Of a stretch of DNA of 64,000 nt, positions 1-64,000 are shown one piece after another. Position numbers and translations under genes: made by a program. Origin of the DNA: Haliotis rufescens (Eukaryota); NCBI RefSeq assembly GCF_023055435.1, contig NW_025964372.1, forward strand, positions 9,610,001 to 9,674,000, given 5' to 3'. Below the pieces are notes generated by a model that was not told where the DNA came from, searched no databases, and worked only from the letters and a program-made list of their open reading frames with translations. The first letter of the stretch is position 1; every line of letters begins with the position of its first letter.

Positions 1-1553
1 CTGTCACGCATGTCTTCGTGTACACGTACTGTTATTCGTGTTTCTATGCAAACATGGTGCCACGCGTGTCGACAAACACACGTTTATCCATAGGATGATG
101 ACGTTGTCACTCGTTCATTTATACCGAGGTGCTGGCACTCGTGTATGTTTACATGTGTACTGTCACGCGTGTCTTCATGTACACGTACTGTTATTCGTGT
201 CTCTATGCAAACATGGTGCCACGCGTGACGACAAACACACGTTTATCCATAGGATGATGACGTTGTCACTCGTTCATTTATACCGAAGTGCTGACACTCG
301 TGTATGTTTACATGTGTACTGTCACGCGTGTCTTCATGTACACGTACTGTTATTCGTGTTTCTATGCAAACATGGTGCCACGCGTGTCTTCAAAAAGACA
401 TTGATCCATAGGATGATGACGTTGTCACTCGTTCATTTATACCGAGGTGCTGACACTCGTGTAGGTTGACATGCGTACTGTCACGCGTGTCTCCATGCAC
501 ACGTGATGTACTTCATGTCTTCAAACACACATGGTGTACTACGTCTCTCCATGTAAACGTTATGTACTTCATGTCTTCATGCAAAACGTAGTGTCATGTG
601 TGTCTTCAAAAAGACATAGATCTTTAGGATGATGACGTTGTCACTCGTTTATTTATATCGAGGAGTTGGCTCTCGTGTAGGTTGACATACGTACGGTCAC
701 GTGTGTCTCCATGCAAACGTCATGTACTTCGTGTTGCCATGCAAACGTGGTGTCACGCGTGACAACAAACGCATGTTTATCCATAGGATGATGGCGTTGT
801 CATTCGTTCATCCACGTTCCTTCATTCGTTGGCACTCGTGTATGTTTACGTGTCTGTTACCATTTGTGTCTCCGTGCAAACGTCATGTACTACGTGTTTC
901 CATGCAAACGTGGTGCCATGCGTGTCTACAAACAGACGTTTATCCATAAGATTATTATTTATACCGAGGAGTTGGCACTCGTGTATGTTTGTATGTGTAC
1001 TGTCACACTTGTCTTCAAACAGACGTGGTGTACTACGCGTCTCCATGCAAACGTGATGTACTACGTCTCTCCCTGTAAACGTGGTGCCACGCGTGTCTTC
1101 AAACAGACGTTTATCCATAGGATGATGACGTTGTCACTCGCTCATCCATGCCGAGGAGTTGGCACTCGTGTATGTTTACATGCGAACGGTCACGTGTGTC
1201 TCCATGCAGACGTGATGTACTTCGTGTCTCCATGCAGACGTGGTGTCACGCGTGTCTCCATGCAAAACGTTGTGCCACGCGTGACTACAAACAGACGTTA
1301 CTAGAAGTTTAGATCAATACACATGCGTGACGTTTGCAAACGTAGTGTAATTCGTGTCTCCATACAAACGTAGTGTCACGCGTGTCTCCATGCAAACGTG
1401 GTGTCGTGCGTGTCTTCAAACAGACGTTTATTAATATTATTATTTATAACATTTATATTTATAAGGATAGAGATCGAGAGATCAATAGGCATACGTGGTG
1501 TTTGATTCGTGTCTCCATGCAAACGTGATACCACTCGTGTACACAACCATACA
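1..1553. repeat. Left arm of a long inverted repeat, built partly of ~159-bp tandem subunits; runs off the window start
   Basis: Reverse complement of the sequence from 3939 rightwards (e.g. ...ccactcgtgtacacaaccataca at 1553 pairs with tgtatggttgtgtacacgagtgg at 3939). The ORF track shows mirrored peptides (846..1118- vs 4374..4646+). Confidence 0.93.
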
Positions 1554-1599
1554 CGGGATGTACAGTGAGTCTTATATAGGTGTACATGGTTCACGTGGT

Positions 1600-3425
1600 A
1601 TCTATACCAGTGATGTATGTTAAACGGAATCTGGTGGTGGTTCCTGTGGCATCTGCTAATGATGTACGTTACTAACAGACTCTGGTGGTGGTGGTGCCTG
1701 TGACATCTACTAATGATGTAGGTTGCTGACAGACTCTGGTGGTGGTGCCTGTGGCATCTACTACTGATGTAGGTTGCTGACAGACTCTGGTGGTGGTGCC
1801 TGTGGCATCTACTACTGATGTACGTTACTAACAGACTCTGGTGGTGGTGGTGCCTGTGACATCTACTACTGATGTACGTTACTAACAGACTCTGGTGGTG
1901 GTGGTTCCTGTGACATCTACTACTGATGTAGGTTGCTGACAGACTCTGGTGGTGGTGCCTGTGACATCTACTACTGATGTACGTTACTAACAGACTCTGG
2001 TGGTGGTGGTGCCTGTGACATCTACTACTGATGTAGGTTGCTGACAGACTCTGGTGGTGGTGCCTGTGGCATCTACTACTGATGTACGTTACTAACAGAC
2101 TCTGGTGGTGGTGCCTGTGACATCTACTACTGATGTACGTTACTAACAGACTCTGGTGGTGGTTCATGTGACATCTACTAATGGTGTATGTTACTAGAAG
2201 ACTCTGATGGTGGTCCATCAGGCATCTACTACTGATGTACGTTACTAACAGACTATGGTGGTGGTTCATGTGACATCTACTAATGATGTACATTACTTAG
2301 AGACTCTGGTGATGGTTCACGTGGCATCTATACTACTGATGTACGTTACTAACAGACTCTGGTGGTGGTTCATGTGGCATCTACTAATGATGTTCATTAC
2401 TTAGAGACTCTGGTGATGGTTCACGTGGCATCTATACTAATGATGTACGTAACTAACAGACTCTGGTGATGGTTCACATGGCATCTACTAATGATGTACA
2501 TTACTTAGAGACTCTGGTGATGGTTCACGTGGCATCTACTAATGATGTACGTAACTAACAGACCCTGGTGATGGTTCACGTGGCATCTATACTAATGATG
2601 TACGTTACTAACAGACCCTGGTGATGGTTCACGTGGCATCTATACTAATGATGTACGTTACTAACAGACCCTGGTGATGGTTCACGTGGCATCTATACTA
2701 ATGATGTACGTAACTAACAGACCCTGGTGATGGTTCACGTGGCATCTATACTAATGATGTACGTTACTAACAGACCCTGGTGATGGTTCACGTGGCATCT
2801 ATACTAATGATGTACGTTACTAACAGACTCTGGTGGTGGTTCACGTGGCATCTATACTAATGATGTACGTTACTAACAGACTCTGGTGGTGGTTCACGTG
2901 GCATCTATACTAATGATGTACGTTACTAACAGACTCTGGTGGTGGTTCATGTGGCATCTACTAGTGATGTATGTTACTAACGGAATCTGGTGGTGGTTCA
3001 TGTGGCATCTACTAGTGATGTATGTTACTAACGGAATCTGGTGGTGGTCCCTGTGGCATCTACTAATGATGTAGGTTGCTGACAGACTCTGGTGGTGGTG
3101 CCTGTGGCATCTACTACTGATGTACGTTACTAACAGACTCTGGTGGTGGTGCCTGTGGCATCTACTACTGATGTACGTTACTAACAGACTCTGGTGGTGG
3201 TTCATGTGACATCTACTAATGGTGTATGTTACTAGCAGACTCTGATGGTGGTCCATCAGGCATCTACTACTGATGTACGTTACTAACAGACGCTGGTGGT
3301 GGTTCATGTGACATCTACTAAAGATGTACGTTACAAACAGACTCTGATGGTGGGTCATGAGGCATCTACTAATGATGTTGGTTGCAGACAGGCTCTGGTG
3401 GTGGTGCATCAGGCATCTACTACTG
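1600..3425. repeat. 51-bp minisatellite (gactctggtggtggttcatgtggcatctactaatgatgtacgttactaaca) with 53/54-bp variants
   Basis: Direct tandem periodicity; lies in the spacer of the large inverted repeat. Confidence 0.95.
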
Positions 3426-3496
3426 AGGGTAGAGGCTGAGTTATGATGTAAACGCTGTCTGTCATGTCTGTGCTCAAGTACAACACGTGTTCAAGT

Positions 3497-3548
3497 ACAG
3501 CAGCACGTACAACTAAGAACGTTTTTACTTAGTTGTACGTGCTGTTGT
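3497..3548. repeat. Short hairpin, 17-bp perfect arms (cagcacgtacaactaag / cttagttgtacgtgctg), 10-nt loop
   Basis: Read directly from the sequence. Confidence 0.9.
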
Positions 3549-3938
3549 GGACAATAGTGACCTACCCACCTGGTGAATCGGAGACGATCCTATCGCAGAG
3601 CCCACACTGGTTAAAGAACAAGTCTGAGGCTATTGCAGCTTTACAACAAGCTATACAACGCGGAGTTGACGACCCCGACTGTTGAGGTGGTCCGTATTAT
3701 TATCTAGTATCGAGATCAAGGAAAGTAATGTAAAACAGAGACAAGCCTCGTCCAGCTTGTTTCCAGTTTGTTTCCAACGGCCCTTTTCAGGGCAACCCAT
3801 CTCTCCCAAAAGAACGCTTTCATCCTTTGCTTTGCCAGTACAAACAACAATCCAAAAGAATCCCCACCCTCCCCAGTCCTCTTGGAGGTACACGCCTACG
3901 AGTGACACCACGCCTCTATGTATGTTTGTATGGTTGTA

Positions 3939-5975
3939 TGTATGGTTGTGTACACGAGTGGTATCACGTTTGCATGGAGACACGAATCAAACACCACGTA
4001 TGCCTATTGATCTCTCGATCTCTATCCTTATAAATATAAATGTTATAAATAATAATATTAATAAACGTCTGTTTGAAGACACGCACGACACCACGTTTGC
4101 ATGGAGACACGCGTGACACTACGTTTGCATGGAGACACGAAGTACACTACGTTTGCAAACGTCACGCATGTGTATTGATCTAAACTTCTAGTAACGTCTG
4201 TTTGTAGTCACGCGTGGCACAACGTTTTGCATGGAGACACGCGTGACACCACGTCTGCATGGAGACACGAAGTACATCACGACTGCATGGAGACACACGT
4301 TACCGTTCGCATGTAAACATACACGAGTGCCAACTCCTCGGCATGGATGAGCGAGTGACAACGTCATCATCCTATGGATAAACGTCTGTTTGAAGACACG
4401 CGTGGCACCACGTTTACAGGGAGAGACGAAGTACATCACGTTTGCATGGAGACGCGTAGTACACCACGTCTGTTTGAAGACAAGTGTGACAGTACACATA
4501 CAAACATACACGAGTGCCAACTCCTCGGTATAAATAATAATCTTATGGATAAACGTCTGTTTGTAGACACGCATGGCACCACGTTTGCATGGAAACACGT
4601 AGTACATGACGTTTGCATGGAGACACAAATGGTAACAGACACGTAAACATACACGAGTGCCAACTCCTCGGCGTGGATGAACGAATGACAACGCCATCAT
4701 CCTATGGATAAACATGCGTTTGTTGTCACGCGTGACACCACGTACGTTTGCATGGCAACACGAAGTACATGACGTTTGCATGGAGACACACGTGACCGTA
4801 CGTATGTCGACCTACACGAGAGCCAACTCCTCGGTATAAATAAACGAGTGACAACGTCATCATCCTATGGATCTATGTCTTTTTGAAGACACACATGACA
4901 CTACGTTTTGCATGAAGACATGAAGTACATCACGTTTATATGGAGAGACGTAGTACACCATGTGTGTTTGAAGACATGAAGTACATCACGTGTGCATGGA
5001 GACACGCGTGACAGTACGCATGTCAACCTACACGAGTGTCAGCACCTCGGTATAAATGAACGAGTGACAACGTCATCATCCTATGGATCAACGCTTTTTG
5101 AAGACACACATGACACTACGTTTTGCATGAAGACATGAAGTACATCACGTTTATATGGAGAGACGTAGTACACCATGTGTGTTTGAAGACATGAAGTACA
5201 TCACGTGTGCATGGAGACACGCGTGACAGTACGCATGTCAACCTACACGAGTGTCAGCACCTCGGTATAAATGAACGAGTGACAACGTCATCATCCTATG
5301 GATAAACGTGTGTTTGTCGTCACGCGTGGCACCATGTTTGCATAGAGACACGAATAACAGTACGTGTACATGAAGACACGCGTGACAGTACACATGTAAA
5401 CATACACGAGTGTCAGCACTTCGGTATAAATGAACGAGTGACAACGTCATCATCCTATGGATAAACGTGTGTTTGTCGTCACGCGTGGCACCATGTTTGC
5501 ATAGAGACACGAATAACAGTACGTGTACACGAAGACACGCGTGACAGTACACATGTAAACATACACGAGTGCCAGCACCTCGGTATAAATGAACGAGTGA
5601 CAACGTCATCATCCTATGGATAAACGTGTGTTTGTCGTCACGCGTGGCACCATGTTTGCATAGAGACACGAATAACAGTACGTGTACATGAAGACACGCG
5701 TGACAGTACACATGTCAACATACACGAGTGCCAGCGCCTCGGTATAAATAAACGAGTGACAATGCATCATCCTATCACAGGAGTCCGTATCTAAAAATAG
5801 ACACCCTCATGCATATTCATGACCATCTCCACACGCGAGCTCGCCCTTCGGGCTCGCGTATGGAGATGGTCATGAATATGCATGAGGGTGTCTATTTTTA
5901 GATACGGACTCCTGTGATCCTATGGATAAACGTGTGTTTGTAGTCACGCGTGGCACCATGGAGACACGAATGACA
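3939..5975. repeat. Right arm of the long inverted repeat (foldback-like), with 159-bp tandem subunits distally
   Basis: Near-identical reverse complement of 1-1553; subunits decay near 5975. Confidence 0.9.
5776..5916. mobile_element. 141-bp almost fully palindromic MITE (CACAGG...CCTGTG) with 7-bp TSD ATCCTAT; P-like by termini and TSD length
   Basis: About 65-bp inverted arms. ATCCTAT at 5769-5775 and 5917-5923. Neighbouring repeat units show the empty site catcatcctatggataaa. Confidence 0.85.
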
Positions 5976-7152
5976 GTAGGTAGGCATATACCTACATCAC
6001 GTTCATGTCTGTGCCTGTCGATTCACCTTTAGAATTCAGCCAACACCTTTAGAATTCCACACCATGATCGTAGCGCTGAGGTGATTCTTCCCCGCCCTTA
6101 AGGCGGGGAAGTATACGGGAGAGGTTAAATTTATAGCATGTAAGTCGACATGTTGGTTCCTTATAAATTTCAAGCCACACAGTTACCGAAACGAAATATA
6201 CAAATCATGTGAAATGTGCGTGAAATGTTGATGTTTATCTTTTCCAGCAATAAGAGATACTTCAAAATCGTCTTGCTATTCAGCGACTTAGTAACTTTTC
6301 GTAATGCTGATAACCCATGTAATTTGTTCATTTTGTTTTTAAAAGATCTAAAAATGATCCCATTTCGCTAAAGTTAACCGGTCTATATTTTGTTAGAATA
6401 AACTATTGCACATTGGGCGATTATCTCCTTTAGCTATAGGCGTAGTATAGAAGTGATAAATCACGCACTGACCTTGCATTGCTGTACATCGTATCTTATT
6501 CAAGCTGTATCACTGAGAGTGAGTGATTATCTCCCTTACCCGAACAGCTCAATTGCGCACTACCTTTGCAATGAATCGTAATTTATTCAGGCAGCCATCG
6601 AGAAACGTTCCAGGAAGGAATTTAGGCCAAGCCTGTCACGCGCACTCAATTTTCACACTGCCATTGCAACATATTGTTCAACACGATTAAATAACAGGCT
6701 TCTATAAAATATGACTTTGTTCAATAAACAACACATGTAAAATAACGGCTTTGATATGAGAAATATTTTATTAGTTGTCTTCATAATCACATGTATGGCG
6801 CTTGCTGTGCATAGTTGAGCACAGCATTGTTTTAAATACTTCACTGTATGTAATGTATGGTACATACCGTTTCATGCGGCGGTTTACGTTTCTGCATGGT
6901 TTATTGCTTTGACCAAAAAAAAACAACTTCCAGCAGAGATCATACACCTATATATGTTCTTTGCTTCTGGATACATAGGAAATCAACAGGTTGGTCTGTA
7001 GTTTGCAATTATTTTCCAAAAGGATAATACGGTTGCATGATATCTTCACGATGTTTGGGTTGAACATAGTAACATTCTTTTAAACAAATTTCAAATCTAA
7101 GCCGGAAGCAATCACAACACAAACCCAGTTAACCAAACGGAACCATACACAA

Positions 7153-7410
7153 GAGTGAGTGAGGTAGTTGGGTTTAACGCCGTCTTGAATAGTATTCCGT
7201 GTCAGCTTGATGTGGGAGGAAAGTCTGAAGTGATGCAGGTCTTAGACGTTCACCACTTTGGTGAAACCAACGAGCAAGGGTTTTGTGCTGACAACAAAAT
7301 CGGGGCGAACCGAGATTCAAACACACTGTCATAGGTTTCTGGTGTGCCAAAGGGACACAACTCTGCATAGCGAATTGCAGCGCCTTCGGCGACGGGGCCA
7401 ACCATGCCCC
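7153..7410 (-). mobile_element. tRNA-derived SINE, family A, with (ACTC)n tail
   Basis: Homologous copies at 30205-30370, 30862-31110 and 34660-34885; B-box-like ggttcgaatcccgg on the minus strand of the family; gagtgagt tail on the plus strand. Confidence 0.75.
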
Positions 7411-7779
7411 CGTAAACAACTGTAAGAAACTATTATACAACAAAGATGTTTTAGATGAGATATGTATTGCGGAACATTCCATGAAGAAACAGTGGCAATA
7501 TTACACAATCACAAACTACAAAATACATGCACAATAAACGACAATTAAAAAACACAGGAACATTTTAACATTCAAAGGAGGGACATTATAAGAATTTTAT
7601 TTAAAAAAACAAGTGTATTATAATGAAATGGAAACAATATGAGAGTTGAGCAAAACTATGGTAATGTTGTACATACATGTACAAGGAATTTGTTTGTAAT
7701 TGTTGATATGTTAACAGATCTTGGAAGTTGTTTCTGGATAACTGTTGGTAAACTTATTAAGAATCTGCTCCTTTTAATA

Positions 7780-8100
7780 GAGTGTGCCAAATTCTTTATC
7801 ATGATTGGGGATTATTTGTGATTCTCTGTCTTGGTTGTATTATGTAAGACAGTGCGTAATGTTGTTCATCTTCTGAGACATCACATGTTTCACAGAGACG
7901 TTGTTCAAATGGGGTTGGTGTTTTTGTATATCTACAATTGTTTCAATTTTTAGTTTGTGATTACTTAAACGAAGTTTTGAGAAAAAGTGACCTATGGCCT
8001 TTGTTTTTACAATATGTAAGATAATTCTCAATATTTATAAATAACGTGACCAAACTGTATGTTCCTAACTTGCTGCTAGATAAATGGGAATCCATTAATG
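7780..8100 (-). mobile_element. Decayed 3' remnant of a CR1/L2/Crack-type LINE ORF2
   Basis: Peptide FSKLRLSNHKLKIET resembles the conserved xxRxSxHxLxIETGR C-terminal motif; degenerate. Confidence 0.5.
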
Positions 8101-8859
8101 ATTGCGTGAATTTTTACATTTGAACTGAAGTATATTTAGAGTGGATTCATTACATTTTTTGTGTTTACTATTTTAAACATTTTGACCAGAAATATTGATA
8201 TTTGCTGCAAAAGCATGCTTTAGAATGACATTTGTTGTGTTATCTATATAGGATTTTTTTTATTGGTACTAATAGTGGGTATATATCAAGTTTTGCCTGG
8301 GTTCTCTTTGTGCTGACCAATTAAAGACACTGTTTCTTTTATTGTGCTTTCCAAAGATAAGTACATTAATAACAACCAATTTGTACTTAACACAAATTCC
8401 TCTGCACATAACATTATATTGCGGGGAGCTATTGATGCTCTGCAGCAATCTCTACTTGTTGCAACTCACCGACTTTTAACTTAGACGAACGGCTGTCATC
8501 GTGGGCTACAATACACGATCGCCTTGTGGAACGAAACCTTACCTCAAAGTTGACAAACACATCACCATACCCGATGACATGATTTGTGACATGTTGTTGC
8601 AAGATCCTTCGCCGATATGACGTCAACCTAGCAACAAAGTGGCAGAGTCGTCGACTGTGTATGATAAGCTCGTCTCAGTGAGCTATCATCTCCACATGCC
8701 ATCGCCACCCACCCACCAAAACACAACAAAACAAAAAAAACGACTCCCTTCCCGCGTTCCTCCCTCCCCCTCCTCCTCCCTCCTCTTCCACCACCCCCCA
8801 CGTCTATGTGTAGAACAACAAAAGAACAACAACCATGTAGATCTTGTTCACCTTGTACG

Positions 8860-9134
8860 ACCGTTTCTCTGGGTTTCCCCTCCTCCCCGGAAACGGAGGT
8901 GCCGCCATCTTGAATGCGTACGCCACCGGAAACGGATGCGCCGCCATCTTGGATACGCACGCCATCTTGGATCAACGCCACCGGAAACGGATGTGTCGCC
9001 ATCTTGGATGCGCACGCAAGTCCCATCATGCCCCGCGCGCATGTGCAGGTCACGTGACCGGAAGTGACGTCACAGGTGATCCTCTCGACCAATCAGAAGC
9101 CAGGAGCGGTCCTGGGTAGATGCGTACAACTACT
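8860..9134. mobile_element. Polinton/Maverick terminal inverted repeat fragment (right terminus ...ACTACT)
   Basis: Ends in ACTACT (reverse complement AGTAGT, the canonical Polinton end) exactly where mariner transposase coding sequence begins; GC-rich subterminal motif cluster. Left boundary approximate. Confidence 0.7.
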
Positions 9135-9992
9135 GTCAGCATTCCTCGCCGCTTTTCTTTGATAGAATTTCTCAGGCGATGACGCAAATTTGCATAGTAG
9201 GCACCGGTAATCGTCTTTCGATTTTCTTAGTAATCATCAAGGATCATACCCTTTGCACCCCAGAATACTGTGGCCATAACTTTCTTCACTGATCTTGAAG
9301 ACTTGAAGTTCTTCGTGCCGGAGAAGTAGAAAGGTGCCATTTCATAGGTTGACCTTTTGACTCGGGATCCCAGTAGTAGGCCCATGTTTCTACCTCAATT
9401 CTCTCGCAATGTCAGTTATTTTTTCCTTAAGATCAGAAATTAGAAACTTTGGCACCCAATGAGCAGATTTCTTTATCATCTGTCAATGTTCATGAATAAT
9501 AGTTTCAATGGATCCATGGCTTAGACCTATGTCTTCCTCAAGTTCATGAATGGTAATACGCCTATCTGACAGGGTGCGTTTTTCTATCTCATGGATTGAA
9601 TCTTCACTGATGGAAGTTGAAGGACGTCCAGACATAGGATCATCATCAAGACTTCACCTACTAACCTTTAACATAGCTCCCCAACGTTTAACAGTGGAAT
9701 AGCTAGGGCACTTATCCCCATACACGTGTGACATGCGGTCATGAATGTCTTGTGGAGTACTTTTCTCTGAAGTCAAAAACTTGAAGACTGCTCGGTACTC
9801 GTTCTTTTTCATTTCTGTGTCCATGTGTACCCCCATCACGTTCAACTGACAGTCACCAATATACACACGAACTCAACAGACCAAATACACGTGCAATGAA
9901 CTACTCAAACGATGTACTACATTGACTAGTTCACTTTCTTATGTCCCATAGTTGAAAGTCAGTCAGGTTTAGAACTTCTTGACCCGCCCCCG
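9135..9992 (-). mobile_element. Truncated, decayed mariner (5' TIR plus N-terminal two-thirds of the transposase)
   Basis: TIR cgggggcgggtcaagaagttctaaacct next to TA (9993-94); peptides EYRAVFKFL...PSYSTVKRW and KVMATVFWG...ITGAYYA...IKEKRRGMLT; contains stops. Confidence 0.88.
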
Positions 9993-10689
9993 TATGTGGC
10001 CTGGTTGATTGTGTATCATTATCTAGACAAAGCTTTGATTTTCTTGACTGGGTCTTTGGGTGGATTCGCGTTCGGATTATAGTTATTGTCATCATTTCCC
10101 TGTGATTTTAATGTCAGTGTTAATCATGGAACACTTGTGGGGATACAGACTTGACACGCAGCGTTTTCCAAGGTCACCACTTACAGCTGTTTGGGAGACG
10201 AGGGACAGTCTGTTGACAAAGTAGATATTGTGTTAGGCTTATTCTGGTCCATCTCTGTTTGCGTGGAATCAAGGAACTTAAACATTGTCTACAGTGTTGG
10301 GAGTCAGCTAACTGTGTATCAGGGACTATTATGACACTGGCGATAGACAGTCCGGTCGAGCCTCTTCTCGGAAAAGTGCAGAAAGAGAAAGAGCACGTTG
10401 TTCAGTTTGACGATGTTCTGTTTAGCTGCATTTGCACTAGGCTTGATAATACGGTGGCCCATAAGTACGGTGGCCCATAAGGGACACGGAGTCTGTTTTT
10501 CAATATTTTGATACAACAACGTCCAGTGCGAGGTCACGAGGAATCCCCTTCAAGAAAGTACTTCTGCTAACTTTTGAAGTTTTTATTCCACGTCAGCTTA
10601 TCAGAATCCCTGAATATAGAAGAACAGACACACTTTGTAATAATTTCCATATTTTCAGTGTTACACGGGGCACTACGGAAACACGTCTC

Positions 10690-13600
10690 TCCAGTGTGAT
10701 ATTGGGTATTATGTGTGAAGAGTAACAACAACCTCCAGTGTAACAACAACCTCAAGTGCGACGTGGGGTATTATGTGTATAGAGTAACAACAACCTCCAG
10801 TGTGACGTGGGGTATTATGTGTGTAGAGTAACAACAACCTCCAGTGTGACGTGGGGTATTATGTGTGAAGAGTAACAACAACCTCCAGTGTAACAACAAC
10901 CTCCAGCGTGACGTGGGGTATTATGTGTGAAGAGTAGCAACAACCTCCAGCGTGACGTGGGGTATTATGTGTGAAGAGTAGCAACAACCTCCAGCGTGAC
11001 GTGGGGTATTATGTGTGAAGAGTAGCAACAACCTCCAGCGTGACGTGGGGTATTATGTGTGAAGAGTAGCAACAACCTCCAGTGTGACGTGGGGTATTCT
11101 GTGTGAAGAGTAACAACAACCTCCAGTGTAACAACAACCTCCAGTGTGACGTGGGGTATTATGTGTATAGAGTAACAACAACGTCCAGTGTGACGTGGGG
11201 TATTCTGTGTGTAGAGTAACAACAACGTCCAGTGTGACGTGGGGTATTCTGTGTGTAGAGTAACAACAACGTCCAGTGTGACGTGGGGTATTATGTGTGT
11301 AGAGTAGCAACAAACTCCAGTGTAACAACAACCTCCAGTGTGACGTGGGGTATTCTGTGTGAAGAGTAACAACAACCTCCAGTGTAACAACAACCTCCAG
11401 TGTGACGTGGGGTATTATGTGTATAGAGTAACAACAACGTCCAGTGTGACGTGGGGTATTCTGTGTGTAGAGTAACAACAACGTCCAGTGTGACGTGGGG
11501 TATTCTGTATGTAGAGTAGCAACAAACTCCAGCGTGACGTGGGGTATTCTGTGTGTAGAGTAACAACAACGTCCAGTGTGACGTGGGGTATTCTGTATGT
11601 AGAGTAGCAACAAACTCCAGTGTGACGTGGGGTATTCTGTATGTAGAGTAACTACAACCTCCAGTGTGACGTGGGGTATTCTGTATGTAGAGTAACAACA
11701 ACGTCCAGTGTGACGTGGGGTATTCTGTATGTAGAGTAACAACAACGTCCAGTGTGACGTGGGGTATTCTGTAAGTAGAGTAACAACAACGTCCAGTGTG
11801 ACGTGGGGTATTCTGTAAGTAGAGTAACAACAACGTCCAGTGTGACGTGGGGTATTCTGTATGTAGAGTAACAACAAACTCCAGTGTGACGTGGGGTATT
11901 CTGTATGTAGAGTAGCAACAAACTCCAGTGTGACGTGGGGTATTCTGTATGTAGAGTAGCAACAAACTCCAGTGTGACGTGGGGTATTCTGTATGTAGAG
12001 TAGCAACAAACTCCAGTGTGACGTGGGGTATTCTGTGTGTAGAGTAACAACAACGTCCAGTGTGACGTGGGGTATTATGTATGTAGAGTAACAACAACGT
12101 CCAGCGTGACGTGGGGTATTATGTATGTAGAGTAACAACAACGTCCAGTGTGACGTGGGGTATTCTGTAAGTAGAGTAACAACAACGTCCAGTGTGACGT
12201 GGGGTATTCTGTAAGTAGAGTAACAACAACGTCCAGTGTGACGTGGGGTATTCTGTATGTAGAGTAGCAACAAACTCCAGCGTGACGTGGGGTATTCTGT
12301 ATGTAGAGTAACAACAACGTCCAGTGTGACGTGGGGTATTCTGTATGTAGAGTAACAACAACGTCCACTGTGACGTGGGGTATTCTGTATGTAGAGTAAC
12401 TACAACCTCCAGCGTGACGTGGGGTATTCTGTATGTAGAGTAACAACAACGTCCACTGTGACGTGGGGTATTCTGTGTGTAGAGTAACAACAACGTCCAG
12501 TGTGACGTGGGGTATTCTGTATGTAGAGTAACAACAACGTCCAGTGTAACAACAACCTCCAGTGTGACGTGGGGTATTCTGTATGTAGAGTAACAACAAC
12601 GTCCACTGTGACGTGGGGTATTCTGTATGTAGAGTAGCAACAAACTCCAGCGTGACGTGGGGTATTCTGTATGTAGAGTAACAACAACGTCCACTGTGAC
12701 GTGGGGTATTCTGTATGTAGAGTAACAACAACGTCCAGTGTGACGTGGGGTATTCTGTATGTAGAGTAGCAACAAACTCCAGCGTGACGTGGGGTATTCT
12801 GTCTGTAGAGTAACAACAACGTCCAGCGTGACGTGGGGTATTCTGTGTGTAGAGTAACAACAACCTCCAGCGTGACGTGGGGTATTATGTGTGTAGAGTA
12901 ACAACAACCTCCAGCGTGACGTGGGGTATTATGTGTGTAGAGTAACAACAACGTCCACTGTGACGTGGGGTATTCTGTATGTAGAGTAACAACAACGTCC
13001 ACTGTGACGTGGGGTATTCTGTCTGTAGAGTAACAACAACGTCCACTGTGACGTGGGGTATTCTGTATGTAGAGTAACAACAACGTCCACTGTGACGTGG
13101 GGTATTCTGTATGTAGAGTAACAACAACGTCCACTGTGACGTGGGGTATTCTGTCTGTAGAGTAACAACAACGTCCAGCGTGACGTGGGGTATTCTGTAT
13201 GTAGAGTAACAACAACCTCCAGTGTGACGTGGGGTATTCTGTCTGTAGAGTAACTACAACCTCCAGCGTGACGTGGGGTATTCTGTCTGTAGAGTAACAA
13301 CAACCTCCAGTGTGACGTGGGGTATTCTGTATGTAGAGTAACAACAACCTCCAGTGTGAAGTGGGGTATTCTGTATGTAGAGTAACAACAACCTCCAGTG
13401 TGACGTGGGGTATTCTGTATGTAGAGTAACTACAACCTCCAGCGTGACGTGGGGTATTCTGTCTGTAGAGTAACAACAACCTCCAGTGTGACGTGGGGTA
13501 TTCTGTATGTAGAGTAACAACAACCTCCAGTGTGAAGTGGGGTATTCTGTATGTAGAGTAACAACAACCTCCAGTGTGACGTGGGGTATTATGTGTGTAG

Positions 13601-16600
13601 AGTAACTACAACCTCCAGTGTAGCAACAACGTCCAGTGTGACGTGGGGTATTCTGTATGTAGAGGTACAACAACCTCCAGTGTGACGTGGGGTATTATGT
13701 GTGTAGAGTAACTACAACCTCCAGTGTAGCAACAACGTCCAGTGTGACGTGGGATATTCTGTCTGTAGAGTAACTACAACCTCCAGTGTGACGTGGGGTA
13801 TTCTGTAAGTAGAGTAGCAACAACCTCCAGTGTGACGTGGGAGTATTATGTTTATAGAGTAACAACAACGTCCAGTGTGACGTGGGATATTATGTTTATA
13901 GAGTAACAACAACCTCCAGTGTGACGTGGGGTATTATGTGTGAAGAGTAACAACAACGTCCACTGTGACGTGGGGTATTATGTGTGAAGAGTAACAACAA
14001 CGTCCACTGTGACGTGGGGTATTCTGTATGTAGAGTAACAACAACGTCCACTGTGACGTGGGGTATTCTGTATGTAGAGTAACAACAACGTCCACTGTGA
14101 CGTGGGGTATTCTGTATGTAGAGTAACAACAACGTCCACTGTGACGTGGGGTATTCTGTATGTAGAGTAACAACAACGTCCACTGTGACGTGGGGTATTC
14201 TGTATGTAGAGTAACTACAACCTCCAGTGTGACGTGGGGTATTCTGTATGTAGAGTAACAACAACGTCCACTGTGACGTGGGGTATTCTGTATGTAGAGT
14301 AACAACAACGTCCACTGTGACGTGGGGTATTCTGTATGTAGAGTAACAACAACGTCCACTGTGACGTGGGGTATTCTGTATGTAGAGTAACAACAACGTC
14401 CACTGTGACGTGGGGTATTCTGTATGTAGAGTAACTACAACCTCCAGTGTGACGTGGGGTATTCTGTATGTAGAGTAACAACAACGTCCACTGTGACGTG
14501 GGGTATTCTGTATGTAGAGTAACTACAACCTCCAGCGTGACGTGGGGTATTATGTGTATAGAGTAACAACAACCTCCAGTGTGACGTGGGGTATTCTGTG
14601 TGAAGAGTAGCAACAACCTCCAGTGTGACGTGGGGTATTCTGTATGTAGAGTAGCAACAAACTCCAGTGTGACGTGGGGTATTCTGTATGTAGAGTAGCA
14701 ACAAACTCCAGTGTGACGTGGGGTATTCTGTATGTAGAGTAGCAACAACCTCCAGTGTGACGTGGGGTATTCTGTGTGAAGAGTAGCAACAACCTCCAGT
14801 GTGACGTGGGGTATTCTGTATGTAGAGTAGCAACAAACTCCAGTGTGACGTGGGGTATTCTGTATGTAGAGTAGCAACAAACTCAAGTGTGACGTGGGGT
14901 ATTCTGTATGTAGAGTAGCAACAACCTCCAGTGTGACGTGGGGTATTCTGTGTGAAGAGTAGCAAAAACCTCCAGTGTGACGTGGGGTATTCTGTATGTA
15001 GAGTAGCAACAAACTCCAGTGTGACGTGGGGTATTCTGTGTGAAGAGTAACAACAACGTCCAGTGTGACGTGGGGTATTATGTGTGTAGAGTAGCAACAA
15101 CCTCCAGTGTGACGTGGGGTATTATGTGTGTAGAGTAACTACAACCTCCAGTGTAGCAACAACCTCCAGTGTGACGTGGGGTATTATGTGTGTAGAGTAG
15201 CAACAACCTCCAGTGTGACGTGGGGTATTATGTGTGTAGAGTAACTACAACCTCCAGTGTAGCAACAACCTCCAGTGTGACGTGAGGTATTATGTGTGTA
15301 GAGTAACATCAACCTCCAGTGTGACGTGGGGTATTATGTGTGTAGAGTAACTACAACCTCCAGTGTGACGTGGGGTATTATGTGTGTAGAGTAACTACAA
15401 CCTCCAGTGTGACGTGGGGTATTATGTGTGTAGAGTAACATCAACCTCCAGTGTGACGTGGGGTATTATGTGTGTAGAGTAACTACAACCTCCAGCGTGA
15501 CGTGGGGTATTATGTGTGTAGAGTAGCAACAACCTCCAGTGTAGCAACAACCTCCAGTGTGACGTGGGGTATTATGTGTGTAGAGTAACAACAACCTCCA
15601 GTGTGACGTGGGGTATTATGTGTGTAGAGTAACAACAACCTCCAGTGTGACGTGGGGTATTATGTGTGTAGAGTAACAACAACCTCCAGTGTGACGTGGG
15701 GTATTATGTGTGTAGAGTAACAACAACCTCCAGTGTGACGTGGGGTATTCTGTATGTAGAGTAACAACAACGTCCAGTGTGACGTGGGGTATTATGTGTG
15801 TAGAGTAACAACAACCTCCAGTGTAGCAACAACCTCCAGTGTGACGTGGGGTATTATGTGTGTAGAGTAACAACAACCTCCAGTGTGACGTGGGGTATTC
15901 TGTATGTAGAGTAACAACAACGTCCAGTGTGACGTGGGGTATTATGTGTGTAGAGTAACAACAACCTCCAGTGTGACGTGGGGTATTCTGTCTGTAGAGT
16001 AACAACAACGTCCAGTGCGACGTGGGGTATTATGTGTGTAGAGTAACAACAACCTCCAGTGTGACGTGGGGTATTATGTGTGTAGAGTAACAACAACCTC
16101 CAGTGTGACGTGGGGTATTATGTGTGTAGAGTAACAACAACCTCCAGTGTGACGTGGGGTATTCTGTGTGTAGAGTAACTACAACCTCCAGTGTAGCAAC
16201 AACGTCCAGTGTGACGTGGGGTATTATGTGTGTAGAGTAGCAACAACCTCCAGTGTGACGTGGGGTATTATGTGTGTAGAGTAACAACAACCTCCAGTGT
16301 GACGTGGGGTATTCTGTGTGTAGAGTAGCAACAACCTCCAGTGTAGCAACAACGTCCAGTGTGACGTGGGGTATTATGTGTGTAGAGTAGCAACAACCTC
16401 CAGTGTGACGTGGGGTATTATGTGTGTAGAGTAACTACAACCTCCAGTGTGACGTGGGGTATTATGTGTGTAGAGTAACTACAACCTCCAGTGTAGCAAC
16501 AACGTCCAGTGTGACGTGGGGTATTATGTGTGTAGAGTAGCAACAACCTCCAGTGTGACGTGGGGTATTATGTGTGTAGAGTAACTACAACCTCCAGTGT

Positions 16601-18204
16601 GACGTGGGGTATTATGTGTGTAGAGTAACTACAACCTCCAGTGTAGCAACAACGTCCAGTGTGACGTGGGGTATTATGTGTGTAGAGTAGCAACAACCTC
16701 CAGTGTGACGTGGGGTATTATGTGTGTAGAGTAACTACAACCTCCAGTGTGACGTGGGGTATTCTGTGTGTAGAGTAGCAACAACCTCCAGTGTAGCAAC
16801 AACGTCCAGTGTGACGTGGGGTATTCTGTGTGTAGAGTAGCAACAACCTCCAGTGTTGCAACAACGTCCAGTGTGACGTGGGGTATTATGTATGTAGAGT
16901 AGCAACAACCTCCAGTGTAGCAACAACGTCCAGTGTGACGTGGGGTATTATGTGTGTAGAGTAGCAACAACCTCCAGTGTGACGTGGGGTATTATGTGTG
17001 TAGAGTAACTACAACCTCCAGTGTAGCAACAACGTCCAGTGTGACGTGGGGTATTATGTGTGTAGAGTAGCAACAACGTCCAGTGTGACGTGGGGTATTA
17101 TGTATGTAGAGTAGCAACAACGTCCAGTGTGACGTGGGGTATTATGTATGTAGAGTAGCAACAACCTCCAGTGTGACGTGGGGTATTATGTGTGTAGAGT
17201 AACTACAACCTCCAGTGTGACGTGGGGTATTCTGTGTGTAGAGTAGCAACAACCTCCAGTGTAGCAACAACGTCCAGTGTGACGTGGGGTATTCTGTGTG
17301 TAGAGTAGCAACAACCTCCAGTGTTGCAACAACGTCCAGTGTGACGTGGGGTATTATGTATGTAGAGTAGCAACAACCTCCAGTGTAGCAACAACGTCCA
17401 GTGTGACGTGGGGTATTATGTGTGTAGAGTAGCAACAACCTCCAGTGTGACGTGGGGTATTATGTGTGTAGAGTAACTACAACCTCCAGTGTAGCAACAA
17501 CGTCCAGTGTGACGTGGGGTATTATGTGTGTAGAGTAGCAACAACGTCCAGTGTGACGTGGGGTATTATGTATGTAGAGTAGCAACAACGTCCAGTGTGA
17601 CGTGGGGTATTATGTATGTAGAGTAGCAACAACCTCCAGTGTGACGTGGGGTATTATGTGTGTAGAGTAACTACAACCTCCAGTGTGACGTGGGGTATTA
17701 TGTGTGTAGAGTAACTACAACCTCCAGTGTAGCAACAACGTCCAGTGTGACGTGGGGTATTATGTGTGTAGAGTAGCAACAACCTCCAGTGTGACGTGGG
17801 GTATTATGTGTGTAGAGTAACTACAACCTCCAGTGTAGCAACAACGTCCAGTGTGACGTGGGGTATTATGTGTGTAGAGTAGCAACAACGTCCAGTGTGA
17901 CGTGGGGTATTATGTGTGTAGAGTAGCAACAACGTCCAGTGTGACGTGGGGTATTATGTGTGTAGAGTAGCAACAACGTCCAGTGTGACGTGGGGTATTA
18001 TGTGTGTAGAGTAGCAACAACCTCCAGTGTGACGTGGGGTATTATGTGTGAAGAGTAGCAACAACCTCCAGTGTGACGTGGGGTATTATGTGTGAAGAGT
18101 AGCAACAACCTCCAGTGTGACGTGGGGTATTCTCTGTGTAGAGTAACATCAACCTCCAGCGTGACGTGGGGTATTATGTGTGTAGAGTAACAACAATATC
18201 CAGT
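10690..18204. repeat. 7.5-kb 44-bp minisatellite (ccagtgtgacgtggggtattatgtgtgtagagtaacaacaacct) with interspersed 18-bp partial units
   Basis: Direct periodicity; all ORFs here are repeat artefacts. Confidence 0.97.
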
Positions 18205-18711
18205 AGGAGACTGGAGATATGACCGAGATATTCTGATGATGTTCGTCGGAGCGTCTCTCTGTAGCAGCTGTTCAGACAATTTAGACGATTTGATAAGAAA
18301 GTGCTTCAACCTGCTGTTTTTCCTAAGATTTATTTCAGAAACACAAGATCATGTAGACATAATTATGTGAGTATTTGAGTCATAGAGGCAAGAACACCAC
18401 GGAATGACAGGGTTATAGTAGCTGCATATTGCTTCAGGCACACCTTCAGTAGTTACACAACAAATGACAACAGTAATGTGTGTAGCCGTGTATTTTCAAT
18501 GTGTGTTCCAAAAGCTGATTTCTTAATCTGAAGTGCGTCGTTTAAAAGGGCCGCGATTTCTCATTCGCAAAACAAACAATATGAACTCTGAACCTTCAGT
18601 TGGCATGTGATAAGGTCTTCTAACCAGACTGATTTCGCAATCAATTATTTCGAAGCTATTTTAGTACACACAGAAATGAAATGCTATGGAAATTCTGAAG
18701 CACTTTTGTCT

Positions 18712-20090
18712 TTGTTTGTACGTAACGTTTGTGTTTGGTTGTACGTAACGTTTGTATATGTTTGTATTTAAAGGTTTTTTTTGTCTGTATATAACGTTTG
18801 TACTTATCTGTATCGTTTGTACGTAACGTTTTGATGTTTACATAACGTTTGCATTTATTTGTACGTGACGCTTCTATTTGTTTGTACGTACCGTGTGTTT
18901 ATGTTTGTACGTAAAGTTTGTATTTGTCTGTACATAACGTTTGCACTTATCTGTACATAACGTTTGTATATTTCTGTACCTAACTTTTGTATTTGTCTGT
19001 GCATAACAATTGTATTTGTTTGTACGTAACGTTTGTATTTGTTTGTACGTAACGTTTGTATTTGTTTGTACGTAACGTTTGTATATGCTTGTACGTAACG
19101 TTTGTATTTGTTTGTACATAACGTTTGTATATGCTTGTACGTAACGTTTGTATTTGTTTGTACGTAACGTTTGTATTTGTTTGTATGTAACGTTTGTATT
19201 TGTTTGTACGTAACGTTTGTATTTGTTTGTACGTAACGTTTGTATATGCTTATACGTAACGTTTGTATATGCTTGTTCGTAACGTTTGTATATGCTTGTA
19301 CGTAACGTTTGTATTTGTTTGTACGTAACGTTTGTATTTGCTTGTACGTAAAGTTTGTATATGCTTATACGTAACGTTTGTATATGCTTGTTCGTAACGT
19401 TTGTATATGCTTGTACGTAACGTTTGTATTTGTTTGTACGTAACGTTTGTATTTGCTTGTACGTAAAGTTTGTATATGCTTGTACATAACGTTTGTATAT
19501 GCTTGTACGTAACGTTTGTATATGCTTGTACGTAACGTTTGTATTTGTTTGTACGTAACGTTTGTATTTCTTTGTACGTAACGTTTGTATTTGTTTGTAC
19601 TTAACGTTTGTATATGCTTGTACGTAAAGTTTGTATTTGTTTGTATGTAACGTTTGTATTAGTCTTTACATAACGTTTGTATTTGTTTGTACGTAACGTT
19701 TGTATTTGTTTGTACGTAACGTTTGTATTTGTTTGTACGTAACGTTTGTATATGCTTGAACGTATCGTTTGTATATGCTTGTACGTAACGTTTGTATTTG
19801 TTGGTACGTAACGTTTGTATATGCTTGTACGTAACGTTTGTATTTGTTTGTATGTAACGTTTGTATTTGTCTGTACATAACGTTTGTATTTGTTTGTATG
19901 TAACGTTTGTATTTGTTTGTACGTAACGTTTGTATTTGTTTGTACGTAACGTTTGTATATGCTTGTACGTAACGTTGTTATTTGTCTGTACATAACGTTC
20001 GTATTTGAACAGGACGTTTATATATTTCTGTACATAACGTTTGTATTTGTCTGTACATAACGTTTGTATTTGTGTGTACGTAACGTTTGC
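18712..20090. repeat. 23-bp minisatellite (tgtacgtaacgtttgtatttgtt)
   Basis: Period 23 (e.g. 19021 to 19044). Confidence 0.95.
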
Positions 20091-21259
20091 GTGTAGGTAA
20101 CCAGAGTAGTTTCAAAAAGGTTTTCTAGTATTTGATGCCCAGAAACACTCCCAACATTTCCAGATTTCGCTCATCTTTAAAACACGGGATGTTTGTCGTC
20201 ATATTACCAACTGGTTTGCTTACCAACATACGCTTCATTGCTCACGATGTATAATTGAGCGTAGATCCGCTCTACCACTACTGTTGACTGAAGCATGCTG
20301 CGGTCATTCCACACTGCGAGTGTTGGGTGTAACGCTACCAGTACATCTAAGTTATATCACGGCCCATTGATCGAAAGACCAAACTCACAAAGGTAATCTA
20401 TTAGCAATTTGCATTGTGTAGTTTGTCAATTTGTGTCAATTTGTTTTAATCTAATCACCGAATTAGTTAGTAGTTAGTCACAGTGCAAACATGTGTGTAT
20501 GCTCTGTAAAAGAGGCAATGTGCATCCCTCTTCAAGATCTGTGGCAGGTTTCAGAGGGGCTTGCAATATATGTGTACAATACTCAACAACAGGATAAAGT
20601 TACTCAACAGATACCACAACAGCTGGTTTACATAACAAGGTTATAGGTTAGGCAGACTACTTGACATGTGTTCACATGTATTATGTATATCAACCTCTAC
20701 AGGGGCATCTGCTGGCCGCAAGTGCGGTGCACCGTAGTGCACGTTTCCCAGTAAAACAAGGCAGGTGCTGTGCTCCATCAGATGTCAGAAACATGTTGGA
20801 AGGGTGAACACTTGGTACTACAATAATGAGCAAGACGGAGAAAGGCCACACACACAGAAGTTGACCAGTGCAGCTGTCACGGTGCAGCCTGTTCGTGGGA
20901 CGCTGTGTTGTCTCCCCTGGTGCGCCACCTGCAAGCAAAACACCGCATCTAATCTAGACTAAATACATATATCGTCTCAAAAGTTAAGTGTATTTTAATC
21001 ACATGAAAAGGAGAGAGCACAAGTTATCACAACTTAGATCGTTCTCTTGCACAGATTTACAGATACATGTACAATCAATATATTAAATGGCAGAATGGAA
21101 CGTAAAGAAGAGAAACAGCAAAACGTATGTATGTACCTTCTTATAGGTGAACGTAGTTTATTTAGACGTAATACAGACCCAAAGGCCCTGGATACACATG
21201 GAGAAGTAGAGGCAGAACACATCATCACTTACATAGCCAGATATATATATATATATATA

Positions 21260-22771
21260 CACTCTTCAAAAAATAGAAACGCATAGGTGTTTTGAGAATT
21301 CCAACTAGCTTTTTTTTCCCAGCTATCGTCATAAAGACAATTCTTATGTTTGATTACCGTTAATCATGTCATGTTCGTTGTGCATTGCGCGCAAACACAT
21401 CTCAAAATGCTTTTTTGTAAACGTTTATCAGCAAAAATGCAAAGGATGCACGGAAATTGCTTTCAGAAAAAGTTTTCAGCACAATGCACGTGCAAAATGT
21501 TGGAAACAAGAGTAGAGACACTGACTATAAAAGACCGTTTTAATTTCATCAGTTCATTACGAATTTTCTGACGTGAACGGAGATCTAAAAATGCCAAGAT
21601 TAACTGCAGCTGACCGAAATATCGCCATTGGACGTTTGGAAGCAGGGGAGTCCCAGTCTGCCGTTGCAAGACACTTCATCGTTCACCAAAGCACCATATC
21701 TCGACTATGGGATCGATATACCCGCACTTATTCGACTCAAGATCATCCCTGAAGTGGAAGACTAAGAGTGACCCCCCCTGCTCAGGATCGGTACATCCGG
21801 TTGCATCACCTTCGGAATCGATTTGCTACAGCTACGGACACTGCAGGACAAGTGCCTTGTATGCGAAAAATGTCCGACCAAACCATCAGAAATCGTCTGA
21901 GGGAAGTGGGAATTCGAGCGAGACGACCAAAAGTTGGACCTGTCTTGCGACGTCTACACCGTCAACGACGTGTCCGGTGGTGCAACAGAGTGCAGGCATG
22001 GGATCTCAGGAACTGGCGACGCGTTTGGTTCAGCGATGAGTCACGTTTTCTTCTTCAACGACGGGGTGGAAGACAACGTGTATACCGACGTCGACATGAA
22101 CGTTTTGCGCCGAACTGCGTTCGACAGGTGGACCGATTTGGTGGAGGGAGTGTCATGGTGTGGGGAGCCATATACTACACGGGTAGATCACAGTAAGGGG
22201 TTGTCCAGGGCAATCTTACAGCAAACCGATACATAGACCAAAATCTGCGTCCTCACCTCCTCCCAACTTTTGACCGCGGAGTTGTTCCAACATGACAACG
22301 CTCGGCCCCTTAATTTCCTTTTTAATGAGAACATCAATGTCCTTCCATGGGCGTCCAAATCGCCTGATCTCGAACCGGTTGAACATTTGTGGGACGAACT
22401 TGATCGACGCGTCCGTCAACGTCACCAGCGTCCCCACACACTGGCACAACTCGCCAACGCCTTACAGGAGGAATGGCGAAGAATTCCCCACGAAAAAATC
22501 CGATGACTTGTGCAATCTGTGCCAAGGAGGTGTCGAGCAGTGACGGCTGCAAGAGGTGGTGTGACCAGGTACTGACCATGACGCCACCGTGTGGCTACAC
22601 ATGTGCAATGACTGAACTGAATTAATGCTGACAATGACGACAATGCTTTTATCGATCACTGTGTCTAATTTCATTTGATTGTGTTCACGCATATTCTGTG
22701 TTGATACTTTTACCTCCGCTTAATAAATAGCCTTATTTTTTAACAATGCGCTGCTTTTTTTTTGAAGAGTG
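21260..22771 (+). mobile_element. Tc1-family DNA transposon, near full length, inserted at a (TA)n tract
   Basis: TIRs cactcttcaaaaaa... / ...ttttttgaagagtg, each flanked by TA. Confidence 0.92.
21591..22575 (+). pseudogene. Tc1 transposase pseudogene
   Basis: MPRLTAADRNIAIGRLEAGESQSAVARHF (HTH), WFSDESRF, GGGSVMVWG, QHDNARP, SPDLEPVEHLW; frameshifts and stops. Confidence 0.9.
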
Positions 22772-23166
22772 TAAATAGCCTGTTTTTAGACGGTTGCATT
22801 GATGATAGAATAAGCATATTAGATTTGTGGCTTGTAGTCGGAATCTCGTAACTTGAAACTATGGTCCTTGTGAGCTTCTAATGAACCAAATATTACTTAC
22901 CGAATACCTGTCATACCGTGTGGGAGTATATCGACGTTGACGCTGGGGGCGACTCACCTGTAATAAGCTGTTATCCCGGAAGGAGGGCGATGGGTGAACT
23001 ACACGTTGCTTACCCTTTTTGCGGACACCCTGTGTTATCCCTGTTTTTTAATGATCCATTCATATATTTTTCACCACTATTTTGCATTTTACACCTAATA
23101 GAAGTCCGTCGTGTGCGATCGTATCGACGTCAACACAGAGTGCTTCTCACCTGTATTCAGGTCCTA

Positions 23167-23260
23167 TCATGGTATGATGGTGATGAACTTCTCCCCACTG
23201 AAGTGCTCTTTCAAGGACAGTGGGGCCTGCAATGTCCCGTTGATATGTAATCGTACTGTC
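23167..23260 (-). CDS. Last coding exon of the Sushi + YWTD-like propeller gene (TVRLHINGTLQAPLSLKEHFSGEKFITIIP*)
   Basis: Acceptor cattttcag; phase 2 matches the 31124 donor; TGA at 23169-23167. Confidence 0.6.
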
Positions 23261-24311
23261 CTGAAAATGTTATTAACAAATGTCATCTCTGTAATATATA
23301 TATTTCCATGTGACATCAGTCTCAGTTTGAGTACTGCCTAAGATTCCGCCGGTAAATTCTACAACAACATGGCACATTCTTCAGGTGAGTCATATCATAT
23401 GATGTATAGAAGCAACGGAGCAATTGAACGCTACTAAAAAAATGGCAAAAATAAGAATCGTGTCTTTAGAGAACCGATTTCTGCTTCTGCATTTCAAAAT
23501 GAGTGTGTTACTCTTGTAAACAAAGACAAATGTGTTTCACAAGAAAATATATACAAGATACAATTTCAGTGGCCATTTAATGTGGAAATATATTAAAGTA
23601 TGTGAAGTATAGCACAATTTCATTATACTATACTTTCACTGCTACCCATACAAAAACTGAATTTGAATGACTGTTGGAAATTTTAATTTTAATAGAGCCA
23701 CAAACTCATCTGACTTATGAAGACACTTCAATCATCAACATTATTTTGGTACAAACATCTGTAGCAACATGAAGCAAACATGGTTACAAAAATTCTAGGA
23801 AAAAAAAGGATGCGTATTTTTTAACCACTTTTTTGACAATGAGGCTGAGTGCAAATAGTGATGCTGATCAGACCTGGACCTTCTAGAAGTCAGTACGCCC
23901 ACACACAATGTAAGACCGGTGCCCTTGCAATGACAATAATGTTTAATATTCAAACTGTAAGTGTATCCTGTGTAGGCCTCGGCGGTCAAAGTTATGACTG
24001 TTATCACTTTGACCAGCCAAGGGGTAACACTAGTCTAATTGACCAAACGCTAGGCCGACGTCCGTGGACGTGTACAGTTCGGACCTGCTTGAACTTGTTT
24101 CGCTATTTCCTCTTACATCACAGGACCATCCCCAGGCGGCCTCATCTAATGCTGCTTGAACGTTTTCTTCATGAGCCCAAGGGATTTCTCTGGCTACCAC
24201 GGGTAGGCTAGTATACGGTGGACCTACGATATGGTTCACATGACAGCCTTTTCACACCAACTTATGCTATTTCGCTGTAAAGGTGAAAATTCATAATATC
24301 GCAAGACAAAA

Positions 24312-27300
24312 TACCAACTACACCCATGTGTAAGCCCCACTACCAAATACACCCACGTGTTAACCCTACTACCAACAACACCCATGTGTTAACCCTACTA
24401 CCAACTTCATCCATGTGTTATCCCAAATTTCAACAACACCATGTGTTATCCCCACTACCAACAACACCCATGTGTTAACCCTACTACCAACAACACCCAT
24501 GTGTTATCCCTACTACCAACAACACCCATGTGTTAACCCTACTACGAACTTCATCCATGTGTTATCCCCACTATCAACAACACCATGTTTTGGCCAACTA
24601 CCAACAACACACATGTGTTATCCCTACTACCAACAACCCCCATGTGTTATCCCCACTACCAACAACACACATGTGTTATCACCACTACCAACTACACCCA
24701 TGTGTTATCCCCACTACCAACAACACACATGTGTTATCCCCACTACCAACTACACCCATGTGTTATCCCCACTACAAACTACACCCATGTGTTATCCCCA
24801 CTACCAACTACCAACTGTGTTATCCCCACTACCAATTACATGCATGTGTTATCCCCACTACCAACTACACCCATGTGTTATCCCCACTACCAACAACACA
24901 CATGTGTTAGCCCAACTACCAACAGCACACATGTGTTATCCCCACTACCAACAACACACATGTGTTTTCCCCACTACCAACTACACCCATGTGTTATCCC
25001 CACTACCAACAACCCCCATGTGTTATCCCCACTACCAACAACCCCCATGTGTTATCCCCACTACCAACAACCCCCATGTGTTATCCCCACTACCAAATAC
25101 ACCCATGTGTTATCCCCACTACCAACAACCCCCATGTGTTATCCCCACTACCAACAACACACATGTGTTATCCCTACTACCAACAACACACATGTGTTAT
25201 CCCCACTACCAACTACACCCATGTCATATCCCCAATACCAACTACCAACTGTGTTATCCCCACTACCAATTACATGCATGTGTTATCCCCACTACCAACA
25301 ACACCCATGTGTTATCCCCACTACCAAAAACACCCATGTGTTATCCCCACTACCAACTACACCCATGTGTTATCCCCACTACCAATTACATGCATGTTTT
25401 TATCCCCACTACCAACAACACACATGTGTTATCCCCACTATCAACAACACCCATTTGTTAGCCCAACTACCAACTACATCCACGTGCTAGCTCCACTACC
25501 AACTACACCCTTGCGCTAGCCACACTACCAACTGCACCCATGTGTTAGACACACTACCAACAACACCAATGTGTCAGCCCCACTACCAACTACATCCACG
25601 TGCTAGCTCCACTACCAACTACACCCTTGCGCTAGCCTCACTACCAACAACACCCATGTGTCAGCCCCATCACCAACTACACCCATGTGTTAGCCCAACT
25701 ACCAACTACCCCCATGTGTTAGCCATACTACCAACTACGTCCATGTGCTAGCCACACTACCAACTACACCCATGTGAAAGCCCAACTACCAACTACACCC
25801 CTGTGTTAGTCATACTACCAACTACGTCCATGTGTTATCCCCACTACCAATAACATGCATGTGTTATCCCCACTACCAACTACACCCATGTGTTAGCCCC
25901 ACTACCAACTACACCCATGTGTTAGCCCCACTACCAACTACACCCATGTGCTAGCCATACTACCAACTACACCCATGTGCTAGCCACACTACCAACTACA
26001 CCCATGTGCTAGCCATACTACCAACTACACCAATGTGTCAGCCACACTACCAACTACATCTACGTGCTAGCCCCACTACCAACTACGTCCATGTGCTAGC
26101 CACACTACCAACTACACTCATGTGTTAGCCTCACTACCAACAACACCCATGTGCTAGCCACACTACCAACAACACACTTGTGTTATCCAAACTACCAACT
26201 CAACCATGTGTTAGCCATACTACCAACTACACCCATGTGCTAGCCTCACTACCAACTACACCCATGTGCTAGCCACACTACCAACTACACCCATGTGCTA
26301 GCCACACTACCAACTACACCCATGTGTCAGCCACACTACCAACTACATCTACGTGCTAGCCCCACTACCAACTACGTCCATGTGTCAGCCACACTACCAA
26401 CTACATCTACGTGCTAGCCCCACTACCAACTACGTCCATGTGTCAGCCACACTACCAACTACATCTACGTGCTAGCCACACTACCAACTACACCCATGTG
26501 TCAGCCACACTACCAACTACATCTACGTGCTAGCCCCACTACCAACTACGTCCATGTGCTAGCCATACTACCAACTACACCCATGTGTCAGCCACACTAC
26601 CAACTACATCTACGTGCTAGCCCCACTACCAACTACGTCCATGTGCTAGCCACACTACCAACTACACTCATGTGTTAGCCTCACTACCAACAACACCCAT
26701 GTGCTAGCCACACTACCAACAACACACTTGTGTTATCCAAACTACCAACTCAACCATGTGTTAGCCATACTACCAACTACACCCATGTGCTAGCCTCACT
26801 ACCAACAACACCCATGTGCTAGCCACACTACCAACTACACCCATGTGTCAGCCACACTACCAACTCCATCTACGTGCTAGCCCCACTACCAACTACGTCC
26901 ATGTGCTAGTCACACTACCAACTACACTCATGTGTTAGCCTCACTACCAACAACACCCATGTGCTAGCCACACTACCAACAACACACTTGTGTTATCCAA
27001 ACTACCAACTACACCCATGTGTTAGCCATACTACCAACTACACCCATGTGCTAGCCACACTACCAACTACACCCATGTGTCAGCCACACTACCAACTACA
27101 TCTACGTGCTAGCCCCACTACCAACTGCTTCCATGTGCTAGCCATACTACCAACTACACCCATGTGAAAGCCCCACTACCAACTACACCCATGTGTTAGC
27201 CACACTACCAACCTACGTCCATGTGAAAGCCCCACTACCAACTACACCCATGTGTTAGCCACACTACCAACAACTCCCATGTGTTATCCCCACTACCAAC

Positions 27301-30155
27301 TACACCCATGTGTCAGCCACACTACCAACTACACCCATGTGAAAGCCACACTACCAACTACACCCATGTGTTAGCCACACTACCAACAACTCCCATGTGC
27401 TAGCCACACTACCAACTACACCCATGTGAAAGCCCAACTACCAACTACACCCCTGTGTTAGTCATACTACCAACTACGTCCATGTGTTATCCCCACTACC
27501 AATAACATGCATGTGTTATCCCCACTACCAACTACACCCATGTGTTAGCCCCACTACCAACTACACCCATGTGTTATCCCCACTACCAACTACACCCATG
27601 TGCTAGCCATACTACCAAATACACCCATGTGCTAGCCACACTACCAACAACACCCATGTGCTAGCCATACTACCAACTACACCCATGTGTCAGCCACACT
27701 ACCAACTACATCTACGTGCTAGCCCCACTACCAACTACGTCCATGTGCTAGCCACACTACCAACTACACCCCTGTGTTAGCCTCACTACCAACAACACCC
27801 ATGTGCTAGCCACACTACCAACAACACACTTGTGTTATCCAAACTACCAACTCAACCATGTGTTAGCCATACTACCAACTACACCCATGTGCTAGCCCCA
27901 CTACCAACTACACCCATGTGCTAGCCATACTACCAACTACACCCATGTGCTAGCCACACTACCAACTACACCCATGTGCTAGCCATACTACCAACTACAC
28001 CCATGTGTCAGCCACACTACCAACTACATCTACGTGCTAGCCCCACTACCAACAACATCCATGTGAAAGCCCCACTACCAACTACACCCATGTGTTATCC
28101 CCACTACCAACTACACCCATGTGTCAGCCACACTACCAACAACACACTTGTGTTATCCAAACTACCAACTCAACCATGTGTTAGCCATACTACCAACTAC
28201 ACCCATGTGCTAGCCTCACTACCAACTACGTCCATGTGCTAGTCACACTACCAACTACACTCATGTGTTAGCCTCACTACCAACAACACCCATGTGCTAG
28301 CCACACTACCAACAACACACTTGTGTTATCCAAACTACCAACTACACCCATGTGTTAGCCATACTACCAACTACACCCATGTGCTAGCCACACTACCAAC
28401 TACACCCATGTGTCAGCCACACTACCAACTACATCTACGTGCTAGCCCCACTACCAACTGCGTCCATGTGCTAGCCATACTACCAACTACACCCATGTGA
28501 AAGCCCCACTACCAACTACACCCATGTGTTAGCCACACTACCAACCTACGTCCATGTGAAAGCCCCACTACCAACTACACCCATGTGTTAGCCACACTAC
28601 CAACAACTCCCATGTGCTAGCCACACTACCAACTACACCCATGTGAAAGCCCAACTACCAACTACACCCCTGTGTTAGTCATACTACCAACTACGTCCAT
28701 GTGTTATCCCCACTACCAATAACATGCATGTGTTATCCCCACTACCAACTACACCCATGTGTTAGCCCCACTACCAACTACACCCATGTGTTATCCCCAC
28801 TACCAACTACACCCATGTGCTAGCCATACTACCAACTACACCCATGTGCTAGCCACACTACCAACTACACCCATGTGCTAGCCATACTACCAACTACACC
28901 AATGTGTCAGCCACACTACCAACTACATCTACGTGCTAGCCCCACTACCAACTACGTCCATGTGCTAGCCACACTACCAACTACACTCATGTGTTAGCCT
29001 CACTACCAACAACACCCATGTGCTAGCCACACTACCAACAACACACTTGTGTTATCCAAACTACCAACTCAACCATGTGTTAGCCATACTACCAACTACA
29101 CCCATGTGCTAGCCCCACTACCAACTACACCCATGTGCTAGCCATACTACCAACTACACCCATGTGCTAGCCACACTACCAACTACACCCATGTGCTAGC
29201 CATACTACCAACTACACCCATGTGTCAGCCACACTACCAACTACACCCATGTGAAAGCCCCACTACCAACTACACCCATGTGTTATCCCCACTACCAACT
29301 ACACCCATGTGTCAGCCACACTACCAACTACACCCATGTGAAAGCCCCACTACCAACTACACCCATGTGTTAGCCACACTACCAACAACTCCCATGTGTT
29401 ATCCCCACTACCAACTACGTCCATATGCTAGCCCAACTACCAATTACACCCATGTGCTAGCCACACTACCAACAACACCCATGTGTTAGCCCAACTACCA
29501 ACTACACCCATGTGTCAGCCATACTACCAACTACACCCATGTGAAAGCCCCACTACCAACAACACCCATGTGAAAGCCCCACTACCAACTACACCCATGT
29601 GTTAGCCATACTACCAACTACACCCATGTGTCAGCCATACTACCAACAACACCCATGTGAAAGCCCCACTACCAACAACACCCATGTGAAAGCCCCACTA
29701 CCAACTACATCCATGTGTTAGCCACACTACCAACCTACGTCCATGTGCTAGCCCCACTACCAACTACATGCATGTGTTATCCCCACTACCAACTACACCC
29801 ATGTGTCAGCCCCATCACCAACTACACCCATGTGTTAACCCAACTACCAACTACACCCATGTGTTAGCCATACTACCAACTACACCAATGTGTCAGCCCC
29901 ACTACAAACTACATCTACGTGCTAGCCACACTACCAACTACATCTACGTGCTAGCCCCACTACCAACTACACCCATGTGCTAGCCTCACTACCAACAACA
30001 CCCATGTGTTAGCCCAACTACCAACTACACCCATGTGTTAGCCCAACTACCAACTACACCCATGTGTTAGCCATACTACCAACTACGTCCATGTGCTAGC
30101 CACACTACCAACTACACCCATGTGTTCGCTCCACTACCAACTGCACCCATGTGCT
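24312..30155. repeat. 29-bp minisatellite (actaccaactacacccatgtgttagcccc), intronic
   Basis: Period 29; includes an internal ~1.33-kb higher-order duplication. Confidence 0.96.
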
Positions 30156-30204
30156 AAATATCATCATGTCATTCTGGAAAACACATATTTGCTGCATATC
30201 ATAT

Positions 30205-30370
30205 TTCATAATGATACATGCAGGCCTCAGGCGTTTACCACTTTTCTGAATCCCACGAGCATAGGCATGGTGCTGACAAACCTAGAAGCATAATTTTGGC
30301 GAACCGGGATTTGAACCCATGATCATAGGTTTCTGGCGAACCCATGGAACGCAACTCTGCACGCATCGTT
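30205..30370 (-). mobile_element. Partial SINE family A
   Basis: Shares tggtgctgacaaacctagaa...ggcgaaccgggatttgaaccc with the other copies. Confidence 0.7.
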
Positions 30371-30738
30371 GCAGTTTGGCAAAACTAAATACATCTTTTC
30401 CGATTTACTGCCCACACTAGCGGAGTCATGCATATACAATAAATGCATAATCAGTAGTCTCTCTTACAGATCCCAGCGCACAGCAAATAAAGGTTCACGC
30501 TACATTCTCATCCCCCTCTCAGTCCTGGCAGCTGATAACTCATCCCCTTTCACCTCCTGAAATTAAGAGTCTTGACGACTTCTTCACAGAATTATCTATA
30601 TTTAAACTTATACATAACTATAAGTATTCTGGTCTGAGTCAGCTGGTGTCAGTATTCATGCGCAGCCAAGCAGAGAGACATTCTCCGTCTGATGAGCTCT
30701 TCTAACTGTAACGGATCTGGCTATTCTACAACAATAGA

Positions 30739-30843
30739 GGGGGCGGTCACGCCGAAGACCGTGGTTCAATTCTGGACATCGGTACAATGTGTGAGGTACA
30801 TTTTTGGTGTAAAGCGGGATAAAACCGTACTCACTCACTCACT
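30739..30843 (+). mobile_element. Internally deleted tRNA-derived SINE, family B, with (ACTC)n tail
   Basis: cacgccgaagaccgtggttcaattc (B-box-like), ggtacaatgtgtga core, ending in actcactcactcact. Confidence 0.65.
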
Positions 30844-30861
30844 GCAACAATAGATACATGT

Positions 30862-31110
30862 GGAGTGGGTGAGTGGCTGGTATAACGCCGCTTTGTATTC
30901 CAGTTATATCACGGCGTGTCAGTTTGATGTGGGAGGAAAGCCCAAAGTACATTAGGTCGAAGACTTTTACCACTTTGGTGAAACCCTCGAGTACAGGTAT
31001 GGTGCTGACAAACCTAGAAACATAGACGGGGCGAATTGGGATTCGAACCTACGATCATAGGTTTAGGCGTGCCCATGGGACGCACAGCGAATACCGGAGC
31101 CTTAAACGAC
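30862..31110 (-). mobile_element. SINE family A, tail-to-tail with the family B copy
   Basis: Homology to 7153-7410 and 34660-34885. Confidence 0.75.
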
Positions 31111-31123
31111 TGTATTGTCTCAC

Positions 31124-31268
31124 GTGTCATTGGTGCAGCTAACAAACACCATGTCGCGGAACGTCTTTATGCTGTCACAGATGTTGTCGAACTGGCTGAG
31201 GGTGTTGTTGTGGTCGTGGTTGTCGTCACTGTACTTCACCTCGTCGTTCACGCTCCAGTACATCCGCT
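31124..31268 (-). CDS. Exon of the Sushi + YWTD-like gene (K-RMYWSVNDEVKYSDD...MVFVSCTNDT)
   Basis: Acceptor ggcttcag, donor gtgaga; phase 1 to 2; open frame with YWTD-like MYWS motif. Not in the ORF track. Confidence 0.78.
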
Positions 31269-31632
31269 CTGAAGCCACAACGTGCAGAACACATTCATGT
31301 AGCTCCTATATCTGTCTATTTGTGAATGAATATATAACTATAGGTAAAACAAAATACTAAAACCTACCCTGTAAAAAACTGTGTTTAGATCCTTAACACA
31401 AACCTTAACACGTTACTTGTCCCATTATTTCAACACGTCTAAAACTGTTCAGTATTGTGTTTAGCGAACGTATTTGAAAAGTGGTTAACACCCCGATCCC
31501 CCTTGAAATTCATTGTCGTTCATTCATGGGGGCGCGCTCTTTACGTTTAATGGGCATGTTTGTGTGTTAGGGGAGGGGAGACTTGAGAAAGTTAAGGGTC
31601 CATCACAGTAATCAGGTGTATACTTTCGTTGT

Positions 31633-32162
31633 CAGCATCCTGAGTGAGTTAACTGACTTCAAAAGTCCAGTTTCCACCCTTGCCGAACTAGGCTGGAATT
31701 CCTGGGCTCGATCGAAGCGCCACCAGTGGCTATTACGAGTTATGTCCCTTCTATGCCTCTCCTATGGACCAATCAGATTCCAACTCTCGTATCACTTGCA
31801 TTTGTTTCAAACAAAATGGCGGCGCCAAGTTGATCGATAATCAAGATCTATATTGTGATAAAACGGATCTTACATCGCGATGTGCATCAAATCACGTGAG
31901 CACCTTGATTAAAAACATGAAACGATTTTCAAAAGTATCTGTGACTCTGAATTGGTAGTGCACATGCAGTGCAAATCCTGCAATCGACCGAAATCTGCAT
32001 GACACTTTACGAACCGGATTTCGATTTCATTGCGCGATTTTGATTCGACTATGCATAGACTCGTTAGTCCAGCCGAAATCTAACTACCTCATACTAGCCT
32101 TGTTCGGCATGGTAGGAAACTGGACTTTTATAGTCAGTTTACTCACTTGCCAATGGAAGCTG
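31633..32162 (+). mobile_element. ~530-bp hAT-like MITE (CAGC...GCTG), copy 1
   Basis: Long TIRs (aactgacttcaaaagtccagtttcc...); second copy in opposite orientation at 52586-53120. Confidence 0.8.
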
Positions 32163-33323
32163 TTGTGGTATGTGTGTCTGTGAATCTTATTTGCGTATGT
32201 ATTGTCTACATAAATTATACCTCCTAATGCCCAATGATATGCACCTTATTTAACAATGTATAAATTCTAACCATTTTTAGATTATGGGGAAATTGTGTTT
32301 TGTCTGTGAGACTATAGCTCATTTCATGTGTAATAGACCCAAAACGTGTTTAGACAGAACACACCAAATGTGTATTCCGTTTAGGATTCCTTCAGAACAC
32401 ACTTTTACATTGTTACTTAGTGAACACGTGTATGATATCAAGAAGCCACATTGTTGCAACAAATGAACGTATTTTTTTATTTTAAAAATAAGTAAGTACT
32501 GCTTTCTTATAAATGGGCATTATTGAAACAGACCGTCAGAACAAAGTACATGATTCCCAATTAAATATTTAAGAATTGACTTTCACTTTGTGTGAGTTCA
32601 TTGGAGTATCAACCTTCAGAGAGTGATGGCCAAACTGTATGAACGTCGGATACAATTTTTATCACAATTTCTTACCTCAAAGGATGTAGGCTAAGATCTA
32701 AACACAATTTAATTTAGTACGTGTGACTTCATACACTGACAGCCATACAACAACCAGATATATTGCGGAGTAAAATAGTTCCCCAAAAGAGAGGTGACAT
32801 GAGCGTATGGATGCACAACTTGTTCTTCAGAAACATCTTACGCAGCACATGTGTTCAAATCATATCCTCATTTGATGAGAAAGTTCTGTGAATAACTACC
32901 TCAGTAAGTCAGTCACAATGACAGCGCGTCGTAATACATTTACATCAAGTACAAGACGTCAAAATCGCCGACACGATAAACGTGACGGGAGAGATTTCCG
33001 AAGTTGTTAATGAACCTGTGGCGGTTACATGTGTTAGTCATCACTGATCAACTGGCTGATCATTGAAAGGTGAATAAAGATGCGTCAGACAGACACTAAG
33101 GTAAATTCATAGATTGCTGGAGCCTAAATAAATGCAATAACACGTGACCAATTCAGCTAATCAAAATACAGGAATTTCAATGAACACAACGAAAATTTAA
33201 TTATTGTGTGTTGAATGTATCATTGCATTCTTCTGTAAGATTATACTAAGTGCGGACCTTAGCTTCTGAGAGAAGTAATCGGCTTTTGTTGTGCTGCTAG
33301 CAGCGAGAGGTCATACTGAAATA

Positions 33324-33803
33324 CGAGGGGTGTTCATGAAAGATTTCCCCTAAACCTCTTAGGGTTATCATGTTTGGTTGAAATTTCACATGTGTAATGA
33401 TACATGTATCTATGGGTTATGTCTGAATTTGCAGCACCGAACTATTAATCTTACCACTATTACAGGTGTTATGATCGAGTAGGGTGTGACAATGGAGGCA
33501 GTAGAATACCGAGCAGTGATTAGATTTTTATATTTGAAAGGTCGCACACAAAAAGAAACTTTCGATGAAATGAAAGCAACTTAGTGGGAAGATGCCCCAT
33601 CATATGACGTTGTTAAACACTGACATCGCCAGTTCAAGTGTGGTCGGACATCTGTGGAAACAGCTGCCATTCCTGGTCGCCCCCATTGATGAGGTCACTA
33701 TCCATCAAGTGGAGACCGCCATTTTGGCAGACCGACGTATAACTGTTCGTCCACTAGGTCCATCGGAAGTGGGTCAGGGGAAATCTTTAATGAACACCCC
33801 TCG
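33324..33803 (+). mobile_element. Internally deleted mariner (480 bp)
   Basis: TIRs cgaggggtgttcatgaaagatttcccct / aggggaaatctttaatgaacacccctcg flanked by TA; residual MEAVEYRAVIRFLYLKG...DAPSY with stops. Confidence 0.9.
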
Positions 33804-34197
33804 TATGTGGAATTGAGAGAGTAGATACTGTGAGAGGTGATATCGAGAGAGGTGATATTGAGAGAGATGATACTGAAACATGTTGTACTGAGAGAGTAGA
33901 TACTGAGAGAGGTGATATCGAGAGAGGGATAATATTGAGAGAGGTGATGTTGAGAGAGGTGATATTGAGAGTGGGATAATATTGAGAGAGGTGATGTTGA
34001 GAGAGGTGATATTGAGGGATGTGATATTGAGAGACGTGATACTCAGAGGGATAATATTGAGAGAGGTGATGTTGAGAGAGGTGATATTGAGAGAGGTTTT
34101 ACTGAAACATGTGGTACTGAGAGAGTAGATACTGAGAGAGGTTTTACTGAGGGAGGTGATCTTGAGCTCCTCGAGAGAGGTGATATTGGGATGGGAG

Positions 34198-34515
34198 ATG
34201 TGAGGTGAAGTTTGGTTTAACGTCGCGTCCAAGATTATTGTACTTATATAGCGACGTGCATGCGTGCGTGCGTGCGTGTGTGGCTGCTTGTACTAGTCCG
34301 GACTGATGCCAATTTATAGTGCTAGCTCACTGAGATGCCATACCGCAGTTTAACATGAATATCCCACTCAGACACAGTATACTCACTCCGAACCGACCAG
34401 TCCTTGTATTAGCCCCGAAATGCCGAGCGCCAAACAGGGTAACAACAAGTACCATCCTTTAATGTCTTTTGGTTTGACGCGGCCGGGGATCGAACCCAGG
34501 ACCTTCCGCTCTCGA
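34198..34515 (-). mobile_element. tRNA-derived SINE with probable V-domain core
   Basis: ggtttgacgcggccggggatcgaaccc (B box on the minus strand) and a tatagtgctagctcactga...accagtc core that I recall from molluscan V-SINEs; not checked against a library. Confidence 0.65.
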
Positions 34516-34659
34516 TATTGGCAGAGGTGATATTGAGAGAAGTGATATTGAGAGAGGTGATATTGAGGAAGATGATATTTAGAGTGGTGATACTTGAAGA
34601 TGTGGTACTGAGTGAGTAGATACTGAGAGAGGTGATATTGAGAGAAGTGATATTGAGAG

Positions 34660-34885
34660 TAAGTGAGTGAGTGAGTTGGGTTTAACGCCGCTTTTAAAAG
34701 TATTCCAGTTATATCACGGCGTGTCAGCTTAATGTGGGAGGAAAGCCCGAAGTGATGCAGGTCTCAGACGTTTACCACTTCGGTGAAACCCACGAGCACG
34801 GGTATGGTGCTGACAAACCTAGAAACATAATCGGGGAGAACCGGGATTCGAACCAACACTCATAAGTTTCTGGCCTGCCCAAGGG
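34660..34885 (-). mobile_element. SINE family A
   Basis: gtgagtgagtgagttgggtttaacgccg...ccgggattcgaacc. Confidence 0.78.
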
Positions 34886-37800
34886 AGGTGATATTGAGAG
34901 AGGTGATATTGAGAGAGTTGACACTGAAAGTTGTGGTACTGAGAGAATAGACAGGGAGTAAGGTGATATTGAGAGAGGTGATATTGAGAGAAGTGATATT
35001 GAGTGAGTAGACAGTGAGGAGGGTTACACTCAGAGAGGTGACATTGAGAGAGTAGACAGTGAGGGAGAATATATTTAGAGAGCAGATAAGGAGGGAGGTG
35101 ATAATGAGAAAGGTGAAACTGAGAGAGTAGACAGGGAGTGAGGTGATATTAAGAGAAGTGATATTGAGAGAAGTGATATTGAGAGAGGTGATATTTAGAG
35201 TGGTGATACTGAAAGATGTGGTACTGAGAGAGTAGATATTGAGAGAGGTGATATTGAGAGAGTAGACAGGGAGGGAGGTGATATTGAGAGAGGTGATACT
35301 GAGAAAGTAGACAGTGAGGGAGGTGATATTAAAAGAGGTGATATTGAGAGAGTAGACAGGGAGTGAGGTGATATTGAGAGAGGTGATATTGAGAGAGTAG
35401 ACAGGGAGTGAGGTGATATTGAGAGAGGTGATACTGAGAGCGTAGACAGTGAGGGAGGTGATATTGAGAGAGTAGACAGTGAGGGAGGTGATATTGAGAG
35501 AGTAGACAGGGAGGGAGGTGATATTGAAAAAGTAGACAGTGAGAGAGGTGATATTGAGAGAGTAGACAGTGAGGTAGGTGATATTGAGAGAGGTGATACT
35601 AAGAGAGTAGACAGTGAGAGCGGTGATATTGAGACAGAAAACAGTGAGGAGGGTGACACTGAGAGAGTAGACAGTTAGGGAGGTGATATTGAGAGAGTAG
35701 ACAGTGAGGGAGGTGAGTGTGGTGATATTGAGAGAGTAGACAGTGAGGGAGGTGATACTGAGAGAGTAGACAGGGAGTGAGGTGGTATTGAGAGTATAGA
35801 CAGTGAGGGAGGTGATATTGATAGAGGTGATACTGAGAGAGTAGACAGTGAGGGAGGTGATATTGAGAGAGGTGATACTGAGAGAGCAGACAGTGAATAA
35901 GGTGATATTAAGAGAGGTGATATTGAGAGAGTAGACAGGGAGTGAGGTAATATTAAGAGAGGTTATATTGAGAGAAGTGATATTGAGAGAGGTGATATTT
36001 AGAGTGGTGATACAAAGATGAGGTACTGAGAGAGGTGATTTTGAGAGGTGATACTGAGAGAGTAGACAGGGAGTGAGGTGATATTAAGAGAAGTGATATT
36101 AAGAGAAGTGATATTGAGAGAAGTGAAATTGAGAGAGGTGATATTTAGAGTGGTGATACTGAAAGATGTGGTACTGAGCGAGTAGATACTGAGAGAGATG
36201 ATATTGAGAGAGGTTATATTGAGAGAGTAGACAGTAGGAGCGGTGATATTGAGAGTAGACAGTGAGGAGGTTTACACTGAGAGAGTCGACATTGAGAGAG
36301 TATACAGTGAGGGAGGTGATATTAAGAGAGTAGACAGTAAGGGAGGTGATATTGAGAGAGAAGACGGTTAGTAAGGTGATATTGAGAGAGGTGATACTGA
36401 GAGAGTAGACAGTGAGGAGGGTGACACTGAGACAGCTGATATTGAAAGTGTAGACAGTGAGAGAGGTGATATTGAGAAAGTAGACAGCGAGGGAGGTGAT
36501 ATTGAGAGAGTAGACAGTGAGAGGGGTGATATTGAGAGAGTAGACGGTGAGGAAGGTGATATTGAGAGAGGTGATACTGAGACAGTAGACAGAAAGGGAG
36601 GTGATATTGAGAGGGTAGACAGTGAGGGAGGTGATATTGAGAGAGTAGACAGTGAAGGAGGTTATATTGAGAGAGGTGATATTGAGAGAAATGATATTGA
36701 GAAAGAAGACCGTGAGGGAGGTGATATTGAGAGAGTAGACAGTGAGGGAGGTGATATTGAGAGAGTAGACAGTGAAGGAGGTGATATTGAGAGAGTAGAC
36801 TGTGAGGGAGGTGAGAGGTGATATTGAATGAGTAGACACTAAGAGAGGTGATATTGAAAGTGTAGACAGTGAGAGGGGTGATATTAAGAGAGGTGATATT
36901 GAGAAAGTAGACAGTGAGGGAGGTGATATTGAGTGAGTAGACAGTGAGGGAGGTGATATTGAGGGAGTAGACGGTGAGGAAGGTGATATTGAGAGAGGTG
37001 ATACTGAGACAGTAGACAGTGAGGGAGGTGATATTGAGAGAGTAGACAGGGAGGGAGGTGATATTGAGAGAGGTTATATTGAGAGAGTAGACAGTTAGGG
37101 AGGTGATATTGAGAGAGTAGACAGTGAAGGAGGTTATATTGAGAGAGGTGATATTGAGAGAAATGATATTGAGAAAGTAGACAGTAAGGGAGGTGATATT
37201 GAGAGAGTAGACAGTGAGGGAGGTGATATTGAGAGAGTAGACAGTGAAGGAGGTGATATTGAGAGAGTAGACTGTGAGGGAGGTGAGAGGTGATATTGAG
37301 TGAGTAGACAGTGAGGGAGGTGATATTGAGGGAGATGATATTGAGAAAGTAGACATTGAGGGAGGTGATATTGAGAGAGTAGACAGTGAGGGAGGTTATA
37401 TTGAGGGAGATGATATTGAGACAGTAGGCGGTGAGGGAGGTGATATTGAGAGAGTAGACACTGAAAGAGGTGACATTGAGAGAGTAGACAGTGAGAGAGG
37501 TGATATCGAGAGAGGTGATACTGAGAGAGTAGACAGTTAGGGAGGTGATATTGAGAGAGTAGACAGTGAGGTAGGTGAGTGTGGTGATATTGAGAGAGTA
37601 GACAGTGAGGGAGGTTATATTGAGAGGGTAGACAGGGAGTGGGGTGATATTGAGAGAGTAGACAGTGAGGGAGGTGATATTGAGAGAGTAGACAGGGAGT
37701 GAGGTGGTATTGAGAGAATAGACAGTGAGGGAGATGATATTGAGAGAAGTGCTACTGAGAGAGTAGACAGTGATGGAGGTGATATTGAGAGAGGTGATAT

Positions 37801-40800
37801 TGAGAGATTAGACAGGGAGTGAGGTAATATTAAGAGAGGTTATATTAAGAGAGGTTATATTGAGAGAAGTGATATTAAGAGTGGTGATACAAAGATGAGG
37901 TACTGAGAGAGGTGATTTTGAGAGGTGATATTTAGAGTTGTGATACTGAAAGATGTGGTACTGAGAGAGGTGATTTTGAGAGGTGATATTTAGAGTTGTG
38001 ATACTGAAAGATGTGGTACTGAGCGAGTAGATACTGAGAGAGGTGATATTGAGAGAGGTTATATTGAGAGAGTAGACAGTGAGGGAGGTGATATTGAGAG
38101 AGTAGACAGTGAAGGAGGTGATATTGAGAGAGTAGACTGTGAGGGAGGTGAGAGGTGATATTGAGTGAGTAGACACTAAGAGAGGTGATATTGAAAGTGT
38201 AGACAGTGAGAGAGGTGATATTAAGAGAGGTGATATTGAGAAAGTAGACAGTGAGGGAGGTGATATTAAGAGAGGTGATATTGAGAGAGTAAACAGGGAG
38301 TGAGGTGATATTAAGAGAGGTGATATTGAGAGAAGTGATATTTAGAGTGGTGATACAAAGATGAGGTACGGAGGGAAGTGATTTTGAGAGGTGATACTGA
38401 AAGAGTAGACAGGGAGTGAGGTGATATTAAGAGAAGTGATATTGAGAGAAGTGATATTGAGAAAGGGGATATTTAGAGTGGTGATACTGAAAGATGTGGT
38501 ACTGAGAGAGTAGATACTGAGAGAGGTGATATTGAGAGAGGTTATATTGAGAAAGTAGACAGTGGGAGCGGTGATATTGAGAGAGTAGACAGTGAGGGAG
38601 GGTTACACTGAGAGGGGTGACATTGATAAAGTAGACAGTGAGAGAGGTGATATTGAGAGATTAGACAGTGAGGTAGGTGATATTAAGAGAGTAGAAAGTG
38701 AGGGAGGTGATATTGAGAGCGTAGACTGTGAGGGAGGTGATATTGAGAGTAGACAGTGAGAGCGCAGATATTGAGAAAGTAGACAGTGAGGAGGGTGACA
38801 CTGAGAGAGGTGATATTGAAAGTGTAGACAGTGAGAGAGGTGATATTAAGAGAGGTGATATTGAGAAAGTAGACAGTGAGGGAGGTGATACTGAGACAAT
38901 AGACAGTGAGGGAGGTGATATTGAGAGAGTAGACGGTGAGGGAGGTGATATTGAGAGAGGTGATACTGAGAGAGTAGACAGCGAGGGAGGTGATATTGAG
39001 AGGGTAGACAGGGAGGGAGGTGATATTGAGAGAGGTGATATTGAGAGAGTAGACAGTGAGTGAGGTGATATTGAGAGAGGTGACATTGAGAGAGTAGCCA
39101 GTGAGAGATGGGATATTGAGAGAGGTGATACTGAGAGAGTAGACAGTGAGGGAGGTGATATTGAGAGAGGTGATATTAAGAGATTAGACAGTGAGAGCGG
39201 TGATATTGAGAGAGCAGACAGTGAGGAGTGTGACACTGAGAGAGGTGACATTGAGAGAGTAGCCAGTGAGAGATGGGATATTGAGAGAGGTGATACTGAG
39301 AGAGTAGACAGTGAGGGAGGTGATATTGAGAGAGGTGATATTAAGAGATATTGAGTGAGTAGACAGTGAGGGAGGTGATATTGAGGGAGTAGACGGTGAG
39401 GAAGGTGATATTGAGAGAGGTGATACTGAGACAGTAGACAGTAAGGGAGGTGATATTGAGAGAGAAGACGGTTAGTAAGGTGATATTGAGAGAGGTGATA
39501 CTGAGAGAGTAGACAGTGAGGAGGGTGACACTGAGACAGCTGATATTGAAAGTGTAGACAGTGAGAGAGGTGATATTGAGAAAGTAGACAGCGAGGGAGG
39601 TGATATTGAGAGAGTAGACAGTGAGAGAGGTGATATTGAGAGAGTAGACGGTGAGGAAGGTGATATTGAGAGAGGTGATACTGAGACAGTAGACAGAAAG
39701 GGAGGTGATATTGAGAGGGTAGACAGTGAGGGAGGTGATATTGAGAGAGTAGACAGTGAAGGAGGTTATATTGAGAGAGGTGATATTGAGAGAAATGATA
39801 TTGAGAAAGAAGACTGTGAGGGAGGTGATATTGAGAGAGTAGACAGTGAGGGAGGTGATATTGAGAGAGTAGACAGTGAAGGAGGTGATATTGAGAGAGT
39901 AGACTGTGAGGGAGGTGAGAGGTGATATTGAATGAGTAGACACTAAGAGAGGTGATATTGAAAGTGTAGACAGTGAGAGGGGTGATATTAAGAGAGGTGA
40001 TATTGAGAAAGTAGACAGTGAGGGAGGTGATATTGAGTGAGTAGACAGTGAGGGAGGTGATATTGAGGGAGTAGACGGTGAGGAAGGTGATATTGAGAGA
40101 GGTGATACTGAGACAGTAGACAGTGAGGGAGGTGATATTGAGAGAGTAGACAGGGAGGGAGGTGATATTGAGAGAGGTTATATTGAGAGAGTAGACAGTT
40201 AGGGAGGTGATATTGAGAGAGTAGACAGTGAAGGAGGTTATATTGAGAGAGGTGATATTGAGAGAAATGATATTGAGAAAGTAGACAGTAAGGGAGGTGA
40301 TATTGAGAGAGTAGACAGTGAGGGAGGTGATATTGAGAGAGTAGACAGTGAAGGAGGTGATATTGAGAGAGTAGACTGTGAGGGAGGTGAGAGGTGATAT
40401 TGAGTGAGTAGACAGTGAGGGAGGTGATATTGAGGGAGATGATATTGAGAAAGTAGACATTGAGGGAGGTGATATTGAGAGAGTAGACAGTGAGGGAGGT
40501 TATATTGAGGGAGATGATATTGAGACAGTAGACGGTGAGGGAGGTGATATTGAGAGAGTAGACACTGAAAGAGGTGACATTGAGAGAGTAGACAGTGAGA
40601 GAGGTGATATCGAGAGAGGTGATACTGAGAGAGTAGACAGTTAGGGAGGTGATATTGAGAGAGTAGACAGTGAGGTAGGTGAGTGTGGTGATATTGAGAG
40701 AGTAGACAGTGAGGGAGGTTATATTGAGAGGGTAGACAGGGAGTGGGGTGATATTGAGAGAGTAGACAGTGAGGGAGGTGATATTGAGAGAGTAGACAGG

Positions 40801-42782
40801 GAGTGAGGTGGTATTGAGAGAATAGACAGTGAGGGAGATGATATTGAGAGAAGTGCTACTGAGAGAGTAGACAGTGATGGAGGTGATATTGAGAGAGGTG
40901 ATACTGAGAGAGCAGACAGTGAGGGAGGTGATATTAAGAGAGGTGATATTGAGAGATTAGACAGGGAGTGAGGTAATATTAAGAGAGGTTATATTAAGAG
41001 AGGTTATATTGAGAGAAGTGATATTAAGAGTGGTGATACAAAGATGAGGTACTGAGAGAGGTGATTTTGAGAGGTGATATTTAGAGTTGTGATACTGAAA
41101 GATGTGGTACTGAGCGAGTAGATACTGAGAGAGGTGATATTGAGAGAGGTTATATTGAGAGAGTAGACAGTGAGGGAGGTGATATTGAGAGAGTAGACAG
41201 TGAAGGAGGTGATATTGAGAGAGTAGACTGTGAGGGAGGTGAGAGGTGATATTGAGTGAGTAGACACTAAGAGAGGTGATATTGAAAGTGTAGACATGGA
41301 GAGAGGTGATATTAAGAGAGGTGATATTGAGAAAGTAGACAGTGAGGGAGGTGATATTAAGAGAGGTGATATTGAGATAGTAAACAGGGAGTGAGGTGAT
41401 ATTAAGAGAGGTGATATTGAGAGAAGTGATATTTAGAGTGGTGATACAAAGATGAGGTACGGAGGGAAGTGATTTTGAGAGGTGATACTGAAAGAGTAGA
41501 CAGGGAGTGAGGTGATATTAAGAGAAGTGATATTGAGAGAAGTGATATTGAGAAAGGGGATATTTAGAGTGGTGATACTGAAAGATGTGGTACTGAGAGA
41601 GTAGATACTGAGAGAGGTGATATTGAGAGAGGTTATATTGAGAGAGTAGACAGTGGGAGCGGTGATATTGAGAGAGTAGACAGTGAGGGAGGGTTACACT
41701 GAGAGGGGTGACATTGATAAAGTAGACAGTGAGGGAGGTGATATTGAGAGATTAGACAGTGAGGTAGGTGATATTAAGAGAGTAGACAGTGAGGGAGGTG
41801 ATATTGAGAGCGTAGACTGTGAGGGAGGTGATATTGAGAGTAGACAGTGAGAGCGCAGATATTGAGAAAGTAGACAGTGAGGAGGGTGACACTGAGAGAG
41901 GTGATATTGAAAGTGTAGACAGTGAGAGAGGTGATATTAAGAGAGGTGATATTGAGAAAGTAGACAGTGAGGGAGGTGATACTGAGACAATAGACAGTGA
42001 GGGAGGTGATATTGAGAGAGTAGACGGTGAGGGAGGTGATATTGAGAGAGGTGATACTGAGAGAGTAGACAGCGAGGGAGGTGATATTGAGAGGGTAGAC
42101 AGGGAGGGAGGTGATATTGAGAGAGGTGATATTGAGAGAGTAGACAGTGAGTGAGGTGATATTGAGAGAGGTGATATTGAGAGAGTAGACAGTGAGGGAG
42201 GTGATATTAAGGGAGGTGATATTGAGAGAGTACACAGTGAGGTAGGTGATATTAAGGGAGGTGATATTGAGAGAGTACACAGTGAGGGAGGTGATATTAA
42301 GGGAGGTGATATTGAGAGAGTAGACAGTAAAGGGAGGTGATATTAAGGGAGGTGATATTGAGAGAGTAGACAGTGAGAGAGGTGATATTGAGAGAGTAGA
42401 CGGTGAGGAAGGTGATATTGAGAGAGGTGATACTGAGACAGTAGACAGTAAGGGAGGTGATATTAAGAGAGGTGATATTGAGAGAGTAGACAGTGAATGG
42501 GTTGATATTGAGAGAGTAGACAGTGAGGGAGGTGATATTAAGGGAGGTGATATTAAGGGAGTAGACAGTAAGGGAGGTGATATTAAGGGAGGTGATATTG
42601 AGAGAGTAGACAGTGAATGGGTTGATATTGAGAGAGTAGACAGTAAGGGAGGTGATATTAAGGGAGGTGATATTGAGAGAGTACACAGTGAGGGAGGTGA
42701 TATTAAGGTAGGTGATATTGAGACAGGTGACACTGAGAGAGGTGACACTGAGAGACGTGATATACAAGTAGATTCTACCCAC

Positions 42783-42916
42783 TGTTCACGTCAATATGTA
42801 CAGCCCAGGGTCCAAGATCGCACTTATGCAGCTTGATGACAGTCTCCACACCTTTGCCGTCATACTTCATTCGTTTTATTTGCTTTTCGACGATCCACTC
42901 GGCCCAGTATACAAGT
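42783..42916 (-). CDS. Exon of the Sushi + YWTD-like gene (G-LVYWAEWIVEKQIKRMKYDGKGVETVI...WAVHIDVN)
   Basis: Acceptor gttttgcag, donor gtgggt; phase 2 to 1; LDLR class B-like xYWxxW...I.R...DG motif. Confidence 0.82.
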
Positions 42917-43671
42917 CTGCAAAACATGTTTTTGATCATTGTTTTGAGTGGGCTCAACTGAAACGTCACAGTATATTCACTGACAGTAACCCGCAGGACA
43001 TACAATTACGGTTAAACGTATGCCTCCGTATCATCCATCACCTCGGGATGGTCTCCGCGAAGGATGACCCTCGCCGGCCAACATACGGAATACTTACTGG
43101 AGAATTGACTGTAAGAGAACGTGGTACACAAATGTTGTGTTTGATGTCATCGTATTGTTTAAGCAGGTAAACGAAAATGAGTCACTTGCACCAACTCATG
43201 CCTACCCTCAAATGTCATTCTCTCAGGTACTGCACGTACTTCGACTTGCGAGTACATTTACAACCATACACTTCGACAATATGACTGGTTATGGATTAAA
43301 CGATTTACACAATCTTCCAATTATGATGATCTAATGGGGGTAGCGTGTAGCCGTGCGTCTTCATCCTGTTGTCGGCTCCGCGGTGAGAGACTTTCCTGTC
43401 GTTTTGGCTTCCCAGTATACCTTACTGCTGTTAGGTGCATGGAAAGATGTGGTGTGAATGTGTAGCAGGGCGTGGAGTCGTCCCACAGCTTGCTGAAGGG
43501 GTTTTCCTGTTTGGTCATGAGAACAAGGCGTCCGACCTCGGATCAGAAGATCCATGGTTTGAATTACATACCAAATGATATCAAGAGGATTTGGAAAGTT
43601 TATCTTTCATGAATAAATAAATATTCAACAACTGTTTTAAGGAGCTGTCAACGTGAGACTCAACGTAACTA

Positions 43672-46170
43672 ACGAACTACCTGCAAGCAATGGACAATCT
43701 TCAAACACTAGACAACCTGCAAGCAATGGACCACCTTCAAACACTAGACCACCTCCAACCAATGGACCACCTTCAAACAATAGACTACCTGCAAGCAATG
43801 GACCACCTTCAAACGATAGACTACCTGCAAGCAATGGACCACCTTCAAACACTAGACAACCTGCAAGCAATGGACCACCTTCAAACACTAGACCACCTGC
43901 AAGCAATGGACCACCTTCAAACACTAGACAACCTGCAAGCAATGGACCACCTTCAAACACTAGACCACCTCCAAGCAATGGACCACCTTCAAACAATAGA
44001 CTACCTGCAAGCAATGGACCACCTTCAAACGATAGACTACCTGCAAGCAATGGACCACCTTCAAACACTAGACAACCTGCAAGCAATGGACCACCTTCAA
44101 ACACTAGACCACCTCCAAGCAATGGACCACCTTCAAACACTAGACAACCTGCAAGCAATGGACCACCTTCAAACACTAGACCACCTCCAAGCAATGGGCC
44201 ACCTTCAAACACTAGACCACCTCCAAGCAATGGACCACCTTCAAACACTAGACAACCTGCAAGCAATGGACCACCTTCAAACACTAGACTACCTCCAAGC
44301 AATGGACCACCTTCAAACACAAGACAACCTGCAAGCAATGGACCACCTTCAAACAATAAACCATCTCCAAGCAATGGACCACCTTCAAACACTAGACTAC
44401 CTCCAAGTAATGGACCACCTTCAAACACTAGATCATCTCCAACCAATGGACCAGCTTCAAACACTAGACTACCTGCAAGCAATGGACCACCTTCAAACAC
44501 TGGACTACCTGCAAGCAATGGACCACCTTCAAACACTAGACTACCTGCAAGCAATGGACCACCTTCAAACACTAGACAACCCGCTAGCAATGGACCACCT
44601 TCAAACACTAGACCACCTCCAACCAATGGACCAGCTTCAAACACTAGACTACCTGCAAGCAATGGACCACCTTCAAACACTGGACTACCTGCAAGCAATG
44701 GACCACCTTCAAACACTAGACTACCTGCAAGCAATGGACCACCTTCAAACGCTGGACTACCTGCAAGCAATGGACCACCTTCAAACACTAGACAACCTGC
44801 AAGCAATGGACCACCTTCAAACACTAGACAACCTGCAAGCAATGGACCACCTTCAAACACTAGACCACCTCATAGCAATGGACCACCTTCAAACACTAGA
44901 CCACCTCCAAGCAATGGACCACCTTCAAACACTAGACAACCTGCAAGCAATGGACCACCTTCAAACACTAGACTACCTGCAAGCAATGGACCAACTTCAA
45001 ACACTAGACTACCTCCAAGCAATGGACCACCTTCAAACACTAGACTACCTCCAAGCAATGGACCACCTTCAAACACTAGACAACCTGCAAGCAATGGACC
45101 ACCTTCAAACACTAGACCACCTCCAAGCAATGGACCACCTTCAAACACTAGACCACCTCCAAGCAATGGACCACCTTCAAACACTAGACCACCTGCAAGC
45201 AATGGACCACCTTCAAACACTAGACTACCTGCAAGCAATGGACCAACTTCAAACACTAGACTACCTCCAAGCAATGGACCACCTTCAAACACTAGACAAC
45301 CTGCAAGCAATGGACCACCTTCAAACACTAGACCATCTCCAAGCAATGGACCACCTTCAAACACTAGACTACCTCCAAGCAATGGACCACCTTCAAACAC
45401 TAGATCATCTCCAACCAATGGACCAGCTTCAAACACTAGACTACCTGCAAGCAATGGACCACCTTCAAACACTGGACTACCTGCAAGCAATGGACCACCT
45501 TCAAACACTGGACTACATGCAAGCAATGGACCACCTTCAAACACTAGACAACCCGCTAGCAATGGACCACCTTCAAACACTAGATCATCTCCAACCAATG
45601 GACCAGCTTCAAACACTAGACTACCTGCAAGCAATGGACCACCTTCAAACACTGGACTACCTGCAAGCAATGGACCACCTTCAAACAATAGACTACCTGC
45701 AAGCAATGGACCACCTTCAAACGCTGGACTACCTGCAAGCAATGGACCACCTTCAAACACTAGACAACCTGCAAGCAATGGACCACCTTCAAACACTAGA
45801 CTACCTGCAAGCAATGGACCACCTTCAAACACTAGACCACCTCCAACCAATGGACCACCTTCAAACAATAGACTACCTGCAAGCAATGGACCACCTTCAA
45901 ACACTAGACTACCTGCAAGCAATGGACCACCTTCAAACACTAGACAACCTGCAAACAATTGACCACCTTCAAACACTAGACCACCTGCAAGCAATGGACC
46001 ACCTTCAAACATTGGACCACCTGCAAGCAATGGACCACCTTCAAACACTTGACCACCTGCAAGCAATGGACCACCTTCAAGCACTAGACCACCTCCAAGC
46101 AATGGACCACCTTCAAACACTAGACTACCTGCAAGCAATGGACCACCTTCAAACACTAGACAACATGCAA
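43672..46170. repeat. 36-bp minisatellite (dimer of two diverged 18-mers), intronic
   Basis: ggaccaccttcaaacact + agactacctgcaagcaat; the unit is a multiple of 3, which explains the long ORFs. Confidence 0.95.
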
Positions 46171-47835
46171 CTATCTGGACTAGTGGACTACCTTCAAGTA
46201 GTGGACTACCTTCAAGCACTGGACTATCTTCAAGTACTGGACTACCTTCAAGCACTGGGCTATCTTCAAGTACTGGACTATCTTCAAGTTGTGGATTACC
46301 TTCAACTATCTTTAAGAGGTGGACTATGCACTATGCATGCAACTATGGACTATGCATGCAACTATCTGGACTAGTGGACTACCTTCAAGTAGTGGACTAC
46401 CTTCAAGCACTGGACTATCTTCAAGTACTGGACTTCTTCAAGGACTGGACTATCGTCAAGCACTGGACTATCTCCAAGACCTGGACTATCTTCAAGACCT
46501 GGACTATCTTCAAGCACTGGACTACCTTCAAACGCAACGGGGCTATCTTCAAACACCGGACTGCATTTAAGCACTGGACTACATTCACGCATTGGGCAAT
46601 CTTCAAGCACTGGACCATTTTCAAGCACTGGACCACCGTCAATCATTAGACTATCTTCAAGCACTGGACCACATTCAAGCACTGGACCACATTCAAGCAC
46701 TGGGTATCGGTACTAGAGGATGTTCTATCGGACATTGATGTTTGTTTGTTTAACGCCGCACTCACCAATATTCCAGGCATGTGCCGGCGGTCTGTAAATA
46801 ATCGAGCCTGGGTCTCATGTTGAGCACAGTTTTATGTTACAGTATTATGTTACAGTTTGAGTATATAAAATATGTGTATAACAAAACCGATCTTCACTAA
46901 TCCCCATAGTTTCAACTATTCAACCTGTAGGCTATATCAAACTCAACCAACAGCACACCATCTATCACTAGCCCTATTACGAAAGAGTTCGAGTTGTTTT
47001 TCCCCCACCTTGTCAAATTTTGAAACGTACAGGTATCGAATCTACCTTCGAAAATCTTAAATTTAAAGTAGAGAAGTGTTACCTCCAAAACAATTTTGCT
47101 TTTTCCAGACCAGTTTTAGTCTACACGAAGTCGTATTGCTCTTGAACAGACTAGCATTGAGGGAAGGATGGCGGCTATCTGCTGGATACCGCCTTAGTTC
47201 ATGTTGCTGGAAGCAGCCTAGAGCCATACTCACTGACATGCCCATTACTATTGACCATCTTCAAGCACTGGACTATCTCCAAGAGGTGGACTATCTTCAA
47301 GCACTGGCCTATCTTCAAGAGGTGGACTATCTTCAAGCACTGGCCTATCTTCAAGAGGTGGACTATCTTCAAGCACTGGCCTATCTTCAAGAGGTGGACT
47401 ACCTTCAAGCACTGGCCTATCTTCAAGAGGTGGACTATCTTCAAGCACTGGGCTATCTTCAAGAGGTGGACTATCTTCAAACACTGGCCTATCTTCAAGA
47501 GGTGGACTATCTTCAAGGGGTGGACTATCTTCAAGAGTGGACTATCTTCAAGTACTGGACTACTTTCAAGCACTGGACTGTCTTCGAGCAGTAGAATACA
47601 TTCAATTAGTGGACTTTCTTCAAGTAATGGACTACCTTCAAGTACTGGACTATCTGCAAGCAGTGGACTACATTCAAGTAGTGGACTACCTTCAATCACT
47701 GGACTGTCTTCAAGCACTGGACTACCTTCAAGCACTGGACTACATTCAAGCACTGGACTACCCTCAAACACTGGACTACCTTCAAGTTGTTGACTACCTT
47801 CACGCACTGGACTATCTTCAAACGCTACTTGACTA
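46171..47835. repeat. 18-bp minisatellite (ggactaccttcaagcact) interrupted by unique/SINE-tail sequence at ~46700-47250
   Basis: Direct periodicity; monomer form of the adjacent 36-bp array. Confidence 0.9.
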
Positions 47836-48023
47836 CCTCTTTGTTGTTTTTTAGCTGAAGATCATCTCTTTTATACCCAATGTATTCATGGAAACACTTA
47901 CTGTGACTTTGCTGACTTATTTGCTGTTATTATCTACTGATTTGCAACGGTTAATACAGTATATAGCTACATTCTGCATGCTATCAATGCATTGCAGATC
48001 TCCAGGCAGTAGGATATACTTAC

Positions 48024-48183
48024 CCTGACTTGATATCGATCTCTAAGGCAAGGGGTGTATCCACTACATTAAGGGTTTGTTTCTGACCACCAATTTCAAG
48101 TTTCATCAGTTTTGTTTTGTCCCCTCGAATAGCGTAGAACACAAGCTTCTTTTGTCCATCAACGCGAACAAACCCCCCGATGC
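48024..48183 (-). CDS. Exon of the Sushi + YWTD-like gene (G-IGGFVRVDGQKKLVFYAIRG...PLALEIDIKSG)
   Basis: Acceptor tgctttatag, donor gtaagt; phase 1 to 2; P.AL.ID propeller-blade motif. Confidence 0.8.
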
Positions 48184-48339
48184 CTATAAAGCAAGAACAC
48201 ATACAGTATGGAAATCATTTCACATATATATTCTGTGATACACTCAATCAGATGCACCTGTAATCCTTATGAAGTCACGGAGATCGTGTATATCTTAACA
48301 TGCAGTGTAAGCCGTGGTAATTTAGATAATTTACCCCTG

Positions 48340-51300
48340 CACTAACTTCTAAATACTGCCATTAACCCCACCCACCCCACCTCTATTAATGTCTACACAC
48401 TAGTATGTATTCCCCCTCCACTAACATCTACATACTGCTTTGTATTCATCCTTGTATTAACGCCTACACGCTGCAAAATATTTCCCCTGTATTAACAAAC
48501 TACACACTGCTATGTAATTCCCCTCAATAAACATACTACACAATGCAATGTATTCCCCATTGTATTAACGTACTACACTCTGCTATGTGTCCTACCCCTT
48601 TTAACGTACTAATCACTGTTATGTTTTCCTCCCTATATTAACGTACTATACATTGCTAATGTATTCCTCAATGCATTAATGTACTATACGTTGCCATGTA
48701 TTCCCCCTGTATTAACGTACAACACACTATTATGTATTCCCCCCTGTATTAACGTTTTACATACTGCTATGTATTCCCCCCTGTATAAACGTACAACACA
48801 CTATGTACTTCCCACTGTATTAACGTACAACACACTACTATGTATTCCCACTGTATTAACGTACAACACCCTACTATGTATTTCCCCCTGTATTAACGTT
48901 TTACGTACTCCTATGTATTCCCCCCTGTATTAACGTTTTGCATACTGCTATGTTTTCCCCCCTGTATTAACGTACAACACACTATGTACTTCCAACTGTA
49001 TTAACGTACAACACACTACTATGTTTTTTCCCCTGTATTAACGTACAACACACTATGCACTCCCCACTGTATTAACGTACAACACACTACTATGTATTTC
49101 CCCCTGTATTAACGTACAACACACTATGTATTCCCCCCTGTATTAACGTACAACACACTACTATGTATTTCTCCCTGTTTTAACGTTTAACATACTGCTA
49201 TGTATTCCCCCCTGTATTAACGGACAACACACTATGCACTTCCCACTGTATTAACGTACAACACACTATGTAATTCCCACTGTATTAACGTACAACACAC
49301 TACTATGTATTTACCCCTGTATTAACGTACAACACACTAGTATGTATTCCCCCCTGTATTAACGTACAAAACACTACTATGTATTCCCCCCTGTATTAAC
49401 GTTTTACATACTGCTATGTATTCCCCCCTGTATTAACGTACAACACACTATGTACTTCCCACTGTATTAACGTACAACACACTACTATGTATTTCTCCTG
49501 TATTAACGTACAACACACTACTATGTTTTCCCCCCTTTATTAACGTTTTACATACTGCTATGTATTCCCCCCTGTATTAACGTACAACACACTATGTATT
49601 CCCACTGTATTAACGTACAACACACTATGTACTTCCCACTGTATTAACGTACAACACACTACTATGTATTTCCCCTGTATTTACGTACAACACACTACTA
49701 TGTATTCCCCTCTGTATTAACGTTTTACATACTGCTATGTATTCCTCCCTGTATAAACGTACAACACACTATGTACTTCCCACTGTATTAACGTACAACA
49801 CACTACTATGTATTTCCCCTGTATTTACGTACAACACACTACTATGTATCCCCCCCTGTATTAACGTTTTACATACTGCTATGTATTCCCCCCTTTATTA
49901 ACGTTTTACATACTGCTATGTATTCCCCCCTGTATTAACGTGTACAACACACTATGTATTCCCACTGTATTAACGTACAAAACACTATGCACTTCCCACT
50001 GTATTAACGTACAACACACTACTATGTATTTCCCCCTGTATTAACGTTTTACATACTGCTATGTATTCCTCCCTGTATAAACGTACAACACACTATGTAC
50101 TTCCAACTGTATTAACGTACAACACACTACTATGTATTCCCCCCAGTATTAACGTTTTACATACTGCTATGTTTTCCTACCTGTATAAACGTACAACACA
50201 CTATGTACTTCCAACTGTATTAACGTACAACACACTACTATGTATTTCCCCTGTATTTACGTACAACACACTACTATGTATTCCCCCCTGTATTAACGTT
50301 TTACATACTGCTATGTATTCCCCCCTGTATTAACGTACAACACACTATGTATTCCCACTGTATTAACGTACAAAACACTATGCACTTCCCACTGTATTAA
50401 CGTACAACACACTACTATGTATTTCCCCCTGTATTAACGTTTTACATACTGCTATGTATTCCTCCCTGTATAAACGTACAACACACTATGTACTTCCAAC
50501 TGTATTAACGTACAACACACTACTATGTATTCCCCCCTGTATTAACGTTTTACATACTGCTATGTTTTCCTCCCTGTATAAACGTACAACACACTATGTA
50601 CTTCCCACTGTATTAACGTACAACACACTATGTATTTCCCACTGTATAAACGTACAACACACTACTATGTATTTCCCCCTGTATTAACGTACAACACACT
50701 AGTATGTATTCCCCCCTTTATTAACGTTTTACATACTGCTATGTATTCCCCCCTGTATTAACGTACGACACACTATGTACTTCCCACTGTATTAACGTAC
50801 AACACACTACTATGTATTCCCCAATGTATTAACGTACAACACACTATGTACTTGTCACTGTATTAACGTACAACACACTGCTATGTATTCCCCACTGTAC
50901 TAACGTACAACGCACTATGTATTCGCCAGTGTATTAACGTACAACACACTGCTATGTATTCCTCCCTGTATAAACGTACAACACACTATGTACTTCCCAC
51001 TGTATTAACGTACAACACACTACTATGTATTTCCCCCTGTATTAACGTACAACACACTATTATGTATTCCCCCCTTTATTAACGTTTTACATACTGCTAT
51101 GTATTCCCCCCCTGTATTAACGTACGACACACTATGTACTTCCCACTGTATTAACGTACAACACACTACTATGTATTCCCCAATGTATTAACGTACAACA
51201 CACTATGTACTTGTCACTGTATTAACGTACAACACACTGCTATGTATTCCCCACTGTACTAACGTACAACGCACTATGTATTCGCCAGTGTATTAACGTA

Positions 51301-51420
51301 CAACACACTGCTATGTATTCCCCACTGTATTAACGTACTACACGCTGCTATGTATTGTTCACGTATTAACGTACTACACGCTGCTATGTATTGTTCACGT
51401 ATTAACGTACTACACAATGC
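48340..51420. repeat. 33-37-bp minisatellite (tgtattaacgtacaacacactactatgtattcccccc), intronic
   Basis: Direct periodicity; ~359-bp duplicated block near its right end. Confidence 0.94.
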
Positions 51421-51689
51421 TGTGTATTGTCTCTGTGTTCACGCCCGAGCTTACATTGTCAGTCAAGACCTCGGAGGCGGTTTTCATCCTTTACGGAAAT
51501 CTGCTTCCTTGTTGTCTTCTTAGTTCAATTGCAGCCTGTATACATGGACATTTACTTCACACAAACTGTTAAAGGTGTATCATACAGCTTTCGTAGTTAG
51601 GCTCAGACCATTTCATCCACCAATCGTACACTACATGACGACATCTATTAACAAAGTGATTGTATCATGTGTGTCGATTACTATGTTAC

Positions 51690-51911
51690 CTTTACTGTTG
51701 ACAATGTTTTCTGGGGTTGTGTCTGTAAGTTTTGCGGCCCGAATCGCATTTTCCTCCGCCCAGAAGAGTTTTTCCAAATGGGGACAGTAGTCAACGTCCT
51801 GTATGCTCTTTGAACTGTTAATGAGCAGCACCTCTGTCTCCCTGGAGCGGACGTTTATCATGTGGAACTGTCGTGTTTCCTTCACGGCAACCAGGACATG
51901 AGGTAATTTTT
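51690..51911 (-). CDS. Exon of the Sushi + YWTD-like gene (E-KLPHVLVAV...DVDYCPHLEKLFWAEENAIRAAKL)
   Basis: Acceptor ttgttctgtag, donor gtaaca; phase 1-1; LDLR class B-like DY.....KLFW motif. Confidence 0.82.
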
Positions 51912-52014
51912 CTACAGAACAAAATTTCTCAATAACACATATGAGCTAGCTAGAAGCAAGAAGCAGAAACTGTGATTATCTTCAGAAAGGCAAATGAGTG
52001 TTTGTTCATACACT

Positions 52015-52170
52015 AGCCCCCGTCCACACCCTCACACACACCCTCACACCCCGACACTGACCCACACCCACACACCCTACCACTCCCACACCCACTCCAC
52101 CTACCCCCCACCTACCCTCACAATCCACCACACACATCCTCACACCCACACCCACCACACACACACACAG
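52015..52170. repeat. CA/C-rich low-complexity tract
   Basis: Imperfect (CA)n/(CACC)n. Confidence 0.85.
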
Positions 52171-52291
52171 TTTTATTAACTGATGTAGGTCTGAATCACA
52201 ATTTGTTTCACATTTGTATCCATAAACCCTGCTAATTCATCCTAGAAATGTGTATTGCCCCTATTATCACATATTGGTATGCGAATGGTAC

Positions 52292-52465
52292 CTGTGCATT
52301 CTAATGACACATTGAACCATGTTCCGTCCTTGCCGCAGATTGCCTTGCTGTTGCCGCTTGCCGTGAATCCCCCCTCACACTTGAGCTGCATCGTGTCCCC
52401 ACTGTACCACGGCCCCTGTCCCTCAGCCACGGCGTGCTGCACATCGGGCAGACGCACACACTGCA
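52292..52465 (-). CDS. Sushi/CCP domain exon (VQCVRLPDVQHAV...GDTMQLKCEGGF...AICGKDGTWFNVSLECT)
   Basis: Four Cys plus conserved G, F and W spacing of CCP modules; symmetric phase 1-1 exon with ccag acceptor and gtacca donor. Confidence 0.88.
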
Positions 52466-52585
52466 CTGGAATGCCACACAAGAATATACCTGATCAACTG
52501 GATCAGTTCCCAGCCTCGTATACCAACATCCGTGACAGTTCTAGCAATATAAGAATATCAGCTGTAGGTACAGACCAAAGGTCCC

Positions 52586-53120
52586 CAGCTTCCCGAGGCA
52601 AGAGACTTATCTGACTTTAAAAGTCCAGTTTCCTCCCTTGCCGAACTAGGCTGGTATTAAAGAGTTAGATTTTGGTTGGAATAACGAGTCTATGCATAGG
52701 CCAATCAAAATCGCGCAATGAAATCGAAATTCTGTTCAAAAGTGTCATGCAGATTTAGGTCGATTGCAGGATTTGCACAGCATGTGCACTGCCAATTCGG
52801 ATATTTTTGCAAATCTTTTCATGTTTTTAGTCAAGTTGCCCACGTGATTTGATGCACTTCGCCATGTAAGATCCGTTTTATCACAATATAGATCTAGATA
52901 ATCGAACAGATCGTCTTGTCTGGGCGCCGCCATTTTGTTTGAAGCAAATGCAAGTGATACGAGAGCTGGAATCTGATTGGTCCATAGGAGAGGCATAGAA
53001 GGGACATAACCCGTAATAGCCACTGGTGGCGCTACGATCGAGCCAAGGAATTCCAGCCTAGTTCGGCAAGGATGGAAACTGGACTTTTAAAGTCAGTTAA
53101 CTCTCTTGCCTCTGGATATG
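52586..53120 (-). mobile_element. hAT-like MITE copy 2 with 8-bp TSD AAGGTCCC
   Basis: TSD at 52578-52585 and 53121-53128; interior is the reverse complement of 31633-32162. Confidence 0.82.
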
Positions 53121-53364
53121 AAGGTCCCCCAAACCCTTCCTCAGTCATAAATACATCAGGCAGAAATACGAATAGTCCGAGAGTTTGGGAATGCTGATAA
53201 ACACAGGCCTAATTCTTAAAAATTCCAAACAGACAAACTGGAGAACCATACATATGATGTCGGTCAAACAATACATGATTTCCCAACACACGTGTTCATT
53301 TGTTCATTTGAAAGAGGGGATTGTTTGTTGGATTATCAATATACAGGTGTAACGCATCATATTA

Positions 53365-54650
53365 CGAGGGGCGATTGATAAGTTGTGAGCCTACCTCTGA
53401 AGGAGTGTGGTACGGATGAATTCCTTTATGGTGGTGATAGACTGATCAAGTACAGTGACATACACAGGATGATTGTTGTATTGGACACATTATTTAGTTT
53501 AATATAAGCTATTGACTGCAAGGGGGGTTATAAGATTATTTAAAATGGAGAAACGGGAAAAGCGAGCTGTTATCAAATACCTTTACAAGAAAGGCTTAAC
53601 ACCCAATGCCATATATGAGGCTATGTTATCCATACTAGGGGAAGATGCCCCGTCATATGCAACAGTGAAAAGATAGGTGGCAGAATTTAAACGTGGGCGA
53701 TCGAGCACTGGTGATGAACCCCGTCCTGGTCCACCTGTTGAGTCTTCAACACCTGAAATGGTACAGCGAATCCTGGACATAGTCATGGACGACTGACGAG
53801 TGACACAGCGACAGATAGCCAACTTAGTGGACATCTCTCAGGAGCGAGTACATTTCATTCTGACAGATATTCTAGGAATGAACAAGGTTTCTGCTCGATG
53901 GGTCCCCAAACTGTTGACAGCTGATCAGAAACGTCAAAGAGAGAATCTCTCAAGAGAGAACCTCAAGCTTTTTGAAGGTGATCCAGATAACTTTCTCAAA
54001 CGATTTGTTACAATGGACGAAACATGGGTCCAGCACTTTGAACCTGAATCAAAATATCTAATGTCTAAACAGTGGAAACATGTCACATCTCCTACTCCAA
54101 AGAAAGCAAAGTCTGTGCCTTCAGCTGTGAAAGTCATGGCATCCGTGTTTTGGGATTCTGAAGGTGTGATCATGGTGGACTGGCTTCCTAAAGGCCGTAC
54201 TGTTACAGGGGCTTACTATGTGGAACTTCTGAGACAGTTAAGAGAGAAAATCAAAGTTACGCGACGTGGAAAGTTGACGAAAGGTGTGCTTTATCATCAC
54301 GACAATGCTCCAGCACACACATCACTGTTAGCAATGGCCAAAATCCATGAGTGTGGCTTTGAACTTCTCCAACATCCACCTTATTCACCTGATTTGGCTC
54401 CATCGGACTACCATCTGTTCCCACAGTTGAAAAGGCATTTAGCTGGCACTCATTTCCAGTCAGATGATGAAGTCATTACAGTGGTCAACAACTTTTTGAG
54501 TGACAAAGAAGTTGACTTCTACAAAATTGGCATAATGGCATTGCAACATCGCTGGCAGAAGTGTGTTGACCTTGTCGAAAAATATAAAGCTTTGGTATCA
54601 AACTGACTTTGTTTTCTTTGTTAGGCTTAGAACTTATCAACCGCCCCTCG
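53365..54650 (+). mobile_element. Full-length 1286-bp mariner (DD34D)
   Basis: TIRs cgaggggcgattgataagttgtgagccta / taggcttagaacttatcaaccgcccctcg; TA on the left, CA (mutated TA) on the right. Confidence 0.95.
53545..54606 (+). pseudogene. Mariner transposase with a single in-frame TGA (53794-53796)
   Basis: MEKREKRAVIKYL, WVPKLL, TMDETW, HHDNAPAH, YSPDLAPSDY; 34 residues between the second and third Asp. Confidence 0.92.
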
Positions 54651-55095
54651 CATACTGAGTTCAGGTAATTGAAAGCATGATATCGCTCGGCGGGACACTG
54701 TGACACATGGTTCATGGTTGTATCTGTCCTTAACTTGCTGACTTTTAAACATCTGATTTTCGGGCTTTCATCAACTGATGCCGTTCAATCCTTGCTACAT
54801 ACTGTGCAACTGTACGGAGAACAGCAATGATGTTAAACCAGTGTAGATTTACGCTTATGGGGAAATCCCTAAACTGTAACAAGCGGTGTGTCAGTCTATA
54901 CTGCGGGATTCATTCTTACTCAGTTAGACAGGGTAACGTTAACTACATATGTTCTGTATGCGGGTTTGGGGTCAAAGGTCATTACTGAATATGCAAGACA
55001 CGGCGCTGACAAGATTGGAAACCAGATTATTTACACAAGGTAGAGGGATTTCATCAATGAGAGGAATAGGTTGGGGAGAATCAGTGTTTAGATAT

Positions 55096-56097
55096 ATGAA
55101 TAAAATAACATTTAGAGATTTGTTTTATTTTGCGTATACCAAAACATCACAATGGTTTATTTCAGAGAGCTGAAACCTTTGGCAAAACAATGTGGTCTAC
55201 GTGGTTATTGTCGGATGAGAAAAGCTGAATTGATTACCTTACTCGGTTTGGAATACAACGTTAACAAGCCCCAGACTGTTTGAGAAATCAAAGGTCAAGC
55301 GAGAAACCGTGGGCTGAGAGGTTATTCTTGAATGAGAAAAGCTGAATTGATTGCTTTACTGGATAGTCAACCAGTTGTTGAGAATAATCAACCAGTTGTT
55401 ACAGAGATCATCCATTGGTAAATATCTATGAGGCTGGAAGATGGAGATTAATTCCAACATGGATGTTAATGATATTAAACCGATTATTAGAGCAAATTTA
55501 ATGAGGAGTTAGATGATTTAGATAGTATAAAATACCAGCTAATAGTTAAAATGTCATTAAGTAAAAAATAATGCAGACCGTGTTGAATCTACAGAACCTT
55601 ATTTAAGGGGCAACCAAGAATCTGATTCTATAAGTTCATCAATAGATGCTTCAATTCAGCAGATACAAGAAACTTTAGAACACTTGAATAATTGAGGTTC
55701 GGGTTGGGGCGTGGACAGAATCAATACTTTACATTTAGCAAATTATATGCCTTTGAAAGGTGGATCTTATATAGATTTACCCTCCTATTATAAGAAGCAA
55801 AAAGCCATAATTAATGTATAAAATAATGATGACAACTGTTTGAGATGGATGTTAAGATCTGCCTAGTTTCCCACAAACAAACATTTAGATAGACCTTCGA
55901 GCTATCCCTTAAATGAGGGACTCAACTTTGATGGTATAGATCCGGATGTACCTGCACCAATCTCGCAAATTGATAAGGGGGAAAGCAAAATAATTTAGTT
56001 ATAAATATTTTCGGACATTCAAAAGGAACTGTTGTACATAGGTTGAGCTCTGCTCCAGAAAATATTCCAATATTTCTGGTCGGAAAGGATTGTAATT
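55096..56097 (+). pseudogene. N-terminal part of a Polinton/adintovirus-type protein-primed DNA polymerase B
   Basis: Two Rho_N/HeH-like repeats (GLRGYCRMRKAELITLL; GLRGYS*MRKAELIALL), GSGW, PLKGGSYIDLP, KAIINV*NNDDNCLRW; many stops. Confidence 0.78.
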
Positions 56098-56289
56098 CAG
56101 GGGTCCGGAAACCGTCATATGCGCCGGACATGTCCGCTTGGGAATCTCAAATGTACGGTTTAAAATATTGCTTACCGGACATTTAAATTTTTCTGTCTGG
56201 ACATTTAAAAAAGTATTGTCCGGACATTCTTAAATTTTGACCGGACATGATCAACAGTTAGGACTGAGCAGTTTCTGTCTGCAGTTGTA

Positions 56290-58341
56290 CTTACTTACTT
56301 ACTTTGGAGATTTAACGTGCGCTTTCCGACTGATGCGTATTTCGCACACGGGCCGGCCAGGCCATTTAATGTGTTTCCGAAAGGGGCGAAGTTGTCTGTG
56401 CAACCCAAGAGGGGGGTTTAGGGGTTGCTTATATAGAATTTGGGAATTATGAGATTTGGAATAGATGCCGATGGGGTTGGGGAGGAGAACTAAGGGAGCG
56501 GGGTATGGTGGATGTTTGTTTGTTTATGTGATTTTGATTTGGTAGGTTATTGTGTTTTTAGATGCGTTTTATTAGTTCCGTTTTGATTAAGAATACGCCT
56601 AAGGACTTGAAGTTTTCCAGTTTATTTTGTGGGTTAAGTATTGCTTCTAGAGTGAGAGACTTGTTTAGATTGAGGGTGGTTTGTAATGCGGTTCGATGTG
56701 TTAGGTAGTGTGTGCAGTGGATGAGTGCGTGTTCTGGGGTTTCTGGTTGTTTGCAGTATGGGCAGTTACCTGTAGTGTGTTTTTTTTAAATGTATTAGGT
56801 GGTAATTTAGGTTGGTGTGTCCTGTTTGGAGTTTAGTGATTACACTGTCGATTTTTTTTGATGGATGGAGAATTTTTGGTTTGGTTAGTGGTTTGCTGAG
56901 CACTTTTTTGATTTGGCTATTTGAGTTTAGATATAGGTTATGCCATTTTTTTGTGATATTTTGCTTGTTTACACTTTTAATTTCTGATTTTGAGATGGGA
57001 AAGTTTAAGCTTATTTCTGGGATTTTGAGGGATAGTTTAGCTGCTTTATCGGCGTTTTCATTACCGTATATTCCTACATGGGCGGGTATCCACAAGAAGG
57101 TTATTTGTTTGCCAGCCTTAGTTAGGTCGTTGGAGTTTTTAAGTATTTGATTTATTAATTTAGGTCGGTTTTTGGTATTTTTGTTTTGGAGGGCTTGCAT
57201 TCCACTTAGGGAGTCGGTAAGTATTAGGATTGTTTTGGTGGTTTTTGGATTCTTGATTATGGAGGGCTGGGGCCATGCCCATTAGTTCTGCCGTGAATAT
57301 TGATTGGTTGTTTGGGAGTCGGAAGGATTGTGTGGTTTTAGTTGGTTGTGTGGTATGGACTCCGAAACCTGTGTGTTTGGAGGTCGGATCTGAGGATCCG
57401 TCCGTGTAAATGTGACACCAATTTGGCCAATTTTCGTTTATGTATGCTAGTGTGGTAGTTTTAGCTATGTTTGGGTCGGTTTGTTTATTTATTTGGCTAG
57501 CTAGTGTTGTGTCTATTTTGGGGTATTTTAAGTTTAGGGGTGAAGATATTTGATTGTTTGCAGTTTTGTTTAAGATTTTTAATTTGGTGTTCATTTAGGT
57601 AGTTTGTTATTCTTTGGGATATTGGGGTAAGTAAGGCGTGTTTACGAGCTAGAGCTTGGTTTTTTGGGCTGATGTTTTGGTTTATTAAGTTTTGGATGAG
57701 AGGGTTTGATTGGGACACGGCCCAGAAATTTAAGCTTAGCTGTTCCCTGTGTAGACTTAGTGGCATTTCTCCTGTTAAGGCCTGAAGTGAGGTGTAGGAG
57801 GTGCCATGTTGGGTGCGTGTAATTAGTTTGAGAGCCTGATATTGTATTGAGTCAAGTTTTTTATATAGAGAGTTGTTTAGGGTGTTGTAAATGGCGCAGC
57901 CGTAGTCTAGTTTTGATCTAATTAGTGATATGTAGAGAGAGAGGAGGGTATCTTTGGAGGCTCCCCAGTTAGAACCAGTTAGGCATCTTAGGGTGTTTAG
58001 GTCTTTACTACATTTAGTTCTTAGGTTTTGGATGTGAGCATCCCAGGTGAGATGTTCATCGAAAATAAGTCCTAAGAATTTGGTTTGTTTTTGAAATTTG
58101 ATTGTTTGATTATTTAGCTGGAGGATTGGGGAGGCGGGTTTCATGTTTTTATGTTTGAATACTATTCCTGTTGTTTTTTCTGAGTTAAGGGAGAAGCCCC
58201 ATTTGTCAGCCCATTGTTGTATTTTATTAAGAGATTTTTGGAGTAAATTTTGGACCATTTTCATGCTTTTAGTGCGGATCCAGATGGCTCCATCATCCGC
58301 GAATTTTGATGTGTTTACTTTAGGGGATAGGCTGAGGATAC
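56290..58341 (-). mobile_element. 5'-truncated I-group LINE (RT C-terminal half, RNase H, CCHC), (TAAG)n tail, 11-bp TSD CTGCAGTTGTA
   Basis: FADDG, WGASKDTLLSLYISLIRSKLDYG, YTDGS, WIPAHVGIYGNENAD; TSD at 56279-56289 and 58342-58352; frameshifted. Confidence 0.92.
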
Positions 58342-58566
58342 CTGCAGTTGTAACACAATAAACATTATCTACACTGACAAGCTTTGTTTGTTTTGATTGC
58401 TGTAAATACATCGTACCTACATGACAGTCCAAGCGGTCAATCACTGTAATAGGTAATAAACTGAGTTGACACTGATTAATCGAGGATTAATTACTGAGAA
58501 CACCTTGTTAATTTGAGTGAAAGGTGTTTACAACTGTACATAAATACCTTGCATCATCGATGTACC

Positions 58567-58983
58567 GATACAGAACCACACTACAAACCAACCTCAATCT
58601 AAATAAGGTTCCTACTCTAGATGAAATACTAAACCCTCAAAATAAACTAGAAAACTTCAAGGCCCTAGGCGTATTCCTAATCAAAACAGGCCTAATTAAG
58701 CGCATCTAAAAACTAATTAATCTACCAATCCAAAATCCAATAAACATACATACACCCACCTCACCCGGCTCCCTTAGTTCCCTCCTCCACCCACCTCGGC
58801 ATTTATTCCAAATTTTAAAATTTCAAAAAATCGATATAAGCAACCCCTAAAAGCCCCCTCTTGTGTTGCACACACCACTTTCACCCTTCTCGGAATACAC
58901 TAAATGGTCTGGCCAGGCCCGTGTGCGAAATACGCTGCAGTCGGAAAGCGCACGTTAAATCTTCTATATCAGTCAGTCAGTCA
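58567..58983 (+). mobile_element. LINE copy A: 3' ~415 bp, (TCAG)n tail
   Basis: Near-identical to the 3' end of copy B; bounded by GATGTACC on both sides. Confidence 0.9.
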
Positions 58984-58991
58984 GATGTACC

Positions 58992-61294
58992 GTACATCAT
59001 AGGCATATTCCTCGACTTCTCTAAAGCTTTCGATATGGTATGGCACCACGGGCTATTACAAAAACTGAAAAAATAGGACTAAAAGGCCAAACAATAAACT
59101 TCATCCAAGATTTCCTAAACAATCGCAAAATTACCGTGGGTATAGACCATACGCTATCGGACCAGTGTCCCCTAGAAAATGGCACTCCCCAGGGCAGCAT
59201 CCTCAGCCCAACCCTCTTCAATATAATGATAAATGACCTATTCGAGGGCTTATCCCCTAAACTAAACACTTCAAAATTCGCGGAAGACGGTGCCCTATGG
59301 ATCCGCACTAAAAGCATTAAAATGGCAGAAAACTTAATCCAAAAATCTCTAAATAAAATACAACAATGGGCAGACAAATGGGGCTTCCCTCTTAACTCAG
59401 ACAAAACAACAGGAGTAGTATTCAAACATAAAAACATGAAACCTGCCTACCCAATCCTCCAGCTAAACAACCAAACAATCAAATTCCAAAAACAAACCAA
59501 ATTCTTAGGACTTATTTTCGATCAACACCTCACCTGGGAGGCTCACGTCCAAAACCTAAAAACTAGATGCAGCAAAGACCTAAACACATTAAGATGTCTC
59601 ACCGGCTCTAACTGGGGAGCCTCCAAAGATACCCTCCTCTCACTATATACAACACTAATTAGATCAAAACTAGACTACGGCTGCGCCATATACAACACCC
59701 TTAACAACTCTCTATCTAAAAAACTTGACTCAATACAATACCAAGCCCTTAAACTAATTACACGCACCCAACATGGCACCTCCTACACCTCACTTCAGGC
59801 CCTTACAGGAGAAATGCCACTAAATCTACGCAGGGAACATCTAAGCCTTAGATTTCTGGGCCGCGTCCCAAACAAACCCTCTCATCCAAAACCTATTTAA
59901 CCAAAACATTAGCCCAAGCAACCAAGCTCTAGCTCGCAAACACCCCTTACTCACCCCAATATCCCAAAGAATAACTAACTACCTCAATGAACACCAAATT
60001 AAAAATCTTAAACAAAACTGCAAAAAATCAAATATCTTCACCCCTAAACTCAAAATACCCCAAATAGACACAACGCTAGCTAACCAAATAAATAAACAAA
60101 CCGACCCAAACATAGCTAAAACCACTACACTTGCATACATACACGAAAATTGGCCAAATTGGTGTCACATATACACTGACGGATCTTCAGACCCGACCTC
60201 CAACCACACAGGCTTCGGAGTCCATACCACACAACCAGTTATATCCACACAATCTTACCGACTCCCTAACAACCAATCTATATTCACGGCCGAACTTATG
60301 GGCATGGCCTCAGCCCTGCATAACCAACAATCTAAAAACAACACAAAAATCCTAATTCTCACCGACTCCCTAAGTGGACTACAAGCCCTCCAAAACAAAA
60401 ATACCAAAAACCGACCTAAATTAATAAACCAAATACTTAAAAGCTCCAACGACCTAACAAAAGCAGGCAAACAAATAACCTTCTTGTGGATCCCCGCCCA
60501 CGTAGGAATTTACGGCAACGAAAGCGCCGATAAAGCAGCTAAATAATCTCTCAAAATACCAGAAATAAGCCTAAACCTACCCATCTCAAAATCAGAAATT
60601 AAAAGTGTAAACAAACAAAAAATAACCAAAAAATGGCATAATCAATATCAAAACTCAAATAGCCAAATCAAAAAAGTGCTCAGAAAACCACTAGCCAAAC
60701 CTAAAATCCTACACCCCAAAAAAAAAAATTGACAGATTAATTACAAAACTCCAAACAGGACACACGAACCTAAATAACCACCTAAAACAACTTAAAAGAC
60801 ACACCACAGGAAACTGCCCCCACTGCAAACAACCCGAAACCACAGAACACGCACTCATCCACTGCACCCACTACCAAACACACAGAACCACACTACAAAC
60901 CAACCTCAATCTAAATAAGGTTCCTACTCTAGATGAAATACTAAACCCTCAAAATAAACTAGAAAACTTCAAGGCCCTAGGCGTATTCCTAATCAAAACA
61001 GAACTAATTAAGCGCATCTAAAAACTAATTAATCTACCAATCCAAAATCCAATAAACATACAAACACCCACCTCACCCGGCTCCCTTAGTTCCCTCCTCC
61101 ACCCACCTCGGCATTTATTCCAAATTTTAAAATTTCAAAAAATCGATATAAGCAACCCCTAAAAACCCCCTCTTGGGTTGCACACACCACTTTCACCCTT
61201 CTCGGAATACACTAAATGGTCTGGCCAGGCCCGTGTGCGAAATACGCTGCAGTCGGAAAGCGCACGTTAAATCTTCTATATCAGTCAGTCAGTC
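58992..61294 (+). mobile_element. LINE copy B: 5'-truncated RT + RNase H + CCHC, (TCAG)n tail
   Basis: FLDFSKAFDMVWH, GTPQGSILSPTLF, WIPAHVGIYGNESAD, CPHCKQPETTEHALIHC; frameshifts; bounded by GATGTACC. Confidence 0.93.
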
Positions 61295-61302
61295 GATGTA
61301 CC

Positions 61303-61361
61303 GTGTGCGAAAGACGCATCAGTCGGAAAGCGCACGTTAAATCTCCAAAGTAAGTAAGTAA
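61303..61361 (+). mobile_element. LINE copy C: 59-bp extreme 3' end, (TAAG)n subfamily
   Basis: Matches the 3' end of the 56290 copy (gcatcagtcggaaagcgcacgttaaatctccaaagtaag); bounded by GATGTACC. Confidence 0.85.
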
Positions 61362-61598
61362 GATGTACCTCATTATCCTCACAATGCTACGATATATCAG
61401 ACAAGAAGCGAAAGCGTGATGACAGCCAGTCGACCGATGCAGATCAGTCGAGCGGATCTGCCAAACCCTCAAAGTCTGGACGATCATTTTGTAAGTCGAA
61501 GCTAACGACTTTCACTTGGTTGACATACAATGAAGATTTTGCAGATTTTATTGTTTTCAGTAGCTAGTCGTATATTGAATCTTGATTGACCGCCATTT

Positions 61599-63570
61599 TG
61601 GATAAAGAGTTTAAACAGGCTAATATACGATCAAACAACCTATAAGAAAAGAATATTTCTGTGAAAGATGTCTGCATGGATACAGCAGACAAGATCTTTT
61701 AGAAGCGCATAAAGAAGACTACAGAGGCCTGTGAGAAGTCAAGGAGTTGTCATGTTTGTAATAAACCCCTCAATGGTGATTCGGTAGGAGATTATTGTCA
61801 TGTCATGGGTAATTACAGGGGAGCCACGAATAACGAGTGTAACTTGAAACTTAAAATGAATTCTCAAATAATACCAATCATAACCTTAGAGGATATGATT
61901 CTCATCTCAACATGCAAGCTATCTCAAAGACCGATGACAGTTGAACGCGCATTCCTAATAATATGGAAAGATATATCTCATTCTCCTTGCCAAATACTAT
62001 ACTTTATACGGACAAGGATGGGAAAGCGAGAACAAAACAAAGTAATGGACTTAGATTCACAGATAGTGTACAGCTTCTGTTCTCTTCCCTGGACAATTTA
62101 GCTAATGCAAACAATCCCAATGACTTTGCTTCAACAAATCAATATAATGATCGGTTAACCCAGCATTTGTTGCTAAGATAAGGTGTATATCCTTATGAAT
62201 ATATGGATGATTGGTCTAGATTCGATGAAACTAAATTACCACCCATTGAATCATTCTATAGTAACTTAACAGAATCTAAGATAACCGATGCTGATTATAA
62301 ATACAGTCTTAATGTGTGGGATAAATTAGGTTGTAAGAATTTAGGTGATTATCATGATCTGTATTTAAAAACCGATGTACTGTTACTCGCCGATATATTT
62401 GAGATATTTTGAAAGTCATGTTTAAAACAATATGGCTTGGATCCGGCATGTTACTATTCCAGTCCCGGACTCTTGTGGGATACATTGTTTAAGAAGACCG
62501 GTGTAGAATTAAAATTACTCACAGATTACGATATGCACTTGTTTGTTGAGAAAGGATTAAGAGGTGGTATATCAATGACAGTGAAAAGGTATTCTAAGGC
62601 TAATAATAAATTAGCAGAAGGATATGATTCGAGTAAACCTACTACGCACATTTTTTTTTTCGACGCCAACAATTTGTATGGATGAGCTATGAGTAAACCT
62701 TTGCCCACGGGTGGTTTTGAGTGGGTAAACAATATTGATGTGAATAATATTCCCACAGATTCTGATAAAGGATACATACTAGAAGTTGACTTAGGAGATC
62801 CAACAGAGTTACACAAAGACCATAACAGTTATACGCTAGCTCCCGAAAGATTAATGGTTAATAGAGATCATATGTCAGAAGATCAACATAACTTGATGGG
62901 AAGGACTACATTAGCTAACGTAGAAAAACTTGTACCAAATTTGATGGATGAGACAAAATAGTCCACTATAGAAATCTCCAGTTATATCTATATCAAGCAT
63001 GAAACTAAATTAAATACACAGAGTTCATAAGTTTGATCAAAGCCCTTGGCTGAACACAGATTTATGAAAGATGGCTACTAGTTATTTCGAAAAGCACCTA
63101 TGTAAGCTCATGAATAACTCAGTATTTGGTAAAACTATGGAGAATCTAAGGAAGCGTGTTGATGTTAAATTGGTCATATTTAATGAGGAAGAAAGATTTA
63201 GGAAACTTATAGCTAGTCCAGCTTTTAACAGAAGTAGGAATTTGATAATGACCGTAGCGGCATTGCATAAGCGGAAGAGTAATATAAAAATTCAACAGAC
63301 CGGTCTGCGTTGGTATGAGTATTCTTGACTTGTCAAAACACTTAATGTGTGACTTATATTACAGTGAACTTAAGAAGCAATATGGTGATAGATGCGAGGT
63401 GTTATATACCGACACAGATTCTTTGTTGATGGAAAAACAAACCGAGGATGTGTATAAAGATATGGCAGAAAAAATAGATATGTACGACACGAGCGATTAC
63501 CCAAAAGATTATCCATTGCACAGCTCAGTAACTAAAAAGGTATTAGGTAAGATGAAGGATGAATGTGTGG
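61599..63570 (+). pseudogene. Remainder of the Polinton-type DNA polymerase B (Zn finger, endonuclease VII-like insert, exonuclease and polymerase motifs), 3'-truncated
   Basis: FCERCLHGY, CHVC...DYCHVMGNYRGA...CNL, HNLRGYDSH, GVYPYEYMD, YLKTDVLLLADIFE, RGGIS, DANNLYG, KLMNNSVFGKTMEN, YTDTDS, GKMKDE; many stops and frameshifts. Confidence 0.93.
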
Positions 63571-63836
63571 TGGGTTTTTCATTCGTTGGAGCAAGACACA
63601 CTTTAACTTTGTGGTCGTAGACCATATTCGTGGTCCTTAGAAATGTAAAGTGTGTACTTGGTCCTATAGTTAACCATATTCACAGTGTAGGTTTTTCGTT
63701 CATTGCTAATATAAACTATATGGACCAATATTCATGGTCCTTAGAAATGCAAAATGTGTACTTGCTCCTATAGTTAGTTATTCATTCCTACATTCGTGGT
63801 CATGGACCTTTCATAGTTTCTTTGTTTTTCATTAAG

Positions 63837-63966
63837 AAGAGAACCACGTTTAGTTCCCCATATGTCATAGGAAGAGAATCACGTTTAGTTCCTCATATGT
63901 CATAGGAAGAGAACCACGTTTAGTTCCCTATATGTCAAAGGAAGAGAATCATGTTTAGTTCCCCAT
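63837..63966. repeat. 35-bp tandem repeat, ~4 copies
   Basis: aagagaaccacgtttagttccccatatgtcatagg. Confidence 0.85.
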
Positions 63967-64000
63967 TAATCGTATAATTTCAAGTGGAGTAAGAAAGACA

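What the first reader, a model, noticed from the sequence alone, without database searches (positions are those of the whole stretch)
58559..61369. Three I-group LINE copies from two subfamilies stacked at one GATGTACC site: candidate sequence-specific retrotransposon
Seen in sequence: GATGTACC occurs four times (58559, 58984, 61295, 61362). It separates three same-orientation LINE copies with different 5' truncation points (~415 bp, ~2.3 kb, 59 bp). Two end in (TCAG)n and one in (TAAG)n with a distinct 3' sequence, so they cannot all be one tandem duplication. Removing them restores a single site, catcatcGATGTACCtcattatcc. Established: sequence-specific targeting with tandem stacking among APE-type LINEs is known from the R1 and Tx1 clades. 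Inference: these elements carry the WGA...LIRSKLDYG and RNase H signature of I/Nimb-like LINEs, for which I know of no specific target, so this may be an undescribed site-specific family.
Basis: partly seen in the sequence, partly recalled or inferred. Interest (0 to 1): 0.85.

Follow-up and report, generated by a model that had tools for sequence, protein, structure and literature searches.

The report
LINE insertion hotspot downstream of TATA box
Three retrotransposon (LINE) pieces really are stacked at one 8-base site, but the site is not a recognition sequence: this LINE group nicks DNA about 14 bases downstream of a TATA-like box. The small DNA transposon hosting the stack carries such a box, so many of its copies were hit independently.

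Summary
GATGTACC occurs at 58559, 58984, 61295 and 61362 and separates three same-orientation LINE pieces of 417, 2303 and 59 bp, from two subfamilies about 17% apart.

- The LINE group has about 4,860 3' ends in this 1.33-Gb genome. Thirty sampled copies all have different flanks, so it is not an R1/Tx1-style site-specific family.
- The stack sits in a 1.14-kb hAT-like non-autonomous DNA transposon with about 420 copies, 14-bp inverted ends and 8-bp target duplications.
- The same phosphodiester bond (within 1 nt), in the same orientation, carries LINE inserts in at least 13 other copies, most of them demonstrably independent. Their lengths run from 64 bp to about 5 kb, and at least three lineages are involved.
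- The shared feature of targets is a TATA-like box at -20 to -15 from the first nick. It is present in 17 of 19 insertions whose duplications could be resolved. A genome-wide spacing test (TATAAA to the start of the 59-bp copies) peaks at the predicted distance.
- The hotspot (CATAAATA, 12 nt, nick) fits this rule. The left copy of the duplication keeps the box, so the site can be hit again, which gives the stack.

The box-to-LINE-5'-end distance (about 28-33 nt) equals the usual TATA-to-start-site spacing, which suggests promoter capture. That part is inference.

Long-read confirmation was not possible.

The parts
56098..56287 (+). Left end of the host element, a hAT-like non-autonomous DNA transposon (family consensus positions 70-237, starting with the 14-bp terminal inverted repeat).
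   Evidence: BLAST of the family consensus against the window. Inverted ends and 8-bp target duplications were found in 39 of 41 copies.
56289..58332 (-). A fourth LINE copy of the same group, inverted, 2.05 kb and 5'-truncated. It is inserted at host positions 229-237, with a 9-bp duplication at 56279-56287 and 58342-58350.
   Evidence: 88.6% identity to piece 2 over reference positions 257-2302. ORF 57497-58444 on the - strand has an RVT_1 match at E 9e-07 (29.2 bits, just under Pfam's 29.6-bit cut-off).
58342..58566 (+). Host element segment (consensus 229-453) leading up to the hotspot.
   Evidence: 96.9% identity to the host consensus.
58539..58546 (+). TATA-like box CATAAATA of the host element, at -20 to -13 from the first-strand nick (between 58558 and 58559).
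   Evidence: Read directly. The same position is 88-94% A/T across 17 resolved target sites.
58559..58566 (+). Copy 1 of the target-site duplication GATGTACC. It is the only copy that keeps the host TATA box upstream.
58567..58983 (+). LINE piece 1, 417 bp, 5'-truncated, TCAG-tail subfamily.
   Evidence: 98.8% identity to the 3' end of piece 2.
58984..58991 (+). Copy 2 of the target-site duplication.
58992..61294 (+). LINE piece 2, 2303 bp, starting inside the reverse transcriptase. It contains the reverse transcriptase C-terminal part (59040-59897), RNase H (60298-60543), a Cys-His motif, the 3' stem-loop (61221-61256) and a (TCAG)n tail.
   Evidence: Pfam RVT_1 E 6.5e-18 and RNase_H E 4.7e-10. 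Translation.
61295..61302 (+). Copy 3 of the target-site duplication.
61303..61361 (+). LINE piece 3, a 59-bp 'mini' copy of the TAAG-tail subfamily. It consists only of the 3' stem-loop, a linker and the tail.
   Evidence: 83.9% identity to reference positions 2240-2301. RNA fold -15.5 kcal/mol, z -2.9, with the stem starting at the first bases of the copy.
61362..61369 (+). Copy 4 of the target-site duplication.
61362..61600 (+). Host element continues (consensus 446-688) and is then truncated.
   Evidence: 95.9% identity to the host consensus.

Best explanation
The stack is the product of three separate target-primed reverse-transcription events. All three used the same bottom-strand nick inside a resident copy of a 1.14-kb hAT-like non-autonomous DNA transposon.

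The elements are LINEs that carry reverse transcriptase and RNase H. Their close relatives also carry an apurinic-type (APE) endonuclease. They are dispersed through the genome, but they do not choose targets at random. The first nick falls about 14 nt downstream of a TATA-like hexamer lying on the same strand as the LINE sense strand (box at -20 to -15). The second nick follows 7-13 nt further on.

The host transposon carries such a box, CATAAATA, about 40 nt before the start codon of its remnant transposase exon. This makes one phosphodiester bond in about 420 dispersed copies a recurrent target.

After an insertion, the left copy of the duplication still has the box at the right distance, so it can be nicked again. 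Later insertions pile up on the left and push older ones to the right. That yields X-LINE-X-LINE-X-LINE-X.

Shown here: independent recurrent use of the site, its strand specificity, and the TATA-like box at a fixed distance.

Inferred: which protein reads the box (a DNA-binding part of the LINE proteins, or a tether to TBP/TFIID bound there), the order of the three insertions, and the idea that the spacing places the LINE 5' end at the start site of the captured promoter.
For: Dispersal.
- The 3' 22-mer has 4,860 matches at up to 2 mismatches.
- Thirty sampled copies all have different downstream flanks.

Host.
- About 420 copies of each flank.
- 14-bp inverted ends and 8-bp duplications in 39 of 41 copies, median length 1,139 bp.

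Recurrent use of the site.
- LINE tails abut (G)ATGTACC in at least 12 distinct loci plus two more found through loci.
- Insert lengths differ: 59, 64, 88, about 390, 417, 2.3 kb (twice, from different subfamilies), about 2.8, 3.3, 4.9 and 5.0 kb.
- At least three lineages are involved.
- Three of the 30 loci cut from the 83 copies with an exact left flank are occupied.
- The opposite orientation is seen at most once.

TATA rule.
- In 17 resolved targets, positions -20 to -15 are 88-94% A/T against a 61% background, and 15 of 17 have at least 5 of 6 A/T there.
- Two further sites fit.
- In the genome-wide search TATAAA-N(5-45)-mini-copy start, 19 of 31 distinct sites in the listed rows have a gap of 22-27, where a uniform spread predicts 4.5.
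- The reverse-complement motif gives almost no site-derived matches.
- In a second repeat, two junctions share the same box and differ only in duplication length.

Architecture. Relatives at 47-48% identity in the reverse transcriptase have the layout Exo_endo_phos, RVT_1, RNase_H in about 1,250 aa.
Against: - The TATA rule rests on 19 resolved sites plus one pattern experiment in a single genome. No more genomic sequence could be cut out.
- A+T-rich boxes are common. TATAAA alone is expected about 2 million times in this genome (my arithmetic). The rule therefore does not by itself explain why this box is occupied in at least 3% of copies when the average box must be far below 1%.
- Other A+T-rich hexamers in the same host element carry no inserts in the 53 copies read.
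- Occupancy is higher in copies with CATAAATA (7 of 83) than with CATTAATA (2-3 of 235; Fisher p 0.002-0.004). However, the first group is older (median pairwise identity 94.4% against 98.1%), so this natural experiment is confounded.
- Two of 17 targets lack the box.
- The inverted LINE in the window has only a weak one (read by eye).
- The stack was not checked against reads.
Confidence: 0.7

Rival explanations
1. A truly sequence-specific LINE family (R1/Tx1 style) whose endonuclease recognises GATGTACC or the surrounding host sequence.
For: At least 16 insertion events fall on one bond of one repeat, all in one orientation. This is more than 10,000-fold above a uniform expectation: 4,860 copies on 2 x 1.33 Gb, times 420 sites, gives about 0.0008 expected.
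Against: More than 99% of copies lie elsewhere with unrelated duplications. Every tail-adjacent GATGTACC lies in this host repeat. The 16 other resolved targets share nothing with the hotspot at or after the nick.
Confidence: 0.03
2. The hotspot reflects chromatin or transcription rather than sequence read by the LINE. In this view the LINE ribonucleoprotein is tethered to TBP/TFIID or a pre-initiation complex on functional TATA promoters, as TRE5-A is tethered to TFIIIB in Dictyostelium. This is a variant of the best explanation that differs only in who reads the box.
For: - The boxes look like real TATA boxes (TATAAAAG, TATATAAG). They are often followed by G+C-rich sequence, with A/T only 29-35% at -12 and -11.
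- The motif is orientation-specific.
- This one box is far hotter than average, as expected if only bound boxes are used.
- It lies about 40 nt upstream of the start codon of the host's remnant ORF.
- In Drosophila, de novo I-element insertions are moderately enriched in promoters (PMC10018349).
Against: No expression or binding data could be obtained. The host copies are non-autonomous relics and may not be transcribed. A nick 14 nt from the box would lie under TFIIB/Pol II in a full pre-initiation complex.
Confidence: 0.3
3. The stack arose by unequal recombination or tandem duplication between copies of the target-site duplication. This is how TSD-(SINE-TSD)n arrays and Alu 'target site triplications' are explained.
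For: Structures of the form TSD1-(SINE-TSD1)n are described in bivalves and attributed to unequal recombination between duplications (PMC11481361).
Against: The three units differ in 5' truncation point (417, 2303 and 59 bp). One belongs to a subfamily 16-17% divergent. Recombination cannot create different truncations ending exactly at the duplication.
Confidence: 0.02
4. Assembly artefact: reads from different occupied copies of the host repeat were collapsed or chained at the shared 8-mer.
For: The host is a repeat of about 420 copies and several copies carry LINEs at this site, so mis-joins are conceivable. No read check was possible.
Against: No other locus found has piece 1 or piece 2's junctions. 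Comparable [3' end]-duplication-[mini copy] stacks occur at 20 matches (about 14 distinct junction types). The contig is long and both flanks continue the same host copy.
Confidence: 0.05

Closest known systems
Tx1L LINEs inserted at one site in the Tx1D DNA transposon of Xenopus laevis (from my own knowledge: Garrett, Knutzon and Carroll 1989)
   Same: An apurinic-type (APE) endonuclease LINE is found repeatedly at one defined site inside a family of DNA transposons, and a minority of the transposon copies are occupied.
   Different: Tx1L is found essentially only in that target. Here fewer than 1% of LINE copies are in the host repeat, and the common denominator of targets is a TATA-like box at a distance rather than the junction sequence.
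Position-specific integration of Dictyostelium TRE5-A upstream of tRNA genes through TFIIIB (PMC6101501 and PMC5391098, listed)
   Same: A LINE with an APE endonuclease integrates at a fixed distance from a promoter element rather than into a fixed sequence, and the duplications are of random sequence.
   Different: The landmark there is the Pol III machinery on tRNA genes, at about 48 bp. Here it is a TATA-like hexamer 14 nt from the nick, and no protein partner is known.
Insertion hotspots inside other transposable elements, and shared-duplication tandems (nested-TE hotspots in human, PMC2836564; TSD1-(SINE-TSD1)n arrays in bivalves and Alu target-site triplication, PMC11481361)
   Same: Independent retroposon insertions fall at identical positions of an older repeat, and tandem units are separated by the same duplication.
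   Different: Those tandems consist of like units and are ascribed to recombination. Here the units differ, and the hotspot can be tied to a sequence landmark.
I / Nimb-type LINEs (for example the Drosophila I element, and Nimbus of Biomphalaria)
   Same: Reverse transcriptase followed by RNase H, a C-terminal Cys-His motif, an APE endonuclease in relatives, simple-repeat tails, and a molluscan context (a Haliotis hit).
   Different: Clade membership could not be tested by phylogeny here. No TATA-spaced targeting is reported for these clades in the papers I could search.

Membership tests
Sequence-specific APE LINEs (R1 / Tx1 type) | Nearly all copies lie in one target sequence | tested here: not met
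   30 of 30 sampled 3' ends have unrelated flanks. Only 6 of about 4,860 are followed by GATGTACC.
Sequence-specific APE LINEs (R1 / Tx1 type) | Conserved sequence at and downstream of the nick | tested here: not met
   The duplications of 16 other insertions share no motif with the hotspot.
Sequence-specific APE LINEs (R1 / Tx1 type) | Reverse transcriptase falls in the R1 or Tx1 clade | not testable with these tools
   No labelled reference reverse transcriptases were available, and the protein libraries return no clade names.
I-group / Nimb-like LINE | Reverse transcriptase domain | tested here: met
   Pfam RVT_1 E 6.5e-18 for window 59040-59897 and E 3.2e-30 for the L047 copy.
I-group / Nimb-like LINE | RNase H downstream of the reverse transcriptase | tested here: met
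   Pfam RNase_H E 4.7e-10 for window 60298-60543.
I-group / Nimb-like LINE | N-terminal apurinic-type (APE) endonuclease | tested here: inconclusive
   Seen only in relatives at 47-48% reverse-transcriptase identity (P0034, P0035, P0037: Exo_endo_phos, RVT_1, RNase_H). No full-length copy from this genome could be read.
I-group / Nimb-like LINE | Phylogenetic placement within I or Nimb | not testable with these tools
   No labelled references were available.
hAT-superfamily non-autonomous DNA transposon (the host) | 8-bp target-site duplication and short terminal inverted repeats | tested here: met
   39 of 41 copies have matching 8-bp flanks (at least 7 of 8). The inverted repeat is 14 bp and begins CAGGGG.
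hAT-superfamily non-autonomous DNA transposon (the host) | hAT transposase in an autonomous partner | not tested
   Only a short remnant exon is present. No autonomous copy was sought.
Position-specific (landmark-guided) retrotransposon integration | Fixed distance and orientation relative to a promoter-type motif, with variable sequence at the junction | tested here: met
   The A/T box lies at -20 to -15 in 17 of 19 sites. The spacing peak is 19 of 31. The reverse motif is nearly absent.
Position-specific (landmark-guided) retrotransposon integration | Physical interaction with the factor bound at the landmark | not testable with these tools
   This needs biochemistry.
Recombination-made TSD-(unit-TSD)n arrays | Units alike in sequence and truncation | tested here: not met
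   The units are 417, 2303 and 59 bp, from two subfamilies.

The most novel reading that the evidence does not exclude
This LINE group integrates at a fixed distance downstream of Pol II-type TATA boxes, either by reading the box itself or by docking on TBP/TFIID. The first nick falls at +20 from the first T of the box and the duplication is 8-13 nt long. The 5' end of the new copy therefore lands 28-33 nt from the box, which is where transcription would start. That would be a promoter-capture strategy not described for any LINE, and it would be a natural intermediate between random and sequence-specific targeting.
Probability: 0.35. Interest if true: 0.8.

Novelty: new variant of a known kind. 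Interest (0 to 1): 0.6.

Why it matters
LINEs with an apurinic-type endonuclease are usually described in one of two ways. Either they are nearly random, with only a short endonuclease motif at the nick, or they are locked onto one repeated sequence. A group that picks its nick by a TATA-like landmark 14 nt away would be a third mode.

It would explain why one bond in a dispersed DNA transposon is hit again and again. It would explain how stacks that share one duplication arise without recombination. It would also suggest how such elements obtain a promoter after insertion.

The idea gives a concrete, testable target (box, spacer, nick) for biochemical work on target choice, a question that also matters for retrotransposon-based gene insertion.

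For annotation, identical-site insertions in different copies of a repeat cannot be assumed to be inherited.

Tried and rejected
- **More genomic copies.** I did not try to obtain them another way. All 12 searches of the own genome were used.
- **DNA hairpin at the hotspot.** None found (z -0.1).
- **Rfam family for the 3' module.** No match.
- **Tail-to-target base pairing as the cause.** At most 1 nt of overlap, read by eye.
- **Read-through transcripts guiding homology-based insertion.** Rejected, because the duplications are short with a fixed left edge.
- **A TATA-like motif in the TCAG subfamily's own 3' end (CTATAT, 14 nt from the tail end) seeding stacks on the right.** Not supported. 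Stacks followed by a mini copy occur after both tail types (13 TAAG, 7 TCAG).
- **L002 and L012 as further stacks.** They are insertions next to rearranged older fragments.
- **The inverted LINE near L031 as a second hotspot.** It lies outside the host element.
- **CATAAATA versus CATTAATA host variants as a natural box mutant.** Confounded by subfamily age.
- **Dating the three pieces to get their order.** All are 1-2% from their nearest relatives, so this is not resolvable.
- **Pfam on the ORFs at 61805-62682.** No hits.
- **Literature searches for TATA-spaced LINE targeting.** No precedent found. This is not proof of absence.
Full report
**1.

GATGTACC stands at 58559, 58984, 61295 and 61362. 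Six matches in 64 kb is not unusual in itself: 3.66 are expected, and 21 of 100 shuffles reach 6. What matters is that all four copies sit at LINE junctions.

A BLAST of piece 2 against the window shows the following.
- Piece 1 (58567-58983) is 98.8% identical to the last 413 bp of piece 2.
- Piece 2 (58992-61294) is 2303 bp.
- Piece 3 (61303-61361) is a 59-bp copy, 83.9% identical to the same region.

Pieces 1 and 2 end in (TCAG)n and piece 3 in (TAAG)n. Across sampled genomic copies these two tail types mark subfamilies 81-85% identical over the 3' 440 bp, while copies within a subfamily are 94-99% identical.

Piece 2 encodes the C-terminal part of a reverse transcriptase and an RNase H (Pfam RVT_1 E 6.5e-18, RNase_H E 4.7e-10). 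Relatives at 47-48% identity in the reverse transcriptase are proteins of about 1,250 residues with an apurinic-type endonuclease, a reverse transcriptase and an RNase H. The clade (I, Nimb or another RNase H-bearing clade) could not be tested, because no labelled references were available. One named hit, from the abalone Haliotis, suggests a molluscan context.

**2. The families are not site-specific in the usual sense**

The conserved 3' 22-mer has 4,860 matches at up to 2 mismatches in the 1.33-Gb assembly. In 30 sampled copies the sequence after the tail differs every time. Only six 3' ends in the genome are followed by GATGTACC within 45 nt.

**3. Those six all lie in one repeat**

Three are in the window. 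The other three lie in other copies of the same flanking sequence.

That flanking sequence is a repeat with about 420 copies of each flank. An alignment of 50 empty copies gives a unit of about 1.14 kb with 14-bp terminal inverted repeats beginning CAGGGG. In 39 of 41 copies the unit is bordered by its own matching 8-bp duplication. This is a hAT-like non-autonomous DNA transposon, and each copy sits at a different locus.

In the window it is broken into three parts: 56098-56287, 58342-58566 and 61362-61600. A fourth, inverted LINE copy (56289-58332) is inserted at another position of the host. That description is correct.

**4. The site is a strong, strand-specific hotspot**

A search for a tail followed by ATGTACCTCAT finds 12 distinct junction loci. 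Two more occupied copies were found through the fetched loci (C2 and C4).

Where both junctions could be read or paired by coordinates, the inserts are 59, 64, 88, about 390, 417, 2,300 (twice, from different subfamilies), about 2,800, 3,300, 4,900 and 5,000 bp. One insert belongs to a lineage only 68-76% identical to piece 2. These are therefore independent events and not one insertion spread by the host.

Other features of the hotspot:
- The tail always abuts GATGTACC or ATGTACC, so the first nick is fixed to within 1 nt.
- The duplication is 8 nt in most cases and 11-12 nt in two.
- At most one insert in the opposite orientation was found.
- Three of the 30 loci cut from the 83 copies with an exact left flank are occupied. 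No LINE of this group sits elsewhere inside the host body in 53 copies read.

With 4,860 copies spread over two strands of 1.33 Gb, about 0.0008 events would be expected at this position in 420 copies. At least 16 are seen.

**5. What the targets share**

I resolved both junctions and the duplication for 16 other insertions. The duplications are 7-13 nt long and unrelated in sequence. Upstream of them, however, a TATA-like hexamer recurs (TATAAA, TATATA, TTTAAA, AATAAA).

Aligned on the nick, positions -20 to -15 are 88-94% A/T against a 61% background. Positions -12 and -11 are only 29-35% A/T. Fifteen of 17 sites, counting the hotspot, have at least 5 of 6 A/T in the box. By my binomial arithmetic, with a per-site chance of 0.25, this is below 1e-6 even after allowing for the choice of offset. 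Two further insertions found later also fit.

An independent genome-wide test used the 59-bp copies, whose 5' ends are sharply defined. In the pattern TATAAA-N(5-45)-copy start, the first 100 listed matches contain 31 distinct sites once two amplified composite families are set aside. Nineteen of the 31 have a gap of 22-27 nt, which is 14 nt plus a duplication of 8-13 nt. A uniform spread predicts 4.5. The reverse-complement motif TTTATA yields almost only internal LINE sequence and those composite families, so orientation matters.

The hotspot reads CATAAATA, then 12 nt, then the nick, and fits the rule.

**6. How the stack forms**

After an insertion, only the left copy of the duplication keeps the box at the right distance. 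A new nick there adds a younger copy on the left. On this reading, piece 3 is the oldest and piece 1 the youngest.

The order could not be confirmed from divergence. I tested an alternative, that the CTATAT in the TCAG subfamily's own 3' end directs a nick at the end of its tail. It is not supported, because genome-wide stacks of a 3' end, a duplication and a mini copy follow both tail types (20 matches). Recombination between duplications, the usual explanation for TSD-(SINE-TSD)n arrays (PMC11481361), cannot produce units with different truncation points.

**7. What remains unexplained**

TATA-like boxes are very common, so the average box must be occupied far below 1% of the time. This one is occupied in at least 3% of copies, and in 7 of 83 copies carrying CATAAATA. 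Something makes it hotter, either a further sequence feature or real promoter activity.

The box lies about 40 nt upstream of the start codon of the host's remnant exon. Many target boxes look like true TATA boxes followed by G+C-rich sequence. This favours a tether to TBP/TFIID, but direct reading by a LINE protein is equally possible.

Copies with the variant CATTAATA are occupied less often (2-3 of 235; Fisher p 0.002-0.004). They are also younger, so the comparison is confounded. No DNA hairpin explains the site.

**8. A functional reading (inference)**

From the first T of the box to the first LINE nucleotide is 28-33 nt. That is the canonical TATA-to-start-site distance. A full-length copy inserted this way would be transcribed from its own first base by the captured promoter.

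I found no description of such targeting for LINEs in five literature searches. The nearest analogues are TRE5-A at tRNA genes and the moderate promoter preference of de novo I-element insertions in Drosophila (PMC10018349).

**9. Limits**

- The stack was not confirmed with reads.
- No further genomic sequence could be cut, so the logo rests on 19 sites plus pattern counts.
- No full-length element from this genome was read.

Noticed in passing
window 61303-61361; loci L001, L006, L007, L008, L013, L016, L017, L022, L024: About a third of sampled 3' ends (9 of 30) are 59-60-bp 'mini' copies with their own duplications. They all start at CCGTGTGCG, the first bases of the 3' stem-loop (RNA fold -15.5 kcal/mol, z -2.9). 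Reverse transcription seems to stop, or the template to end, exactly at the foot of the hairpin.
   Followed up: partly
own genome, many loci listed (for example C1:42332958, C1:1424392): Two amplified composite families carry the LINE 3' module from CCGTGTGCG onward, joined to fixed upstream sequence. One has TATAAAGTGCTTCC directly before the module. The other has a fixed 32-nt A/T-rich stretch before it. They may be SINE-like partners of this LINE, or mini copies amplified inside other repeats. L010 belongs to the first family.
   Followed up: no
own genome: C4:293327, C46:8014658, C379:3625126, C577:1885407 and 1885476, C23:519393, C79:8804430: This looks like a second recurrent stack site. 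The duplication ACTAACATGA(T/C) lies between a LINE 3' end and a mini copy in seven places, with TCAG-type copies upstream in some and TAAG-type in others.
   Followed up: no
own genome: C13:31490803 and C35:26661183/26661674: The same repeat (TATAAATAAGGGGCG...) carries mini copies whose left junctions differ by 6 nt. This is as expected for two hits with one fixed first nick and different second nicks.
   Followed up: no
own genome C1:41.1-42.5 Mb: There is a very dense cluster of LINE 3' ends: about 40 of the first 100 listed matches fall in 1.4 Mb. Many are copies of the same composite unit. This may be a tandem or segmentally duplicated region.
   Followed up: no
window 56289-58332 (- strand): A fourth LINE copy of the same group is inserted in the opposite orientation at another host position, with a 9-bp duplication. 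Its upstream box is only weakly TATA-like (AGATAA).
   Followed up: partly
window 61805-62685: Beyond the truncated host element, several short ORFs look by eye like fragments of a protein-primed family B DNA polymerase, as found in Polinton/Maverick-type elements. Pfam gave no match at E 0.01.
   Followed up: partly
protein P0045: A close LINE ORF2 relative is deposited as a protein of a bacterial metagenome-assembled genome (Candidatus Thiodiazotropha, MCG8049253.1). This is most likely host-animal DNA binned with the symbiont.
   Followed up: no
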